Source: an uncultured virus (IMG/VR IMGVR_UViG_2848843299_000006)
Taxonomy: Duplodnaviria > Heunggongvirae > Uroviricota > Caudoviricetes
IMG/VR virus record: IMGVR_UViG_2848843299_000006
Reading direction: 5' to 3' (one strand)
Length of the DNA: 64,000 bases
The notes below the pieces were generated by a model. That model saw only the letters and a program-made list of their open reading frames with translations, made no database searches and was not told where the DNA came from. Shown in pieces: positions 1 through 64,000 of the stretch. The translations under genes were made by a program, and so were the position numbers. How positions within the stretch are numbered: the first letter of the stretch is position 1; every line of letters starts with the position of its first letter.

Positions 1-42
1 TTAACATCCAAAATAAAAACAAACAGATATACACCACCTCGG

Positions 43-418
43 GGACAGGTTGGCTTTCAAGAACGCTTCAAATAATGCCTCAACATCCGCCTCCGGATTA
101 CCGGTGGACGGAATAGCCGTTACCCCGTTGGTAACGGATGCCGGGGATACCTGTGCCACTTCGGCTTTAGCCGGATCGATAAAGTCAATATCAATCCGTT
201 CAATAATGGCCGAAGCCAGCGCATTACGGACCAGTGTATCGGCTGCCGGGTTACTGAATCTGACCAGCTCATCCGTCAGTACAGCAATGTTGGCAACTTT
301 GGCAACCCCCAGCTGAACAGACTGAAAATCGAATTTGGTCAGCGGTTTTGGTACGCCCTGCCCCACCCAGTAACCCTGACCGCCGCTGATTTGCCCCAGA
401 ATACGGACATTAAACGGA
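43..418 (-). pseudogene. HK97-family major capsid protein, internal fragment
   Basis: PFNVRI..GGQGYWVGQGVPKPLTKFDF..KVANIAVLTDELVRFSNPAADTLVRNALASAI; no proper start, and capsid-like sequence stops near 43. Confidence 0.8.
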
Positions 419-463
419 TTTGAGCACAGCAATGCGGGGTTTCAGTATCTTTAAACGCTTCAC
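419..463 (-). pseudogene. N-terminal stub of phage HNH endonuclease fused by deletion to the capsid fragment
   Basis: GTG at 463 reads MKRLKILKPRIAVLK, resembling N-termini of packaging-associated HNH proteins, then switches into capsid sequence. Confidence 0.5.
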
Positions 464-711
464 AGTGCAGAACCCGGTCTGGTGATGCTGATTAGTGCAT
501 CCTGTAATTTAATATCATTAACGTAGCGGGCAACTGTATGACCGGCGCTGTTGATAATTTCTGCTTTGTCACCGGGCTGTAATGTCAGGCTGTCACCACA
601 GTTGTTGTGGTCTGTGTAATCCAGCTTATATGCATACGGTGTCCACTGAATGCCGTAACCGGATTCAATAACTTCTTTACCTGATGCGGTCGTTACTTTG
701 ATTGTGAACAT
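460..711 (-). CDS. Hypothetical phage protein (83 aa)
   Basis: ORF with GGAG RBS in late-operon orientation. Confidence 0.6.
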   Translation of the reverse strand: MFTIKVTTASGKEVIESGYGIQWTPYAYKLDYTDHNNCGDSLTLQPGDKAEIINSAGHTVARYVNDIKLQDALISITRPGSAL

Positions 712-767
712 AGCTGCTTCTCCGGTCAGAAAGTCGGCTCATATGAACGGACTTTGTGTTTGGTTTG

Positions 768-932
768 AGCCGTCTCTCCGGCTGTCACGCCCGTTGCTCC
801 GGCAGATGACGACGTTGCTGCCTGCATTGGTAATCACACCATGGATTCGTTGTTTTTGATTCTCCCTGTACACTCACCGGGAAAGGTTTACGGGTCCCTG
901 TTAATACAGGAAGACTGCGACAACGCGGCGCA
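768..932 (-). ncRNA. Candidate structured RNA with kink-turn (copy A)
   Basis: Nested stems CGTTGT/ACAACG and TCTTCCTGTA/TACAGGGAGA enclosing AC-AGG-GACC...GTGA-GT; homologous core at 43361-43405. Confidence 0.55.
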
Positions 933-1031
933 TAAAAGCCCACTCAGTGAGCATGCTTTGTGATGGGTTACAGTGGCAGAGCCTCATTATTAAAAACAAA
1001 TTAATTTATTAAAAATCAAAAAGATAAAGCA

Positions 1032-1125
1032 TTGACGCTGTTTTTTATTTTTCATTAAAATGCACATGCTGTGTTGAAAAAAGAAAATCGTTTTGATTTC
1101 GCCCGGATTCCCCCGGGCTTTTTTT
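1032..1125 (+). ncRNA. Candidate ~58 nt sRNA unit (promoter to terminator)
   Basis: TTGACG-18-TAAAAT (1032-1061), no ORF, GCCCGG/CCGGGC hairpin plus T7 (1101-1125). Confidence 0.4.
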
Positions 1126-1249
1126 ACCAGGTAGACCCCGCTATTTAGCAAAGTGTTATTTATCTTTTGTTTAGTTCTGAGGACGTAATTTTATCCAAGA
1201 GCGTTTACCCGCGTGAAACACTTAAGCCCGTTCCTCCATCGGTTCAGGG

Positions 1250-1504
1250 CTATTTTTTTATCCTCTCCGCTTCTATCTCCCGTATTGACCACTTATCGTG
1301 ATTACAGTTAGCAATATATTTCATGGCATCAGCCAGCAGCTCAACTGCACCACCAAACGTCAGATCATCCGGTATCTCTACCTGCTCACAATCGGCGGTC
1401 AGTTGCGGCGGAAGCGGCACCACTGGCGCGGGTATTAATTCCGGTCGCGTATCTGCGCAACTCACTGACAGCATCAGCGGGAACAGGAGCAACAGCGCAT
1501 TCAC
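1250..1504 (-). CDS. Rz1: o-spanin (Rz1-like lipoprotein)
   Basis: Overlaps Rz in another frame; LLLLFPLMLSVSC lipobox, Pro-rich segment; GTG start inferred. Confidence 0.8.
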   Translation of the reverse strand: MNALLLLFPLMLSVSCADTRPELIPAPVVPLPPQLTADCEQVEIPDDLTFGGAVELLADAMKYIANCNHDKWSIREIEAERIKK

Positions 1505-1769
1505 TGTCTTTGAAAACAGTTTTGATAACAGTTTTAACGTTGACATGCTCTATGTCCTCAACCTGTTTGGCTTTGATATTGTCGAGTGCTGCGCTGTGCC
1601 TGATGGCAACAGCTGAAAGTGTGGTGGTGTTTATCACCTGCTGTGCTGATAACTGGCCTGATAACGTTGTGTTGTTCACCTTCAGCTGCTGGTTATCCCG
1701 GTAGGTGTCATATACCCACCAAGCAGCAGTAATAAACAGCGCAGCAATTACCGCTTCTTTCCAGTTCAT
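1386..1769 (-). CDS. Rz: i-spanin (Rz-like)
   Basis: N-terminal TM helix plus coiled coil, downstream of endolysin. Confidence 0.8.
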   Translation of the reverse strand: MNWKEAVIAALFITAAWWVYDTYRDNQQLKVNNTTLSGQLSAQQVINTTTLSAVAIRHSAALDNIKAKQVEDIEHVNVKTVIKTVFKDSECAVAPVPADAVSELRRYATGINTRASGAASAATDRRL

Positions 1770-1924
1770 GGCGCTTCACACTCATAATGGATCACACCGT
1801 CCAGCGGGTTACCCGGCAGCGGACTACAGTGATTCGGTAGTGAATACAGATAACAACCCGCCAACAGAGCGGTAGTCAGCAGAATGATAGCAATGATGAT
1901 CAGCGTTAAAGGGTTCCGTGGCAT
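1766..1924 (-). CDS. Small putative lipoprotein (52 aa) between endolysin and Rz
   Basis: [24 protein letters not shown] lipobox; intact same-length homolog at 45521-45679. Confidence 0.65.
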
Positions 1925-2382
1925 ACCGCTTTCTCCGTCTCGCGCCGATTGATCAGCCCCTGCCACTGTTTACCTCCGGCAAACGTCCAGCGCTTCATTT
2001 CGTCACAGGCACCCGCGATATCACCGGCATTGAGTTTGCGCAGCATAGTGGAGCGCGAGAACGCACCGGTTCCGGTGTTATATGCAAATGAATAGATGGC
2101 CGCCCGGGTATTGTCATCAATCGGCACTTTAATCATCGGGTCAACCGCGCGCCGGATTTTCGTCAGGTCGTCATGCAGCAGCGCCTTACATTCAGCGTCC
2201 GTGTACAGCTTGCCGGGCTGAATATCACTACCGGTATGGCCGTAACATACGGTGAGCACCCCGACCACATCACGGTAAGGTTTGTACTCAACACCCTCAT
2301 ACGCGGGGATCAGCACCAGCGCACCGGCAATCGCCCCGGCGGCACAAGCGGCCATGACTTTTTTAAATAATCGGTTATTCAT
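1906..2382 (-). CDS. SAR-type endolysin (GH24 lysozyme)
   Basis: Ala/Gly-rich N-terminal SAR helix; EG..PYRD..GV.TVCYGHT catalytic motif. Confidence 0.92.
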
Positions 2383-2566
2383 GATGTTCTCCGGCTTTCA
2401 GTTGGAATTCTTTCCGTTTGTAATACCAGTTCACCAGGAACGTCCCGACAGTACAGATGATCCCGGCGACAATAGCCCACTGGTCCAGAGATAAAACGCC
2501 AAAAGCAGAGGTTATAAGTCCCCAGGCGTATGCTGTAGGGCTGGAATATTTGTCAGGCATGCGCAT
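2375..2566 (-). CDS. Class II holin with M-R-M dual start
   Basis: 63 aa, two hydrophobic helices, basic C-terminus NWYYKRKE, directly upstream of endolysin. Confidence 0.88.
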
Positions 2567-2872
2567 ATCCACCCCCTGCGGAGTGTTCCGTATGTTGAGT
2601 GATAGGGGTAATGCCGCAACCGGGTTATATGTTTTAAACAGGTTAAAATGAGGTGGCTGCGGCATTGTTCTGGTAATCCCACCAGCGGCGGGAAAGCAAT
2701 AAAAAGAGCACTGTGGCCGAATACGGATTAGGTAATGAGCCTGTCGTATTCCAATGCTATTATTGTTGCGGACAATAAAAAAGGCCGCACATGGCGACCT
2801 TAAGGTTAATTTTGTGAATGTATATATAATTCAACTGCTCGTATCGTTAATGACATTAATCAAGGATTATAT

Positions 2873-3148
2873 ATGCTTAAATCTCTTCTGACTTTCGACC
2901 AGATGATAACCCCTAAACTTATTACTGTACTTTACTGGCTTGGCCTGATTGGTGTTCTGTTTTCCGGTATTGCAACTATTTTTGTCAGTAATGCTTACGG
3001 TGGCGGTTTTTTCAGCGGACTTATCAGCGGACTGGCTACTATCATCTTCGGCGGACTAGGTGTCCGTATTTCCTGCGAACTGATTATTCTGTCTTTCAAC
3101 ATTTACGGAAAACTCAAAGAGATCGCGGAAAACACAAAACCACAGTAA
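2873..3148 (+). CDS. DUF4282-like membrane protein (moron)
   Basis: FDQMITPKLITVLYW..RISCELII..F.I motif, two TM helices. Confidence 0.75.
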   Translation: MLKSLLTFDQMITPKLITVLYWLGLIGVLFSGIATIFVSNAYGGGFFSGLISGLATIIFGGLGVRISCELIILSFNIYGKLKEIAENTKPQ

Positions 3149-3156
3149 TTTTATGG

Positions 3157-3188
3157 TTGACACCCAAACAACAATGATTATCATTTAA
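3157..3188 (+). promoter_or_regulatory. Sigma70 promoter overlapped by Fur box
   Basis: TTGACA (3157-3162), TATCAT (3179-3184), and perfect AATGAT-T-ATCATT inverted repeat (3173-3185). Confidence 0.75.
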
Positions 3189-3190
3189 CT

Positions 3191-3276
3191 TAATACCGGT
3201 TTGTCAGGTATTGCTCACATTGACATTGCTCCTAGTATTTACTGCCGACACCACTGACCCGGTGTCGGTTTTTTTT
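3191..3276 (+). ncRNA. ryhB: RyhB-like Fur-regulated sRNA
   Basis: Contains ATTGCTCACATTG and ACATTGCTCCTAGTATT (RyhB core is CATTGCTCACATTGCTTCCAGTATT), 5' hairpin AATACC/GGTATT, terminator GCCGACACC/GGTGTCGGT plus T-run, Fur-boxed promoter. Confidence 0.75.
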
Positions 3277-3289
3277 AATACAAAAACCA

Positions 3290-3568
3290 ATGCAAAAACT
3301 GACGCATATCATTAACTGTTACTGTGCACGCCATACATTACTGATGCTCGAAGGCCAGCATCAGTCAGCATGGGCATCAATCAGGAATATTCTTATCATT
3401 CATCAATGTGCTGCAGCAGAAATAATCCTTGCACGTAAGGGCTGGAAAATTTCTGTCATATATAATGATCGATTCGGCTTTCCTGTATATGCCATCAGAA
3501 GCAAAAATGGAAGAAAGTTAAAGTGTTGCTATAATGACTATCAAAAAGAAATGACAAAAATCAGATAA
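3290..3568 (+). CDS. Hypothetical protein
   Basis: 92 aa ORF in AT-rich moron region; no family recognised. Confidence 0.4.
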   Translation: MQKLTHIINCYCARHTLLMLEGQHQSAWASIRNILIIHQCAAAEIILARKGWKISVIYNDRFGFPVYAIRSKNGRKLKCCYNDYQKEMTKIR

Positions 3569-3655
3569 CAATTAAATAACAATCAGTCTAATCATAATTA
3601 TAAAATGTGTAAACTGTAGCCATTACTGCGCCACTGAACATACAATATCCATATA

Positions 3656-3922
3656 CTAATAAGTATTTTTTCCTCTGGTTTTCTTACGATATAACAATAC
3701 AACTGCAGGAATAGCAAATGCATTAAAAATCAAAAAATTAGTTAGTGGCAATACTCCACCATGAATAAGCACTGGAATAAAATTAAACATCACAATACTG
3801 ACTATCAACCACAGCCCCCTGACTGGCTTTAACATCTCTTGTGATTCATTTTTGTCAGCATCAGATATCCGGTCATTAACCTCTTTACTGGTCATATCAT
3901 CCTCAAAATCCGATAATACCAT
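3656..3922 (-). CDS. Hypothetical membrane protein
   Basis: Two C-terminal hydrophobic segments. Confidence 0.45.
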   Translation of the reverse strand: MVLSDFEDDMTSKEVNDRISDADKNESQEMLKPVRGLWLIVSIVMFNFIPVLIHGGVLPLTNFLIFNAFAIPAVVLLYRKKTRGKNTY

Positions 3923-4472
3923 ACTGATAATAATAACTGTTATCCATTAAGATAACCAGCATAAAAACGTATGCAGACAACCGGACGCCTTTATATCACC
4001 CTGAGTGATAATCAAAACAAGACATCTCACCATAGTTAATCTTTTTTAATTATATTACGTGTAAACACATACTATTACGCTATAATAAAAAGGTAATGAA
4101 ATTTCCATAAAATAATGTCGCTTATTCCTTATGCCGGTTATTCCCAAACCGGCTTTTTTTGCATCTGAAATAAGAAACTGATTCAGTTCAACCGAACTGA
4201 CCTGCGCTACCAGAGTCTCACAGCAAGTATCCAGTTATTCGGAATAACCAAACATACGGCCCTCGGAAACTTCGGAAAACCTAACATGAAAGCCATTCTT
4301 ACAAGTTGGAAAAATAAAAAAGCCTCACCGAAGTGAGGCTTACACCGTAGTTATACCTTTAATCCACAAAATACTATTAACAACGGTGCATTATATATTA
4401 TGTTAGGACTGTAATTTTCAGGCCTTGTAAAACCCGCCAATATTGGCGGGTTTGGAACAAAAAAATAAGAAA

Positions 4473-4931
4473 CTAAGCCTTTATATCTTTATTTTCAATA
4501 GCTATCAACTGTGGTTTTTCTTCTTCCGGAATTTCATACTCTATATCCAATGTCAGCAATCCGCAGGATAATTCTGCATTCCGAATTTTGACATTCTTAC
4601 CAAGGTTAAATTCTAATGAAAACTGGCTTTTTAATATCCCTTGGTGTACCCATTTCTCTGATTCATTAACTACTTCTGCAGGTTGTTTACCCTGAATACT
4701 AAGTTTGCCACCTTTCAATGATACCTCAAGATCATCTTCCCTGTATCCGGGAACACTAACCGTCAGTTGATAGTGCGCATCATTTAATTGCTTCAGGTTA
4801 TATGGATGTTCTGAGGTTATTGGCCTGTTGCCCGTAAGTTGACTGAATAAACGATCCATCTGGTCAAAGCGATTTGACAGCAAACTATCAGATAATGCCG
4901 GAAATAATGAAAAAGAACTAATGTTCTGCAT
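4473..4931 (-). CDS. Small heat-shock protein (Hsp20/IbpA family)
   Basis: PYNL..Y.LTVSVPGY.EDDLEV..L.I.G..HQGI..F..F.L..A.L..GLL.LD..YEIPEEEKP..I.I; AAGGAGG RBS. Confidence 0.92.
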   Translation of the reverse strand: MQNISSFSLFPALSDSLLSNRFDQMDRLFSQLTGNRPITSEHPYNLKQLNDAHYQLTVSVPGYREDDLEVSLKGGKLSIQGKQPAEVVNESEKWVHQGILKSQFSLEFNLGKNVKIRNAELSCGLLTLDIEYEIPEEEKPQLIAIENKDIKA

Positions 4932-5005
4932 AATTCCTCCTTCAGTATTTCAATTTATTCTTTTTAAATACACATCATGGTATAACTTACCCTGATGTGT
5001 TATTT

Positions 5006-5032
5006 ATATAGGGATGAGATCTTGACTTTCAA
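5006..5032 (-). promoter_or_regulatory. Sigma32-type promoter of hsp20
   Basis: TTGAAA-13-CCCTATAT on minus strand. Confidence 0.65.
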
Positions 5033-5237
5033 TGACTCATTTACATTTCTTTACAATAATCACTTCGTGACCAGCAACCAACCTCAGATTTTACAGCATA
5101 AAAATAGTTAAAAAGGCATTTGAATTTATAGGGTAATAGACAATCTACTAAAGCTGCCCCCTGTTACTCAATAATTTACCTCCGATAATCAATAATGTCC
5201 TATACTTCATAGTGAAAAGCAAACCGGAGAGAAAAGT

Positions 5238-5678
5238 ATGTATAAGAATATTCTGGTACCGATTGACACTTCTAATAAAGCACTGGTTAACCATGTCATC
5301 CCTCACATCGAATCTCTTTCAAAGTTTGATGACCCGCACATACATTTTTTAGTCGTTATACCAAGCTACAAAATGTTTATCGGCCTTTCATACGGCATAG
5401 AAAAAGAAATCATTACAGAAGATAATCAACGATTGAAGTTAGCAGAAGCTGACCTTAAAAATGAAGTTTCAAGATTTAATCTTCCGGAAGATCGGGTTCA
5501 TTATCATGCAATTCTTGACACTCCGATAGATGGGATTTTGACTACCGCAGAAAAAATACACGCTGATTTAATAATCATCAGCTCAAGATCACCAAATATT
5601 TCAACCAAATATCTACTTGGGTCTACTGCATCAGCTGTAGTCCGCTATGCAGAAACATCCGTCCTGGTTGTCCGCTAA
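5238..5678 (+). CDS. Universal stress protein (UspF/UspG-like)
   Basis: MYKNILVPID..ADLIIISSR..LLGSTASAVVRYAETSVLVVR. Confidence 0.92.
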   Translation: MYKNILVPIDTSNKALVNHVIPHIESLSKFDDPHIHFLVVIPSYKMFIGLSYGIEKEIITEDNQRLKLAEADLKNEVSRFNLPEDRVHYHAILDTPIDGILTTAEKIHADLIIISSRSPNISTKYLLGSTASAVVRYAETSVLVVR

Positions 5679-6014
5679 TACATATCGCCCGCCATAGCGG
5701 GCTTTTTCATATACAATTATGACACTCAATACTGTCCATATCATACCGAGGTATTTAGCTGTTCAGAATGACCGGACATGTAAACAGCCCAGAAGCTCAG
5801 AAGAGTTAAACCTGTAAGTTATCGATACACACCAAACTAAGATGTAAAAACACATATTATTCAATTAAATACATGATTTTTATTAGCCGTCATTAGTAGA
5901 TAGGCGACGAAAATAACTTTTAATATAATTTTTAACAATAAAACCGCATATTTACACATTTAGCCTGAGTGTAAAAATTGCCTGAACTTACAAAAATTAT
6001 TTGATTGAAAATAA

Positions 6015-6611
6015 TTAGTGCTGGTTTTTTTTATTCAGCTTCGCAAGGCTGTCACATGCCGATTGAAACCCACCAAAACATGCTTCATCATACAATGACC
6101 CGGCCTTTGGTTGGCTTTTTTCAACGCCTTCCCCAGAGAGATGCATCTCTGCCAACTTTGCCAGTGCAAATGCATATTTTTGATCGGCCGCTTTCTTATA
6201 CCACTCCGCTGCAACGCGGTAATTCTGTTCTATTCCCTTCCCGTAATAATACATTTTCGCAAGCTGGTATTGAGAAAATGCATTTCCCTGCTCACCTGAT
6301 TTATGAACCCACTCAATAGTCTGCCGGTAATCCTGTTGCACTCCCTCCCCCTGAAAATACATCTCCCCCAGAGAATATTGTGCGTACTCATTCCCCTGTA
6401 CCGCAGCTTTTGTATACCAGTCAGCCACCGTTTTATAATCTATGGGAGCACCATTACCGTAGTAGTAATAAGATCCGATTGTAACCTGGGCACCAGCGTC
6501 ACCACCATTTGCCGCCTCGCATAATGCCGAATCCTGAGTATCGAGCTCACAATTCGCTGAGTATGCAGTATCCGTGTGAATAAAAAAAAGGCACAACAAT
6601 ATTTTTTTCAT
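6015..6611 (-). CDS. Secreted Sel1-like repeat protein
   Basis: Signal peptide, repeated AQ..LG.MY..G.GV.QDY..A.EWY.KAA.QG. Confidence 0.88.
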   Translation of the reverse strand: MKKILLCLFFIHTDTAYSANCELDTQDSALCEAANGGDAGAQVTIGSYYYYGNGAPIDYKTVADWYTKAAVQGNEYAQYSLGEMYFQGEGVQQDYRQTIEWVHKSGEQGNAFSQYQLAKMYYYGKGIEQNYRVAAEWYKKAADQKYAFALAKLAEMHLSGEGVEKSQPKAGSLYDEACFGGFQSACDSLAKLNKKNQH

Positions 6612-6739
6612 AATAGTTCCCGTTTTGCAGTTAACGGAAATCATATCAAAAACAAAAATTGCAGACATAAATAACTGCGATTGTGAGGTTTCAGCTCATA
6701 AGTAATGGGTATAGGGCACCCAATGACATTCCTTGTAAC

Positions 6740-7548
6740 TTATTTGTACAGAGAATTCTCTCCCGGAGGTCTGGTCTTAAACCTTCTGTGTGCCCACAAG
6801 TATTGGTCCGGAGCATGCAGGATTTCTGCCTCAATAATCTGATTTAGTTTCTCAGCATCTGCCAGGTCATCTCCACGCGGAAACTCAGTGATTTCTTTAC
6901 CAATTATTAATTCATAAGGCCTCTTACCACTTTCATTATTTCTTATCATCGTTGCAGTAAGTATCGGCGACTTCGATAATTTGGCTATAGCTGCCACTCC
7001 TTTTGATGCAGAAGCATTAGCTACCGAAAAAAAAGGGGCGAAGATAGTACCTTTAGTTCCAAAGTCCTGATCCGGAGCAAACCAAATAGCCTGCCCGCGT
7101 TTTAGTTCCGATACCATAAACTTCAGATTCTTACGGTCGATCATCCCACTTCCGGAGCGGCTTCGGCATCTTGTTTGTATATACTCCATTGCTTTATTGT
7201 TGTGCGGTCGATACATAGCATTTACAGGAAAACATAGCCCCATAACTCTGCCCTCAAGTTCCAGCGACATGGAATGGATACCAATAATTAAAACACCATT
7301 ATTTTTGTCATATACATCATTAAAGTTATCACAACCCATTACTGTAAATATTTTATTAATTCTTTTGTCATTCCAGAACCAGGCAATACCGGTTTCAAAT
7401 AATGCAACCCCTAAAGATGACAGGTTACTTGCGACACAAGCCATGGATAAGGCATCTGAACCAAACAGAAAAGCAATAGGATACCAATCCAGGTTAAAAT
7501 GTACCTTGGGTGGAGAAGCCTGATAGAAAATTTATTCAGAGAATACAT
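6740..7548 (-). pseudogene. lpxP: lpxP-like lipid A acyltransferase, frameshifted
   Basis: Near-identical to 48638-49567 but 809 vs 930 bp: 121 bp deletion at about 7432. Confidence 0.9.
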
Positions 7549-7774
7549 TTTTTCCTGATAAGTAATAATTACTGCATAATAAAAAGGCCTGATAATATTA
7601 TCAGGCCTTGGAATTTAGTTTTTTTTATTGCCTGGACAACAGCATCACCGTTTTACAAAAAATACATTTTGCTCCATGCGGATTTGATGCGGAAACATCA
7701 AAGTGCGAAGTTCGGTATTGTGTTCCACTGCAACAGGGGCACTGAAAAAACAGTGCTATTATCATTGGTGTGCC

Positions 7775-7987
7775 TTAGAGACCCACCACATTTGATGCAG
7801 ACGGACCTTTTGCCCCGTCTTCAATATTGAAGGTAACATTCTGACCTTCAAATAATGTCTTGAAGCTGTCGCTCTGGATCGCAGAGAAGTGAACAAACAC
7901 ATCTTTGCTGCCGTCAGCCGGAGTGATGAAGCCAAAACCTTTCGATTCGTTAAACCATTTTACTGAACCAGTCATTGTATTAGACAT
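7775..7987 (-). CDS. Cold-shock protein, CspA family (70 aa)
   Basis: [12 protein letters not shown] (RNP1), [10 protein letters not shown] (RNP2). Confidence 0.95.
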
Positions 7988-8194
7988 AGAATTTCCTTTA
8001 ATTTTTTTGATTGCCATAAGGCATATGAGGTTTGTTTTTTATTTTTACTTATGGGAATTAATTAGAAGGAATTCGCAATGAAGTGGTATCGGGGATAACG
8101 CTAAATGGTGAACGACTTTAAACTGACTAGCATAAATAGGCCTGTACTTCCAAACCAGTGACGCTATTAAGCCACAGATGATCACAAATAGCAA
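7988..8194 (-). promoter_or_regulatory. cspA-type promoter and ~170 nt cold-shock 5' UTR
   Basis: TTGCTA-17-CTTAAT (8194-8166) followed by cold-box-like GGTTTGGAAGTACAG. Confidence 0.75.
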
Positions 8195-8284
8195 ACTTTA
8201 TTATTTTATCCCTCAGATGTTACGTATCACTACACGTAAATCACGACTGATTTAAACAAATTATCTTATCTGTTTATCAACATA

Positions 8285-8376
8285 AAAAAAAAACCGTAAA
8301 AACGGGGTTTCAGTTTGCAATCAATACGACACAGAAATAACTCTGATCACAATAGCGTCTTTTTTACGATCGTAAA
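8285..8376 (-). promoter_or_regulatory. Late promoter pR' and terminator tR'
   Basis: TTTACG..TATTGT overlapping the Q stop, then hairpin plus T-run. Confidence 0.55.
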
Positions 8377-8801
8377 GTATTAATTTTTAAATCATGTAAT
8401 TTGTTCATAAATGTCCGCATACCTCCATGATGTGATGTACCGTCCATTTCCAGTTTTACATCTCCCATTATGAGCATTCCTTCCACCAGCCCTTCTGCCT
8501 TCTGGAGTTTTTTCCCTATGTGAGTGTCTGAGCACCCGTATTTCTTGGCCAACTGAATAAACGTCTTACCGAAAACATAGTAATCAAAAAGCAGATCATG
8601 CATATCGCTGTTGCGGATGTTCAGTTTTGCCATAATGCCGGATATCACCAGTGCATCATTATCAGTACATTGCTGACGACTCTTAACTTTTTCAGGGATC
8701 AGCCCTTTAAACCCGGCAGCAATTGGTGACCAATATACTGATTCCTGATTATCAACAACCCAAGCCCCCCACCGTTCTAACACCTGGCGAATATCACGCA
8801 T
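8364..8801 (-). CDS. Q: Late antiterminator Q
   Basis: [44 protein letters not shown]. Confidence 0.92.
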
Positions 8802-8925
8802 ACATTACCTCGTTATTTTGCAGGCTATGAGGTTTAATATCTTCCGATAAAACAGAAATGACGCTTCCCGTATAGTTGCCCTGAAGAGTAGTGTTGCTCC
8901 AATGTTCCTCTCTCATTGTTCTCAC

Positions 8926-9105
8926 TCACTCCTGTATGCCTTTCATCTCGAACTCGGTCATAAGCACACCGATGTAGATTATGTACGCTTCGCACCAGGT
9001 ATCCCGGTGAAACGTCCTGACTGTGTACCGGTTTATTTTCAACTCAGTCGCCAGTGACGCCTGATTACCGTAGTGTTCAGGTATCGGTGTAATTTCAGGT
9101 CTCAC
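8926..9105 (-). CDS. ninH: NinH-like protein (possibly degenerate)
   Basis: GTG start; IPEHYGNQASLATELKINRYTVR..GVLM resembles lambda NinH; follows ninG. Confidence 0.55.
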   Translation of the reverse strand: MRPEITPIPEHYGNQASLATELKINRYTVRTFHRDTWCEAYIIYIGVLMTEFEMKGIQE

Positions 9106-9724
9106 GCTTTAACTCCCTCACTTTCGCACGGTACTCATCGCGTATACGGATATAGTCTTCCCGCTTCCAGTGCGGTATCTCATGCGGACCGCGTAACCAG
9201 TCAACTAACTCCTGTCCAAATTTTTCAATCAGCCGTAACTCGTATTTCTGCGTTACAGTGTTATTTTTGTGTGAGAATTTACCGGCCCCCGCATTGCATG
9301 ATTTACATTGCTTATAGGCATTTCGCTCCTCAAACCGCAGCTCAGGATGTGACCCGACAGACAGAAAATGACCGCAGTCCCACTGCCCACCATGTAAATC
9401 AGGCGGATTAGGTTCACCACAGCTGATGCATGGTTCATCGCGGTCTCAGAGTCTGATGAATTGGTTAAACGCTGTTTGTGCTTGCTGCCGGAAATATGAG
9501 GTAGGTTTTACTGCTAACTTGCGGATTTTTAATTTATCTTTTGCTTCACGTTCTTTTTGCTGCTGCTCCTTTCTTAATTTGGCTTCAGCCTTTTCCCTTT
9601 CCCTGCTTCGTCGCTTTATTGCCAACTCAGCACCATGCTCCGGACAGCACCACCATTCGTTACTAAACTTCGGGTGAAACCAGTCGCGGCATATCAGGCA
9701 TTTTCGCCTTGGCCACTTCACCAT
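9095..9724 (-). pseudogene. ninG: NinG (Rap) endonuclease with internal TGA
   Basis: CxxC motifs, [24 protein letters not shown] at 9446-9448 where the copy at 51 kb has AGA. Confidence 0.88.
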
Positions 9725-9833
9725 ACTCCTCCTTCAGTTCGATAAATATATGATTGCAAAAAACTTCGATTAACGGCGATAAAGTGTTCTACTATTAATG
9801 ATGAGATGTTAATTCTTCATAAAGGAGTTGGTT

Positions 9834-10277
9834 ATGCATAAAGTTATTCTTGTACCTATAGACCTAAATCATAACTATTTGACCGACAAGGTTATTTCTG
9901 AAATCAATGAATTCTCAGTAAATAAAAATACACATTTTTATTTCTTGACTGTCATTTCCCCCGCCGAAAAATATAATGAGTATGGTGTTGGATACCCGAT
10001 GATCACTGAAGATACAAAATTCGAAGATGAAACATCTAAGACCATTGAAAAAGAACTAAAAGAAGTTGTAAGTAAATTCGGTATCCCCGATAACCAGGTA
10101 TCCCTGCTCGTTAAGATTGGTAGTGCTGCCGACATCATAATCGACGTATCTCAACAGATTAAAGCTGACCTTATTATTATTGGCTCCCGCAATCCAAGCT
10201 TTAAAACACATATCCTTGGTTCAACTGCTTCATCGTTAGCACATTACGCAAAAACATCCGTATTTATAGTAAGATAA
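9834..10277 (+). CDS. Universal stress protein (UspF/UspG-like)
   Basis: ILVPID..ADLIIIGSR..LGSTASSLAHYAKTSVFIVR. Confidence 0.9.
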   Translation: MHKVILVPIDLNHNYLTDKVISEINEFSVNKNTHFYFLTVISPAEKYNEYGVGYPMITEDTKFEDETSKTIEKELKEVVSKFGIPDNQVSLLVKIGSAADIIIDVSQQIKADLIIIGSRNPSFKTHILGSTASSLAHYAKTSVFIVR

Positions 10278-10304
10278 CGCATGTTACGCTGCGGGAAACT
10301 GTCT

Positions 10305-10633
10305 TTATAAACAGCGCACTTCCCGCAGCATTGCGTCCATCCTGGTTATAATCGACTGTCCGAAACCCGGCTCAATGTATGCTTTGCTGACCACCTTTCC
10401 GCAAAATTCGATTCGCTTTCTCTCACTCTGCTCACCACCCGGCATTAACTCACCACGGGAATCACGAACGTAGCGATACAGCCTGGTGACAGCATTTTGT
10501 TGGTAAACCACTTAATGAACTCTGTCGAGTTTCCTGTGCGCAGTCCGGCCTCGTGATTGGTGAACGAATCCAGATCGCGACATGCCCTGATTATGTCAAC
10601 ACATACTTTGAATTGTTCGTCATTCATCGCCAC
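10305..10633 (-). pseudogene. Hypothetical nin-region gene with 82 bp deletion
   Basis: Homolog of 52437-52892; segment between ACAGCAT repeats (52666 and 52748) is missing. Confidence 0.8.
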
Positions 10634-10670
10634 ATCCTGTTAATCATTGCCCGTAGTGTTGGTTTCAGAT

Positions 10671-11526
<856 letters not shown>

Positions 11527-11563
11527 ACTCCTACCCATAGCGATACACTCATCATCATCCAGC

Positions 11564-11656
11564 GCCCTGAACGCATTTCAGGATAGTCAGGCTCTAACAG
11601 GCAAAGATGGCATCCTGTCCCTGCTGACCGAGGTCGCCCTCGCTGCCAAACCCAAC
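11564..11656 (+). pseudogene. IS256-family transposase N-terminal relic
   Basis: Reads ALNAFQDSQALTGKDGILSLLTEVALAAKP, resembling enterobacterial IS256 N-termini (QALTGKDGIL..LTEAALAAE). Confidence 0.55.
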
Positions 11657-12197
11657 CTTTGACTTGAGATTTTCGTGCCATTCAATATCGTGATTTTTTA
11701 ACTATCTCCCTGTATTGGGGCTTTTATAAAAACAACCATCTCAACGAACATATTCTGCCTTTGATAACATGCTAAATCCTAAAAATTATGAGGTTATAGT
11801 CGCTTTAAACCCTATGATTTAAACCAAAACTCACCCTATTTTTCTAATCTTAGCTGAGTGTTCCCTCGGATACGTCCAACAAGTCCCAACGGAGCGTTTT
11901 TATATGCCTAGATTATACATTTTGTACAGTTATATTTTATTGTTCAAGTGAAGAAATTATCTGACTTAATAAAAGAATTGAGCACCAATCACAAATTTGG
12001 TACGAAGTATATGATGTTCTTGTGAGTGATATTCACTCCAATCAACAACAATAAAACACAATGAAAGGACTTTAGTCAGCATCGCTGATGACATTACGAA
12101 AGATATCAGAAATTTCTTATGAAGAGCTTTATTACCGTGTATGTAATCAAAAAAAATTGCGCCACAACAGCTCACCCTATTTAGAAGTGAATTTATA

Positions 12198-13241
12198 TCA
12201 TTGGTAAGAAAATGTTATTGTTGACAGTGCATATACTGTTCCCGGATTAATATTACCACGCCTAATATAATTTACAGTTAAATTCACTGCGGGCGATAAC
12301 TCACCCCTATATTGTGATACCTTCCATTGATTGATATTTCCCTTAACTGCGGAATCAGGCCCAAAGTTTAACGCCTCAGAACTCCCATTCTTATACAAAC
12401 GAAGACCAATACCTTTAGCTGAGGATGTTTCACTCAAGGAAAGTATAGTACTATAATTAGCAGGATTTGTTGTATCCGTCAGTGTCGCAAAAACATCAAT
12501 ATCACTTTGGCAGTATAACTGTAACTTTACGGAACCGCCAAATACCTCAGAGTTCACGTCAGGGAATTGGTTTTTATATACAGCCTGCAAAGGAACAGTA
12601 TAGTTACGCTGAGATAAATTACAAGTCTTTGAATTAACCTCAATATTAAAACTATTTAAGATAATATCAGAGACGCCACCTAAACTATTAACTCCATTAT
12701 TCGATGATACAATTGAAAATTCACCAACCTTTATTGGAGGAACCCTTATAATACCTATAGGATATCTATCCATAGCAATAACACCAATCTTTATTGATGC
12801 ACCAACACGTGGAATTAGATACATATGATCATAATTTGGTACGACATTTATTTTATTATTCCCAGTCATTGGTATTCCGCCAACAAATCCGCCTTCCTGG
12901 CTATCAGCAATAGTAAATGTCATCCCCACGTGAGGAATACCAATATCATAAACATCCTGACCATTATATTGCCCCATAACAGGTCTCATGATTCTCGCCT
13001 GTTCTCTCATATAATAAGGCCAACAATAGTCAAATAGCACATTCTCACTGTAATAAGTTGAACTACCTATTTGAATTGGATATGTTACAGAATCGATAGG
13101 TATATTAATATTTTCAACATTTATATTCGGTGTAAGAATAAAATGTTTAGGTGTTCCATTACAAAAACTGGCAGCATAAGATAGGGGCATATAGAAAACA
13201 TATACTAAAAATAAACTTATCTTCAATCTCATCATTATCAT
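12198..13241 (-). CDS. Fimbrial tip adhesin (F17G/UcaD-like), divergent from operon
   Basis: Signal peptide; C-terminal pilin domain ATLTD.TNPAN..GIGL..YKN..FGPDS..NQW..TITFSYQ shared with 18239-19276. Confidence 0.85.
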   Translation of the reverse strand: MIMMRLKISLFLVYVFYMPLSYAASFCNGTPKHFILTPNINVENINIPIDSVTYPIQIGSSTYYSENVLFDYCWPYYMREQARIMRPVMGQYNGQDVYDIGIPHVGMTFTIADSQEGGFVGGIPMTGNNKINVVPNYDHMYLIPRVGASIKIGVIAMDRYPIGIIRVPPIKVGEFSIVSSNNGVNSLGGVSDIILNSFNIEVNSKTCNLSQRNYTVPLQAVYKNQFPDVNSEVFGGSVKLQLYCQSDIDVFATLTDTTNPANYSTILSLSETSSAKGIGLRLYKNGSSEALNFGPDSAVKGNINQWKVSQYRGELSPAVNLTVNYIRRGNINPGTVYALSTITFSYQ

Positions 13242-13909
13242 TACTAACCTCCTTTTTAATCTGGGTCACCTGTTTAGCTATATAGTCCTGCATTGATTAT
13301 TAATTAATTACTATTTAGTTTTAGAAGTAAACTAAGATAAATCTCATTTTTATCATCACTAATTCATTGAATAGATCATTTTGAATAAAAATAGGCATGT
13401 TATAAAAAAGTGATCCGCTATATATTTGATACCATTTTTTCCCATATCAAAACACAAGTCGACAATCAAAAAAACCAACAAAAAGCAGAAAAGCAGATAT
13501 TGACTCTAAAAATACGCTCAAAATAAGTGATTTTCAAATGAAAAAATATAATTAACATATATTAAACATTTAAAATAAAAGTAGATTTCTATCCGTCACA
13601 TAACCCACTGGTAAAACATGAGTTTCATCCCCACTCTTTAACTTAACATATTCGACACCATTTTAACAATTACGATCGTTAAAATCGATCGATTTACACC
13701 GTATCGATTGCCAAAAACTATCAATTAAGTAATAACCCATCGGAATAAACATTTTGTGCGTTTTTTTAAAAAGACATAACATTTAGTTACAAAGCAAATT
13801 AATTTTACTTATTGAAAGATTTTTTAATTAAACAATTCGCCTTTTATGATGAATAATCGTTGCAATGTTTTGTTAACTTTAAACAAAAAGGCTTTTCAGA
13901 GGGTTGATT

Positions 13910-14455
13910 ATGCAAAAGTGTTATATCGCTTCAGGTATTATATCTATGCTGTTTTCAGGTTCTGTCATGGCATATGACGGTACTATTAACTTTATTGGTA
14001 AAGTTGTTGACCAGACATGTTCGGTTAAGTCAGGAAGCGATAACCTGACCGTAACACTACCAACCGTGTCAAAAACTGCATTAGCAACACCTGCAAAGAC
14101 GGCCGCCCTGACACCATTTGTAATTGAACTTTCCGGATGCAATCCTGCCGCTGCAGAAGGAGCAAAAAAAGTCAAAGCTTATTTCGAACCTAATGCAACC
14201 ACTGATGCAACTACTGGCAATCTGAATATTGAACCCGGAGCTGGTAAAGCAACAGGTGTTCAAATTCAGTTACTCAATGCTGATGGTTCAACACCTATCA
14301 AATTAGGAAAAGATGTCGCAGCGCAAGGGGTAACTGCAGCCAATATTAGTGCCGCAGATGTTAAATTAACTTATAACACCCAATATTATGCAACAGCAGC
14401 CGCAACTCCGGGAGATGTTAAAGCAACAGTAAATTACACAATTTCCTACGAATAA
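13910..14455 (+). CDS. ucaA: Major fimbrial subunit, F17A/UcaA family
   Basis: YDGTINF.GKVVDQTCSV..LPTV..LTPF.I.L.GC..VKAYFEP..QYYAT..GDVKATV.YTI.YE. Confidence 0.85.
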   Translation: MQKCYIASGIISMLFSGSVMAYDGTINFIGKVVDQTCSVKSGSDNLTVTLPTVSKTALATPAKTAALTPFVIELSGCNPAAAEGAKKVKAYFEPNATTDATTGNLNIEPGAGKATGVQIQLLNADGSTPIKLGKDVAAQGVTAANISAADVKLTYNTQYYATAAATPGDVKATVNYTISYE

Positions 14456-14514
14456 TAACAACCCTTAAAATATTACAGGCAGGGATGCCAGCTTATCTTC
14501 GGAAGTCAACTATT

Positions 14515-15246
14515 ATGAAAATAACATCTTGCTTATTGTTCGTTTTTTTGGCTATCACCTCATCATCAAATGCCAGTGTTATTATTATGGGAACGCGTGT
14601 TATTTATCCCGCACAGCAAAAAAGCATCAATATTCAGCTAAGTAATAATGAAGCGGAACCTTCACTCATCCAATCCTGGATTGATACAGGTGATTCAGAA
14701 AGTGCTCCGGATTCTGTTAAAGTTCCATTTATTATTAATCCGCCCGTATTTCGTATAGAGCCAAAATCAGGACAGACATTAAGAATAACCTATACTCAGG
14801 AAAAACTACCGAATAATAAAGAGTCTCTATTTTATCTTAATGTATTAGATATACCAGCCAAGCCTAAATTTGATAAAGATACAAAATCAGAAAACAACAA
14901 TTATCTTCAATTAGCTATTCGAAGTCGCATTAAGTTTTTTTTCCGACCCAGCAATCTTAAATTATCACCTTTAGATGCCTATAAAAAAGTCACCTGGTCA
15001 TTAGAGCAGGATTCATCTCAAACTTTTATCAAGGCCGAAAATAATACTCCGTATTTCATTACCTATAACAATATAGTTATTACATTGACGGAGAAAAGAT
15101 ATTCAGTCGAATCTCCGGGGATGGTTGCTCCCTTTACATCAATTAAATTCCCTCTTAAAAATATGTTATTTAATGCAGATAAAGTAACGTGGACAGTTAT
15201 CAATGATTATGGTGGTTACCAAAAAGGTGAGTCTGTACTGAAGTGA
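14515..15246 (+). CDS. ucaB: Fimbrial periplasmic chaperone
   Basis: GTRVIYP..LIQSWID..PPVFRIEP..ESLFYLNVLDIP..RIKFFFRP. Confidence 0.9.
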   Translation: MKITSCLLFVFLAITSSSNASVIIMGTRVIYPAQQKSINIQLSNNEAEPSLIQSWIDTGDSESAPDSVKVPFIINPPVFRIEPKSGQTLRITYTQEKLPNNKESLFYLNVLDIPAKPKFDKDTKSENNNYLQLAIRSRIKFFFRPSNLKLSPLDAYKKVTWSLEQDSSQTFIKAENNTPYFITYNNIVITLTEKRYSVESPGMVAPFTSIKFPLKNMLFNADKVTWTVINDYGGYQKGESVLK

Positions 15247-15267
15247 ATTCAAAAAGGGAGCGTTTTT

Positions 15268-17865
15268 GTGAAAAAAAACTTTGCTTACAGGAAAAATAAC
15301 TGCTTTCCCCTATCGCTATTTTTAGCTTACATCTATTTAATATTCTGGGCGGTACCTTATGATGTTTATGCGTCACAATCCGATGAAGCAGAATTTGATT
15401 CCAGCTTTTTACAACATGCTCAGGGAAGACCAATAATTGATGTAAGGCGCTTTAGTTATAATAACCCCATCCCTGCAGGTCAATATTATTCTGATATTTA
15501 CCTCAACGGAGAAAAAAAAGGCCAAACTAATTTATATTTTTCCGATACTTCTAAATCAGGTTCGGCGACACTTTGTGCCACACCGGAATTTATTTCAACT
15601 CTCGATTTAACCGCAGATATATTAAAAGAATATGAAAACAAAAAAATAACCAAAGATAATTGTATTGCTATTAATCAAATAATTCCTTTAGCAAAGACAC
15701 ATTTCAAGTTATCAACTCTTCGTCTTGATGTCGAGATCCCACAGGCTTTAATAGCACAGCGTCCCAGAGGTTACATTTCACCTAACCAGTGGCAATCAGG
15801 TGTCCCGGCTGCTTTTGTTAAATATGATGTAAATCATTATCAATACCGTTCTTCAGGCACAGAAAACCGCCAAACGTATTTAGGCTTCAGAACTGGATTT
15901 AATTTCGCTGGCTGGGCATTCAGACATCGTGGAAATGAAAGCTGGAGTAATGGTGATGCTTCCGGCTATCGCAGTATTGAAACCAATCTTCAGCACGATA
16001 TTCCGATGTTACGGGGGCAATTGACGCTTGGCGATTTCACCACCAGCGGACAACTTACAGATAGTATCAGTTTACGGGGTATGCAGTTAGCTTCTGACGA
16101 CAGAATGCTACCAAGCTCACAGCGGGGTTATGCACCTGTAGTTCAGGGCATTGCAAATAATAATGCCAGAGTTACTGTCTGGCAAAATGGTAATATTATC
16201 TATGAAACAACTGTACCCGGCGGCCCTTTCACTATTAATGACCTCTACCCCAGCGGATATGGCGGGGATTTGACCGTCCAGGTAACAGAGTCGAATGGGC
16301 AAGTACGCTCCTTCACCGTACCATTTGCGTCTGTCGCACAGCTGGTGCGCCCCGGTTATGCACGCTACCAATTAGCAATAGGTCGCTATCGTTACAGTAA
16401 TGAAACTATCGATGATGTTATTTTCCAGGGAACACTTCAATATGGGTTATTTAATGACATTACATTAAATAGCGGTTTAACTACGGCGCCGCACTATACT
16501 GCCGGATTAATCGGACTTGCATTCAACACCCCCTATGGTGCGATTGCATCTGATATTACCCTTTCAGATGCAAAATTGACTAACTCAGATACCACACATA
16601 AAGGATATAGTCTGCATACCAGTTATAATATTAGTGTTCCGGAAACCAGTACAAATATAACTTTAGCTGCTTACCGTTATTCCTCAAAAGATTATTACAG
16701 TCTTCGTGATATTATGTGGGCTAATAATACATCTTATATTGATAATACTACTATTAAATATACTAGTTATCGTCCCAGAAATCAGTTTCAGCTATCCATA
16801 AATCAAAATATGGGGGAAAACAACGGGAACATTTATCTTGCCGGAACAACATACAGTTACTGGAACCAACTGAAGAACAGTAATGAGTACCAAATTGGAT
16901 ATAGTAATTTCTTTCGTCAGGTAAATTATCAACTCGGTTACTCAAAATCCCAAAACAATAATACAGGTCGTAGTGATGAGAGGGTTTATTTTAATTTTGC
17001 TATACCACTTGGTGATGGTCCGCAAACACCATTATTGTCAACAACATTAAACTATAATCAAAATGGAAATAACAGCGCCCAGACAGCCATTAGCGGTACA
17101 TTGGGCAGTAACAATCAATATTCATACGGAATATCTGCTAATACACAAAAAAATCACTCATCAGGTTATTCTGTAAACGGACGTTATCGTTCCCCGTTTG
17201 CAGTCTTGTCATCATCCGCAGGCAATGATAGTAATCATAACCGGCAATTTTCATTTGGTGCCTCAGGTGCAATTGTTATGCACCCATATGGCCTGACTCT
17301 AAGTAACGACCTGAGTGATACTTTCACCATTATTCATGCTAATGGTGCTAATGGAGCAGCCATTAACAATGCCCCCGGCAATCGATTAGATTATTGGGGA
17401 AACGGAATTATGCCTTATGTCACTCCTTATGCAATCAACCGAATTAGCATTGACCCCAGCGATTTACCTTTGAACGTTGAGTTATCTGCGACCGAACGTG
17501 AAGTCATTCCAAGAGCAAACAGTATTACCTTAGTAAATTTTACTACTAACACAGGAACAACGATGCTGTTTGATATCACTACTAATGATGGTTCATTTCC
17601 GCCAATGGCATCAGAAGCATTTAACGAAAAAGGTCAATCTGTCGGATATGTTGTACAGGGTGGACGATTATTCACTAAAGGATTGGCAGAAAAAGGAAGA
17701 CTGGAAATCGTGTGGGGCACAAATAATACTGAAAAATGTACATTCGATTATAAAACACAGATAAAACCATCAAGTTATATACCTGACATCCAACCCGTCA
17801 CATGCATAAAAAATGATGACACCACTATTTCCACCAATAAAAAACAACCGGGCCTTATGTATTGA
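15268..17865 (+). CDS. ucaC: Fimbrial outer-membrane usher
   Basis: 865 aa; EFDSSFL, G.QLASDDRMLP, GPFTINDLYP motifs. Confidence 0.93.
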   Translation: MKKNFAYRKNNCFPLSLFLAYIYLIFWAVPYDVYASQSDEAEFDSSFLQHAQGRPIIDVRRFSYNNPIPAGQYYSDIYLNGEKKGQTNLYFSDTSKSGSATLCATPEFISTLDLTADILKEYENKKITKDNCIAINQIIPLAKTHFKLSTLRLDVEIPQALIAQRPRGYISPNQWQSGVPAAFVKYDVNHYQYRSSGTENRQTYLGFRTGFNFAGWAFRHRGNESWSNGDASGYRSIETNLQHDIPMLRGQLTLGDFTTSGQLTDSISLRGMQLASDDRMLPSSQRGYAPVVQGIANNNARVTVWQNGNIIYETTVPGGPFTINDLYPSGYGGDLTVQVTESNGQVRSFTVPFASVAQLVRPGYARYQLAIGRYRYSNETIDDVIFQGTLQYGLFNDITLNSGLTTAPHYTAGLIGLAFNTPYGAIASDITLSDAKLTNSDTTHKGYSLHTSYNISVPETSTNITLAAYRYSSKDYYSLRDIMWANNTSYIDNTTIKYTSYRPRNQFQLSINQNMGENNGNIYLAGTTYSYWNQLKNSNEYQIGYSNFFRQVNYQLGYSKSQNNNTGRSDERVYFNFAIPLGDGPQTPLLSTTLNYNQNGNNSAQTAISGTLGSNNQYSYGISANTQKNHSSGYSVNGRYRSPFAVLSSSAGNDSNHNRQFSFGASGAIVMHPYGLTLSNDLSDTFTIIHANGANGAAINNAPGNRLDYWGNGIMPYVTPYAINRISIDPSDLPLNVELSATEREVIPRANSITLVNFTTNTGTTMLFDITTNDGSFPPMASEAFNEKGQSVGYVVQGGRLFTKGLAEKGRLEIVWGTNNTEKCTFDYKTQIKPSSYIPDIQPVTCIKNDDTTISTNKKQPGLMY

Positions 17866-17918
17866 ATCAACATCATAAGAAATCGACAACCTTACTTACA
17901 CATGGCTTTTGAACTATT

Positions 17919-18167
17919 ATGACTAATAAAAATATTTATATAAGCGCCCAAGTAGGACATAGAATTCGGGTAATAAGAAAATCTCTCAGTATGTCAGGCA
18001 AACAACTGGCTCAGATTGTTGGCATCAGTCAACAACAAATATCTCGTTATGAAACAGGGAAAACCACAATAATGGTAGATACATTAGTTTATATTTCCAG
18101 AGCACTTAATGTCCCTGTCAGTGAATTATTACCACAACACTGTGATAATTTAAAAACAATAAGCTAA
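17919..18167 (+). CDS. ucaJ: MrpJ-type XRE HTH regulator
   Basis: VG.RIR..RK..SQQQISRYE.G; between usher and adhesin as in Proteus ucaABCJD. Confidence 0.82.
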   Translation: MTNKNIYISAQVGHRIRVIRKSLSMSGKQLAQIVGISQQQISRYETGKTTIMVDTLVYISRALNVPVSELLPQHCDNLKTIS

Positions 18168-18238
18168 CAGATATTCTTTTAAAAGGTGTTTTAATACAAA
18201 AAGATATTAAATCAATCGATAAACAGTGGAAAATATTT

Positions 18239-19276
18239 ATGATTTATACAGCCATGATTAAAGCACCCTATGTCAAATATATTATTTTTGTTACAGGGTT
18301 GGTTTCGTCTATTCAGGCATTTCCGATCGAATTTAATACACAGGATGTTGTTCTTGGTCTGGACGGAGGAAGTTATACTCGTCAATATTCAATGGATAAT
18401 GTTCCTTTCGTTTATGATACCGGAACAACAATAGGATTAAGGGATGCATATAAATTTCCTTATAAATCATCTTGGGCATGTGGAGGTCTTGATGCAAAAA
18501 TAGACTTGCCTGTTGTGGGTAACATTAACAGTCAAAGTATCTATAAACTGACAGATAATGTTGGCCTGATAATCTGGGCAGGAGATACCAATTTCGGTTC
18601 AGCAAAACCTATGAGCGGGAATAACTGGAGTGATGTTTTTCATCAATTTTGTTCCGGCAGCAGTCAGGGTTACTCAGTATATGTTAAACCAGTGATTCTG
18701 AAGCGCAGTACCACCGGACAATTCAATATTCCCTTTACGCCAATCGGCAGCATTCGGCTACGGGCAATGAATGGCAGTATTTTTACCGGTAAGACTGAGT
18801 TCAGATTCTCTTTGAATCATATGCTTATAAATAATGAAGCCCGTTCATGCACACTTCAGACTTCACCAAATATGGTAGTAACATTGCCAACGATATCAAT
18901 GGTATCACTACCACATACTGGGAATGAGACATTTGGGGGAGTAGCAGATATCCGGCTTAACTGTGAACCTGGTGTAATAGCCTATGCCACATTAACGGAT
19001 AATACAAACCCTGCAAACCGGGGAGATTTACTGACTCTGACAAAGGCATCAACAGCAACTGGTATTGGCCTTAAAATATATAAAAATAACGATGTGACTG
19101 CGCTAAAATTTGGCCCGGACTCACCGATAAAAAGGAATGAAAATCAGTGGCAATTGTCATCTGTCCCGGAAACGTCACCGACAGTACAGCTTAAAGTCAG
19201 ATATGTAAATACAGGCAGAAATATAACTCCGGGAACAGTCATCGGTATTGCAACAATCACATTCTCCTATCAATAA
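18239..19276 (+). CDS. ucaD: Fimbrial tip adhesin (F17G/UcaD family)
   Basis: Two-domain adhesin, IYKLTDNVGLIIWAGD lectin segment, pilin domain ending TITFSYQ. Confidence 0.82.
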   Translation: MIYTAMIKAPYVKYIIFVTGLVSSIQAFPIEFNTQDVVLGLDGGSYTRQYSMDNVPFVYDTGTTIGLRDAYKFPYKSSWACGGLDAKIDLPVVGNINSQSIYKLTDNVGLIIWAGDTNFGSAKPMSGNNWSDVFHQFCSGSSQGYSVYVKPVILKRSTTGQFNIPFTPIGSIRLRAMNGSIFTGKTEFRFSLNHMLINNEARSCTLQTSPNMVVTLPTISMVSLPHTGNETFGGVADIRLNCEPGVIAYATLTDNTNPANRGDLLTLTKASTATGIGLKIYKNNDVTALKFGPDSPIKRNENQWQLSSVPETSPTVQLKVRYVNTGRNITPGTVIGIATITFSYQ

Positions 19277-19281
19277 AAAGG

Positions 19282-19538
19282 CAGCCAGTTCACTCTGCTT
19301 CTCATTCCACACAGAGCCCTGCGGCATTTCCAAACGAACATCGAGGTGGATGGATTCCGGCAGATCACACAGTTTGCCGTCCTGATAGAAAACACGCTCA
19401 TCTTCCGGGGTGACGTCTTTCAGTCGCCAGTTCTGGAAATGTTCCGGCAAATGCGCATGCTGACGATGACAGATCAAACTACCGTCACTCTGCACCCTGT
19501 CATCGACGAAAACTAGCAAAAAGCCATTATTGTCTTTC
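19282..19538 (-). pseudogene. Relic copy of tail fibre C-terminus
   Basis: Diverged direct repeat of 22254-22519 (HRQHAHLPE.FQNWRLK.VTPE..DVR.EMPQGSVWN). Confidence 0.88.
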
Positions 19539-19918
19539 ATCCTTAGGGCAGTTAGTCTTATGACAAAGATTAGATCAATTTTACTATCTTCCGTTTTAAA
19601 AAAGGATAAGTGGCAACTCAATTCACTATTTTTATCCAAAAAATCTCCAGTATATTAATAAAGTATAGCGTCATTTTACCGTTATCTACCAAATGATTCT
19701 AACACTACTCGCAGCATCACTTCATATGGATTATTTTGTATACTGCACACTTGCTCTGCAATAGAAATATTTTTATGATTAAATAACATATTAAAAATAA
19801 CCACAAAATGAAAAATAAGATAAATCTTATTTGTAATTAAGATTGATCTTTTAAAATTATTCAGATAACACAAAGGGTCTTATTAATATTTCTAACTTAA
19901 TGTCATGTAAGGATATAT

Positions 19919-20254
19919 ATGAAATCACTGATCACCACCACCATGCTTAGCTTAGGGATTTTATTCTCCGGTTTCTCAACTGCGGCTGAAGGTGATGAAA
20001 TTACCAAAGTGTCTTATTCTTGTGAAAAGAATCAGGTAATGGAAGTTATCTATATCAATACAGCAAAAAATAGCTATGCCATCATCAATCAAATGAACGA
20101 AATGATCCCGATGAAAATAATGAAAATGGCCTCAGGAGCAAACTATGAAGCTATGAATAAAAATTATACATACAAACTTTATACAAAAGGTAATAAAGCA
20201 GATTTAGTTGAAGGAAATGATAAAGCTGTATTAATCGATTGTAATGCAGGTTGA
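19919..20254 (+). CDS. pliC: Periplasmic c-type lysozyme inhibitor PliC (MliC/PliC family)
   Basis: Signal peptide; QVMEVIY.NT..YAII.Q.NEMIPM..MKMASGANYEA..KNYTYKLYTKG. Confidence 0.88.
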   Translation: MKSLITTTMLSLGILFSGFSTAAEGDEITKVSYSCEKNQVMEVIYINTAKNSYAIINQMNEMIPMKIMKMASGANYEAMNKNYTYKLYTKGNKADLVEGNDKAVLIDCNAG

Positions 20255-20342
20255 TATAGATTTATATCTAAGCAAGGGGGACTGTATCCAGTCCCCACAT
20301 GACAACCAAAATAATTTTAATAACAAATTAAAAGAATATTGA

Positions 20343-20792
20343 TCAAAAACCGAACTCATTAAACATATCTTTACCAATAACATCATTATTGTGAGATTTG
20401 TTCATATCTTTTATTTGATCAATCAACCCCAAACTAGCCCCTACAGGTCCTTTAACACTAAAACCGACACTACTGGAGCGGCTATGGCTACGACTGTTAC
20501 TCTGAGTTTGACTTCTGCCATTGCAGTTGCTCTGACGAACAGTGGTTATACCATTAGCATGGTGTTCTCTTGCCTCACTTTCTATACAATCCCTGCTTGT
20601 CTGGGTATCACTATTTCCGGAGGAATAATTATCACTATTCGTGTGCCATTCGCTATATTGTCCTGTTGGGGCGATGATCCCCGCTAAAGTATCATATGTT
20701 GAGTACTGATGCGAAAGACCATTACAGGCACTTAATAGCATTGAACAAATGGAGATAAATGTTAATTTAATTAAAGTAGTTATATTCGTCAT
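20343..20792 (-). CDS. Hypothetical Ser-rich lipoprotein
   Basis: LLSAC lipobox. Confidence 0.65.
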   Translation of the reverse strand: MTNITTLIKLTFISICSMLLSACNGLSHQYSTYDTLAGIIAPTGQYSEWHTNSDNYSSGNSDTQTSRDCIESEAREHHANGITTVRQSNCNGRSQTQSNSRSHSRSSSVGFSVKGPVGASLGLIDQIKDMNKSHNNDVIGKDMFNEFGF

Positions 20793-21363
20793 GTGTTAAT
20801 TTCTGAAATAGTAACGATATGTAAAAAAGAGCGGATAATTATTCATTTCTGAAATTTTAAATCAAGAAATTCGCCCCTTTTTTTGAGGATGGATTTTACA
20901 AATCATTACTAAACAATCAGATACAAGCCATATACTTTTTTATTTACCAGCCAACTTAAACACTTGATGAACTTCGGGCGTAAACTATTTTTGAACCCCA
21001 CCTCTACTTCATCAGACTTTTTCCTCTACCTTCAGTACATTACACTATGTCTGTACACATTTGGGAAGATCATAACTGGATACCGAAAATGTAAAGTATT
21101 TAAAATTTGAGAAGCAAACGTGTGCTTTGATAATTTATTAACCTACTCTTAATAGTAACTACTTTAATTTAATGTACAAAATGTATAAACAAAGCCTGAC
21201 ACAACGCTCTTGTATGAATAAATTATCTATCTTTCATCATTATCTGCCGATACTGCTAACTACCACGACCATAGCATTAGCTGTAGTATTAGAATGGAAA
21301 TCCAACTCCATCTTGTGGGTAGTAGTTCTGTGCATAAACTAACAGCCGATTCTGGGAGAATGC

Positions 21364-21717
21364 ATGACATTAAAAAACATGGGGATTGCCAATATTACAC
21401 AATGCATAGAGTCCTTCATGGAGAAGCGCAGACCTCCTGAATATACCGATGATGAATCAGATTTAATGTATAACATTAACGGATGGAACATATTGATCTC
21501 AGAATTTAAACATCTTCCGTGGTTTTTAGGAAAAATCAAAAAAGATGTGGTGAAAATCACATACGACTCCAGACACAAACACTGGAATCTGTATTATCAG
21601 GCGGAAAAAAGATGGATACCGCACCCTGATAGTCCGGCAACTACCTTTCCAGACGCCATTAGTATAATTGAGGATGATATAAACGGGCTCTTCTTTGACA
21701 AATGGCATACTCCGTAA
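21364..21717 (+). CDS. DUF3024-like protein
   Basis: FMEKRRPP..KITY..W.LY..W..I.EDD..G.FF; paralog of 56897-57238. Confidence 0.7.
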   Translation: MTLKNMGIANITQCIESFMEKRRPPEYTDDESDLMYNINGWNILISEFKHLPWFLGKIKKDVVKITYDSRHKHWNLYYQAEKRWIPHPDSPATTFPDAISIIEDDINGLFFDKWHTP

Positions 21718-21862
21718 AAATCTCAATAAACCATTACAGAAATCTGATTTTAATTGATAAAATAAATTATTATTAGAAAATTATCACCTGATAAAAATCA
21801 ATACCATCAGTATATTCAGGGAAAGTAAAACATAATGATTACTAATTTACCTGGTCCTCTTT

Positions 21863-22147
21863 ATGAAAAACAGAAGAAACCCTGTGAGTACCAATGTCGG
21901 ACGCAGAATTAAGGAAGCAAGAAAATCCCTCAGGATGTCGGGAGGCCAACTGGCTCAGCTCACCGGACTCACTCAACAACAGGTATCGCGCTATGAGTCT
22001 GGGAAAACATCAATGACCATAGATACTGTTGTGATGATTGCTCACGCACTTAATGTTTCTTTAAACGGGTTATTATCTGATTACCTTACCTCTCCTGAAT
22101 ATGATAACTGTGCAATTTTGTTAAATTATTGCAACATACGCAAATAG
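21863..22147 (+). CDS. MrpJ-type XRE HTH regulator
   Basis: VGRRIKEARK..TQQQVSRYESG. Confidence 0.82.
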   Translation: MKNRRNPVSTNVGRRIKEARKSLRMSGGQLAQLTGLTQQQVSRYESGKTSMTIDTVVMIAHALNVSLNGLLSDYLTSPEYDNCAILLNYCNIRK

Positions 22148-22179
22148 CCGCGCCGGACATCCATCAGCACGGCTTTGTT

Positions 22180-23760
22180 TTATTCCCCTGAATCTCCGGC
22201 CTGATCTGCTGCTTCCTGCTCCTCTCGCTCTGCATGTTCACGCTCCATCTGTTCAGCCAGTTCACGTTGCTTCACATTCCACACAGAGCCCTGCGGCATT
22301 TCCACACGCACATCGAGGCGGGTTGATTCCGGCAGGTCACACGGTTCACCGTCCTGATAGAAAATGCGCTCACCTTCCGGGGTGACCTCTTTCAGCCGCC
22401 AGTTCTGGAAACGTTCCGGCAAATGCGCATGCTGACGGTGACAGGTTTCGATGATAATACTGCCATCTTTCTGTACGCGGTCATCGACATAAACCAGCTC
22501 AAGGCCGTTATTGTCTTTCGGTACCGAAATACCGCCGTTTACACCCCATGCGCCATCTGAGTTATAACCAAGAATGCCGGTAATGTGATATTGGCCGGTG
22601 CCGGTACGGCGGACTTCCGCGCCTTCGGATTCGTCGTTGGTTTCATAATGGCCATCAGGATAAATCTGAACGATTGGCGACGATTTTTTATAATATCCAC
22701 TGCCATCTACGATATACATATTGGATGTCAACACCCTTACCGATTCCCATGCAGAACCAGTATACCGATGTATCGCCATGTGCGTCGCGCCGTAGTTGGG
22801 AAGGACTATCCTTTGTCCAATATCCCCGGAATACCTAGTGGTTATAACGCTTCCAAATCTGTCTCCTATAACAGAAGGGGGATTTTGACTGTTCTGGTCA
22901 AATCTATACATACCATTAGGCAAATTAGTGTTAGTGAAATTTGTCATATACGGAGGATAGTCCGCGTATACTGACCCCCATCCGGTTGCCTGCTGAATCC
23001 AAGAGCGAGTCGCAACTACGCCGGTGTCATATGGTATCGTCACAATGTGCTGGTTTTCGCCGTTAGCTTGCCGATACACAATGCTAAGCATTGATGCTGT
23101 ACCCGCATGAGGATTTGTCTCCAGTCGCACATAGCGGCCATCGATCTTTATTAAATCCAGTCCGGTATATTCTCCGTCACTAAAGCAGCGGGTGGAGCCA
23201 TCCGAAATCAACGCAAAACGATATCTGTCTGTGACGGTGTCTTTAAAACCGACTGTTCCCCCGTTTTCCAGCTGAACAACGTTCCTTTTGTTTGGACTTT
23301 GTACGCGGGTAACAGCGGAATTCGGTTTATACAGCATCTCCCCGACCCATTCCCTCGAAGCCAGCCCTTTTACATCCTCCAGCGTCACTTTTTGGCCGTT
23401 CGGCAGCTCAATTTCCACCTGACCGGTATCTGTCATCCACTGCTGCATTGCCTGGAGAAAGTAAACGATATAGCCCTGATTCGCTGACATGGTTCGGGCC
23501 GCATCTGAAATGGTATCCGGTACCGTGGTGGCGATAGAGTATTTCGCGCCGCTGAGCGTTACCGGGGCATTGAATGACAACACCAGCTCAGTATCACTGT
23601 TTACCGCGCGGATCATCATGTTGACCGGTGCTGCGCCGTTCTCGATGCTGATAAGCTGGCCGGGAGCTACACCGTGAATGTTCTTTTTCCACTGCGTTCC
23701 GGTACCGGTCACAATCGGTGAGCCGGCGTTAATGGCTATGGTGCCGTCTGTGTAAATCAT
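22180..23760 (-). CDS. Side tail fibre protein
   Basis: MIYTDGTIAI..VTGTGTQW N-terminus, variable middle, conserved C-terminal domain; last gene of tail operon. Confidence 0.85.
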   Translation of the reverse strand: MIYTDGTIAINAGSPIVTGTGTQWKKNIHGVAPGQLISIENGAAPVNMMIRAVNSDTELVLSFNAPVTLSGAKYSIATTVPDTISDAARTMSANQGYIVYFLQAMQQWMTDTGQVEIELPNGQKVTLEDVKGLASREWVGEMLYKPNSAVTRVQSPNKRNVVQLENGGTVGFKDTVTDRYRFALISDGSTRCFSDGEYTGLDLIKIDGRYVRLETNPHAGTASMLSIVYRQANGENQHIVTIPYDTGVVATRSWIQQATGWGSVYADYPPYMTNFTNTNLPNGMYRFDQNSQNPPSVIGDRFGSVITTRYSGDIGQRIVLPNYGATHMAIHRYTGSAWESVRVLTSNMYIVDGSGYYKKSSPIVQIYPDGHYETNDESEGAEVRRTGTGQYHITGILGYNSDGAWGVNGGISVPKDNNGLELVYVDDRVQKDGSIIIETCHRQHAHLPERFQNWRLKEVTPEGERIFYQDGEPCDLPESTRLDVRVEMPQGSVWNVKQRELAEQMEREHAEREEQEAADQAGDSGE

Positions 23761-23811
23761 GAGACCTCCCGGATTTCAGACGAAAAAAAACCGCCGGAGC
23801 GGTTATTGTTA

Positions 23812-24492
23812 TTATTCGTATATAGATGCATCAATATAAGGAATATGACCTTTGTAACTCCGTCCATAATTAGCCCCTCCGCCCTGCAATCCGACTGTTT
23901 TGAACAACGGTGCACTTCTTCCGTTGTATGCAGTCCCGGTGACAAAAAATATCACCGGCAAGGTGGGATCCATTGATGGAATATACAGAGACATCTCTCC
24001 TAATGCCCTCATCAGTATCGCATTGGTATTTTTTCTGAGTTGTTGTGATGTACCATCTTCAGATGAAATATACCCGTCAATTATCAGAGGTTTTTGCCAG
24101 CCACAAAAGCTGACCTCTCCATCCTCATCATAAAACCTGGCTCCCCATTTTTGCTTTCCTTCTTTGTTTTCCACCCAGTTACCCGGCATAAACAGGTAAA
24201 TCACTGAACGGGTATTTTCTGCAGTAATAATATGGTTTTGATCATTATAAGTGCCGAATCGTCCAAGAAAAACACATCCAAGCGGCGGAGTATTTGATGA
24301 TGTATACATCTCGGTACTGCGGACAAAGCAAAGCGGGACAGGATCACTGGTTCGACTTATACCTGTATCATGATATGACGCTTTATTTTTTCCTGAGCCT
24401 ACGTTCATAACACGATATAAAACGTAGCACTTTCCTGACGGGGTAAATAGTTTTCTGTTAGTAGCGTCATTAACTGTAAATCCAAATGTCAC
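23812..24492 (-). CDS. Tail-tip associated hypothetical protein
   Basis: Coupled ORF between J and fibre; FGF.V.D / WGARFYDE.G repeats. Confidence 0.6.
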   Translation of the reverse strand: MTFGFTVNDATNRKLFTPSGKCYVLYRVMNVGSGKNKASYHDTGISRTSDPVPLCFVRSTEMYTSSNTPPLGCVFLGRFGTYNDQNHIITAENTRSVIYLFMPGNWVENKEGKQKWGARFYDEDGEVSFCGWQKPLIIDGYISSEDGTSQQLRKNTNAILMRALGEMSLYIPSMDPTLPVIFFVTGTAYNGRSAPLFKTVGLQGGGANYGRSYKGHIPYIDASIYE

Positions 24493-24752
24493 AGCACCCC
24501 CATTGAAAAAATAATAATTAACTTATTCGGTGAGACAATATTCCTCCACGAAACCGTATTACCTTTGACTGTAATATCAATACCACCGAATACCCCACTT
24601 ACCGGAAAAGCATATAATTTTGCTCCGACCGGTAAATTATAAGTTTGGGAACCACTGCCGCTGATCGGCAGCAGTGGCTGGGCAAAATTAGACAGCATAT
24701 AAACCGTATCACGGCCCTGATCATCAAATGCCTTTATTCCGAATCCCGGCAT
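24489..24752 (-). CDS. Tail-tip associated small protein
   Basis: FGIKAFDDQGR N-terminus, position after J. Confidence 0.6.
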   Translation of the reverse strand: MPGFGIKAFDDQGRDTVYMLSNFAQPLLPISGSGSQTYNLPVGAKLYAFPVSGVFGGIDITVKGNTVSWRNIVSPNKLIIIFSMGVL

Positions 24753-25024
24753 TCCATATTCTCCAGTATACTTTCCGGTATCCAGCCTCCGGTAAATTTC
24801 ACACCACTCAGACCGGATTGCTTATACCAGATCCTGTTCTGATACTTCCGGTTATCATTTTTCTTTTTCACCAGATGAAGCTTATGAACAGGTCCGGGGA
24901 ACGTTGATTCACGGTAATAAGCCACACAGTCCACATCTGTAACAGCAGGCATGCTGACAGCACACCCGGCAGCAGACAAAATAATCGCAGATAAAATAAG
25001 CACCTTAAATTTCATAGTGTTCAT
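24734..25024 (-). CDS. Cor-like lipoprotein (putative superinfection exclusion)
   Basis: AAGC lipobox, two further Cys and a W near the C-terminus; directly after J as cor is in HK022/phi80/N15. Confidence 0.5.
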   Translation of the reverse strand: MNTMKFKVLILSAIILSAAGCAVSMPAVTDVDCVAYYRESTFPGPVHKLHLVKKKNDNRKYQNRIWYKQSGLSGVKFTGGWIPESILENMECRDSE

Positions 25025-28000
25025 CCTGTTAATCTTCCGATTTCAACTCTCAGACGACCTTTTTCATCCCACACACGGATCTGGTCATTCTTAATTTCCA
25101 TCCTGCCACCGGAGGTATCAGAACCATTTATTTCCATTTTCCCGGTTTTCGCATCAATCAGGAATCCTGTTTTACCCGGCGCGTAGTTCTCTGACTGCAT
25201 TTTGTCAGTGACAACCACACTGTTAAGCCATGCCTGATTAATGAACGCCTCACGCATAAAGACCTGTCCGTCCTTCATGTACATAAACATGTCCATCGAT
25301 TTTTTCACCGGATTATAAAATGCAAAATGCTGCGCGTTAAACCCGATAAGCGTGCTCACCTGACCGCCTTTCAGCTCTGCCCCGATAACCATACCGGCGG
25401 AATAATCCTCACCGTTATAACGGATCCGGACTTTCATATCGTGGACCACCGATGCCTGACCGGATGCCATATCCCACTGCGCATGGATGGAGTTCTGCGC
25501 CAGCGCCAGACCGTCTTCTGCTTTAACCTGTACCGCATCCAGTTTCTCTGCAAGTGCCGTTGTTTCCGTAACCGTGTAGTTGCGGACTTCGATGATTTCC
25601 GCTTTCATCGCACCGTTTTCACGCTGCCAGTAACCCCACTGACCGTAAACGTTATTGGCGTTGTTGATAATGGCCTCGAAGTTATCATTCGCCTGAGACT
25701 GCAGGTCTTTAATGATGGCTGAGTCTTCGAGCTCTTTTTGCACTACATCGAATATTTCATCCGCATGGTTATTGGACTGACCTTTTTCTTCAATAAAATG
25801 AGACTGACCATACTCATTAATACTTCGGATATAAAACCAGTAATCATGTCCGGGCTTTAACTGACCTTTTGACCATACTTTTGCCCTGCCAAGGAATTCA
25901 GCCTCCTGTTCAATGTTATTAATGTTGGTGATTCTTTGCTCGCCGGAAAACCAAAATTCAAACTCAGTATTCAGTGTGTGCGGGGCACTGATATGTGGTA
26001 TCAATTTCACCTCAAAGAAGCCTGACTCAACTCTGATAAACGAAGGGGCCGCTGGTGCACCAATAACCATCAGCACTGTCGACTCGCTTCCCAGCATTCC
26101 ATTTTTATCTTTGCCGCGTACGCCAACCTGATATTCCCCAGCGGCCAATCCGTTGAAATAATATTCAAGATCAGACGTTTCACCAGTAAAGACAACCTTG
26201 TCATCTTTATAAACAGAAACAACGTAAGAAATATTGCGGTTAGCGGTTGCCATGGCCCAAATAACTCTGGCCTGAACCTGAGAGCTGTCATTGATATAAG
26301 CTACGGAAAGGCGTTCAATGTCAGGGATTCGAACCGTATTTTGTGCAGGCGGATTGCCGGTGAAATTAACACCATCATCAACAATGCGCTCCTTTTTTGG
26401 TTCATGGAGAATACAGTTAAACTGATAGTTACCGTCTTTATCTTCAGTAATAGTCAGTACCCGGAACATTCGCATAATCAGCGTGTTTTTCGATACAGAA
26501 AACACACCGAATTTTTGCAGTCCGGCTGGTTCGCTCTTCAGGATAACAATATCGCCATCTACTGATGATATTTCTGTTCTGATGAACTTCCCGCTGCCGC
26601 CGAGGTACGCAAAATATCCCTTATCACCAGAAGTCCATTTTATAGGTGCATCTGTTTTTACTCTGCTGCCAACAACATCTAAAACCCGGCCACCGACTTT
26701 TGAACCCGCAAATGAATCATCCGCTATTTCAATGATGTCACCCGGAAGACAATTAATACCCTCCCTGAAAGTCGTGAATGTTACACTTTCAGTCTCAAGC
26801 TTCTCTGTTTCCAGAATCCATTTACCAACACGATGAGCCTGCCCCCTGCTGGTGCAACCGAAAGCCGTTACTTTCTTAACATTCAGTCCGCCAAATCTTA
26901 TGATCTGACCATCATCCTGTATAAACTCCCTCTCTTCCTTCCAGCCGTTATCCGGGTTAATCCATGAAACTTCAACTGCATTATGCCTTGCACTTTTAGC
27001 TGTTGATGTATAATTGAATTTCCCGCCGATAACATTTGAGTTTGTGTATGTCCATTCCGGATCTGCGGGCCTGTCCTGAAAGCAGGTTAACTGCACTCCA
27101 TCCCATAAAGGCATTCCGCGAAATACGGATGCCAAATCATCAATAACGTCTTTCGCTTTCCGCTGTGCGGTAATATAGGCATTGAAAGTAAATCGTGGCT
27201 CTTTGCCGCCAAACCCATCCGAAACCATTTCATCGCAATACCTGGCTATCGCATACAAAGCAAACCGGTCACAACCAAAACGCCCCATCACGGAACCAAT
27301 CCCGTAACGCTCATTGGTCACCAGATCGTAAAAAATCCATGCGGGATTGTCTGTCCATGCAGGCTTAAACCTCCCCGTCCATATACCGTTATAGCTGCGG
27401 GTTTCCGGGTCATAATTATCCGGGACCTGAACAATCAGCCCTTTGATATGATATGTACGTTTAGGCGTGTCACCATACTGAGATTTATCAATGCGCATAC
27501 CAACCACAGCGGAGTTTGGGTATGAAAATTTAGCATCCGTAATTTCTGTATAGCTGGCCCACACCGTCCCGTTTTTAAGAAGGTCACTTTTACTGTCATC
27601 AGTGAGGCGCGATACTCTTATCTGAAACGGCTTTTGCTTTGGCGCGTTAATAATATGTGATTCAAGGTACTGACCACTTATTTTCCCGGGACCTATTGTG
27701 ATTGTTTTTTCTGTCACCCATCCGCTGCCAGCATTAATCTCGACAAGCATCTGAACAGAAGTGTTTTCCTGGTTGCCTTTGTTGTCCTGTTTTACCAGCG
27801 CCGAAACACCTAATGTAAAGCGAATGCGATCGACTTCCTGATCAGATACCGTACGCAATATCGGTGTTTCTTTTTTCACTTCCACGTTTACAGGTATTTC
27901 TTTCTCAACAAACGGGAAACCATCGAGCGGAGACTGAGACTGCGTACCCGATCTCCACTGAACCTCGACCCCGCGAATATTCGGATTACCTTGTTTATCG

Positions 28001-28158
28001 ACTATAGGCGTTCCGTTCAGCAGGAATCCCTGCATTCCGCCAACCGGTCCTTCTATAGGACCTTCTGACACCAAATCAATAATGTTGAGAAATTGCTTAT
28101 TTTTCAGGTTGTCATCAACCAGATTCGGCGTGCTTCCGCCGCCACCACCTTTGCCCAT
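25021..28158 (-). CDS. J: Host-specificity / central tail tip protein J
   Basis: MGKGGGGG..DLVSEGPIEG..AWTDNPAW..GCTSRGQAHR.GKW. Confidence 0.95.
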   Translation of the reverse strand: MGKGGGGGSTPNLVDDNLKNKQFLNIIDLVSEGPIEGPVGGMQGFLLNGTPIVDKQGNPNIRGVEVQWRSGTQSQSPLDGFPFVEKEIPVNVEVKKETPILRTVSDQEVDRIRFTLGVSALVKQDNKGNQENTSVQMLVEINAGSGWVTEKTITIGPGKISGQYLESHIINAPKQKPFQIRVSRLTDDSKSDLLKNGTVWASYTEITDAKFSYPNSAVVGMRIDKSQYGDTPKRTYHIKGLIVQVPDNYDPETRSYNGIWTGRFKPAWTDNPAWIFYDLVTNERYGIGSVMGRFGCDRFALYAIARYCDEMVSDGFGGKEPRFTFNAYITAQRKAKDVIDDLASVFRGMPLWDGVQLTCFQDRPADPEWTYTNSNVIGGKFNYTSTAKSARHNAVEVSWINPDNGWKEEREFIQDDGQIIRFGGLNVKKVTAFGCTSRGQAHRVGKWILETEKLETESVTFTTFREGINCLPGDIIEIADDSFAGSKVGGRVLDVVGSRVKTDAPIKWTSGDKGYFAYLGGSGKFIRTEISSVDGDIVILKSEPAGLQKFGVFSVSKNTLIMRMFRVLTITEDKDGNYQFNCILHEPKKERIVDDGVNFTGNPPAQNTVRIPDIERLSVAYINDSSQVQARVIWAMATANRNISYVVSVYKDDKVVFTGETSDLEYYFNGLAAGEYQVGVRGKDKNGMLGSESTVLMVIGAPAAPSFIRVESGFFEVKLIPHISAPHTLNTEFEFWFSGEQRITNINNIEQEAEFLGRAKVWSKGQLKPGHDYWFYIRSINEYGQSHFIEEKGQSNNHADEIFDVVQKELEDSAIIKDLQSQANDNFEAIINNANNVYGQWGYWQRENGAMKAEIIEVRNYTVTETTALAEKLDAVQVKAEDGLALAQNSIHAQWDMASGQASVVHDMKVRIRYNGEDYSAGMVIGAELKGGQVSTLIGFNAQHFAFYNPVKKSMDMFMYMKDGQVFMREAFINQAWLNSVVVTDKMQSENYAPGKTGFLIDAKTGKMEINGSDTSGGRMEIKNDQIRVWDEKGRLRVEIGRLTG

Positions 28159-28740
28159 TTATACTGTCTCCAACCCCTGTGAAATCACATTTGAGCCAAC
28201 CACCATCTCTCCATAACAAAGCGGAACGGGATATCCTTGCCCGATTCTGTTGGAAAGTGAGCTGAAATACTGGTTACTTTCTGAATTGCCTTCACTGAAA
28301 TTTGGTGCGCCCGGTGTTCTTGTCAGCATCGTTGCCACCCCTGCTGCCGCTATCCCGACACCGGCAGCAAACATAGCCGTCGATGTCATCGTTGCCAGAA
28401 AACCGCCCGGAATAAAGAATGCCCCGGCAATTAGCGCTGCGCCGCCGATAATGCCAAGGAAGCCACCTGATTTTGCGCCACCTATAACCGGCACTATCGT
28501 GATAACATCATTATCATTAAGTGGGGTGTTTAATCCTGCCACTATGCAGTCCTCAGTCATATCATGACCGGCAACGCGTACCCTGAACTGCCCATGGTTT
28601 ATTTCCCGTTTTAATCCGTCAATCTGATAACACAGACATCTTAACGCCTCACCTGCGCTGCTGACCTCTAATTCAAACCGGCGTCCATATCGGCGTAAAT
28701 AGCCAGCAAACTGTAGTCTGACCACTGTTTGTGCCTCCAT
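28159..28740 (-). CDS. I: Tail assembly protein I
   Basis: IVPVIGGAK..QGYPVPLCYGEMVVGS.VIS. Confidence 0.9.
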   Translation of the reverse strand: MEAQTVVRLQFAGYLRRYGRRFELEVSSAGEALRCLCYQIDGLKREINHGQFRVRVAGHDMTEDCIVAGLNTPLNDNDVITIVPVIGGAKSGGFLGIIGGAALIAGAFFIPGGFLATMTSTAMFAAGVGIAAAGVATMLTRTPGAPNFSEGNSESNQYFSSLSNRIGQGYPVPLCYGEMVVGSNVISQGLETV

Positions 28741-29381
28741 ATGCTGTGTGTGAATTTAAACCAGTAGCCACCGTAAACATCCCGCTTACTCAAACGATCA
28801 GGGCGATGATGAAGAATCTCCTGATTACCGATATATAGCGCCGCATGACAAGGTTTTGATGTACCCAGGCAGATAAGAATAACGTCGCCATCCTGTACTT
28901 CATCAACCTGATAAAAACCCTGTCCGGAAATGTTATCCAGATACAGATTGTCACCGGTGTACCACCAATTATCATGTCGCTCAAAGTTATCAAGACTGAT
29001 GCCGCACAAATGGTAAGCATCCCGGATAATGCTGTAGCAGTCCTGCACACCGTGATTAAACTCACGCCCCAGCAATCGCGGAACAGGATTAAATTTCAGT
29101 AACCGGTCATCACAAACGAGCCACCACGGTAATCCGGTTTTAACCTGCATATCCCTGTCGCCCGCGCTTAAAAATGGCAGTCCAGCCGGATGACTGTGCA
29201 CGACAGCTTCCACTTCTGCATGACTCTCAGCTCTCAGCCATTCCTCTGAGCTGATTTCAAAATAATTTTCCGGGTCAGGGTGAATATTGGTACACGGGAA
29301 ATAAATTCCTCCTGAAACCAGCCCACACGACTCCCTCACACCTTCCGTTGTTGCATGTGCGATAATGTTACTTTCAATCAT
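28668..29381 (-). CDS. K: Tail assembly protein K (JAB + NlpC/P60)
   Basis: ESCG..VHSHP..LS..D; DCY..RDAY..HAALY. Confidence 0.92.
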   Translation of the reverse strand: MIESNIIAHATTEGVRESCGLVSGGIYFPCTNIHPDPENYFEISSEEWLRAESHAEVEAVVHSHPAGLPFLSAGDRDMQVKTGLPWWLVCDDRLLKFNPVPRLLGREFNHGVQDCYSIIRDAYHLCGISLDNFERHDNWWYTGDNLYLDNISGQGFYQVDEVQDGDVILICLGTSKPCHAALYIGNQEILHHRPDRLSKRDVYGGYWFKFTHSIWRHKQWSDYSLLAIYADMDAGLN

Positions 29382-29384
29382 GGG

Positions 29385-30083
29385 TTAACCTAGTTTGTTG
29401 GAGCCGAGAAACCCACCGAACGGCAATACTGAGGAGTGGCGAAGTTTGCAGCCACGGTACTTATGAGAGCACTGATCTTTTGTCGGGTCATTGGTCGGCT
29501 GATCCTTTTCGTCTGCGACAGGAGGCCCGTCATACCCGCAATCCTGTCCACGATATCGCCACGGGCATATATCAGCCTGAATAACCCGAGCGGGAATTTG
29601 TGCATTATCTGTTTCTGTCGGCAGCGCCAGCACATATGTAACGAAATCTGAGTCTGAATTTTCACGTTGCTCAATGACAAATTTCTGTACAGCCTCACGG
29701 GACGGATCTGCCTGATTGTTTCCATCCGGAAAATTTACCGCATCAAGATATTGCTCCATAACCTGCCGTCTGGTAACAATCGCCCCCAGTGCGTCGTCAT
29801 AATCGTTATTGATTGCAGTCAGCAACCCATCAATGTTGGCGAATGTCATCTTCGGCCTTGCTGACGCTCCCTGCGCTGTCATGCTGAGTCCGGTTACCTG
29901 AACCGGATACGGATCATATCGGTTACCCTGCCAAATCACCGGTTTCAACAGGCCGTTCATTCCGTCATGAAAGCGGTATACATTCCCGCCGAAGCGACTT
30001 AAATCCACCTCATACAAATCAAGCATTGCTGATTGTTCAATCTGAGTAACCGCAATCCGCATATCTGCCGGAATATCTCTCAC
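29385..30083 (-). CDS. L: Minor tail protein L
   Basis: WQGN.Y.PYP..CPW.YRG..CGY..D.CS..C..R..PFGGF. Confidence 0.92.
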   Translation of the reverse strand: MRDIPADMRIAVTQIEQSAMLDLYEVDLSRFGGNVYRFHDGMNGLLKPVIWQGNRYDPYPVQVTGLSMTAQGASARPKMTFANIDGLLTAINNDYDDALGAIVTRRQVMEQYLDAVNFPDGNNQADPSREAVQKFVIEQRENSDSDFVTYVLALPTETDNAQIPARVIQADICPWRYRGQDCGYDGPPVADEKDQPTNDPTKDQCSHKYRGCKLRHSSVLPFGGFLGSNKLG

Positions 30084-30409
30084 GCAACCACCTCCTCAAA
30101 TACACAATCAATCTGCCAGACAGACTGTTTCCTCGTTACCTGCCAGCTACGGCACACGAATGTCCGCAGGGTTTTGTCATCCCCTGTCAGCCACAGGAAT
30201 GATTCCACTGCCCCACGCTGACTGAGAAAATTATCTATTTCACGTCCGACAGAAACCGGTTTGATGAATGCCAGGTTATATGTTTTAAGGTGATTATTGA
30301 TTCCGTCTTTGGCTCTCTGCTCGTAGCCATTGCCGAATTTTGCAACCCTGACCTTCGGTTCATTATTAATTTGGCAGGCATCCTCAGGACGCCATTTAAA
30401 TTCATCCAT
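30080..30409 (-). CDS. M: Minor tail protein M
   Basis: FGNGYEQR..GIN..F.EV. Confidence 0.9.
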   Translation of the reverse strand: MDEFKWRPEDACQINNEPKVRVAKFGNGYEQRAKDGINNHLKTYNLAFIKPVSVGREIDNFLSQRGAVESFLWLTGDDKTLRTFVCRSWQVTRKQSVWQIDCVFEEVVA

Positions 30410-30448
30410 TTATCGGTTCCATTAAAAAAGCCACCGTACTGGTGGCTG

Positions 30449-33400
30449 TTAATAGCGCTGATTACCTTGTATTGCACCGCTTCTGATTTCTGTCATCAGA
30501 ACGTCATATACAGTACCTTTAACCATCCTGGTTATCATTGTTGCTTCCTTTTCTGTCATGCCATTGGGAGCCTGAACCTGAAAATTGAAGTACATATCCC
30601 CCATGCTGACACCACCATCGCCACCCATCTGCCGGTTACTGATTACTTTTCCGCTGTCACCGGGGATCATGTACTGATGACCGTTCGATGCCTTGAATAT
30701 TTCAGGCTGCCCATTCTCACCAACGCGATACATTTTGTTAGCGTCAACGGGGCCACCGTTATAACGGGCACCGGCGACAGCCATTGTTTTACTCGCCGCC
30801 ATGGCTGACATGTAAGACGCTGAACCGGCTGTAACCGCCGCCCCCATCGTTGCAATAGCAACACTCATTGCCGCTGGAGCCCATGCTGATTGTACTGCCA
30901 CGGCCTGAGCAACAGTAGATGCCTGCGCTGCTGTTGACATGGCCTCACCAACAACCATATTTTTAATCTGCTGCATCCCCATCTGAACTAACGCCCCTAC
31001 AGCCTCATCAACAATGGTTGACGCTACATTACGGAATGCATCATTAAGACTCTGTGCGCCGGTAATAAGCCCTGTCAGTACGTTGGATGAGCGCTGACCG
31101 AGAGCATCAAGACCATCTGCGAGAAACTGATTGGCCTGACTCTGATTACGCCAGATTTCCCACTGAGCATTCAGTCTTGCTTCCTCATACTCAGTGTTTG
31201 CTGCATTTATCAGCGCAAGACTTTGCTGTGCCGTAATAACTTTCTGATTTTCAAAATTTTTAATCAGTGCCAACTTCTGAGCGTGCTCATTAGCCAGCGC
31301 CTGAACAGGATCAACCTGAGCCACCATATCCTGAACAGGAGTGACGGCTGATTTTGCATTTATCTCTGCCGTTTTTCTGGCGTGTTCCGCTTTTAACTCA
31401 ATGCTGCGTTTCTGATACTGCTCCTCGGTGATGAGGTTGCCTTTCAGTTGCCGTTCAAGCTGCTCACCGGCATGTTTGATGTCCTGATCAACTTTTGCCT
31501 GAGGGTTTTGCTCAAAAGCCTCTTTTCGGTCTTTGATTTTCTGCGTAAGGTCGTACTCTTTACCGGCCAGTGCTGTAACTTCGGCGATCTGAGCAGAATT
31601 AGCTTTTGAACCAAGCTTCTGTACTGCTTCAAGAATTGCAGCCTCGCGGGACAGCCCTTTTGTTTCCAGCTCTGCAACTTTCGTCGCATTAGCCAGGTCG
31701 GTTATCTTCTGTTTGAGTTTTTCCGCTTCTGTTGCTTCTTTTTTTGCTTCGGATACCGCCTCCCTTGATATTTTAATACCGGTTTTTTTTGCTTCGCTTG
31801 CCTCGCCAGCTTTAGCAGCTAATTCAGCAAGTTTTTTAGCTTCCTGCTCTGATATCCCTTTATCTTCAACATAATACTTGACCTGTAATTGACGTCTTAC
31901 TACGTCATCCTTCGCTCCAGCCATTTCAATTTCACGTTCAAGCGTCTTTTTCATGTCAGCGCCAGCATCTGACCATTCAACTTTCAGGCTTGCTGAATTG
32001 AACTTTTGTTTTGCTTTTGTGGCTCCGTCAAGGTCAAGCCCGTAAGCGCGAAGTGCTGCTCCGGCATTAGGTAGCAAAGTACTCGCCTCTCGCTTTAGCA
32101 GCTCCTCGCCCTGCAACAATTCCCCGTTTAACTTCGCTTGCGCTGCACTGATAAAATTCACAGTCTTGCTTCTGTCATTTTGCACGCGCTCAAGATTGGC
32201 TTCTGCTTTTGCTAATTTTCTGGATATTATTTCGAGGTTCTCCTGGGTACTGCCAAAGTGTAATACCCCATCAGAATATGCTTTGTATGCTGTTTTGAGA
32301 TTTTTAACCTCCTGCTCTGCAGAGCGCTGAGCATCCGTCAGAACTTCGAGCTCGTCCCTGGCATCTGCTATTTTTGCTGCCAGTTCGGTGCGAGACATTT
32401 TATCCATGCTGGCACGCAATTCATTTAGTGAATCAGCAAACTCTTGTGCTGATCTTTTTGCTTCTTCAGCTTTTTGGAAAAAATAATACACAGCGGCTCC
32501 GGCCAACATCGCAGCACCAACCGGTCCACCAATCAAGGATAGAGCTTTGCTTGCCAACCCACTTGCAACGTTAAGTCTGTTCTGTGCCGCAGCGAGACTA
32601 TTTGTAGCTGCGGTTTCCTGCTGTGTTAATCCTGTTATTACTGCTGAGTTTACTGCCAATTCACGGCGAATTCTGGTTCTCTGCGCTTCAGTAGTGGCTG
32701 CTGCCAGCTGCGCACCCAGCGACTGCTGAACTGTCACAGCCAGAGTCTTCTCAGCTGCAATTCTGTTGATGGTTGCCGTGGCGGCTTCGATCTCAACTCT
32801 GACCGCTTGTTTTGTCGCCGCCATATCGGCAAGTGTCTCTTTAACTTTCTTTGCCTGAGCGGTAGCTGATAGCGTAAGAGCTCCAACATATCTAGACCCC
32901 ATGACACCGGCTGCAATAAGCAATACGTTAGTCAGTGATTCCAGATTGTTGCTGGCAGATACGGTAGCGTCGTTGAAGATGTTTATAAATGTCTTAACAG
33001 TGGTGTTCTCGCCAAAGAATTTAGTAATATTATTACTGGCGATCTGAAGAGACTGCGACATTGTTTGTGTTGTATTCGCAAACTCCTTCTCAATAGCTGG
33101 TCCCATTTCACGGAATGCTTTTAACAGTACATCCGTGGTTAATTTGCCTTCTGCGGCCATCGCTCTCAGCTTGCCGATGCTGACACCCAGTGAATCCGCA
33201 AGTCCTTTCATCAGTGCCGGAGCCTGTTCACTCATTGAGTTAAATTCCTGCCCGCGCAGTACACCAGATGCCAGTGCCTGTGATAACTGGACAAGTGCAC
33301 CTTCTGATTCTGCTGCTGTGGCACCTGAAACGGTCATTGCCTTTGAGATAGTGGTGGTTATCTGCCCTAACTCTTCGCCACTGAGCCCGGCACTGCGCAT

Positions 33401-33772
33401 CGCTCTTTCCAGTCGTGAATACAGCGTTGCGATACCGTCAAGGCTTGAACGACTGTTCTGAGCAATATCAAACACGCGCTGATTCACCACCGCCAGCGTC
33501 TCTCCGGTCTTTATGGAGTTGACGAGTTTGTTATTCAGCGCCGTCCAAGCTTCCGCGTAGCTGGTAACGGCTGACACAGACAAGTAAGCAGTCAGAGATG
33601 CGGCAACCCGCGACAGCGAGGCCATTGAGCGCTCAGTGCCATTGACGGCGGTCGTTGTGCGGTTAAATCTGCCTTCCATATTCCGCAGCCGCTGATCCAG
33701 TTGACGCTGTGATGTCAATAACTGAGCAACATCCATCTGCACCTGATATACGATTTCACCGACGTTTGCCAT
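30449..33772 (-). CDS. Tape measure protein
   Basis: 1107 aa helical Ala-rich; QLSQALASGVLRG.EFNS..EQAP; GARYNGGPV C-terminus. Confidence 0.93.
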   Translation of the reverse strand: MANVGEIVYQVQMDVAQLLTSQRQLDQRLRNMEGRFNRTTTAVNGTERSMASLSRVAASLTAYLSVSAVTSYAEAWTALNNKLVNSIKTGETLAVVNQRVFDIAQNSRSSLDGIATLYSRLERAMRSAGLSGEELGQITTTISKAMTVSGATAAESEGALVQLSQALASGVLRGQEFNSMSEQAPALMKGLADSLGVSIGKLRAMAAEGKLTTDVLLKAFREMGPAIEKEFANTTQTMSQSLQIASNNITKFFGENTTVKTFINIFNDATVSASNNLESLTNVLLIAAGVMGSRYVGALTLSATAQAKKVKETLADMAATKQAVRVEIEAATATINRIAAEKTLAVTVQQSLGAQLAAATTEAQRTRIRRELAVNSAVITGLTQQETAATNSLAAAQNRLNVASGLASKALSLIGGPVGAAMLAGAAVYYFFQKAEEAKRSAQEFADSLNELRASMDKMSRTELAAKIADARDELEVLTDAQRSAEQEVKNLKTAYKAYSDGVLHFGSTQENLEIISRKLAKAEANLERVQNDRSKTVNFISAAQAKLNGELLQGEELLKREASTLLPNAGAALRAYGLDLDGATKAKQKFNSASLKVEWSDAGADMKKTLEREIEMAGAKDDVVRRQLQVKYYVEDKGISEQEAKKLAELAAKAGEASEAKKTGIKISREAVSEAKKEATEAEKLKQKITDLANATKVAELETKGLSREAAILEAVQKLGSKANSAQIAEVTALAGKEYDLTQKIKDRKEAFEQNPQAKVDQDIKHAGEQLERQLKGNLITEEQYQKRSIELKAEHARKTAEINAKSAVTPVQDMVAQVDPVQALANEHAQKLALIKNFENQKVITAQQSLALINAANTEYEEARLNAQWEIWRNQSQANQFLADGLDALGQRSSNVLTGLITGAQSLNDAFRNVASTIVDEAVGALVQMGMQQIKNMVVGEAMSTAAQASTVAQAVAVQSAWAPAAMSVAIATMGAAVTAGSASYMSAMAASKTMAVAGARYNGGPVDANKMYRVGENGQPEIFKASNGHQYMIPGDSGKVISNRQMGGDGGVSMGDMYFNFQVQAPNGMTEKEATMITRMVKGTVYDVLMTEIRSGAIQGNQRY

Positions 33773-33815
33773 TTACCGGCTCCTTAAAATGAAAAACCGC
33801 CAAATGGCGGATATG

Positions 33816-34508
33816 TTAAACTGTCTTCCTGCTCACCAACCGGCGCTTGCCCTTAATCAGGTCATCGTTACGGACATCATCGGCCTTGGTGATAGCCTCA
33901 TACTCATCTTTCGTGAAGCCTTTCTCATCCGGATATTTCGCTTTCAGCATCATCACGAACTCGGTCATTGTGAGTTGTTCCGCTTCGCTGCGGGTGATGT
34001 TGAAATGCACACGGGCGGCACTGATGTAATCGACGGCGTGGAACTCGTCGGAGTATTCGTCTTTACCTTCGTTGCGCTGGAGTTTGCGCACCTTAGCTTT
34101 ACCGATAATGCCGTGGGTCATTAGCTCGCGCGCCAGCAGGATGATATCGCGATAATGCATAGCGCCGCGCCGGTACACCATGCCGGATTTGCCAACCCGC
34201 CATTCACCGATAACCTCAGAACAGTCATCGTTACAACATGCCTGCATCACGTCCATTGCTGTCGATAAAATGCTGCGCCCGTAAACCGGTTTATTTAACA
34301 GTGCAATCAGCCATTCAGGAACCACTCCGTAAGCGTCTACAGCAGACGCTATAATTTGTTGTACCTCAGCGCCATTTAATTGCGTAAACGCACTCACAAT
34401 CTCTTTAGGCTCACCGATTCGCGTCATGGCATCCAGCGACGGGCGGAACAGGTAATCATTTTCGGCAGTGGATATCACCATCTCGCCGTATTCTAAACGC
34501 GGTGTCAT
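33816..34508 (-). CDS. Probable tail assembly chaperone
   Basis: Between tail tube and tape measure genes. Confidence 0.6.
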   Translation of the reverse strand: MTPRLEYGEMVISTAENDYLFRPSLDAMTRIGEPKEIVSAFTQLNGAEVQQIIASAVDAYGVVPEWLIALLNKPVYGRSILSTAMDVMQACCNDDCSEVIGEWRVGKSGMVYRRGAMHYRDIILLARELMTHGIIGKAKVRKLQRNEGKDEYSDEFHAVDYISAARVHFNITRSEAEQLTMTEFVMMLKAKYPDEKGFTKDEYEAITKADDVRNDDLIKGKRRLVSRKTV

Positions 34509-34558
34509 ATATCCTCCTGAACATTATCAAGGGCACCCGGAGATACCCTTTGTAATAT

Positions 34559-35314
34559 TTAGGCCGCAGTGACTGTAACGACACATTTCGCCGCCTTACT
34601 GCCATCTTCCGATGTGACTGTAATATTCGCGGTACCGGCGGCGACACCGGTGACAGTGACAACATTCAGTAGCTTACTGACGGTAGCGAAGTTAGGCTTA
34701 TCGCTGACCACTTCGTAATTTTTGTTTGTCGCGTCAACAGGATTAAATCCGACCGTGAATGTTGCAGTTTCACCAGCTTTCACAGTCAGTGTCGCGGGGT
34801 TGGCTGCGATGCTCTGAACCACGATTTCTTCCTGCAGCCATTCAAAGCTGTCAGCGTCTGCGACTTTCAGTTCACCGGAATACGTGGAGATTTCTTTGGT
34901 CGGGAACTCCATAGACCATGATGTGAAGTTCATGTAACTCTGAATCACATCACTACCATCGCCTTTCATGTCAAGCTGCACCCAATATGACGGCTGACGG
35001 CTGGCCTTGACTTCAGCAAGGATTTCTTTGGCGATATCAAAAGCAGACGTGGAACCATCAGCACCTTTGCGCTTCAGTTCACCATCAAACTTAATGGTTA
35101 AATCCAGACCGGTCACGATGGCCTCAGTCAGGCCTTTCGTGTCATCAGCCTTGGATGTAACTGTTTCAGTTCCGTAATCCACGCTTTTGCTGGTCAGTGC
35201 GCCGAGACGCAGAAATGCGGACTGTTCAGGAGCCGTACCGGGGCAACCGGACGCGATGCGGAGAATTCCCGCATTACCCATCACCAGGCCTTTATCATCA
35301 GGGCATTGTGCCAT
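34559..35314 (-). CDS. Major tail tube protein with C-terminal Ig-like domain
   Basis: Big_2-like P.DATNK..VTGVAAGTANITVT.EDG. Confidence 0.85.
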   Translation of the reverse strand: MAQCPDDKGLVMGNAGILRIASGCPGTAPEQSAFLRLGALTSKSVDYGTETVTSKADDTKGLTEAIVTGLDLTIKFDGELKRKGADGSTSAFDIAKEILAEVKASRQPSYWVQLDMKGDGSDVIQSYMNFTSWSMEFPTKEISTYSGELKVADADSFEWLQEEIVVQSIAANPATLTVKAGETATFTVGFNPVDATNKNYEVVSDKPNFATVSKLLNVVTVTGVAAGTANITVTSEDGSKAAKCVVTVTAA

Positions 35315-35378
35315 GTTGTAACCTCTTTATTTGCAAATAAAAAAGGCCGCCGAAGCGACCTGTTTGAAGTGTGTTTGT

Positions 35379-35750
35379 TTATGATGTGCAGCGGAAGGTC
35401 AGGGGAATCCAATACCTCCCCTCTGCCGTCTGAACCGGATTCACGAACCCGGAAATATTGATAATGAAATTCAAGCCATGAGACTGAGCATGGCACCTGA
35501 CATAATCAAGTATTTCATAGGCTCTCTGAGCGACAAACTCCACCCAATTCTTACCTGAAATTAACGACACTGTGAAAAAATCGTCACCACCAAGATCATT
35601 GATTCTTCCGGTTCCGTCCCGCTGCTGAAAAACCATGTACGCATCCAGGTCGTGTCCGCCGGATTCTGACCATTCATAGTCCTGAATGATAAAACCGTCA
35701 GACAGCCCTGACTCGGAAAAATAACGCTTAACCTGCTCGATGGTGGTCAT
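35379..35750 (-). CDS. Tail completion/terminator protein
   Basis: Position; EGR..F C-terminus. Confidence 0.6.
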   Translation of the reverse strand: MTTIEQVKRYFSESGLSDGFIIQDYEWSESGGHDLDAYMVFQQRDGTGRINDLGGDDFFTVSLISGKNWVEFVAQRAYEILDYVRCHAQSHGLNFIINISGFVNPVQTAEGRYWIPLTFRCTS

Positions 35751-36115
35751 ATGCGCATTTCCTCCGCGACAGCCTGGTCAATCATCTGCTGTGTTTCCTC
35801 AAAGCCTTTAGTGAGGAATTCTTTCTTCGCTGTCGGTCTGCGGAAGCTCTGCTTCACATTCGGGTCGTGAACGAAAACAGCATAGGATGCTGAGTAACCC
35901 ACACGCCCGGTAAACAACGTTCCTTTCACCTCCACATCACGGAACTGAGAGTTGATCAGTGTCTTTGTATCAATCGGCGTGTATACCGCAGCCTGTCTGC
36001 CGCCGATATCCAGCGCACGATGCATGGCCCTGCTGACTTTCTTTGACGTGATATTACCGACCAGCGCATTAAGGTCAGCAACAGCACGGTTAATACCGAT
36101 TACTTTTGCTCCCAT
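35747..36115 (-). CDS. HK97 gp10-like neck protein
   Basis: TPIDT.TL.NS..VGY.A.YA..VH..FL. Confidence 0.7.
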   Translation of the reverse strand: MGAKVIGINRAVADLNALVGNITSKKVSRAMHRALDIGGRQAAVYTPIDTKTLINSQFRDVEVKGTLFTGRVGYSASYAVFVHDPNVKQSFRRPTAKKEFLTKGFEETQQMIDQAVAEEMRI

Positions 36116-36116
36116 G

Positions 36117-36458
36117 TCACACCACCGTTGTTAGAGTGTAGTCATCTTTGCCGCCGTTAATATCGCGGTCACGGTCAACAGCTTTGATTCTGCTGGCTCC
36201 GGCCACGAACGGATCTTGTCCGTCATGCTTGCCGATAGCGATGTAATCATCCTGTGTGGCTTCGCTGTATTCCGTCCAGATGACATTTTTGATGACAATT
36301 TCAGTGCCTACCGTTTTTGTTCCGTCACTCATCCTGCTTCCGTAGTCACACCGGATATGAATGGGCTCTGAAAATTTCGGCTTGCCGTAACTGTCGTTGC
36401 CTTCAATCTTCCAGATAGTTGCCCATCCCTTGCAGAACCGGCGAAGGATTTTACCCAT
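36117..36458 (-). CDS. Head closure protein (putative)
   Basis: Position in neck module; DSYGKP motif. Confidence 0.55.
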   Translation of the reverse strand: MGKILRRFCKGWATIWKIEGNDSYGKPKFSEPIHIRCDYGSRMSDGTKTVGTEIVIKNVIWTEYSEATQDDYIAIGKHDGQDPFVAGASRIKAVDRDRDINGGKDDYTLTTVV

Positions 36459-36459
36459 A

Positions 36460-36837
36460 TCACCCTCGGTTCACGTCAAACTGAATAATGCCGACCGGCC
36501 GGTCAATAGGCAGGTTATCTGTGCATCCGGCGATATCCAGCGCGGATAACAATTTCAGCAATGATTTTCTGCCGTCAGCAAAATACTGGTACGAAACTGA
36601 AGCACCGGACGGTGCATGTTCTGATGCAATTTTACGGACATCAGCCGCAGACAGGATGAGGATGACGGAATACACCTTGATAAGCGTCATCACCGCATCC
36701 GTATACCCTGCCTTATCAAGGCATCCGTCAATGCTGTCCACTACAGATAATGCGGCGGCAACCGCAAAATCAGGAGCCTCAAACCCCATCATTTCCAGTT
36801 GCTCGCCTATCTGCTCCGGACTGATTTGTACTGCCAT
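36460..36837 (-). CDS. Head-tail adaptor (putative)
   Basis: Follows capsid gene; I.SE.APSGAS.SY. Confidence 0.55.
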   Translation of the reverse strand: MAVQISPEQIGEQLEMMGFEAPDFAVAAALSVVDSIDGCLDKAGYTDAVMTLIKVYSVILILSAADVRKIASEHAPSGASVSYQYFADGRKSLLKLLSALDIAGCTDNLPIDRPVGIIQFDVNRG

Positions 36838-36882
36838 ATCACCTCCGGATTATTACTGCGATTACTTCGCAGATTTAGCAGC

Positions 36883-37842
36883 CTAACCGCCTGCATCAGC
36901 ATCTTTACCGAATGTCACCATAACCCCGGCAGTGTCTTTGATGCTTGCAGCAATTTGTTTCCAGTTATCAATTGCGGCTACCTGTTCGTTAGTCGGTGAC
37001 TTGATACTGTCCTTCGCCCACTGATAACCACGCAAACCGATGGTGAAATCATATTCCCCCTGCATCAGAGCCTTAATGTTTTCCTGTCCGAGAACGTCCT
37101 GCGCTTTCATGATCAGCGGTGAGGTCTGTACAGCCGCTGCACCGGTAACCAGACCGAGTGAATGCTGCTTATTACCTTCAGACAGAGACGGAATATCAGA
37201 AATTACAAAACGACGCCCGAATCCGTCCTGCTTGATGGCCACGTTACCAATCTGGAACAGGTTACTGGAGTTGGTTAGTGTTTCGTCCATAAAGTCATTG
37301 AACGTTGCACCGTCCATCAGCCAGGCGATAATACGGGAATACGCATCACCAAACGGACGGGTGCCTTTGTTTAACCCGCGCAGTGATGGTGCGCTTCCTG
37401 CTGCTGTCAGATCAGTAACTGCCGCAGCGTTGCCGGAGATTGCCGCTTTCAATGCCGCACCGGCAGTGTTCAGATAATCCTGAAGCATCGCTTCTGCAGC
37501 CTGCGCAGATACTACCGCTGCCGCTTCTGCTACGTCTTTACCCAGGCGCTTCATCATCGTCGGAGTGACAGATACCGGCCCGATACGACCATCGACCTTA
37601 ATCATCCGGTCGAGAATTTGCCCTAACTCCTGCGGTGTAAGATTATCTGATCCGTATGCATTACGACGCTGTGCCAGACCACCAAGTAACTGCCATGATG
37701 TCTGCTCGATGTAATCACCAATATGGTCACCATCACCGAAAACCAGCGCACCGCCGGATGCTTCATTAAACTGCTGTACTGCCTGAGCCACCAACTCTGT
37801 CGCTGCCAGAGATACCTGGTGCTGAAAAATATGCAATGTCAT
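36883..37842 (-). CDS. Major capsid protein
   Basis: 319 aa after scaffold; FNEASGGAL..GY.W..SPT..NW..IKDTAGV. Confidence 0.8.
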   Translation of the reverse strand: MTLHIFQHQVSLAATELVAQAVQQFNEASGGALVFGDGDHIGDYIEQTSWQLLGGLAQRRNAYGSDNLTPQELGQILDRMIKVDGRIGPVSVTPTMMKRLGKDVAEAAAVVSAQAAEAMLQDYLNTAGAALKAAISGNAAAVTDLTAAGSAPSLRGLNKGTRPFGDAYSRIIAWLMDGATFNDFMDETLTNSSNLFQIGNVAIKQDGFGRRFVISDIPSLSEGNKQHSLGLVTGAAAVQTSPLIMKAQDVLGQENIKALMQGEYDFTIGLRGYQWAKDSIKSPTNEQVAAIDNWKQIAASIKDTAGVMVTFGKDADAGG

Positions 37843-37847
37843 AAATC

Positions 37848-38540
37848 TTATGCCTCTGTATTTTTTGCAATGATTTCACGTGCGCGATCCACCAATGGAT
37901 TCACACTTTTGGGTTTATCACTGCCTCCGGCAGGTGATTTGTCTTTGCCTCCGTCACCCCTGGTTCCGGTTGCCTTACTGCCGATAATGACCGGCGCAAA
38001 TAACTGATTATTTCTGAATTCTTTTTCCAGCTCATCGATAGTCAGAGCTGATAGTTGCCCAGTTGCGTCCACCACGCGGGTTTTACCATCTTCAACGGCA
38101 AGGCGTGATTTGATATGCGGCACAATCAGAGCAGCACTGTCACCCGCAAGTTTTGTCGCCAGCGACTGCGCGACGTTATCAACCAAAAGTTTTTGCAGGC
38201 TGGCATCTTTTTCCTGTAACTGTGTCAGTAACTCTTTTTCGCGGATGTTGAGTTTTTCAGCCCAGCTCTTTTCTAGTGATTCGATATCACCGTTTTTACG
38301 GGCCTGTTCTTCTGCAGCTTTCTTTGCGGCTTCTTCAGCCTGACGGCGCTTTTCCTGTTCTGATTTCTTCTCAGATAACAGTTCATCGACTTTCTTCTGA
38401 AGACCGGACACATCCGGGATGTCAGGCATGCCGTCAATCTGGATTTGGTATCCGTCACCGGCTTCTTTGTACATGGCCTTATGCTCTTCAGTCAGCACGT
38501 CAAATTCTTCTTTGGTTAATTTCCACTTAAACATCGTCAA
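37848..38540 (-). CDS. Capsid scaffolding protein
   Basis: Coiled coil, charge-rich, upstream of capsid gene. Confidence 0.75.
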   Translation of the reverse strand: MTMFKWKLTKEEFDVLTEEHKAMYKEAGDGYQIQIDGMPDIPDVSGLQKKVDELLSEKKSEQEKRRQAEEAAKKAAEEQARKNGDIESLEKSWAEKLNIREKELLTQLQEKDASLQKLLVDNVAQSLATKLAGDSAALIVPHIKSRLAVEDGKTRVVDATGQLSALTIDELEKEFRNNQLFAPVIIGSKATGTRGDGGKDKSPAGGSDKPKSVNPLVDRAREIIAKNTEA

Positions 38541-38599
38541 CCTCTGGTTTTGATGGTGTAGTCACTGACTACAGGTAATAAAAAACCCGCCGGAGCGGG

Positions 38600-39661
38600 T
38601 CATTTGAGTTCGATATCGGCCTTTCTGAAGGCATCGGGTATGATTTTCTGAAGTTCCTTCAGTGTTATTGGTCTGAAGTATTTATCGAGTTGTAATTTTG
38701 CGAATCGTTCCGGTGATAACCCGCCGTCACGGAATAACTGTGCCCTGGTCTTACCAAGCACAATGTTCTGCCTGTTCGCTGGCTGGCGGTAAAGCCACTC
38801 GTAATAAGTTTCTTCGCCCCATTCAGAATTACCGACCGGCTCTGTGACAAACAAGTCTGCATATTTTTCATCAAGCACCGGGAGCAAGCGACTACGGCAG
38901 TTAGGGTGAAGCGGAGGTCTCGGTCCTTTACCAAGCGGATAACGGCGGCCGGACAGAGAACGGCACACTGCCGATGTTTTGTTATCCAGTATTGCACTGA
39001 ATTCCTCATACTTAATCAGGTCAGAATTCTCTTTATAGAAATCCGTCGCCGCCACACTGTGAGCATGTTGTAATGTCGTTCTGGCAACAGTCTGAAATCC
39101 CCTGACCACCCTGCCAACCACTGCCGCTGCGATTATCAGCGGTTCCGCTGAAGTTCCGTTAATCGCTGATTGCAGACCAGCCACACTCCCGCCTGACGAC
39201 AACGATATCACCACCTGATTCTCTATCTGCTGCATGGCTGTATCGGCCCACGACTCAATGAATTTGGCGAGAAACAGGGAGCTGTTCCATCCCGTCAGAG
39301 AGAGCGGTATGTTTTGCACATCTCTGCGCACCTTGTCAGTATCAGCCGGATTAACGTTTTTTACCAGTGAGTTAAACCCGTGATATTCAGCGTCTGCCAT
39401 CACAACAGCGGCGTTGATAATGTCATCAAGTAACCTGTCAGAATAACCGGAAAGAACTGGCTTTAGCGTTTTTCTCAGCGCCAGCGCAATTGATTTCGCT
39501 CTGCTGACTGAGGAAACACTACCGGAATATCCGGATAATGCAGATGCTACAGCAGCGCGAATATCTGACACCAGTTCACGTGTGTCAGCAGTTGATGACT
39601 TGAGCCTTTCCAGCATAATCTGAATCATCAGTGCATTATCAAAAATGAGACCCGGCCGCAT
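38600..39661 (-). CDS. Minor head morphogenesis protein (SPP1 gp7 / Mu F family)
   Basis: LDNKTS.VC..L.G..PPLHPNCRS. Confidence 0.88.
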   Translation of the reverse strand: MRPGLIFDNALMIQIMLERLKSSTADTRELVSDIRAAVASALSGYSGSVSSVSRAKSIALALRKTLKPVLSGYSDRLLDDIINAAVVMADAEYHGFNSLVKNVNPADTDKVRRDVQNIPLSLTGWNSSLFLAKFIESWADTAMQQIENQVVISLSSGGSVAGLQSAINGTSAEPLIIAAAVVGRVVRGFQTVARTTLQHAHSVAATDFYKENSDLIKYEEFSAILDNKTSAVCRSLSGRRYPLGKGPRPPLHPNCRSRLLPVLDEKYADLFVTEPVGNSEWGEETYYEWLYRQPANRQNIVLGKTRAQLFRDGGLSPERFAKLQLDKYFRPITLKELQKIIPDAFRKADIELK

Positions 39662-39664
39662 ATT

Positions 39665-41044
39665 TTATACTCCCAGCATATTTGTACCTCTGATCAACTC
39701 CAGCTCTTCAGCTACATCCTCCGGTTTCTCATCCTGCGGGACAAGGTTCGCCCCCTGCATGTACCGGATAAAATCTACAATCCGCATATTGCCGGACTGC
39801 ACAGATGCCAGAAGTGCAGTAATTGCTGCCGAATCAAACTGCGCAATCTCGTATGTCTTATTGAGTTCAACAGAAGCTTCTCCAGTTCCGGCAAACTGAA
39901 TACAGAAAGCCAGCGCACGATTAAAAGCCCGCTCAACATTACCGGCGCTCAACGATAAAACAGAGTTATCCGTCTGTGCTTCATCCAGTGCCTGTGTTGC
40001 TGTTCTCGCCGATGAACCTCGCTCAACCAGCTTTGCTCCCAGCATTGCCATCTGCTTTTCCCGGCGCTCTGCCACAATAATCTGCATGGTGCGTTCTTCC
40101 GGCTGTGCAAACTTCATATCGCCACCCTGAGGCAACAACACTCCTTTGCGGGAACCGACTGTGAACCCGCCTGACATGTGGTTTTTCACCCAGTCATCTG
40201 TCAGGCCTGACAGCGCAACCATCGGCTGACCGATAGTGTGTGCTGACTCTGCAATATCTGCCTCAATCTGGTAATGCTTTATATTCATATAAGCTATGTC
40301 CGCCAGTGGTGGCGCATCAGGAGTATGGTCATTGTTTTTTGACCCAATCCACGACCATGGCAACTCAGAAAGCGGCTTTCCCTGCGCATCAGTGAATTTT
40401 ATCCACTCGCCAGAGCTGATTTCACTGTCCTTCTGCCACCGCCTTGAGTGTGCCAACCCGTCGATCAGACGTAACTCAATCCAGCGGTCCTGCATTTGCA
40501 GTTCAAAATCATCAGACTCAACCGGTTCCTGATATTTCACAACAACTAGTGATGTTTTCCCGCCGGTGACCCGCCAGTTGATAATCTCCTTCGCCGTAAA
40601 CAACCGGACGTATGGTCTGCCTTTGTCTGCCTCAGTCTGGATACCTGCCCCACTGAAATCACTGAGCAGTCCGGCACGGCCACGCTGCAATACCTGAGAC
40701 AATGCATCGCGGATCATCTGAGTCAATGGTTGCCCCTGACCATCAATATCAGCTTCAAGACTCTTTGTTCCACCCGATATACTGATTTTTACCGGCTTAC
40801 TGAATGCAATACCGAGTAATCCGCTTAATGTTCGTCCGGTTGCATTCAGAAACGAAGCACGGAGAAGATATTTTTTGTATCGCTCACCATCATCGTCATC
40901 CCGCTTTTTATCTGCGGGGTGCGGCAGGTACTTTTCACCGCGGCTTTTCACTACGCGCTCACCGTCAACGCAGTCCCCGATCATATTCCATTCCGGTAAA
41001 AATTCGGTGTATGCCGGATGTTTGTAATCCACGTTTGTATTCAT
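39665..41044 (-). CDS. Portal protein (DUF4055-like)
   Basis: 459 aa after TerL; YLP..Y..Y..RA.F.N.T..PPL.DIA..N..HYQ. Confidence 0.85.
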   Translation of the reverse strand: MNTNVDYKHPAYTEFLPEWNMIGDCVDGERVVKSRGEKYLPHPADKKRDDDDGERYKKYLLRASFLNATGRTLSGLLGIAFSKPVKISISGGTKSLEADIDGQGQPLTQMIRDALSQVLQRGRAGLLSDFSGAGIQTEADKGRPYVRLFTAKEIINWRVTGGKTSLVVVKYQEPVESDDFELQMQDRWIELRLIDGLAHSRRWQKDSEISSGEWIKFTDAQGKPLSELPWSWIGSKNNDHTPDAPPLADIAYMNIKHYQIEADIAESAHTIGQPMVALSGLTDDWVKNHMSGGFTVGSRKGVLLPQGGDMKFAQPEERTMQIIVAERREKQMAMLGAKLVERGSSARTATQALDEAQTDNSVLSLSAGNVERAFNRALAFCIQFAGTGEASVELNKTYEIAQFDSAAITALLASVQSGNMRIVDFIRYMQGANLVPQDEKPEDVAEELELIRGTNMLGV

Positions 41045-41045
41045 G

Positions 41046-42530
41046 TCAGTTCCAGTTGAATGTCAGAGACTTTGTCAGACGTTTGACGTTGCGGCGACTG
41101 ACCGCAAAATAACGGAATCCGTCAGCATCGTGTGATGTGTAGTCGTGAAGTGGTTTATCTTTCCAGCACCCGCGTTTGTCATCCCATTCTTTCCGGTACG
41201 CCTCAAGGTGGGTAATGCCTTCGCCACACTTGTTCTCATCGAATACACAGAGCGGCAGGATTTCGCGCACTGCCTCAATACCCTCATCAACGGATAGCTT
41301 CGGCACCACCTCAAAGCGGATGGAGTAGGTTTGCCCGTCAATTTCGTACCCTTCCTGCGCCAGTTCCCGGCGTGATTTCGCGTCTGAACCGAACTCGCGG
41401 TTGTCGATATCATGCGGCCCGTTGTGGCTGGCATATTCATAGCCTTTGTCTTTCAGTACTTTCATGTAGTGCCGCAGACCTTCGCCACTGTTTGAGTAGT
41501 GATCGATGATGTGAAATTCTTCACCGACTTCACGCACAAACCAGATTGAAGTGGAGTCACCCACACCGATATCCCAGTACGTATGCACCGGCAGATGTGA
41601 GTTATCAGGGATTTCGCCAATGCGTTTATTCTCGTACAGCCAGCGGAATTGCTTGGCGTAATACGCACCATCCACAGACTGCTGAAATGCCTCTGACGGT
41701 ATCGACGGGTATTCCCTCTTCATATCGTCGCCGAGTGTTTTTTCTTTGGCGTAGTACCAGGCTTTCTGCCGGTCGTTGAGCGTAATTCCGTACTTGCCGG
41801 ATAGCTCAGCAAAATAGTCAGTCAGGCGCTGCGGTAGCTGCTCAACAGGGTCGATTGCGTACTGCGGATTCTTCCACCAGGAGAAGAAGAAAAACTTCCA
41901 GTCCAGCGGAGATAATGATTTGCCCTGCATCAGTGCTTTTTCAGCCAGCTGGCAATAATCGAAGAAATAACCGGCCCGCCCTTCTGCTGTACTTTCAATT
42001 GTCGTGAAGCATTCAGTCGATACAGCCTCAAACGCTCCTGTGACAATCTCACGGGCCTTTTCCGGCTGCCTGGCGCATATCTTCCCGAACTCTGATACGT
42101 GCAGATAACTCAGCGTACCGCCACGAAATGATACTGACACGGTCACCGAGCCGCCTTTGCTGAATACCAGCTCACCGGCAGAGTCATTGCTCGCAGGATT
42201 GGCCGCTTTGATTTCATCCGGAAGTCGCTCGTAGGCGTACTTTATCTTCTCCCTGAACAGGCGTTTTGCGTCCGGTAAGGTGTGCGCTATCAGTGCGCAC
42301 TTAGCTGATTCAAATATGGCTGCGTCAAGCTGGATAATGCAGACCTCAGTCGTGAATCCAAGCTGACGGGCTTTCAGAATGATATTGCGGTTGTGGATGC
42401 CTTCGAAATATTCTGTTTGCTCAGGCGTCATTTTGAAGCGAACCGGATGACCTTCTTTATCGGTGATCCAGTACAGATTATTCAGACGCCATTGCTTATT
42501 ACGCAGTAACGCTAAATGCTCTGGCTTCAT
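41046..42530 (-). CDS. terL: Terminase large subunit
   Basis: ILKARQLGFTT Walker A, LHVSE, ESTAEG, WDIG..D, HD..SH.AD nuclease motifs. Confidence 0.95.
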   Translation of the reverse strand: MKPEHLALLRNKQWRLNNLYWITDKEGHPVRFKMTPEQTEYFEGIHNRNIILKARQLGFTTEVCIIQLDAAIFESAKCALIAHTLPDAKRLFREKIKYAYERLPDEIKAANPASNDSAGELVFSKGGSVTVSVSFRGGTLSYLHVSEFGKICARQPEKAREIVTGAFEAVSTECFTTIESTAEGRAGYFFDYCQLAEKALMQGKSLSPLDWKFFFFSWWKNPQYAIDPVEQLPQRLTDYFAELSGKYGITLNDRQKAWYYAKEKTLGDDMKREYPSIPSEAFQQSVDGAYYAKQFRWLYENKRIGEIPDNSHLPVHTYWDIGVGDSTSIWFVREVGEEFHIIDHYSNSGEGLRHYMKVLKDKGYEYASHNGPHDIDNREFGSDAKSRRELAQEGYEIDGQTYSIRFEVVPKLSVDEGIEAVREILPLCVFDENKCGEGITHLEAYRKEWDDKRGCWKDKPLHDYTSHDADGFRYFAVSRRNVKRLTKSLTFNWN

Positions 42531-42531
42531 A

Positions 42532-43059
42532 TTATTTGCCCGATAGTTCGTCCATCAGGTCAGAGAGAGTGCCGACAACATCATGCTCGCTTTTAATCTG
42601 GTCCCGGAATGCCTGGACAGATATGTGCTTACCGAGCAATTCAAGGTTCTTGACCTTGTCAGGCCATTTTATTTTCTTCAGGATGCCGATCATTTCCCGA
42701 TTTTCACCACGTCCTTCAAACATATCAGCAAGGTCGAAGCCGCTCAGGTAGCGTCGCCATGATGCAGGCCAGTCGGAGACCGGCCTTATGCTCATGTCAT
42801 CGGTCATAATGTCGAGAATATCCATCTGGTCTATTTCAACCAGGCGCCTCAGCACATATTCAGCATCAACTTTAAGTTGCTCACTGCGGCTGCTCATTAA
42901 TTCCTGAATCCGTTTTTCGATGTCAGGTTTTGTCAGGTTTTCATTCCCGACACTTCGCGCAGTTTTATCACTGTACCCCGCACGAATAGCCGCCTGTGTA
43001 GCGTTCAAATCTACGAGGTACTCACGACAAAACATTTCCTGTTTATCTGTGAGTGCCAT
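42532..43059 (-). CDS. terS: Terminase small subunit
   Basis: [24 protein letters not shown]. Confidence 0.95.
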
Positions 43060-43061
43060 AA

Positions 43062-43265
43062 TTATTCCTTGCTCTTTTCCTCAACCACCGGAATGTATCT
43101 GATGTCGCTGATTTCATCCGGTGCGGTATATGTCCATGAGCCATCCAGACCAGAAATACCAATCAGTCCGTTAGTAATGCGGGGCTCTTTCGTTGTCGTC
43201 AGTCCGTGATATGTCGTACCGTCCTTTTTGGTTGCTGTGACTTCGTATTTTTCAGTCATGTCCAC
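43062..43265 (-). CDS. Hypothetical phage protein
   Basis: Coupled to terS, GAGG RBS. Confidence 0.6.
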
Positions 43266-43289
43266 CTCAGTTGATTGATGTTCACCATT

Positions 43290-43425
43290 TCTTCCACCAC
43301 GGCAGGTGTCGCCGCATATGAGGGTGTCTTTATCCCGGTGTTACCGATTATTCTGGATGTCCACACGCTCGCTGTGAGGAGTGGCACTGGTCATGGCTAA
43401 TGTGGCAGAGGAGATCGGCAGCTCG
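43290..43425 (-). ncRNA. Candidate structured RNA with kink-turn (copy B)
   Basis: Stems TGCCGAT/ATCGGTA and CCACA/TGTGG enclosing GC-CAT-GACC...GCGA-GC; covaries with copy A. Confidence 0.55.
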
Positions 43426-43431
43426 CAGGTA

Positions 43432-43456
43432 ATAAAAAACCCGCCGGAGCGGGTTG
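43432..43456 (-). terminator. Intrinsic terminator downstream of blc
   Basis: AACCCGC TCCG GCGGGTT plus T-run; similar hairpins at about 38578-38600 and 23783-23804. Confidence 0.7.
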
Positions 43457-43528
43457 TTGTGTTTTATTTGCTGAAATATTTAATATTCAGTCCATTCAGT
43501 ATCCCGGGGAATAAACCGGAATATAATC

Positions 43529-44047
43529 TTATTGAAATATAAGTATTCTTTCTCTGTCAAAACCATGTTCACCGGCAAAGCTGAGATACTCATTTAACAG
43601 CTCTGTCGGCATAGCTGGCGTACGTGATAACACCCACAGGTAATCTTTATCGGGGCCAACAACCAGTGAGTACTGATAGTCATCATCAAGCTTAATAATA
43701 TTGTAACCTCCATAGAAAGGTCCGAAGAAAGATACCTTTAACGCCCCTGTATCAGCTGAGTTAACAAAATAGGCCTTTCCGGTACTCTCTTTCCATTTAT
43801 TGTTACTCGCATCCCAACCCCTGTTGATAACCTTCACACCACCATCATCACGAAGAGAATAGTTAGCTGTAACTTTGCTTAAGCCTTTTTCAAAACGATT
43901 ATCTATCCTGGCAATTTCATACCAGTCACCTAAGTAATGAGATAAATCAAAAGGTTTAACCGGGGTTATATCTTTAGGCACTTTGACACTGCATCCATTA
44001 AGCAGAAACATACCCAAAAACATAAAAACTGACTTTATCTGCATCAT
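43529..44047 (-). CDS. blc: Outer-membrane lipocalin Blc
   Basis: LLNGC lipobox; YLG.WYEIAR.D..FE.GL; LKVSFFGPFYGGY; YLW.LSRTP. Confidence 0.93.
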   Translation of the reverse strand: MMQIKSVFMFLGMFLLNGCSVKVPKDITPVKPFDLSHYLGDWYEIARIDNRFEKGLSKVTANYSLRDDGGVKVINRGWDASNNKWKESTGKAYFVNSADTGALKVSFFGPFYGGYNIIKLDDDYQYSLVVGPDKDYLWVLSRTPAMPTELLNEYLSFAGEHGFDRERILIFQ

Positions 44048-44426
44048 AACCTCATCAAGTTATTAACCAATGAGATACTTTCGCATAAAAAATGTGTTTG
44101 TACGATCTATTCACTGTTCCACAGTAGCCATTACTGTCATCTCAATATCGGTGATACATCAGAGGAACAGCAGGAAATTTCCGGCAGATAAAACAATGCC
44201 TTTCCCGCCTGATATTACAGTGTCAACCATGGCACTGCGATATACCCTGTTTTTATGCAGTTATATTTTTCGTACAGACTGAAACACCGGGTAATATTTT
44301 TATACAAACTAAAACCAGCTCACAATATGTTAAGCTGGCTTTATGGTGTATTCTCACGTTTCAATAAGAATGATATTCATTATTTTTTAGTAATGAATAA
44401 CATTTATGATTATATTTTTGGCGTAA

Positions 44427-44699
44427 TTAGATTGCTAAAGGCTCCATATATACAAAGGAGCTTTTTACTGATTCTGTATAATCATTCTGAGTTTCAGGAA
44501 ACAGATATTCATAAGACACATGAAATATATTTATTATCTTAAATACAACACTGACATCTATTTTATTAACACCTCGTTCATACCTTGACAACTGTTGCTG
44601 TGACACTCCCAGCATTCTGGCTAACATCTTTGTAGTCAAGCCATTACGGTGTCTTAAATCGCGGATGTTCTGGCCTACAATAAAATTAATATCTTTCAT
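44427..44699 (-). CDS. MrpJ-type XRE HTH regulator (moron)
   Basis: VGQNIR.LR..GVSQQQLSRYERG; AGGAGG RBS. Confidence 0.82.
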   Translation of the reverse strand: MKDINFIVGQNIRDLRHRNGLTTKMLARMLGVSQQQLSRYERGVNKIDVSVVFKIINIFHVSYEYLFPETQNDYTESVKSSFVYMEPLAI

Positions 44700-45004
44700 T
44701 CTGAACCTCCTAATAAACATATATTAAGAGTAAAGCATAATATGCTGACTGACAAACCAAGTCATCAACAAAAAATAGACTATTCAGAATGATTACCCAA
44801 CAAAGGAAGATATCTCGAGTAAAAAAACCCGAAACTATAATTTAATGACTATCAAAAAGATTAATTAACCTCATTAACCTTAATTATAAACCTCACACCA
44901 AGTAATTATACTTGTTTATGTTTCGTTTAACTTTTAGCAGGTATATTCGATTGCAGGAGTCGTAAGTATCCCTTCTATTAATCATTTGCCCAGCAATTGC
45001 CGGG

Positions 45005-45259
45005 CTATTTTTTTATCCTCCCCGCTTCAATCTCCCGTATTGCCCTCTTATCGTGATTACAGTTAGCAATATATTTCATGGCATCAGCCAGCAGCTCAAC
45101 TGCACCACCGAACGTCAGATCATCCGGTATATCTACCTGCTCACAATCAGCGGTCAGTTGTGGCGGAATCGGTATCACCGGTGCGGGTATTAATTCCGGT
45201 CGCGTATCTGCGCAACTCACTGACAGCATCAGCGGGAACAGGAGTAACAGCGCATTCAC
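45005..45259 (-). CDS. Rz1: o-spanin (Rz1-like)
   Basis: Homolog of 1250-1504; lipobox. Confidence 0.8.
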   Translation of the reverse strand: MNALLLLFPLMLSVSCADTRPELIPAPVIPIPPQLTADCEQVDIPDDLTFGGAVELLADAMKYIANCNHDKRAIREIEAGRIKK

Positions 45260-45524
45260 TGCCCTTAAATACTGTTTTGATAACTGTCTTAACGTTGACA
45301 TGCTCTGTACCCTCGGTCTGTTTGGCTTTGATGTTGTCGAGTAATACGCGGTGATTAGTGGCTATGGCTGAAAGTGTGGTGGTGTTTATCGCCTGCTGTG
45401 CTGATAACTGGCCTGAGAGTACTGTGTTACTCACTTTCAGCTGTTGGTTATCCCGGTAGGTGTCATATACCCACCAGGCGGCAGCAATAAACAGCGCGGC
45501 AATTACCGCTTCTTTCCGGTTCAT
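45147..45524 (-). CDS. Rz: i-spanin (Rz-like)
   Basis: Homolog of 1386-1769. Confidence 0.8.
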   Translation of the reverse strand: MNRKEAVIAALFIAAAWWVYDTYRDNQQLKVSNTVLSGQLSAQQAINTTTLSAIATNHRVLLDNIKAKQTEGTEHVNVKTVIKTVFKGSECAVTPVPADAVSELRRYATGINTRTGDTDSATTDR

Positions 45525-45679
45525 AACGCTTCACACTTATAATGGATCACACCACCCAGCGGGTTACCCGGCAGAGGCTTACAGTGATTCGGGAGTGAAT
45601 ACAGATAACAACCCGCCAACAGAGCAGTAGTCAGCAGGATGATAGCAATGATGATCAACGTTAAGGGGTTCCGTGGCAT
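45521..45679 (-). CDS. Small putative lipoprotein (52 aa)
   Basis: [52 protein letters not shown]; absent from ORF track. Confidence 0.65.
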
Positions 45680-46137
45680 ACCGCGTTCTCCGTATCCCGC
45701 CGGTTAATCAGTCCGTGCCACTGCTTGCCACCGGCAAATGTCCAGCGTTTCATTTCGTCACACGCACCGGCGATATCACCGGCATTGAGTTTGCGCAGCA
45801 TAGTGGAGCGCGAGAACGCGCCGGGGCCGACGTTGTAGACAAATGAATAGATGGCCGCCCGGGTATTGTCATCAATCGGCACTTTGATCATAGGATCAAC
45901 CGCGCGCCGGACTTTCGTCAGGTCGTCGTGCAACAAGGCCTTGCATTCAGCGTCCGTGTACAGCTTGCCGGGCTGAATATCACTACCGGTATGGCCATAA
46001 CATACGGTGAGCACTCCGGCCACATCACGATAAGGCGTATACTCAACACCTTCATATACGGGGATCAGCACCAGCGCACCGGCAATTGCCCCGGCAGTAC
46101 AAGCAGCCATGACCTTTTTAACCAATCGCTTATTCAT
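45661..46137 (-). CDS. SAR-type endolysin
   Basis: Homolog of 1906-2382. Confidence 0.92.
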
Positions 46138-46321
46138 GATGTTCTCCGGCTTTCAGCTGAAATTCCTTCCGTTTGTAATACCAGTTAACCAGGAACGTAC
46201 CGACGGTACAGATGATCCCGGCAACAATAGCCCACTGATCCAGAGATAAAATGCCAAAGGCAGAGGTTATAAGCCCCCAGGCGTATGCTGTAGGGCTGGA
46301 ATATTTGTCGGACATGCGCAT
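46130..46321 (-). CDS. Class II holin with M-R-M dual start
   Basis: Homolog of 2375-2566. Confidence 0.88.
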
Positions 46322-46802
46322 ATCCACCCCTTGCGGAGTGTTCCGTATGTTGAGTGATAGGGAAATCCCGCAACCGGGTTATATGATTTAAACAGGTTAA
46401 AGTGAGGTGGCTGCGGCATTATTCGGAATCCCACCAGAGGCGGGAAATCAATAAGAAGAGCACTGTGACCGAATACGGATTAGGTAATGAGCCTGTCGTA
46501 TTCCTGTGCTCTTATTATTGCCATGAATAAAAAACCGCGTACAGCTCTTATGTTAAGTGATAATAAGGTAATTGATGCTGTGGCAATATAAACGAAAAAG
46601 GCCGCAAAAGGCGACCTTTGGAATTTAAATAAATATTATACAACCTTTCTTAATCTAAATGACGCACTACAATTGTAAACAATACATCTTAGTTATGTTG
46701 TTGGTATATACTTATTCTTTCCCCGGTTGCTGTTTGCGGTTTTTTTGTACACAACTAATGCTCTATCCGGTGATTCAACAGAATTGAATATGTGAGCTAT
46801 CA

Positions 46803-47009
46803 TTATGGTTTTTTATCATCCTGACTCAGGCATAGCGAACATAAAACAACAGGCCCTTTTGCTATAACAACAGCCTGTTGAATAGCTGCATGCTCTCCCC
46901 AGAAATATCCGACATACGCTGTACTTTTAGCCTGCTGTAACTTTTGACATGTAATTTTATGTAAAACAAAACTACTATCACTCTCAGTCAACGTTAAATA
47001 ATAATCCAT
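46803..47009 (-). CDS. Hypothetical protein with H..C / CxxC (possible Zn binder)
   Basis: LHK.TC..CSLC; GGGG RBS. Confidence 0.55.
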   Translation of the reverse strand: MDYYLTLTESDSSFVLHKITCQKLQQAKSTAYVGYFWGEHAAIQQAVVIAKGPVVLCSLCLSQDDKKP

Positions 47010-47177
47010 ATACCCCGCCTGTTATTCTTTATACTTATAAAAACAGGAATAACATATTAACAGGGATTTTAAAAATTAAAAAATCTACTGATTCCCTGTC
47101 ATAAGAATCCAGCCAGACAACTGATCCTGCCACACCATGGATCTGGTACATCTTTTTTTAAACAAAAAAACAGAATA

Positions 47178-47321
47178 TTATGCATTACAGTCCTCTTGTT
47201 TATTCAATTCAGCAAGCGCTAATTCTCTCATCCAATCTGAAAGCAGTGGTTTAGTTTTTACCGCATCCATGAGCGCTCTCTCTTTTTTGGTCAGGCGAAC
47301 AACAATTACTTCTGTTTTCAT
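47178..47321 (-). CDS. Small ribbon-helix-helix-like protein (47 aa)
   Basis: MKTEVIVVRLTKKERALMDAVKTKPLLSDWMRELALAEL; alternating beta pattern plus LS.W.R..AL helix; absent from ORF track. Confidence 0.5.
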   Translation of the reverse strand: MKTEVIVVRLTKKERALMDAVKTKPLLSDWMRELALAELNKQEDCNA

Positions 47322-47934
47322 ATTAGGCACAATAATTTCCCTCTGTTAAGAAATAATATTGGCACAAAATAAAAACAGAGATGTCGACTTTACACGTATT
47401 TACATAATAAAAAGCCCCATCATAACTGATGAGGCTGAAAAGACTCTGGTGGAGCACCTAGTCTCCCCGTCTTCATCTTTTACTCTTTAAGTATAGCAGA
47501 TAAAATCAATACGCCCCCCAAAAAACAAGATAATCAAATTTTAATTTAAAATATAATGGCCGTTTTATGGATGGTGATGTTTTGTATCAATTTATTCCTG
47601 ACATTTACATAACACAAGTAATCTGTGGATAGTTTTACACATACTTCAAATGTGATTTATGCAAAGTAAACAACCATCAACACAATGGCTAACACCAGCA
47701 AAGCAGAAACTGATAACCATTGAAATAAACGGAACACTGTATCAAATTGAAACGGGTTAAACATAGATACTCCTCTGGAACATAGTCCCGTGAGTGCCGC
47801 TCATTTCTCTGATTCACCGGTAAAGAAGATAACCTTACGGTTGTAAAGTCAGCTCCCAGACTGAGCCAACGGCACGGTATTGACAACACTACTATACCAC
47901 ATCGTCTTGGCACGGATTTTTTATTTACCTGATA

Positions 47935-48369
47935 TTACTCAGCTTCGCAGTTTACCTTTTTTCTTTTAAGAATTGGTTTTTCTGTATTAGCTACATAAAG
48001 AGCAAATACTAATATCAGAATTGTAATTGAATATACGATTAATAATGATGGTTGTTTATGTTCGACTACTACCAGCCTGATAACCGCTGTTATTGCTATA
48101 TATAAAAAATAATGCAGCGGAAAATGATAGTTTGATTGAAAGTACTTGATTATTAATGCAATAAATTCAAAATATAAAAAATATATAATTATCCCATCAA
48201 CTAATGAATACAGCGACACCGGGTCATTTTTTTTAAATAACAAAGCAGCAAGGATAATTGTTTCTTTTATCAAAAAAACAATCAATATAATTGCCAAAAG
48301 TAACAGTGCCGCACTGCTGATCCACTGAAGCAACCGACTTATTAACTTTGATTGGCTCAACCCTGACAT
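47935..48369 (-). CDS. psiE: Phosphate-starvation-inducible membrane protein PsiE
   Basis: [30 protein letters not shown]. Confidence 0.9.
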
Positions 48370-48637
48370 GATGGCTCCTGAGGTTTCCCTCTTCAATATC
48401 ACATCTATTTTTTATAGAATACAAAAATAAAGAACCGAAGGTACGGAACTTGCTAAACGTCAGCTGATATGAAATGTGTTTATACAGTTTACCACATTCT
48501 ATTTCTTTAACTGTCTTACTTACACGTGATTACAATAAATAATCAACTTCATCAACATGAGTATAAAAACCCGCAATACGAAGTTTTTGTTTATAAGCAA
48601 TGTGATACAGAGATCATTCAATGACAATCTTTGTAAC

Positions 48638-49567
48638 TTATTTGTACAGAGAATTTTCTCCCGGAGGTCTGGTCTTAAACCTTCTGTGTGCCCACAAGTA
48701 TTGGTCCGGAGCATGCATGATTTCTGCCTCAATAATCTGATTTAGTTTCTCAGCATCTGCCAGGTCATCTCCACACGGAAAATCAGCAATTTCTTTACCA
48801 ATTATTAATTCATAAGGCCTCTTACCACTTTCATTATTTCTTATCATCGTTGCAGTAAGTATCGGCGACTTCGATAATTTGGCTATAGCTGCCACTCCTT
48901 TTGATGTAGAAGCATTAGCTACCGAAAAAAAAGGGGCGAAGATAGTACCTTTAGTTCCAAAGTCCTGATCCGGAGCAAACCAAATAGCCTGCCCGCGTTT
49001 TAGTTCCGATACCATAAACTTCAGATTCTTACGGTCGATCATCCCGCTTCCGGAACGGCTTCGGCATCTTGTTTGTATATACTCCATTGCTTTATTGTTG
49101 TGGGGACGATACATAGCATTTACAGGAAAACACAGCCCCATAACTCTGCCCCCAAGTTCCAGCGACATGGAATGAATACCAATAATTAAAACACCATTAT
49201 TTTTGTCATATACATCATTAAAGTTATCACAACCCGTTACTCTAAATATTTCATTAATTTTTTTGTCATTCCAGAACCAGGCAATACCGGTTTCAAATAA
49301 TGCAATCCCTAAAGATGACAGGTTGCTTGCAACCATACTCTCTATCTGGATTTTATTTCTGTCAGGAAAACATAATTCTAAATTTTTTTTAATTATGGAT
49401 ACCCGCCTTTTCAGGAACAAACCAGAAAAACGACCTAACTTATCGCCTAAAAACACAAGCCATGGATAAGGCATCTGAACTAAACAGAAAAGCAACAGGA
49501 TACCAATCCAGGTTAAAATGTACCTTGGGTGAAGAAGCCTGATAGAAAATTTATTCAGAGAATACAT
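48638..49567 (-). CDS. lpxP: Lipid A acyltransferase, LpxP-like (palmitoleoyl transferase)
   Basis: HPRY.LTW..KNLELCFP..H.MSLELGGRVMGLC..WFAPDQD..QYLW.HRRFKTRP; MSLELGGRVMGLC matches LpxP rather than LpxL. Confidence 0.88.
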   Translation of the reverse strand: MYSLNKFSIRLLHPRYILTWIGILLLFCLVQMPYPWLVFLGDKLGRFSGLFLKRRVSIIKKNLELCFPDRNKIQIESMVASNLSSLGIALFETGIAWFWNDKKINEIFRVTGCDNFNDVYDKNNGVLIIGIHSMSLELGGRVMGLCFPVNAMYRPHNNKAMEYIQTRCRSRSGSGMIDRKNLKFMVSELKRGQAIWFAPDQDFGTKGTIFAPFFSVANASTSKGVAAIAKLSKSPILTATMIRNNESGKRPYELIIGKEIADFPCGDDLADAEKLNQIIEAEIMHAPDQYLWAHRRFKTRPPGENSLYK

Positions 49568-49792
49568 TTTTTCCTGATAAGGAATAATTACTGCATAATA
49601 AAAAGGCCTGATAATATTATCAGGCCTTGGAATTTAGTTTTTCTATTGCCTGGACAACAGCATCACCGTTTTACAAAAAATGCATTTTGCACCATGCGGA
49701 TTTGATGCAGAAACATCAAAGTGCGAAGTCCGGTATTGTGTTCCACTGCAACAGGGGCACTGAAAAAACAGTGCTATTATCATTGGTGCGCC

Positions 49793-50005
49793 TTAGAGAC
49801 CCACCACATTTGATGCAGACGGACCTTTTGCCCCGTCTTCAATATTGAAGGTAACATTCTGACCTTCAAATAATGTTTTGAAGCTGTCACTCTGGATCGC
49901 AGAGAAGTGAACAAACACATCTTTGCTACCATCTGCCGGAGAGATGAAGCCAAAACCTTTCGATTCGTTAAACCATTTTACTGAACCAGTCATTGTATTA
50001 GACAT
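49793..50005 (-). CDS. Cold-shock protein, CspA family
   Basis: RNP1/RNP2 motifs; cspA-type promoter at 50183-50211. Confidence 0.95.
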
Positions 50006-50300
50006 AGAATTTCCTTTAATTTTTTGATTGCCATAAGGCATATGAGGTTTGTTTTTTATTTTTACTTATGGGAATTAATTAGAAGGAATTCGCAATGAAG
50101 TGGTATCGAGGATAACGCTAAATGGTGAACGACTTTAAACTGACTAGCATAAATAGGCCTGTACTTCCAAACCAGTGACCCCATTAAGCCACAGATGATC
50201 ACAAATAGCAAACTTTATTATTTTATCCCTCGGATGTTACGTATCACTACACGTAAATCACGACTGATTTTAACCAATTATCTTATCTGTTTATCAACAT

Positions 50301-50393
50301 AAAAAAACCCCCGTAAAAACGGGGTTTCAGTTTGTAATCAATACGACACAGAAATAACTCTGATCACAATAGCGTCTTTTTTACGATCGTAAA
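50301..50393 (-). promoter_or_regulatory. pR' and tR'
   Basis: Same arrangement as 8285-8376. Confidence 0.55.
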
Positions 50394-50818
50394 GCATTAA
50401 TTTTTAAATCATGTAATTTGTTCATAAATGTCCGCATACCTCCATGATGTGATGTACCGTCCATTTCCAGTTTTACATCTCCCATTATGAGCATTCCTTC
50501 CACCAGCCCTTCTGCCTTCTGGAGTTTTTTCCCTATGTGAGTGTCTGAGCACCCGTATTTCTTGGCCAACTGAATAAACGTCTTACCGAAAACATAGTAA
50601 TCAAAAAGCAGATCATGCATATCGCTGTTGCGGATGTTCAGTTTTGCCATAATGCCGGATATCACCAGTGCATCATTATCAGTACATTGCTGACGACTCT
50701 TAACTTTTTCAGGGATCAGCCCTTTAAACCCGGCAGCAATTGGTGACCAATATACTGATTCCTGATTATCAACAACCCAAGCCCCCCACCGTTCTAACAC
50801 CTGGCGAATATCACGCAT
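50381..50818 (-). CDS. Q: Late antiterminator Q
   Basis: Differs from 8364-8801 by one residue in the ORF track. Confidence 0.92.
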
Positions 50819-51107
50819 ACATTACCTCGTTATTTTGCAGGCTATGAGGTTTAATATCTTCCGATAAAACAGAAATGACGCTTCCCGTATAGTTGCCCTG
50901 AAGAGTAGTGTTGCTCCAATGTTTCTCTCTCATTGTTCTCACTCCTGTATGCCTTTCATCTCGAACTCGGTCATAAGCACACCGATGTAGATTATGTACG
51001 CTTCGCACCAGGTATCCCGGTGAAACGTCCTGACTGTGTACCGGTTTATTTTCAACTCAGTCACCAGTGTCGCCTGATTACCGTAGTGTTCAGGTATCGG
51101 TGTAATT

Positions 51108-51746
51108 TCAGGTCTTACGCTTTAACTCCCTCACTTTCGCACGGTACTCATCGCGTATACGGATATAGTCTTCCCGCTTCCAGTGCGGTATCTCATGCGG
51201 ACCGCGTAACCAGTCAACTAACTCCTGTCCAAATTTTTCAATCAGCCGTAACTCGTATTTCTGCGTTACAGTGTTATTTTTGTGTGAGAATTTACCGGCC
51301 CCCGCATTGCATGATTTACATTGCTTATAGGCATTTCGCTCCTCAAACCGCAGCTCAGGATGTGACCCTACAGACAGAAAATGACCGCAGTCCCACTGTC
51401 CACCATGTAAATCAGGCGGATTAGGTTCACCACAGCTGATGCATGGTTCATCGCGGTCTCTGAGTCTGATGAATTGGTTAAACGCTGTTTGTGCTTGCTG
51501 CCGGAAATATGAGGTGGGTTTTACTGCTAACTTGCGGATTTTTAATTTATCTTTTGCTTCACGTTCTTTTTGCTGCTGCTCCTTTCTTAATTTGGCTTCA
51601 GCCTTTTCCCTTTCCCTGCTTCGTCGCTTTATTGCCAACTCAGCGCCATGCTCCGGACAGCACCATCATTCGTTACTGAATTTCGGGTGAAACCATTCTC
51701 GGCATATCAGGCATTTTCGCCGCGGTTGCTTTGCCACTCTCACCAT
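51108..51746 (-). pseudogene. ninG: NinG (Rap) with internal TGA
   Basis: FSNE*WCCPEH: TGA at 51666-51668 where the left copy has TGG. Confidence 0.85.
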
Positions 51747-51858
51747 CTCCTTTTATCTTCTCGACTACTTCCAGATGCGGACATTCACCGGCGCACTGGT
51801 CGCAAACATAAACTTCATCGTCGGCCAGTCCTTCGCCGCATATTGCGCAGTTCATCAA
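51673..51858 (-). CDS. ninF: NinF-like Zn-finger protein
   Basis: CAICG..L..EVYVCDQCAGE. Confidence 0.6.
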   Translation of the reverse strand: MMNCAICGEGLADDEVYVCDQCAGECPHLEVVEKIKGDGESGKATAAKMPDMPRMVSPEIQ

Positions 51859-52022
51859 ACCCTCCCCTGTAATAAATAATTACGCGAACCCACCATGCTT
51901 TAGGTGCAAAGTGGAGTTTTTTCCGAAGATCATTGATTAATAACTGCCGAACGTTTTTTGCTCACTTTTTAGCCAATCTGGTCTATTATTAATCTGAGTG
52001 AATAATGAATATCGGAGGAACT

Positions 52023-52451
52023 ATGTACAAAAATATCCTTGTTCCGATTGATGTATGGGAAAAAGAACTCACTGATATGGTTACTCCTCATGTTGAAAGC
52101 CTCGCTAAACTTGAAGATGCCCGTATCCATTTTCTTGCGGTTATACCAGCATTCCCATATGGTGGTTTTGAAAGTGGTTTGTCTGTCGCGGATCTGGAAA
52201 AGCGACTGATAGATTCCACAAAGAAAGAATTAGGCGAGATAATCAGGAAATTCAGTTTGCCGGAGGACAGAGCAGACAGATATATCGTAATTGGTCGCCC
52301 AAAAGACAAAATACTTGAACGTGCCGAAGCTATTAGTGCAGACCTGATTATCATCGGCTCCCGTCGTCCGAGTATTTCTACCTATCTACTCGGCTCCACT
52401 GCTGCGGCAGTCGTCCGTTATGCCAAAACCTCAGTTTTAGTTGTCCGCTGA
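52023..52451 (+). CDS. Universal stress protein (UspF/UspG-like)
   Basis: MYKNILVPID..LLGSTAAAVVRYAKTSVLVVR. Confidence 0.92.
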   Translation: MYKNILVPIDVWEKELTDMVTPHVESLAKLEDARIHFLAVIPAFPYGGFESGLSVADLEKRLIDSTKKELGEIIRKFSLPEDRADRYIVIGRPKDKILERAEAISADLIIIGSRRPSISTYLLGSTAAAVVRYAKTSVLVVR

Positions 52452-52892
52452 CACCAGTCGCCCGCTCCGGCGGGCTTTACCATTTCTTCTCCTGACTCCC
52501 TGCACTAGCGAGTCGAACCAGGTAACATCTGACCGACCGAACCCCGGCTCAATGTATGCCTTGCTGACCACCTTCCCGCAAAATTCGATTCGCTTTCTCT
52601 CACTCTGCTCACCACCCGGCACTAACTCACCACGTGAATCACAAACGTAACGATACAGCCTGGTGACAGCATCCGGCGATATAGCAAATAACGGACTCAC
52701 ATGGCGGTTATGCCTCGTTGTACCAACCTTTCGCAAACATCCGATATACAGCATTTTGTTGGTAAACCACTTAATGAACTCTGTCGAGTTTCCTGTGCGC
52801 AGCCCAGCCTCGTGATTGGTGAACGAATCCAGATCGCGACATGCCCTGATTATGTCAACGCATACTTTGAATTGTTCGTCATTCATCGCCAC
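52437..52892 (-). CDS. Hypothetical nin-region protein
   Basis: Intact version of 10305-10633. Confidence 0.7.
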   Translation of the reverse strand: MAMNDEQFKVCVDIIRACRDLDSFTNHEAGLRTGNSTEFIKWFTNKMLYIGCLRKVGTTRHNRHVSPLFAISPDAVTRLYRYVCDSRGELVPGGEQSERKRIEFCGKVVSKAYIEPGFGRSDVTWFDSLVQGVRRRNGKARRSGRLVSADN

Positions 52893-53080
52893 ATCCTGTT
52901 AATCATTGCCCGTGGTGTTGGTTTCAGATATCTGACTACCGGCAGATACACGGTGACGTCGAAATACTGAGGATTGATATTCAGTGACTTCACCGGGTTA
53001 TACCCCTTACGCCTGTAGTAAATGCAGAGCTTATCGGCTTCGTCATTGGTGAGAAGTTGGTGTATGTGCGGTTCTTTCAT
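52883..53080 (-). CDS. Hypothetical nin-region protein
   Basis: Coupled ORF with AGGA RBS. Confidence 0.65.
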   Translation of the reverse strand: MKEPHIHQLLTNDEADKLCIYYRRKGYNPVKSLNINPQYFDVTVYLPVVRYLKPTPRAMINRMWR

Positions 53081-53091
53081 ACGTCCTGCTC

Positions 53092-53535
53092 CTATTCCTG
53101 ATGTCCGTAATGATTAAACCTGTATCGCGCGGCGCGGGGTTTTATACCTTCACCTATAGCCCACGCCTGCGAATATTCGATTAAGCTTGTCATGCGCTTC
53201 TTACTCATGTTTGCGGTACTTTCTCTTGCCAGCGGTACAATCTCTCCCTCAAGTCCCGGAATAAGCGTCCCGTCACGGCCGGTAGCCTTTGCATGTCCGG
53301 ATACGAAAATACATTTCCAGTCCTGCAATCCCCACGTATTGCCAGCCCATACAATGCCCTGCTCTGCTACGTTGCCGCACAGCGCATGAAACATGTCATT
53401 TTGGGGAAGGGTTCGCTTCGGATCGGATATTTTTACTTCGAGGGGGAATTCTTCGTTAAGCGGGAGATTGTCAAGCTCTGCCTTGAGATTTCTGAGTATC
53501 TGTATATTCCTGAGAAGGAATGTCTGTTTTTGCAT
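53092..53535 (-). CDS. ninB: NinB (Orf) recombination mediator
   Basis: KRTLPQN..HAL..DWK..F..PGL.GE..ST..M..M..LIE..AW. Confidence 0.88.
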   Translation of the reverse strand: MQKQTFLLRNIQILRNLKAELDNLPLNEEFPLEVKISDPKRTLPQNDMFHALCGNVAEQGIVWAGNTWGLQDWKCIFVSGHAKATGRDGTLIPGLEGEIVPLARESTANMSKKRMTSLIEYSQAWAIGEGIKPRAARYRFNHYGHQE

Positions 53536-53556
53536 TCAACCTCCTGAGGTTATCGG

Positions 53557-53585
53557 TTGCCGTTAGTTTCTTACGGGGGTATTTT
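53557..53585 (+). promoter_or_regulatory. Putative promoter of tRNA pair
   Basis: TTGCCG-17-TATTTT, ending 9 nt upstream of tRNA-Lys. Confidence 0.5.
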
Positions 53586-53594
53586 AATTTCTTC

Positions 53595-53670
53595 GGGTCG
53601 TTAGCTCAGCCGGTAGAGCAGTTGACTCTTAATCAATTGGTCGGGAGTTCGAGCCTCCCACGACCCACCA
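53595..53670 (+). tRNA. tRNA-Lys(CUU)
   Basis: 76 nt cloverleaf GGGTCGT/ACGACCC, anticodon loop CT-CTT-AA, encoded CCA. Confidence 0.95.
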
Positions 53671-53672
53671 TT

Positions 53673-53747
<75 letters not shown>

Positions 53748-53783
53748 ATCATTTCAAAAAGTCTTCTGTCCTGGGTTATGACA

Positions 53784-54512
53784 CTACTTAACCTGCCTGC
53801 GGAAACTTTCCCAGGTGAAATTGATAACGGTCGGTGACCCCATTCTCAGGCGGTCAATAACTCGGTCACCCAATGCTTTTGCCAGTTCGTCAAAATTGAG
53901 ATTGGTCAGCACACCTACCGGTTTTTTATTCGATAACCGGCGGTCTACCACCTGAAAAATAATCAGTTCTTCGTTCAGGTTATTACGCTGTACGCCGACA
54001 TCATCCAGCACCAGTAAATCCACTTCGCACAGGTCGCTGATCAGCTGCGACTCCGTAGTTTTCGCCCCCTTCTGGTATGTTTCACGGACACGCATCATCA
54101 GGTCTGGCAGAGTGGCAATCAGAATGCTTTTCCCGTTCCGGATTATCTGGTTGCCGATGGCCGCTGCCAGATGGTTTTTACCGGTGCCGGGATTACCGCT
54201 GAAAATAAATCCGCCAAATGATTTACCAAACTCAGCTGCGTACTGCTGTGATTTACTGAGTGCCCGCTGTTGCTCCGGCGTTGTCGCCAGATAGTTCTCA
54301 AACGTGCATTCCTGGTGTAACGGTCTGATACCGGAACGCCCCATGATTTTATGCAGTCGAGCCACACGGTTTTCGTCAGCAATCCGTTTCGCATCGATAG
54401 CGCCCTGCTCACGCTGCCACGCCATCAGCTCAGCAGCATTCGTGAATTTTGGCTTGATGTGCTCCGGCTTCATGCGGTTAAACCTCTCCAGAGTCTGTGC
54501 TGCTGTTGCCAT
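53784..54512 (-). CDS. DnaC-like helicase loader
   Basis: GNPGTGKNHLA Walker A, LLVLDDVG, DR..DRL. Confidence 0.92.
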   Translation of the reverse strand: MATAAQTLERFNRMKPEHIKPKFTNAAELMAWQREQGAIDAKRIADENRVARLHKIMGRSGIRPLHQECTFENYLATTPEQQRALSKSQQYAAEFGKSFGGFIFSGNPGTGKNHLAAAIGNQIIRNGKSILIATLPDLMMRVRETYQKGAKTTESQLISDLCEVDLLVLDDVGVQRNNLNEELIIFQVVDRRLSNKKPVGVLTNLNFDELAKALGDRVIDRLRMGSPTVINFTWESFRRQVK

Positions 54513-55303
54513 CAGAAGTCCTCCGGTATGAATTGCTGAACACGCTTAGGCCGGACAATGCGCGACCGTGTTGGTGGTGATTTCGGCATAAACAAGCCAG
54601 TCCAGCCGTTTGATATCGATTCGTCGATTACGCTCTCAGGTGTATACCCTGCCTCGTAAAATTTAGTCAGCCTGGATATCAGCCCGTTTAGTGTCTGTTT
54701 TGTCCTGATCGGTTTTTTCAGGTCTTTCCGGTAGGTAACCCAGCTCACCCAGGTATCACGGCTCAACCAGTCAGGCAGCGGGTGTGCATTTGCATCAAAG
54801 GGTTCTGGCTTGGACGGTTTTTCAGGTTTAGGGGATATAGGGGTATATATATTTTCTTTTTTCTTTAAAGTATTTCTTTTGTGTGTCTCCAAACCAGAGA
54901 CATCATTTGTCTCTAACTTAGAGACTTTTTTTGTCTCCAGATTAGAGACAGTGTCTCTAAGTTGATTTTTCCACACCGAAACCTCCTTGTTGACACCAAT
55001 CTTATTGCCATCTTTCACGATGTAATTCATTGAAATTAATTCGTTCTTTGCCTTGTTAACGTTCTGACGGGACAGGCCGGTAATTTCTGACAGCTGAGAA
55101 TCTGTTATCCGGTCATTTTTCTTCCCGAACCCGTATGTTTTTCTGATCAGTGCCAACATTACCCGGAACTGTCTGGCTGTCAGATTGCAGCATGAAAGAG
55201 ACTCCAGCAGTTCGTTGGCGAGTTTAGTGTAACCATCGTCCAGGTCTGCCACTCGTGGTTGCTCCTGCTTAACAGGGAATTCATACACTTCCGCTGTATT
55301 CAT
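54512..55303 (-). CDS. O: Replication initiator (lambda O-like)
   Basis: ADLDDGYT.LANELLE..RKTYG..K..DRI..Q; contains iterons. Confidence 0.9.
   Translation of the reverse strand: MNTAEVYEFPVKQEQPRVADLDDGYTKLANELLESLSCCNLTARQFRVMLALIRKTYGFGKKNDRITDSQLSEITGLSRQNVNKAKNELISMNYIVKDGNKIGVNKEVSVWKNQLRDTVSNLETKKVSKLETNDVSGLETHKRNTLKKKENIYTPISPKPEKPSKPEPFDANAHPLPDWLSRDTWVSWVTYRKDLKKPIRTKQTLNGLISRLTKFYEAGYTPESVIDESISNGWTGLFMPKSPPTRSRIVRPKRVQQFIPEDF
54845..54962. repeat. Replication origin iterons plus AT-rich tract
   Basis: 19 bp TGTCTC-N7-GAGAC(A/T) at 54884, 54908 and 54932 (24 bp period), half site at 54952. Confidence 0.85.
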
Positions 55304-55405
55304 AGCGACCTCCATATCTTTGTTTTGTAATTACTTTCATGTATAATTACTCCGTTAATTGCTGTATCAAAAAAGGGAAACTTTATGTTTCCCTCTTTTC
55401 AACAA

Positions 55406-55486
55406 CACTGGCTATTGATACAGTATAAATATTAAGTGCTTTTCTTAATGCGCCTCTGCTGCTCCAACAGTCGAGGCGTTTTCTTT
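55406..55486 (+). ncRNA. OOP-like antisense RNA to cII with LexA box
   Basis: CACTGGCTATTGATACAGTA (CTG-N10-CAG) at 55406-55425; terminator CGCCTC/GAGGCG plus TTTTCTTT within the cII 3' end. Confidence 0.55.
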
Positions 55487-55771
55487 GATTCTCATCTGAG
55501 AGAGTTCACCAATCTGCTTCCACAGAAACCGATACTCCTCCTCACTGATTTTCCTTTCGCCAGGCAAAACAAAATCCCTGATACCGGCTGCGGCCAATGT
55601 CTCGCATATCTCCGGTAACTTTTCTGTTCTGCGCAGGATTGTTGAATCGTGAACACCGAGTAGTTTTGCAACGACCGTCTGTGTGGTGTTTCTGATTGCC
55701 TGATGAGCGGTTGTCATCAGATGATTTGACACAAACCGGTTGAACGATTTGCGTGGATTTGCATTTTCCAT
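55445..55771 (-). CDS. cII: CII-like activator
   Basis: Q..VA.LLGVHDSTI.R HTH; between cro and O. Confidence 0.75.
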   Translation of the reverse strand: MENANPRKSFNRFVSNHLMTTAHQAIRNTTQTVVAKLLGVHDSTILRRTEKLPEICETLAAAGIRDFVLPGERKISEEEYRFLWKQIGELSQMRIKENASTVGAAEAH

Positions 55772-55839
55772 AATGTAAATTCCTTTTGGTATAGATAGTC
55801 CGTAGCTCACATCCTGTGAGGTAGTTTTATATGTAAATC

Positions 55840-55893
55840 GTCACTTTATCAGTGACTCCGTAGCAGCTAACAGCTCTGCGATTGTTAAAGAAC
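55840..55893 (-). promoter_or_regulatory. nutR (boxA + P22-type boxB)
   Basis: GTTCTTTAACAA then GTCACT-GATAA-AGTGAC. Confidence 0.8.
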
Positions 55894-55901
55894 CAGGGTA
55901 A

Positions 55902-56111
55902 CTACATATACCTCTGCGGATACAAAATCTGCATTTCAGTGATTTTTTTTTCGTAAAATTTCACCAATTTTTCAGCAATCTCAAGTGATGCCGTCTGAGC
56001 ACCACGCTCCAAACGACTGAGGTTCCCGACATCGTAGTTAATTGCGGCCGCCACCTCTGCAATTGTTAATTGCTTTTCCAAACGAATTTTCCTTAAAGGC
56101 GTTATTTGCAT
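55902..56111 (-). CDS. cro: Cro-like repressor
   Basis: 69 aa HTH divergent from cI. Confidence 0.85.
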   Translation of the reverse strand: MQITPLRKIRLEKQLTIAEVAAAINYDVGNLSRLERGAQTASLEIAEKLVKFYEKKITEMQILYPQRYM

Positions 56112-56128
56112 ATCTCACTCCACCTTGA

Positions 56129-56190
56129 ATGCGCCATACGCATATTACCATATACTTTGATATGCGCAATACGCTTTGTGTGAGACGCAT
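56129..56190. promoter_or_regulatory. OR operators (three 15 bp sites)
   Basis: ATGCG-N5-CGCAT at 56129, variants at 56162 and 56176; same motif at OL. Confidence 0.8.
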
Positions 56191-56210
56191 AAATAAAGTT
56201 GAATGATAAT

Positions 56211-56858
56211 ATGAAAATAGGAACAAAAATTAGAGCTCTCAGAAAACAGAAGGGATTAACAATCCTGCAATTGGCCACTGCTATTGATAGCGACGTGGGG
56301 AATATCTCTCGCCTTGAAAGGAATATCCAAGGCTACTCCGAGAGCACATTAACAAAAATTGCGGCTGCTCTTGGTGTCACGGTAGCCGACCTATTCTCCG
56401 ATACCACTACACAGCAACAAGATGATAATGTTGAGTTTGTTGGATTCGTCCCCAATGGCATGGTTAAAGTAGTTGGGGAAGCATTCCTGGGGATTGATGG
56501 CGCAGTGGATATGATAGAGGCCCTTGAGGGATGGGTTCAAATTTACAGCGATGATAAGGACGCTTATGCCCTCAAAGTTAAGGGTGACAGTATGTGGCCT
56601 AGGATTCAGTCAGGTGAATATGTGGTTGTTGAGCCCAACACAGTAGTCAGATCCGGCGATGAGGTCTTTGTGCGCACTGTTGAAGGTAAGAATATGGTAA
56701 AAATACTGAATAAAACCAGAGACGGTAGTTACCAATTCACCAGCGTCAACAATACTCACCCGCCAATCACAGTCGATCCACGTGAAGTGGAAAAAATGCA
56801 TTATGTGGCTGCGATTGTAAAGCCGACTAAATTTATCGATAAGTGCGAACAATCATAA
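56211..56858 (+). CDS. cI: CI repressor (HTH + S24 peptidase)
   Basis: N-terminal HTH; YAL.V.GDSM.P..G..V.K. Confidence 0.93.
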   Translation: MKIGTKIRALRKQKGLTILQLATAIDSDVGNISRLERNIQGYSESTLTKIAAALGVTVADLFSDTTTQQQDDNVEFVGFVPNGMVKVVGEAFLGIDGAVDMIEALEGWVQIYSDDKDAYALKVKGDSMWPRIQSGEYVVVEPNTVVRSGDEVFVRTVEGKNMVKILNKTRDGSYQFTSVNNTHPPITVDPREVEKMHYVAAIVKPTKFIDKCEQS

Positions 56859-56896
56859 GCCAGTATTGATAATCAAACATGTTCTAAGGACAAACT

Positions 56897-57238
56897 ATGG
56901 CATTCAATGACACTGAAGTCGTACAAATTAAACAATGTATGAACTATTTCATGGAAAAGCGTCGTCCACCAAAGCATATCCGGGATGAACATGACCTTCA
57001 GTATCGTATTGAAGACGATAGCGTAATCATTTTCGAGGTTAGACAACTGTCTTGGAGCACAGGGCGTGCAGAAGAAATGCTTGCCAAAATAACAAACAAC
57101 AGAAACAGCAACTCGTGGTCCCTGTTCTGGTCTACTGAGAATAATGAATGGCGACACTATGACGGTCGAATGATAGGCAGTTTTTCTGACGCAATAAAAA
57201 TTATTGATGAAGATGCAGATCATCGATTCTTCGGCTAG
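56897..57238 (+). CDS. DUF3024-like protein
   Basis: RRPP.HIRDE.DL.YRI..IFEVR..AK.T..W.L.W..W..Y..IDED..FFG. Confidence 0.75.
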   Translation: MAFNDTEVVQIKQCMNYFMEKRRPPKHIRDEHDLQYRIEDDSVIIFEVRQLSWSTGRAEEMLAKITNNRNSNSWSLFWSTENNEWRHYDGRMIGSFSDAIKIIDEDADHRFFG

Positions 57239-57342
57239 CAGTGACCTGGCGACACGTTTTAGGGTACGGTGCATTAAGGGTGTATTTACAAATCACGATT
57301 TGAACTATCACAAAAGTACTGTGATAATGATCAGGTAAAATA

Positions 57343-58278
57343 ATGGAACTGAATGAAGCAGAAACTGACGATATGAAATTTAGAGTTGTTTATGATGGGC
57401 CCGCCTTAGACAACCATGAAATGGATGTAAAGGACTTGGTTCCAGCACTGATATCGATGTCAGCATTGTTCGAAGAAGCTGGCAGGGTTATCTATGGCGA
57501 CGATGTCAAGGTTTCTGTCAAAGTTAAAGCTTCCTTTAGATCTGGGTCATTCGGCATTGATTTAACCGCTGTTACTAGCTGGCTCAACACTGCAATAGAG
57601 TTTTTTTCAGGAAAGCCCGGCACGGCAACAGCAAATCTTATTGCAATAGTTGGATTTTCTACATACGCAGGAAAGCAATCATACAAAGGGTTACTTCAGT
57701 TACTAAAGTGGACAAGAGGAAGGCCCATAACTAAAATTTCTCCTATAAAAAATGGTGGCGTAAAAGTCTTTATCGATGAAAGTGAGGAAATATTTGAAAG
57801 AGAAGTAATTGAGTTATATAAAAATATTAATATTAGAAAATCCCTGAATGAGATAATAACCAAACCGCTAGAAATCGATGGTATAACCAGCTTTGCCGTA
57901 ACGCTGGATGAAGGAAGCACCTTTATTACTGTCAGCAAAGAAGAATCATCATACTTTTCAATTAGTTCAATTGAAGAAGTTAAGCTATCTGAATCTGAAT
58001 CAGAAAAAATCCTACAAATCATTAATCTATCATTCAATGAGTCTAACAAATGGCGATTTAGTGATGGCTCATATCCATTCTTTGCCGACATATCTGACCC
58101 TGAATTTATAAACAAAATGAACACCAGGGAGCTTAATTTTTCAAAAGGTGACATGCTTCTTGTTAATTTAAAAACCACACAGGTATTAAGTGATAGCAAA
58201 ATAAAATCAAAATATGAAATCACTAAGGTTATAAAGAAAATAGACCCGCAAGAACAGATCAAGATTCCATTAAACTAA
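57343..58278 (+). CDS. Hypothetical protein in immunity (rex-equivalent) slot
   Basis: 311 aa AT-rich ORF with own terminator (58286-58308); YDGPAL..H.MDV..L.PAL..GSF; no function recognised. Confidence 0.8.
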   Translation: MELNEAETDDMKFRVVYDGPALDNHEMDVKDLVPALISMSALFEEAGRVIYGDDVKVSVKVKASFRSGSFGIDLTAVTSWLNTAIEFFSGKPGTATANLIAIVGFSTYAGKQSYKGLLQLLKWTRGRPITKISPIKNGGVKVFIDESEEIFEREVIELYKNINIRKSLNEIITKPLEIDGITSFAVTLDEGSTFITVSKEESSYFSISSIEEVKLSESESEKILQIINLSFNESNKWRFSDGSYPFFADISDPEFINKMNTRELNFSKGDMLLVNLKTTQVLSDSKIKSKYEITKVIKKIDPQEQIKIPLN

Positions 58279-58312
58279 TCCACCCAGCCCTCCCCGCGAG
58301 GGCTTTTTTATA

Positions 58313-58510
58313 TCAATTATCGCTCATCAGGTCGATAGCAACCTCATAGACCTCATTCATAAATCTGTCTATTTCTTGTTCTTTATGGGAGTACAGCAAT
58401 TGCCTGATATTTCCTTTCGTTATCATCTGCCGTGAATCCAGTAACATAATAGCCGCTCTGCCTGTTACTCTGCATACTTCACTGTAAATCAGTTCTCGTT
58501 CGTCACTCAT
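58313..58510 (-). CDS. Small protein, weakly FumD/DUF2767-like
   Basis: ELIYSEVCRVTGRA; GAGG RBS. Confidence 0.45.
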   Translation of the reverse strand: MSDERELIYSEVCRVTGRAAIMLLDSRQMITKGNIRQLLYSHKEQEIDRFMNEVYEVAIDLMSDN

Positions 58511-58699
58511 TCATCACCTCTGTATATTTATTCAACAATAACATCCACAGCAGCGCTTGGACAGAAAATAATTGTATATTTTTTGTTCCATTTTATGTGA
58601 TCTACGCCAGATTTTGACGATTTCAAAAAAGACAAATCATCAATAAAATCAACAACATAAATATATTAAATCTTATCTAACATTACCCAATGTCTGAAT

Positions 58700-58734
58700 A
58701 TGCGCTTGACGCATTTGCGTAAAATGCATATTAT
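58700..58734 (+). promoter_or_regulatory. pL with OL operators
   Basis: TTGACG-17-TATTAT overlapped by ATGCGcttgaCGCAT and TTGCGtaaaaTGCAT. Confidence 0.85.
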
Positions 58735-58764
58735 CGTATCCATCAACGGAACACAGCACGTTGG

Positions 58765-58831
58765 CGCTCTTTAAAAACGATGATAGCGAGCTGTGCATTG
58801 GCTGTCAGAACGGTGACGCTGATAAAGCGTC
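58765..58831 (+). promoter_or_regulatory. nutL (boxA + P22-type boxB)
   Basis: CGCTCTTTAAAAA then GACGCT-GATAA-AGCGTC. Confidence 0.85.
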
Positions 58832-58907
58832 AACCTTCTCAGAAGGTTTCGGGATTGAAGCAAAGCATGATTGTACCAATCACCAAAGCCAACTGTTTGG
58901 AGGAAAT

Positions 58908-59216
58908 ATGGCAATAATCATAGTGAAAAAATCACGCAAACCTGAATTTTTACGTGGTAACTCAGCAAACAGACGTCACGCCAGGAGAAAGGCTGAAGCG
59001 ATTGCCCCCAAAAATGTAAAAATGAAGTTGGAGGAAATATTCAGAACTGAACCGGACAAAAGTCCAATGAACCGGGTAGAAAAAGCCACATCAGCATGCA
59101 GTACCCCGATTTACGATTCACCGGATAACTGCTGCTTAAACACTACTGCCCTGTATTCAACTAAGCGATATAAGTCAAAACCAAAAACAGAATTTGGTAT
59201 CACGGCCAAAGCATAG
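58908..59216 (+). CDS. N: Early antiterminator N (P22-type)
   Basis: GNSANRRHARRK Arg-rich motif; first gene after pL/nutL; GGAGG RBS. Confidence 0.85.
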   Translation: MAIIIVKKSRKPEFLRGNSANRRHARRKAEAIAPKNVKMKLEEIFRTEPDKSPMNRVEKATSACSTPIYDSPDNCCLNTTALYSTKRYKSKPKTEFGITAKA

Positions 59217-59244
59217 CCCATCCTATGAATGGGCTGACCAAGTA

Positions 59245-59454
59245 TTACTTAAGGTAGAGCAAGTCCAGTGCTGCTTTCTCTGCATCTTCTGGCTCATCAA
59301 ATGACTCCAGAATGTGCGGGTACCTTGCTGCCTGACTCAAACTTTTAATATTTTTCTCAATTTCGGATTTTTGCTCGGTAGTCAGCGCGTCAAAAATTGA
59401 TTTTAGCAAAATATGCTGCGCGTCCAGACGCTTTGCAATCACTTCATTATTCAT
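59245..59454 (-). CDS. Hypothetical protein
   Basis: 69 aa ORF opposing pL. Confidence 0.5.
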   Translation of the reverse strand: MNNEVIAKRLDAQHILLKSIFDALTTEQKSEIEKNIKSLSQAARYPHILESFDEPEDAEKAALDLLYLK

Positions 59455-59808
59455 CTTATTTATCTCATTTTATAGGGTTAAAAGCATCTTAACGGATTTC
59501 TATCTGTAACACACGGCACCTCATCTGATATGGTTAAAAGCAGACACTTCACCCCATCACATTTACGGTGGATGTTAGGTTAAATAAAACAGGAGATGGA
59601 TATGACGTGTAGCAATAAGTACTGCATCGACTGAATTGAGCTCATCACATGTTGCTCAGGCAGAGGCGTATGCCGGAAGCTGCTGCAAAGAGTGCAACAA
59701 TGAGAACATAGAGCCAACAGATAAAAGCATTTTTGATTACCTAAAATATATCGGGTGTCTTGGCGTCTGACAGCCCAGGAGACGAGCACCCAGTCAGTAA
59801 TCTGAAAT

Positions 59809-60072
59809 TTATATTTTCTGCTTCAGAATAGAATAGTAACAGTCTGATATCTTAATTAGATTAACTCCGGGGCGGACGCTGGATTCAACAACTTCCAAAA
59901 CATCTTTATCAATCAAACGCTTTGCTGCTTTTTTATAAATTCTGATTTTCCTTTTTTTGTATTTTCCATTAAGAAAATATATCAGTAATGCGCGTTCTTC
60001 ATCATCGAAATTTTTTATTACTTTGGGAGCTTTTATGAATCGAAAAATTACTTTTTTTATTAGCTCACTCAT
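59809..60072 (-). CDS. Basic hypothetical protein, possibly SieB C-terminal-like
   Basis: FDDEERALL.YF..AKRLIDKDVL; opposes pL downstream of N; GGAG RBS. Confidence 0.45.
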   Translation of the reverse strand: MSELIKKVIFRFIKAPKVIKNFDDEERALLIYFLNGKYKKRKIRIYKKAAKRLIDKDVLEVVESSVRPGVNLIKISDCYYSILKQKI

Positions 60073-60217
60073 TATCTCTCCATAATCCATTGAACATCCG
60101 AATAATATTCTAGCATAAATTAACATATGATCTTACTGAAATTTTAACTTTTCTCTCAATGCTGGGATAACTATTCAGACATCACGTAGCACAGGGAAGT
60201 GTATAGGAGGAAGTAAC

Positions 60218-60766
60218 ATGCCGATGTTTAAAGTAACGTGTAAATGGAACGGAAAGCCATGGGAAAAGGATATCGAGGCCGAAGATGAGGCCGACTGTAC
60301 AGAACACATGTATCTGTTCGGTGTACTGATTGGCAAAGCCGATATTCAAGACCTGCAATTAACTGAGATAAAGGAGCAAAAAACAATGTCAGGGCACCCA
60401 CATGCAGACCTGATGGCTAAAGCCGCAGAGATAGCGAAGACGGATAAAGAGTGGTATTCACAATTTCAGCGCCTGATTGGCGGTGAATGGCAGTCCCCTA
60501 TCGCCGAGTTTGTATTTCTACCTGAAATAGAATACCGCATGAAGCCGCGCTATATCGACATTAATGGATATCAGGTTCCAGAACCGGTGCAGGAGCCACT
60601 GGAGTACGGAACGGGTTACTGTGTTGTGGGTCTCGATGGTATTGATTATCAACGCTGGTGCGATGATGAAGACGATGAAAATCTACTTAAACAAGGACGC
60701 ATTCACCTAACCAGAGAAGCGGTAGAAGCCCACCATTCCGCCCTGATCTCTTTCACACAAAAGTAA
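60218..60766 (+). CDS. Hypothetical early-left protein (possible two-gene fusion)
   Basis: AGGAGG RBS; second RBS plus ATG in frame at 60386. Confidence 0.65.
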   Translation: MPMFKVTCKWNGKPWEKDIEAEDEADCTEHMYLFGVLIGKADIQDLQLTEIKEQKTMSGHPHADLMAKAAEIAKTDKEWYSQFQRLIGGEWQSPIAEFVFLPEIEYRMKPRYIDINGYQVPEPVQEPLEYGTGYCVVGLDGIDYQRWCDDEDDENLLKQGRIHLTREAVEAHHSALISFTQK

Positions 60767-60806
60767 CCCCCTCTATCCCACTTCGGGGTATCAGCAGGTA
60801 AACAAC

Positions 60807-60983
60807 ATGAAAACTAAACCTTGTCGCGCTGCGTGCGGTTCTGACGTGGCGTGCATCTCTATGCCATTTTTACGCCTTGCCCGATGTGCGGCAAGGGTAG
60901 CGATATCCACCGGAAAGTCCCGCATTTGGGATCTGGCTAACCAATTACAGATGAGAGCTTACGGGAGAAAGATATGTCGCTGA
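60807..60983 (+). CDS. Small protein, possibly Kil-like
   Basis: 58 aa; LRLARCAARVAISTGKSRIWDLA; pL-operon position; absent from ORF track. Confidence 0.35.
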   Translation: MKTKPCRAACGSDVACISMPFLRLARCAARVAISTGKSRIWDLANQLQMRAYGRKICR

Positions 60984-61307
60984 TGACTGCAAAACAAAAA
61001 CACGCCAAAGAACAGGTTATTGAGTTGTTCAATCAGGCTGACATGGATGAAAAGCATATAGAGCAGATTGTGTCGGAGTGGCGTTGGCGCAGGGAGAACG
61101 CTAAAACAAGCCGCATTCTCCATCAATGCAGAATGAGGCTACCGGCATGAACACATACACAATACAGGATGCTCAGATAGAACGGCAACGGATTGCCGAA
61201 CAGCGCAGGAAACGAGAGCAGAAAGAAAATGATGATTACTGGTTTCGTGAAAGTGTCGGATTGCCAAACGGACGGGTACCGGCAGAATTTTTAAGCGGAG
61301 AATTCAC

Positions 61308-61670
61308 ATGATGGAATATCCACGCCGCATAGGGAAACGTTCAGGCTCCGGCGGGACGTATGATGAAAATTATCAACGCGCCCTGAAATCAGCAATTGAG
61401 CAAATGGATTTGCAACGGCGGGGGAAACCGACCGGAGAGCCTTCACTGTCAGAGCAACGGGTTGCCGAGACACTTTACAACATCTGCCGTATCACCGCCC
61501 TTCATTATCCCCCACTACCTGAAAACATCAAAGCAGCACGGAATGCTGCTGAGACACAGGCGTGGAGAGAATGGAGGACAGAACATGGAAAAGCTACTGG
61601 TGTCGGTGGTGTTGATTATTACGGCGGTGGGCGTGCGGAATCACGCCCTGGCCAAAGATTGGGGGATTAA
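61308..61670 (+). CDS. Hypothetical early-left protein
   Basis: Coupled ORF upstream of erf. Confidence 0.6.
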   Translation: MMEYPRRIGKRSGSGGTYDENYQRALKSAIEQMDLQRRGKPTGEPSLSEQRVAETLYNICRITALHYPPLPENIKAARNAAETQAWREWRTEHGKATGVGGVDYYGGGRAESRPGQRLGD

Positions 61671-61672
61671 TC

Positions 61673-62287
61673 ATGTCTGAAGTCTATAAGGCAATAAGTG
61701 CCGTAGCCAAGGAACTGGCTGAGACAGGCATCAAAAAAGGGAGCAGGAATTCACAACAGGGGTTTATGTTCAGGGGTATCGACGCTGTATACAACGCACT
61801 TGCCCCGGCGCTGGTTAAGCATGGCCTGATTATCCTTCCTCGCATTATGGAGCGTTCTGTCACGGAGCGACAGACACAAAAAGGCGGCACCTTATTTTAT
61901 GTCGTGGTGAAGGCTGAGTTTGATTTCATTGCCACGGAAGACGGCAGCAAACACACAGTGACTACCTTTGGCGAAGCTATGGATAGCGGGGACAAGGCAA
62001 CCAACAAAGCAATGTCTATCGCCTATAAATACGCAGCTTTCCAGGCATTTTGCATTCCCACTGAAGAAACTGCAATTGATGCTGACGCAGAAGTTCACGA
62101 TGTTGCCCCGCGCAACCACGAGCAGATCCTGAGTGACTATACCGAATTTCTTAATGTCACAAGTGACACAAAGACGATTGAGGCTGAATACAGAAAAGTG
62201 TGGCAAATGCTGAACGGCAGCGACAAGCAGGATGAATGTAAACGACTCACCGGCATCAGGATCAACGAACTTAAGCAGGCGGCATAA
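61673..62287 (+). CDS. erf: ERF-family single-strand annealing protein
   Basis: FRGID.VYN.L.P.L..HGL..GEAMDSGDKA.NKAM..AYKYA..F.IPT..DAD. Confidence 0.88.
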   Translation: MSEVYKAISAVAKELAETGIKKGSRNSQQGFMFRGIDAVYNALAPALVKHGLIILPRIMERSVTERQTQKGGTLFYVVVKAEFDFIATEDGSKHTVTTFGEAMDSGDKATNKAMSIAYKYAAFQAFCIPTEETAIDADAEVHDVAPRNHEQILSDYTEFLNVTSDTKTIEAEYRKVWQMLNGSDKQDECKRLTGIRINELKQAA

Positions 62288-62677
62288 ATGACAATTAACG
62301 TAATTACAGTCAGCGGCAATCTCGGAAAGGATTGTGAGCAACGATGGACTCCGGCAGGGAAAGCCGTTGCATCGTTCAGTCTGCCGGTTAAACAGGGATA
62401 TGGCGAGCACGAAAAGACAACGTGGGTTATCTGCAAAATGTTCGGCGCAAAAGCCGAAAAATTACCGGAACACCTGAAAAAAGGAACGAAGGTGACGGTT
62501 ACTGGCGAGTTTATCATGGAGGAATGGACTGGTCAGGATGGCAATAAACGGTCAGCACCGGTGATTATCGTGAGCCAGTTGGATTTCAGCGGCAATCAGG
62601 CAGGAAGCCAGAAGCCACAGCAACCACCGGTACAGAATGATCCGCCAATGGATTTTGACGACGACATTCCGTTTTAA
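62288..62677 (+). CDS. ssb: Single-stranded DNA-binding protein
   Basis: GNLGKD.E.R.T..G; DFDDDIPF tail. Confidence 0.95.
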   Translation: MTINVITVSGNLGKDCEQRWTPAGKAVASFSLPVKQGYGEHEKTTWVICKMFGAKAEKLPEHLKKGTKVTVTGEFIMEEWTGQDGNKRSAPVIIVSQLDFSGNQAGSQKPQQPPVQNDPPMDFDDDIPF

Positions 62678-62723
62678 TAACCCCACCGTTTCAGGATGAA
62701 GCGTAATGCAAGGATGCTGAGGG

Positions 62724-62807
62724 TTATACATTCCATGCGCGTCGGATAATAAACGCTACAGCGACAACAGCAACGACAAACAACAAGCCTTCAATGAAGT
62801 AAATCAT
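62724..62807 (-). CDS. 27 aa single-TM peptide
   Basis: MIYFIEGLLFVVAVVAVAFIIRRAWNV with GGGGG RBS; absent from ORF track. Confidence 0.5.
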   Translation of the reverse strand: MIYFIEGLLFVVAVVAVAFIIRRAWNV

Positions 62808-63604
62808 AACGCCCCCGACAAATAAATAAGCCACCAGCGCTTTACGGAACACCGGTGGCTCAGTTGCTGCTTTGTTCGTATGTCATCAGATAGTTAGGTT
62901 GAAGTATCATTAATACCAATAACTATTGCACCCACAACAACTCGGAAAGAAAGCCACATCCCGACGAACAGACAACGTTCCGCTGGGACTGTAGCCTCTC
63001 GGGCTGCCTCCAGTCCTTAACTTAAATATATGGCAGGATTTAACCATTTCAAGTGAATTATAGTGATTAACTTCACAAGTTAGTCAGAAAATAAAATCTC
63101 ATTCCTGCACCAGCGTGACTTTCAATCTCGTTTTTACCAGCGAGAGATTCGCGTATGCAAAATTCAGCAAGTATTCAGACAAAAAATTGCCGGTACGTGA
63201 CATGACAATACCGGCAACCAAATGATTACATACAGATTTTATACCAACGGCATTACAATAATTGATGATAAATATAGCAATAATGATAATTACATGATAA
63301 ATAAGGAAATTCCAACTAACGCTGTGGCCGAATAATGCTTCCGATGCCAGTAAATGGTGTTACCCACGGTTGAGACCACCGTATACACCACCCAGCCACG
63401 ATTTAAATATAGTTATAATTACTGAAAGTGATAATACCAACATGAAAAAATGTGGAACACATCACAATATGACTAGTTTTCCGCGTAACTGAAAATTCAT
63501 AAGGGCTTATATGCTGATAATATAGTTTTATGATACTGAGAGTCAGAATACATTATTTGCACTTACCAATTGATATAATATTCCTGCCTTAATATGGAGG
63601 AATT

Positions 63605-63880
63605 ATGATAGTTGAATATCTTCTTATAAATAAAGATGGCTCATCCGAAGTTTATTATTTAGCTACTTCATTAGTTAAAAAAATCACTCTTACGCGAGGG
63701 ACATCGTTAACATCGAGCACCTCACATAATAACGGCGGAATTAAACACAGCAGGAACTTTAATTGCCATATTTCTCGCATACACAACAAATCTAGTGAAA
63801 TAGACTTTTTTGATGAGAACAAAATACATGAGCTAGTCATGGCTCATCAAATCAAGTCAATCCCTAACGAATTACTTTAA
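63605..63880 (+). CDS. Hypothetical protein (moron)
   Basis: GGAGG RBS, downstream terminator at about 63891-63911. Confidence 0.6.
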   Translation: MIVEYLLINKDGSSEVYYLATSLVKKITLTRGTSLTSSTSHNNGGIKHSRNFNCHISRIHNKSSEIDFFDENKIHELVMAHQIKSIPNELL

Positions 63881-64000
63881 AAATAGCTACCCTGCACCAG
63901 CAGGTTTTTTTATACCTAAAATTTAGAGCTAACCATGACAATCGGATTTGCATTACTACTGGTAATGCACGGTTCTGCTGTGCCTATAATTCACTTCTGA

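What the first reader, a model, noticed from the sequence alone, without database searches (positions are those of the whole stretch)
768..932. Kink-turn-containing structured RNA conserved between lysis and packaging genes in both prophages (copy A)
Seen: on the late (minus) strand, a 10 bp stem TCTTCCTGTA/TACAGGGAGA inside an outer stem CGTTGT/ACAACG encloses TTAAC-AGG-GACC..(loop)..G-TGAGTG. At 43361-43405 a different stem (CCACA/TGTGG) encloses TTAGC-CAT-GACC..(loop)..G-CGAGCG. The cores are 34 and 35 nt, the closing stems differ in sequence but still pair, and AC/GT becomes GC/GC (compensatory). Established: C-stem, 3 nt bulge, tandem G.A/A.G, then NC-stem is the kink-turn consensus, and both copies fit it. 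G-U pairs favour the minus strand. Inference: an orphan phage RNA motif kept in the same slot (after a terminator-like hairpin, before a small ORF and the HNH/terminase genes) even though the two phages have unrelated head modules. Possible roles are late-operon control, a protein-binding platform or packaging.
Basis: partly seen in the sequence, partly recalled or inferred. Interest (0 to 1): 0.8.

Follow-up and report, generated by a model that had tools for sequence, protein, structure and literature searches.

The report
Prophage late-operon structured RNA family
An apparently undescribed folded RNA of about 200 bases, with a kink-turn-like hairpin and a pseudoknot, lies between the lysis genes and the DNA-packaging genes of many Morganella, Proteus and Providencia prophages; transcripts largely end inside it, so it probably helps control when the packaging genes are expressed.

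Summary
Both hairpins exist at the stated coordinates on the minus strand. Copy A belongs to a family with 60 distinct sequences in Morganella, Proteus and Providencia prophages.

A covariance model built from copy A's relatives finds copy B as the only other significant hit in the window (23.3 bits, E about 6e-4). It also hits 29 of 29 loci that carry copy B's downstream gene.

Over 73 distinct sequences, 95.4% of cells pair, against 17-55% for shifted controls. 18 of 21 pairs show changes on both sides. G-U pairs fix the strand as the late-gene sense strand.

The internal loop fits the k-turn sequence signature: C-G closing pair, a 3-nt bulge, G·A in 68 of 73, and A·G in 54 or A·U in 18 of 73.

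The hairpin is only the 5' domain. Downstream lie a variable hairpin, an H-type pseudoknot with a purine-rich GGURGAAGAA loop, and in A-type copies a GAGAGA-loop hairpin.

No Rfam 15 family matches, and four literature searches found nothing.

Stranded RNA-seq of a Proteus-type copy shows sense-strand expression and a discrete 3' end inside the pseudoknot. RNA falls 10- to 20-fold beyond it, although there is no intrinsic terminator at that point.

Best reading: a cis-acting junction or gate RNA of the late operon. The mechanism is unproven.

The parts
938..952 (-). Copy A: terminator-like hairpin T1 (GCTCACTGAGTGGGC followed by TTTTATG), immediately upstream of the element.
   Evidence: Terminator scan. 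My own script found a similar upstream terminator in 27 of 60 family members.
730..931 (-). Copy A: the whole conserved A-type element. It runs from the 5' flank GCGCCG, through P1-P2-k-turn-P3, H2, the H3/pseudoknot and H4, to H5.
   Evidence: Alignments A1 and A2, consensus fold, coordinates.
848..925 (-). Copy A: the 5' domain, a long hairpin. P1 is 925..920 with 853..848. The conserved internal loop is CGCAG (919..915) opposite ATCAAAA (860..854). P2 is 914..904 with 871..861.
   Evidence: P1 and P2 covary; for example the second P1 pair is GC 35, AU 18, CG 8, GU 5, UA 1.
872..903 (-). Copy A: k-turn-like loop and P3. Bulge UA 903..902; C-stem AC 901..900 with GU 873..872; 3-nt bulge AGG 899..897; G·A and A·G pairs (GA 896..895 with GA 875..874); 3b·3n C894·U876; P3 CCG 893..891 with CGG 879..877; pyrimidine-rich loop 890..880.
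   Evidence: Positional statistics cover 73 distinct sequences.
828..841 (-). Copy A: variable hairpin H2 (UGGU-GUGAUU-ACCA).
   Evidence: Read from alignment A2. The stem changes to CGGU/ACCG in relatives. It was not tested statistically.
784..822 (-). Copy A: H-type pseudoknot. H3 is GGCAG (822..818) with CUGCC (805..801). The loop sequence ACGUC pairs with GGCGU (791..787) across the purine-rich linker GGAGCAACG (800..792). The invariant GAC follows at 786..784.
   Evidence: The homologous position in a Proteus copy is the in vivo RNA 3' end.
768..783 (-). Copy A: hairpin H4 (AGCCG-GAGAGA-CGGCU). The hexaloop is conserved and the stem covaries.
   Evidence: Pair 176-187 is AU 25, CG 22, GC 4; pair 177-186 is UA 25, CG 22.
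730..755 (-). Copy A: hairpin H5 (AAAGUCCG-UUCAUAUGAG-CCGACUUU). Its type changes with the downstream gene module.
   Evidence: Read from alignments. Not tested statistically.
460..723 (-). Copy A: Shine-Dalgarno GGAG (723..720) and an 83-aa ORF of unknown function (phrog_3909, weak match). It is the first gene after the element.
1..432 (-). Copy A prophage: a fragment matching the middle part of a major head protein gene. HNH, terS, terL and protease, which are present in the intact relative L208, are missing here.
   Evidence: (phrog_617 positions 383-511 of 626).
43438..43455 (-). Copy B: intrinsic terminator T1, after the Blc lipocalin moron.
43283..43425 (-). Copy B: the whole B-type element. 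P1 is UGCCGA (43420..43415) with UCGGUA (43347..43342). P2 is UCUG+CCACAU with GUGUGG+CAGA. Then the k-turn-like loop, H2, H3 and the pseudoknot.
43367..43399 (-). Copy B: k-turn-like loop and P3. Bulge UA; C-stem GC/GC; 3-nt bulge CAU; GA (43392..43391) with GA (43370..43369); 3b·3n C·C; P3 CAGUG/CACAG with one A·A mismatch, where most relatives have CUGUG.
43283..43315 (-). Copy B: pseudoknot. H3 is GCGGC-GACACCU-GCCGU. The loop sequence CACC pairs with GGUG (43286..43283) across the linker GGUGGAAGAAAU.
43062..43268 (-). Copy B: Shine-Dalgarno GAGGUGG and a 67-aa ORF (phrog_6581). It is followed by terS (42532-43059, Terminase_2), terL and portal.

Best explanation
The finding is the 5' domain of a real, conserved structured RNA of about 145-200 nt that is new to the databases searched. 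It lies in the late transcript of lambdoid prophages of Morganella, Proteus and Providencia, exactly at the junction between the upstream genes (lysis genes or morons, often ending in a terminator) and the first gene of the head and packaging module.

Architecture:
- A long hairpin, P1 then P2, with an invariant asymmetric internal loop.
- A k-turn-type loop near its top, capped by a short P3 with a pyrimidine-rich loop.
- A variable hairpin.
- An H-type pseudoknot whose 10-12-nt purine-rich strand (GGURGAAGAA) crosses the H3 stem.
- In A-type copies, a GAGAGA-loop hairpin and a further hairpin before the ribosome-binding site.

Proposed mode of action (inferred): it works in cis as a junction or gate. 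RNA entering from upstream acquires a defined 3' end at the pseudoknot, by termination or by cleavage. The folded domain stabilises that upstream RNA, and little RNA continues into the HNH/terminase genes unless the polymerase has been modified by the phage late antiterminator Q. The k-turn would bend the hairpin so that it can dock on the pseudoknot domain.

My estimates: a real structured RNA, about 0.9; k-turn geometry, about 0.6; the gate or 3'-end-formation mechanism, about 0.4.
For: Structure:
- 60 distinct A-type cores were collected.
- 21 pairs hold in 97.7% of cells on 47 sequences.
- On 73 distinct sequences including B-type and divergent members, 95.4% of cells pair, 18 of 21 pairs change on both sides, 0 of 500 shuffles reach the observed scores, and slid controls give 17-55%.
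- RNAalifold finds the same hairpin independently.
- H3 and H4 stems covary.
- The pseudoknot pairing keeps its position while its sequence changes: ACGUC/GGCGU, ACGUU/GACGU, CACC/GGUG, GCCGUG/CACGGC, CGUC/GACG, UCUCGAU/AUCGAGA.

Strand: the U·G pair at columns 28-78 occurs in 70 of 73 sequences and would be C·A on the other strand.

Homology of the two copies: model R1 finds copy B and 29 of 29 B-type loci.

Slot:
- Both window prophages have the order Q, morons, lysis genes, element, head genes.
- The first downstream genes are diverse.
- In L011 the element starts right after the Rz stop codon, so it is co-transcribed with the lysis genes.

Expression (two stranded raw-read RNA runs laid on a Proteus-type copy):
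- Sense depth is 55-150 up to the element and 118-134 over it.
- Depth is then 15.5/8.5 and 5/6 in the next two bins.
- Fragment ends pile up at L139:4081, in GGGGC^GUGAC (12 of 51 and 19 of 55 molecules, with adapter read-through in 3 reads).
- Antisense depth over the element is 0.
- There is no hairpin plus U-run at that site. The nearest intrinsic terminator is 57 nt further downstream.
Against: - The 3' end lies inside the 3' strand of the predicted pseudoknot rather than just after it, which fits poorly with simple exonuclease trimming to a structure.
- The RNA-seq comes from one study, one family member and unknown growth conditions.
- The 91-nt downstream piece, which would end at terminator T2, could be lost in library size selection. 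In that case the drop would reflect cleavage rather than a block.
- By my own script, 25 of 60 members have an ordinary intrinsic terminator between the element and the first head gene. A pure barrier function would therefore be redundant and does not explain the many invariant unpaired bases.
- The sequences come from a few related genera with two or three main lineages, so the number of independent substitutions is far lower than the cell counts. A blind scan found many lineage-driven complementary column pairs.
- R-scape was not run.
- Alignment A5 was fitted to the model, which favours the structure.
- No partner protein emerged: CSD genes in 10 of 44 and PF06530 Q in 26 of 44 element-bearing records.
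Confidence: 0.42

Rival explanations
1. Conditional attenuator (riboswitch-like or protein-responsive leader). The k-turn hairpin plus pseudoknot would form a sensor domain that binds a small molecule or a phage or host protein. H4, H5 and, where present, T2 would be the expression platform that decides whether transcription or translation proceeds into the packaging genes.
For: - The element has riboswitch-like complexity: many invariant unpaired bases, a k-turn, a pseudoknot and a purine-rich strand.
- It always lies just upstream of the first gene's ribosome-binding site.
- An abundant truncated leader with little read-through is the pattern of a riboswitch in its OFF state.
- 25 of 60 members have a terminator after the element.
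Against: - No alternative, mutually exclusive pairing (antiterminator) was found by eye.
- The 3' end is not at the terminator T2.
- The regions downstream of H4 differ between types, and B-type copies lack H4.
- The downstream genes share no metabolic theme that would suggest a ligand.
- No co-occurring protein was found.
Confidence: 0.15
2. Stable trans-acting or decoy RNA. The folded domain would be the functional product, an sRNA-like species made from read-through or local promoters, including in lysogens. It would act on host or phage targets, for example as a sponge, an anti-defence RNA or a defence trigger.
For: - In the Proteus-type copy the RNA accumulates in what is probably an uninduced culture, with a coverage bump over the element.
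- Candidate 5' ends lie near L139:3917-3920, downstream of a promoter-like site at 3882-3910. Together with the discrete 3' end at 4081, this gives a species of about 165 nt.
- Published precedent: prophage-encoded sRNAs, and the structured cabRNA from staphylococcal phage terminase genes that is sensed by CBASS (PMC10686824; I saw only the abstract in a search listing).
Against: - A dedicated promoter is not conserved. In copy A and in L011 the element directly follows a terminator or the Rz stop codon.
- There is no terminator-type 3' end of the kind usual for Hfq-dependent sRNAs.
- The conserved single-stranded stretch differs between A-type (AAUCAAAAAC) and B-type (GAAUAAUC), so a shared seed is unlikely.
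- The evidence for 5' ends is thin: 3-5 reads each.
Confidence: 0.15
3. Processive antitermination element (nut-, put-, EAR- or LoaP-leader-like). The RNA, alone or with a phage protein, would modify RNA polymerase so that it reads through the terminators of the long structural operon.
For: - The element sits at the head of a roughly 20-kb operon and is flanked by terminators: T1 in 27 of 60 and a downstream terminator in 25 of 60 members.
- H4, a 4-5-bp stem with a purine hexaloop preceded by the invariant GGCGUGAC, recalls a boxA-boxB arrangement. This resemblance is recalled, not tested.
Against: - These phages already encode Q antiterminators upstream.
- In the RNA-seq, transcripts that contain the element do not read on; they end inside it. 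A phage factor absent in lysogens could explain this.
- B-type copies lack H4.
- No sequence model of put or nut was available to test.
Confidence: 0.08
4. Self-cleaving ribozyme or dedicated RNase processing site. It would cut the late polycistronic RNA between GGC and GUGAC, separating the lysis or moron RNA from the head-gene RNA, much as RNase III sites do in T7.
For: - A discrete 3' end lies at an invariant sequence, with no terminator there.
- Many bases in loops are invariant.
- The downstream product would begin 5 nt before hairpin H4, a 5'-end arrangement that I recall as stabilising.
Against: - No Rfam ribozyme family matches in any of 9 stretches examined at permissive thresholds.
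- An HDV-like P1 pairing that is possible in L139 is absent in other types (my reading).
- No matching 5' end at position 4082 was reported.
- The site sequence differs in B-type and divergent members.
Confidence: 0.08
5. DNA-level element, such as a cos or pac site, a protein-binding inverted repeat, or merely a conserved linker that promotes recombination between phage modules, with no RNA function.
For: - It lies where cos or pac sites are often found (recalled).
- Mosaic breakpoints occur at its edges and inside it: L193 and L221 are truncated after the first hairpin, and the flank upstream of B-type copies is completely variable.
Against: - Compensatory changes preserve pairing rather than sequence.
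- G-U pairs work on one strand only.
- The element precedes unrelated packaging systems, both HNH-type and Terminase_2-type.
- It is transcribed.
Confidence: 0.03

Closest known systems
Kink-turn motifs inside bacterial riboswitch aptamers (for example SAM-I, where a k-turn lets a hairpin loop form a pseudoknot). Recalled from the literature, not from a call.
   Same: An internal loop with a C-G closing pair, a 3-nt bulge, tandem G·A/A·G and a continuing helix, lying in a hairpin of an RNA that also contains a pseudoknot. The hosts, as far as I recall, lack an L7Ae-type protein, so folding would rely on tertiary contacts.
   Different: No Rfam riboswitch model matches. No ligand is known and no four-way junction is present. 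The C-stem is only 2 bp and is followed by an invariant UA bulge. 18 of 73 sequences have A·U at the second pair.
Lambda nut and HK022 put antiterminator RNAs, and leader hairpins for NusG paralogues such as LoaP (recalled).
   Same: Cis-acting structured RNAs in lambdoid phage transcripts that lie near terminators and govern read-through of long operons.
   Different: Those act just downstream of early promoters or at operon 5' ends and increase read-through. This element lies in the late operon of phages that have Q, and transcripts ended in it in the one data set examined. Membership could not be tested because no models were available.
Lambda pR' leader (6S RNA ending at tR') and other leader-terminator arrangements (recalled).
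   Same: A roughly 200-nt leader RNA that accumulates as a short species and precedes late genes that need Q for expression.
   Different: The lambda leader lies upstream of the lysis genes, starts at a promoter and ends at an intrinsic terminator. This element lies downstream of the lysis genes, has no conserved promoter, and the mapped end is not at a terminator.
T7 RNase III processing signals (recalled).
   Same: Irregular hairpins with internal loops, located between genes of a phage polycistronic RNA, that create defined ends and stabilise the products.
   Different: The mapped end is not in the long hairpin but in the pseudoknot region. The element is larger and has many invariant unpaired bases. 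RNase III dependence is untested.
cabRNA of staphylococcal phages (PMC10686824; abstract seen in a search listing).
   Same: A structured RNA made from the terminase region of temperate phages.
   Different: cabRNA is transcribed from within the terminase genes of Gram-positive phages and is defined by binding a CBASS cyclase. No sequence comparison was made here, and the slot differs: this element lies upstream of the module.

Membership tests
Kink-turn (k-turn) motif | A canonical (C) helix ending in a Watson-Crick pair, typically C-G, next to the loop. | tested here: met
   The -1b/-1n pair is C-G in 71 of 73 distinct sequences. The next pair covaries: GC 43, AU 21, GU 4. Caveat: the C helix is only 2 bp and is followed by an invariant UA bulge before P2.
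Kink-turn (k-turn) motif | A three-nucleotide bulge on the 5' strand. | tested here: met
   There are three unpaired columns in all 73 rows. L1 is U 46, C 23; L2 is A 62, G 11; L3 is U 60, C 11.
Kink-turn (k-turn) motif | A first sheared pair G(1b)·A(1n). | tested here: met
   G and A stand at these positions in 68 of 73 rows. The exceptions are AA 2, GU 2 and GG 1. Only base identity was tested, not pair geometry.
Kink-turn (k-turn) motif | A second sheared pair A(2b)·G(2n). | tested here: inconclusive
   2b is A in 73 of 73 rows. 2n is G in 54, U in 18 and A in 1, and U occurs in both A-type and B-type copies. I recall A·U at this position as a rare natural variant; this was not checked.
Kink-turn (k-turn) motif | A non-canonical (NC) helix continuing after the G·A pairs. 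| tested here: met
   P3 has 3 pairs that hold in 96.3% of cells, and all three carry changes on both sides.
Kink-turn (k-turn) motif | A tight kink in three dimensions, or binding by an L7Ae-family protein. | not testable with these tools
   No RNA 3D prediction or probing is available here.
Any family in Rfam release 15 | A covariance-model match at or near the gathering score. | tested here: not met
   There was no match on the element at E up to 10 for either window copy, or at E up to 1 for 7 further members. The weak hits listed fall on neighbouring terminators or elsewhere.
H-type pseudoknot | A hairpin (S1) whose loop pairs with sequence 3' of the hairpin (S2), with a strand that crosses S1. 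| tested here: met
   S1 (H3) core pairs covary: CG 41/UA 15, and AU 49/UA 4/GC 3. S2 pairs in 99.6% of cells within the A-type, with one-sided changes only. Across types S2 keeps its place, 8-12 nt after H3, with six different sequence pairs. The cross-type comparison uses few sequences and a simple script.
Intrinsic (Rho-independent) terminator at the mapped RNA 3' end | A G+C-rich hairpin directly followed by a U run. | tested here: not met
   The 3' end is at L139:4081, in GAAGAAGGGGC^GUGAC, which has no U run. The only terminator-like site on that strand is at 4138-4162.
Small self-cleaving ribozymes (hammerhead, twister, pistol, hatchet, HDV-like) | A match to the class consensus, or conserved class-specific helices. 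| tested here: not met
   No Rfam hits. An HDV-like P1 (GUGACG/CGUCAU) is possible in L139 but absent in other types, by my reading. Cleavage activity itself is not testable here.
Lambda nut or HK022 put antiterminator RNAs | A position just downstream of an early promoter; boxA plus boxB, or the two-stem put fold; increased read-through. | tested here: not met
   The position is in the late operon, after the lysis genes. Transcripts end within the element rather than reading through. Sequence and fold similarity to put or nut was not tested, because no model was held.
Riboswitch | A conserved aptamer, an alternative expression platform, and a defined ligand. | tested here: inconclusive
   Aptamer-like conservation and complexity are present. 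No competing pairing was identified, and a ligand cannot be tested here.

The most novel reading that the evidence does not exclude
The element is a new class of sensing or self-processing RNA, either a riboswitch-like aptamer or a ribozyme. A k-turn-bent hairpin would dock on an H-type pseudoknot, and the fold would decide, in response to a cellular or phage signal, whether the late transcript is cut or ended at GGC^GUGAC or continues into the HNH/terminase genes. That would make it an RNA checkpoint between lysis-gene and packaging-gene expression in lambdoid phages.
Probability: 0.2. Interest if true: 0.85.

Novelty: new member of a known kind. Interest (0 to 1): 0.66.

Why it matters
Lambdoid late operons are usually described as a single Q-antiterminated transcript with no internal RNA control. 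This work shows a large structured RNA, supported by covariation, conserved at the lysis-to-packaging junction across phages with unrelated packaging modules. It also shows a defined RNA end inside that element. Together these point to an unrecognised layer of control or processing of late phage transcripts.

The element adds a well-supported orphan RNA family to bacterial RNA biology: a k-turn signature plus an H-type pseudoknot, in bacteria that, as far as I recall, lack L7Ae-type proteins. It is small enough for probing and structural work.

It also marks a recurrent recombination joint between phage modules, and a practical landmark for annotating the start of the head module in Morganella, Proteus and Providencia prophages.

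Tried and rejected
- **15-mer scan.** In the blastn, 18 of the loci then held resembled copy A. The 20-mer scans replaced this.
- **TTGTCGC filter.** Filtering on TTGTCGC upstream dropped 16 of 103 loci. At least one dropped locus, L214, is a true member with a variant sequence: R1 scores 88.1 bits at the same genomic place. The family is therefore somewhat larger than counted.
- **Promoter inside the element.** I considered TTGTCG-N17-TATGAC. The would-be -10 hexamer is the variable k-turn bulge (AGGGAC and TGTGAT in other members), so this was rejected.
- **Coding explanation.** GenBank records annotate opposite-strand hypothetical CDSs over the element. One-base indels in P2 between close relatives, and the absence of any conserved ORF in the window, argue against them.
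- **Homology of the two small ORFs.** None found: no BLASTP alignment at E up to 100.
- **Partner protein by co-occurrence.** Cold-shock-domain genes occur in 10 of 44 and PF06530 Q in 26 of 44 element-bearing virus records. There is no strict association, and no background rate was measured.
- **Blind covariation scan.** A scan for further long-range pairs returned many lineage-driven pairs and could not be interpreted. Pairing of the pyrimidine-rich P3 loop with the purine linker or the GAGAGA loop remains an untested idea.
- **Other folds and sites.** I considered by eye an HDV-like fold, hairpin-ribozyme-like features, an RNase P substrate and an RfaH ops site (GGTAG). None is conserved across types.
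- **Earlier findings of this scan.** Nothing for this genome or this sequence.
- **Literature.** Four full-text searches and a term look-up in PMC5737381 found no description of this element.
- **Contig-only RNA runs.** X1 and X8 show presence only and are not counted as evidence of expression.
Full report
**1. The observation**

On the minus strand, copy A has the outer stem CGTTGT (925..920) with ACAACG (853..848). Inside it is the stem TCTTCCTGTA(T) (914..904) with (G)TACAGGGAGA (871..861), and a 34-nt core TTAAC-AGG-GACC...G-TGAGTG. Copy B has CCACA(T) (43405..43400) with (G)TGTGG (43366..43361) around a 35-nt core TTAGC-CAT-GACC...G-CGAGCG.

A single-sequence fold of 768-932 recovers the 11-bp stem. 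Its energy is not remarkable: z -1.77 on the minus strand and -0.62 on the plus strand. The case therefore has to rest on comparison with relatives.

**2. Context**

The window is the first 64 kb of a 66.5-kb IMG/VR provirus record. Its close relatives are Morganella and Providencia phages.

Both prophages are lambdoid. Each has a Phage_antitermQ gene, then morons (a cold-shock-domain protein, a lipid A acyltransferase and, before copy B, a Blc lipocalin), then holin, lysozyme and Rz/Rz1, then a terminator-like hairpin, then the element, then a small ORF.

After copy B come a 67-aa ORF, a Terminase_2 small subunit, the large subunit and portal.

After copy A come an 83-aa ORF and then only a middle fragment of a major head gene, at the edge of the record. 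In the intact relative L208 (Morganella morganii), the 83-aa ORF is followed by HNH, terS, terL and a prohead protease.

**3. A family**

The copy A non-coding stretch (937..720) is about 80% identical to unannotated DNA in Morganella phage IME1369_02 and Providencia phage PSTRCR_117lys, and more weakly similar to PSTCR3.

An invariant 20-mer found 75 viral loci and 25 genome loci. I examined 103 loci in total, counting three phage loci. Of these, 87 have TTGTCGC upstream and 16 were dropped. The named genomic members are all Morganella, Proteus or Providencia. At least one dropped locus, L214, is a true variant. This gave 60 distinct cores including the window's.

The first gene downstream differs widely: two HNH families, Terminase_2 terS directly, DUF2560, phrog_4827, phrog_34403/31985, a 216-aa phrog_1924 protein, and the 83-aa ORF. 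Upstream is usually Rz/Rz1. In L011 the element begins right after the Rz stop codon, so it belongs to the late transcript.

**4. Structure of the 5' domain**

RNAalifold on 58 sequences predicts P1, P2, a 2-bp stem, an asymmetric loop and P3.

On 47 distinct sequences, the 21 pairs hold in 97.7% of cells. With partners slid by 1-3 columns the figure is 25.6-52.7%. Nine pairs carry changes on both sides, and 0 of 500 shuffles reach the observed values.

A covariance model (R1) scores copy A at 94.3 bits. Copy B, at 43335-43425, is the only other hit above noise in the window: 23.3 bits, E about 6e-4, with the next hit at 10.6 bits. Copy B's P1 (UGCCGA/UCGGUA) shares no pair with copy A's, yet is fully paired.

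R1 hits 29 of 29 loci that encode the 67-aa ORF, always just upstream of it. In a sample of 151 genomes of the surrounding GTDB family it hits 7, including divergent copies with yet other P1 helices, such as UCCCG/CGGGA.

On 73 distinct sequences of all types, 95.4% of cells pair, 18 of 21 pairs change on both sides, 0 of 500 shuffles reach the observed scores, and slid controls give 17-55%. That alignment was fitted to the model, which favours it.

The U·G pair at columns 28-78 (70 of 73 sequences), along with other G-U pairs, would be mismatches on the other strand. The RNA is therefore the late-gene sense strand.

Caveat: the sequences fall into a few lineages, so independent events are far fewer than cells. 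A blind scan shows many lineage-driven complementary column pairs. R-scape was not available.

**5. The k-turn question**

The loop has the following features:
- a C-G closing pair in 71 of 73 sequences;
- a covarying R-Y pair below it;
- a 3-nt bulge of variable sequence;
- G and A at 1b/1n in 68 of 73;
- A at 2b in 73 of 73, with G (54), U (18) or A (1) at 2n;
- C at 3b opposite U, C or A;
- a covarying 3-bp P3.

This fits the k-turn sequence signature well. Two oddities remain: the C-stem is only 2 bp before an invariant UA bulge, and a quarter of the sequences have A·U at the second pair. The kinked geometry cannot be tested here.

**6. The element is larger than the finding**

Conserved blocks continue for about 100 nt after the hairpin:
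- A variable hairpin H2.
- Hairpin H3, whose core pairs covary (CG 41/UA 15; AU 49/UA 4/GC 3).
- A purine-rich strand: GGAGAAGAA, GGUAGAAGAA, or GGUGGAAGAA in B-type copies.
- A short segment complementary to the H3 loop.

This loop-to-downstream pairing keeps its place, 8-12 nt after H3, while its sequence changes: ACGUC/GGCGU, ACGUU/GACGU, CACC/GGUG (copy B), GCCGUG/CACGGC, CGUC/GACG and UCUCGAU/AUCGAGA. In L277, by eye, it is ACGGC/GUCGU. That is the layout of an H-type pseudoknot.

A-type copies add GUGAC, hairpin H4 with a GAGAGA loop whose stem covaries, and hairpin H5, whose type changes with the downstream module. B-type copies go from the pseudoknot almost straight to the ribosome-binding site.

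**7. Not a known family**

Rfam 15 at permissive thresholds gives nothing on the element in the two window copies or in seven other members. Four full-text searches and one look-up in the 224-motif paper found no description. The scan's own notes hold nothing.

**8. Expression**

A Proteus-type copy (L139; element about 3935-4100) was laid with two stranded raw-read RNA runs from one study.

First mates lie on the minus strand. In most stranded libraries this means the RNA is the plus strand of L139, which is the predicted sense strand. Antisense depth over the element is 0.

| L139 region | Sense depth (X21 / X22) |
|---|---|
| 3600 up to the element | 55-150 |
| over the hairpin | 118 / 134 |
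| 4044-4080 | about 71 / 71 |
| 4081-4117 | 15.5 / 8.5 |
| 4118-4154 | 5 / 6 |

Fragment ends pile up at 4081 (12 of 51 and 19 of 55 molecules), with adapter read-through in 3 reads. The sequence there is GAAGAAGGGGC^GUGAC, inside the 3' strand of the pseudoknot and 5 nt before H4. There is no hairpin plus U-run at that point. The nearest intrinsic terminator is at 4138-4162.

The drop is not a mapping artefact. The same strain's contig matches L139 without any difference up to 4233.

Upstream, candidate 5' ends near 3615 and near 3917-3920 suggest local promoters in this type. These promoters are not conserved in other types.

Limits: one study, one family member and unknown growth conditions. 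In addition, a 91-nt downstream product could be lost in library preparation.

**9. What it most likely does**

Shown: a conserved, transcribed, structured RNA at the junction between the lysis or moron genes and the head module. It is independent of the packaging system and of any single Q family or the cold-shock moron. It has a defined RNA end inside it.

Inferred: it acts in cis as a junction or gate. RNA from upstream promoters ends or is cut at the pseudoknot, the folded domain protects that end, and packaging genes stay low unless Q-modified polymerase passes. Expression of HNH/terminase in a lysogen would plausibly be harmful.

What this does not explain: by my own script, many members also have ordinary terminators before the element (27 of 60) and after it (25 of 60). 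The many invariant unpaired bases also suggest a more specific partner or chemistry.

Rivals kept open are a ligand- or protein-responsive attenuator, a stable trans-acting RNA, an antitermination site, and a ribozyme or processing site. A DNA-level role is unlikely.

**10. Verdict**

The element is a new structured RNA family built from known modules (a k-turn signature and an H-type pseudoknot), and its function is unresolved. Interest is moderate to high: 0.66.

Noticed in passing
window 1-711 (minus strand): The prophage carrying copy A is a remnant. The 83-aa ORF is followed directly by a fragment matching the middle part of a major head gene. The intact relative L208 has HNH, terS, terL and a prohead protease in between.
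   Followed up: partly
window 43426-43454 and 38572-38600 (minus strand): A 29-base exact repeat of the terminator region upstream of copy B recurs about 4.8 kb downstream in the head region of the same prophage.
   Followed up: no
window 8364-8801 and 50381-50818; 7775-8017 and 49793-50041; 6740-7444 and 48638-49567: Both prophages carry the same trio after the ninG-like gene: a 145-aa Q antiterminator (identical Pfam scores), a cold-shock-domain protein and a lipid A acyltransferase. The acyltransferase is 234 aa in one prophage and 309 aa in the other, so one copy looks truncated.
   Followed up: no
L139:3600-3930: In the Proteus-type locus, an AT-rich stretch upstream of the element is strongly transcribed in the sense direction, from about 3615. 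It has a second discrete 3' end at 3847 and contains only tiny ORFs of 21-25 codons. It may be a lysogen-expressed RNA or a micropeptide gene.
   Followed up: partly
L009:3721-4074 (KY653119, protein ARM67981.1): The gene annotated 'holin' right after the element is an HNH endonuclease by Pfam (E 8.5e-16) and PHROGs (phrog_144, E 1.8e-42).
   Followed up: yes
L010:3538-4020 minus strand (QQK88399.1); L001:4259-4408 minus strand (ARM67915.1): GenBank hypothetical CDSs are annotated on the opposite strand across the element. They are probably spurious, given the RNA covariation and the indels among relatives.
   Followed up: partly
window 806-817 (minus strand): Copy A has a 3-base duplication (CGU) in the H3 loop compared with its 98.7%-identical relative L142/L090.
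   Followed up: no
L134, L139, L149, L152 and others, about 135-160 nt after the conserved 20-mer: A conserved intrinsic terminator (AGCCAUCAGUUAA..CUGGUGGCU followed by a U run) lies between the element and the first head gene in Proteus-type loci. It is present even where the element is truncated (L193).
   Followed up: partly
L193 and L221: Two loci keep only the 5' hairpin domain and diverge immediately after it, which indicates recombination breakpoints inside the element.
   Followed up: no
G111 (five hits) and G024 (three hits with identical scores): Single genomes carry several copies of the element, presumably in different prophages.
   Followed up: no
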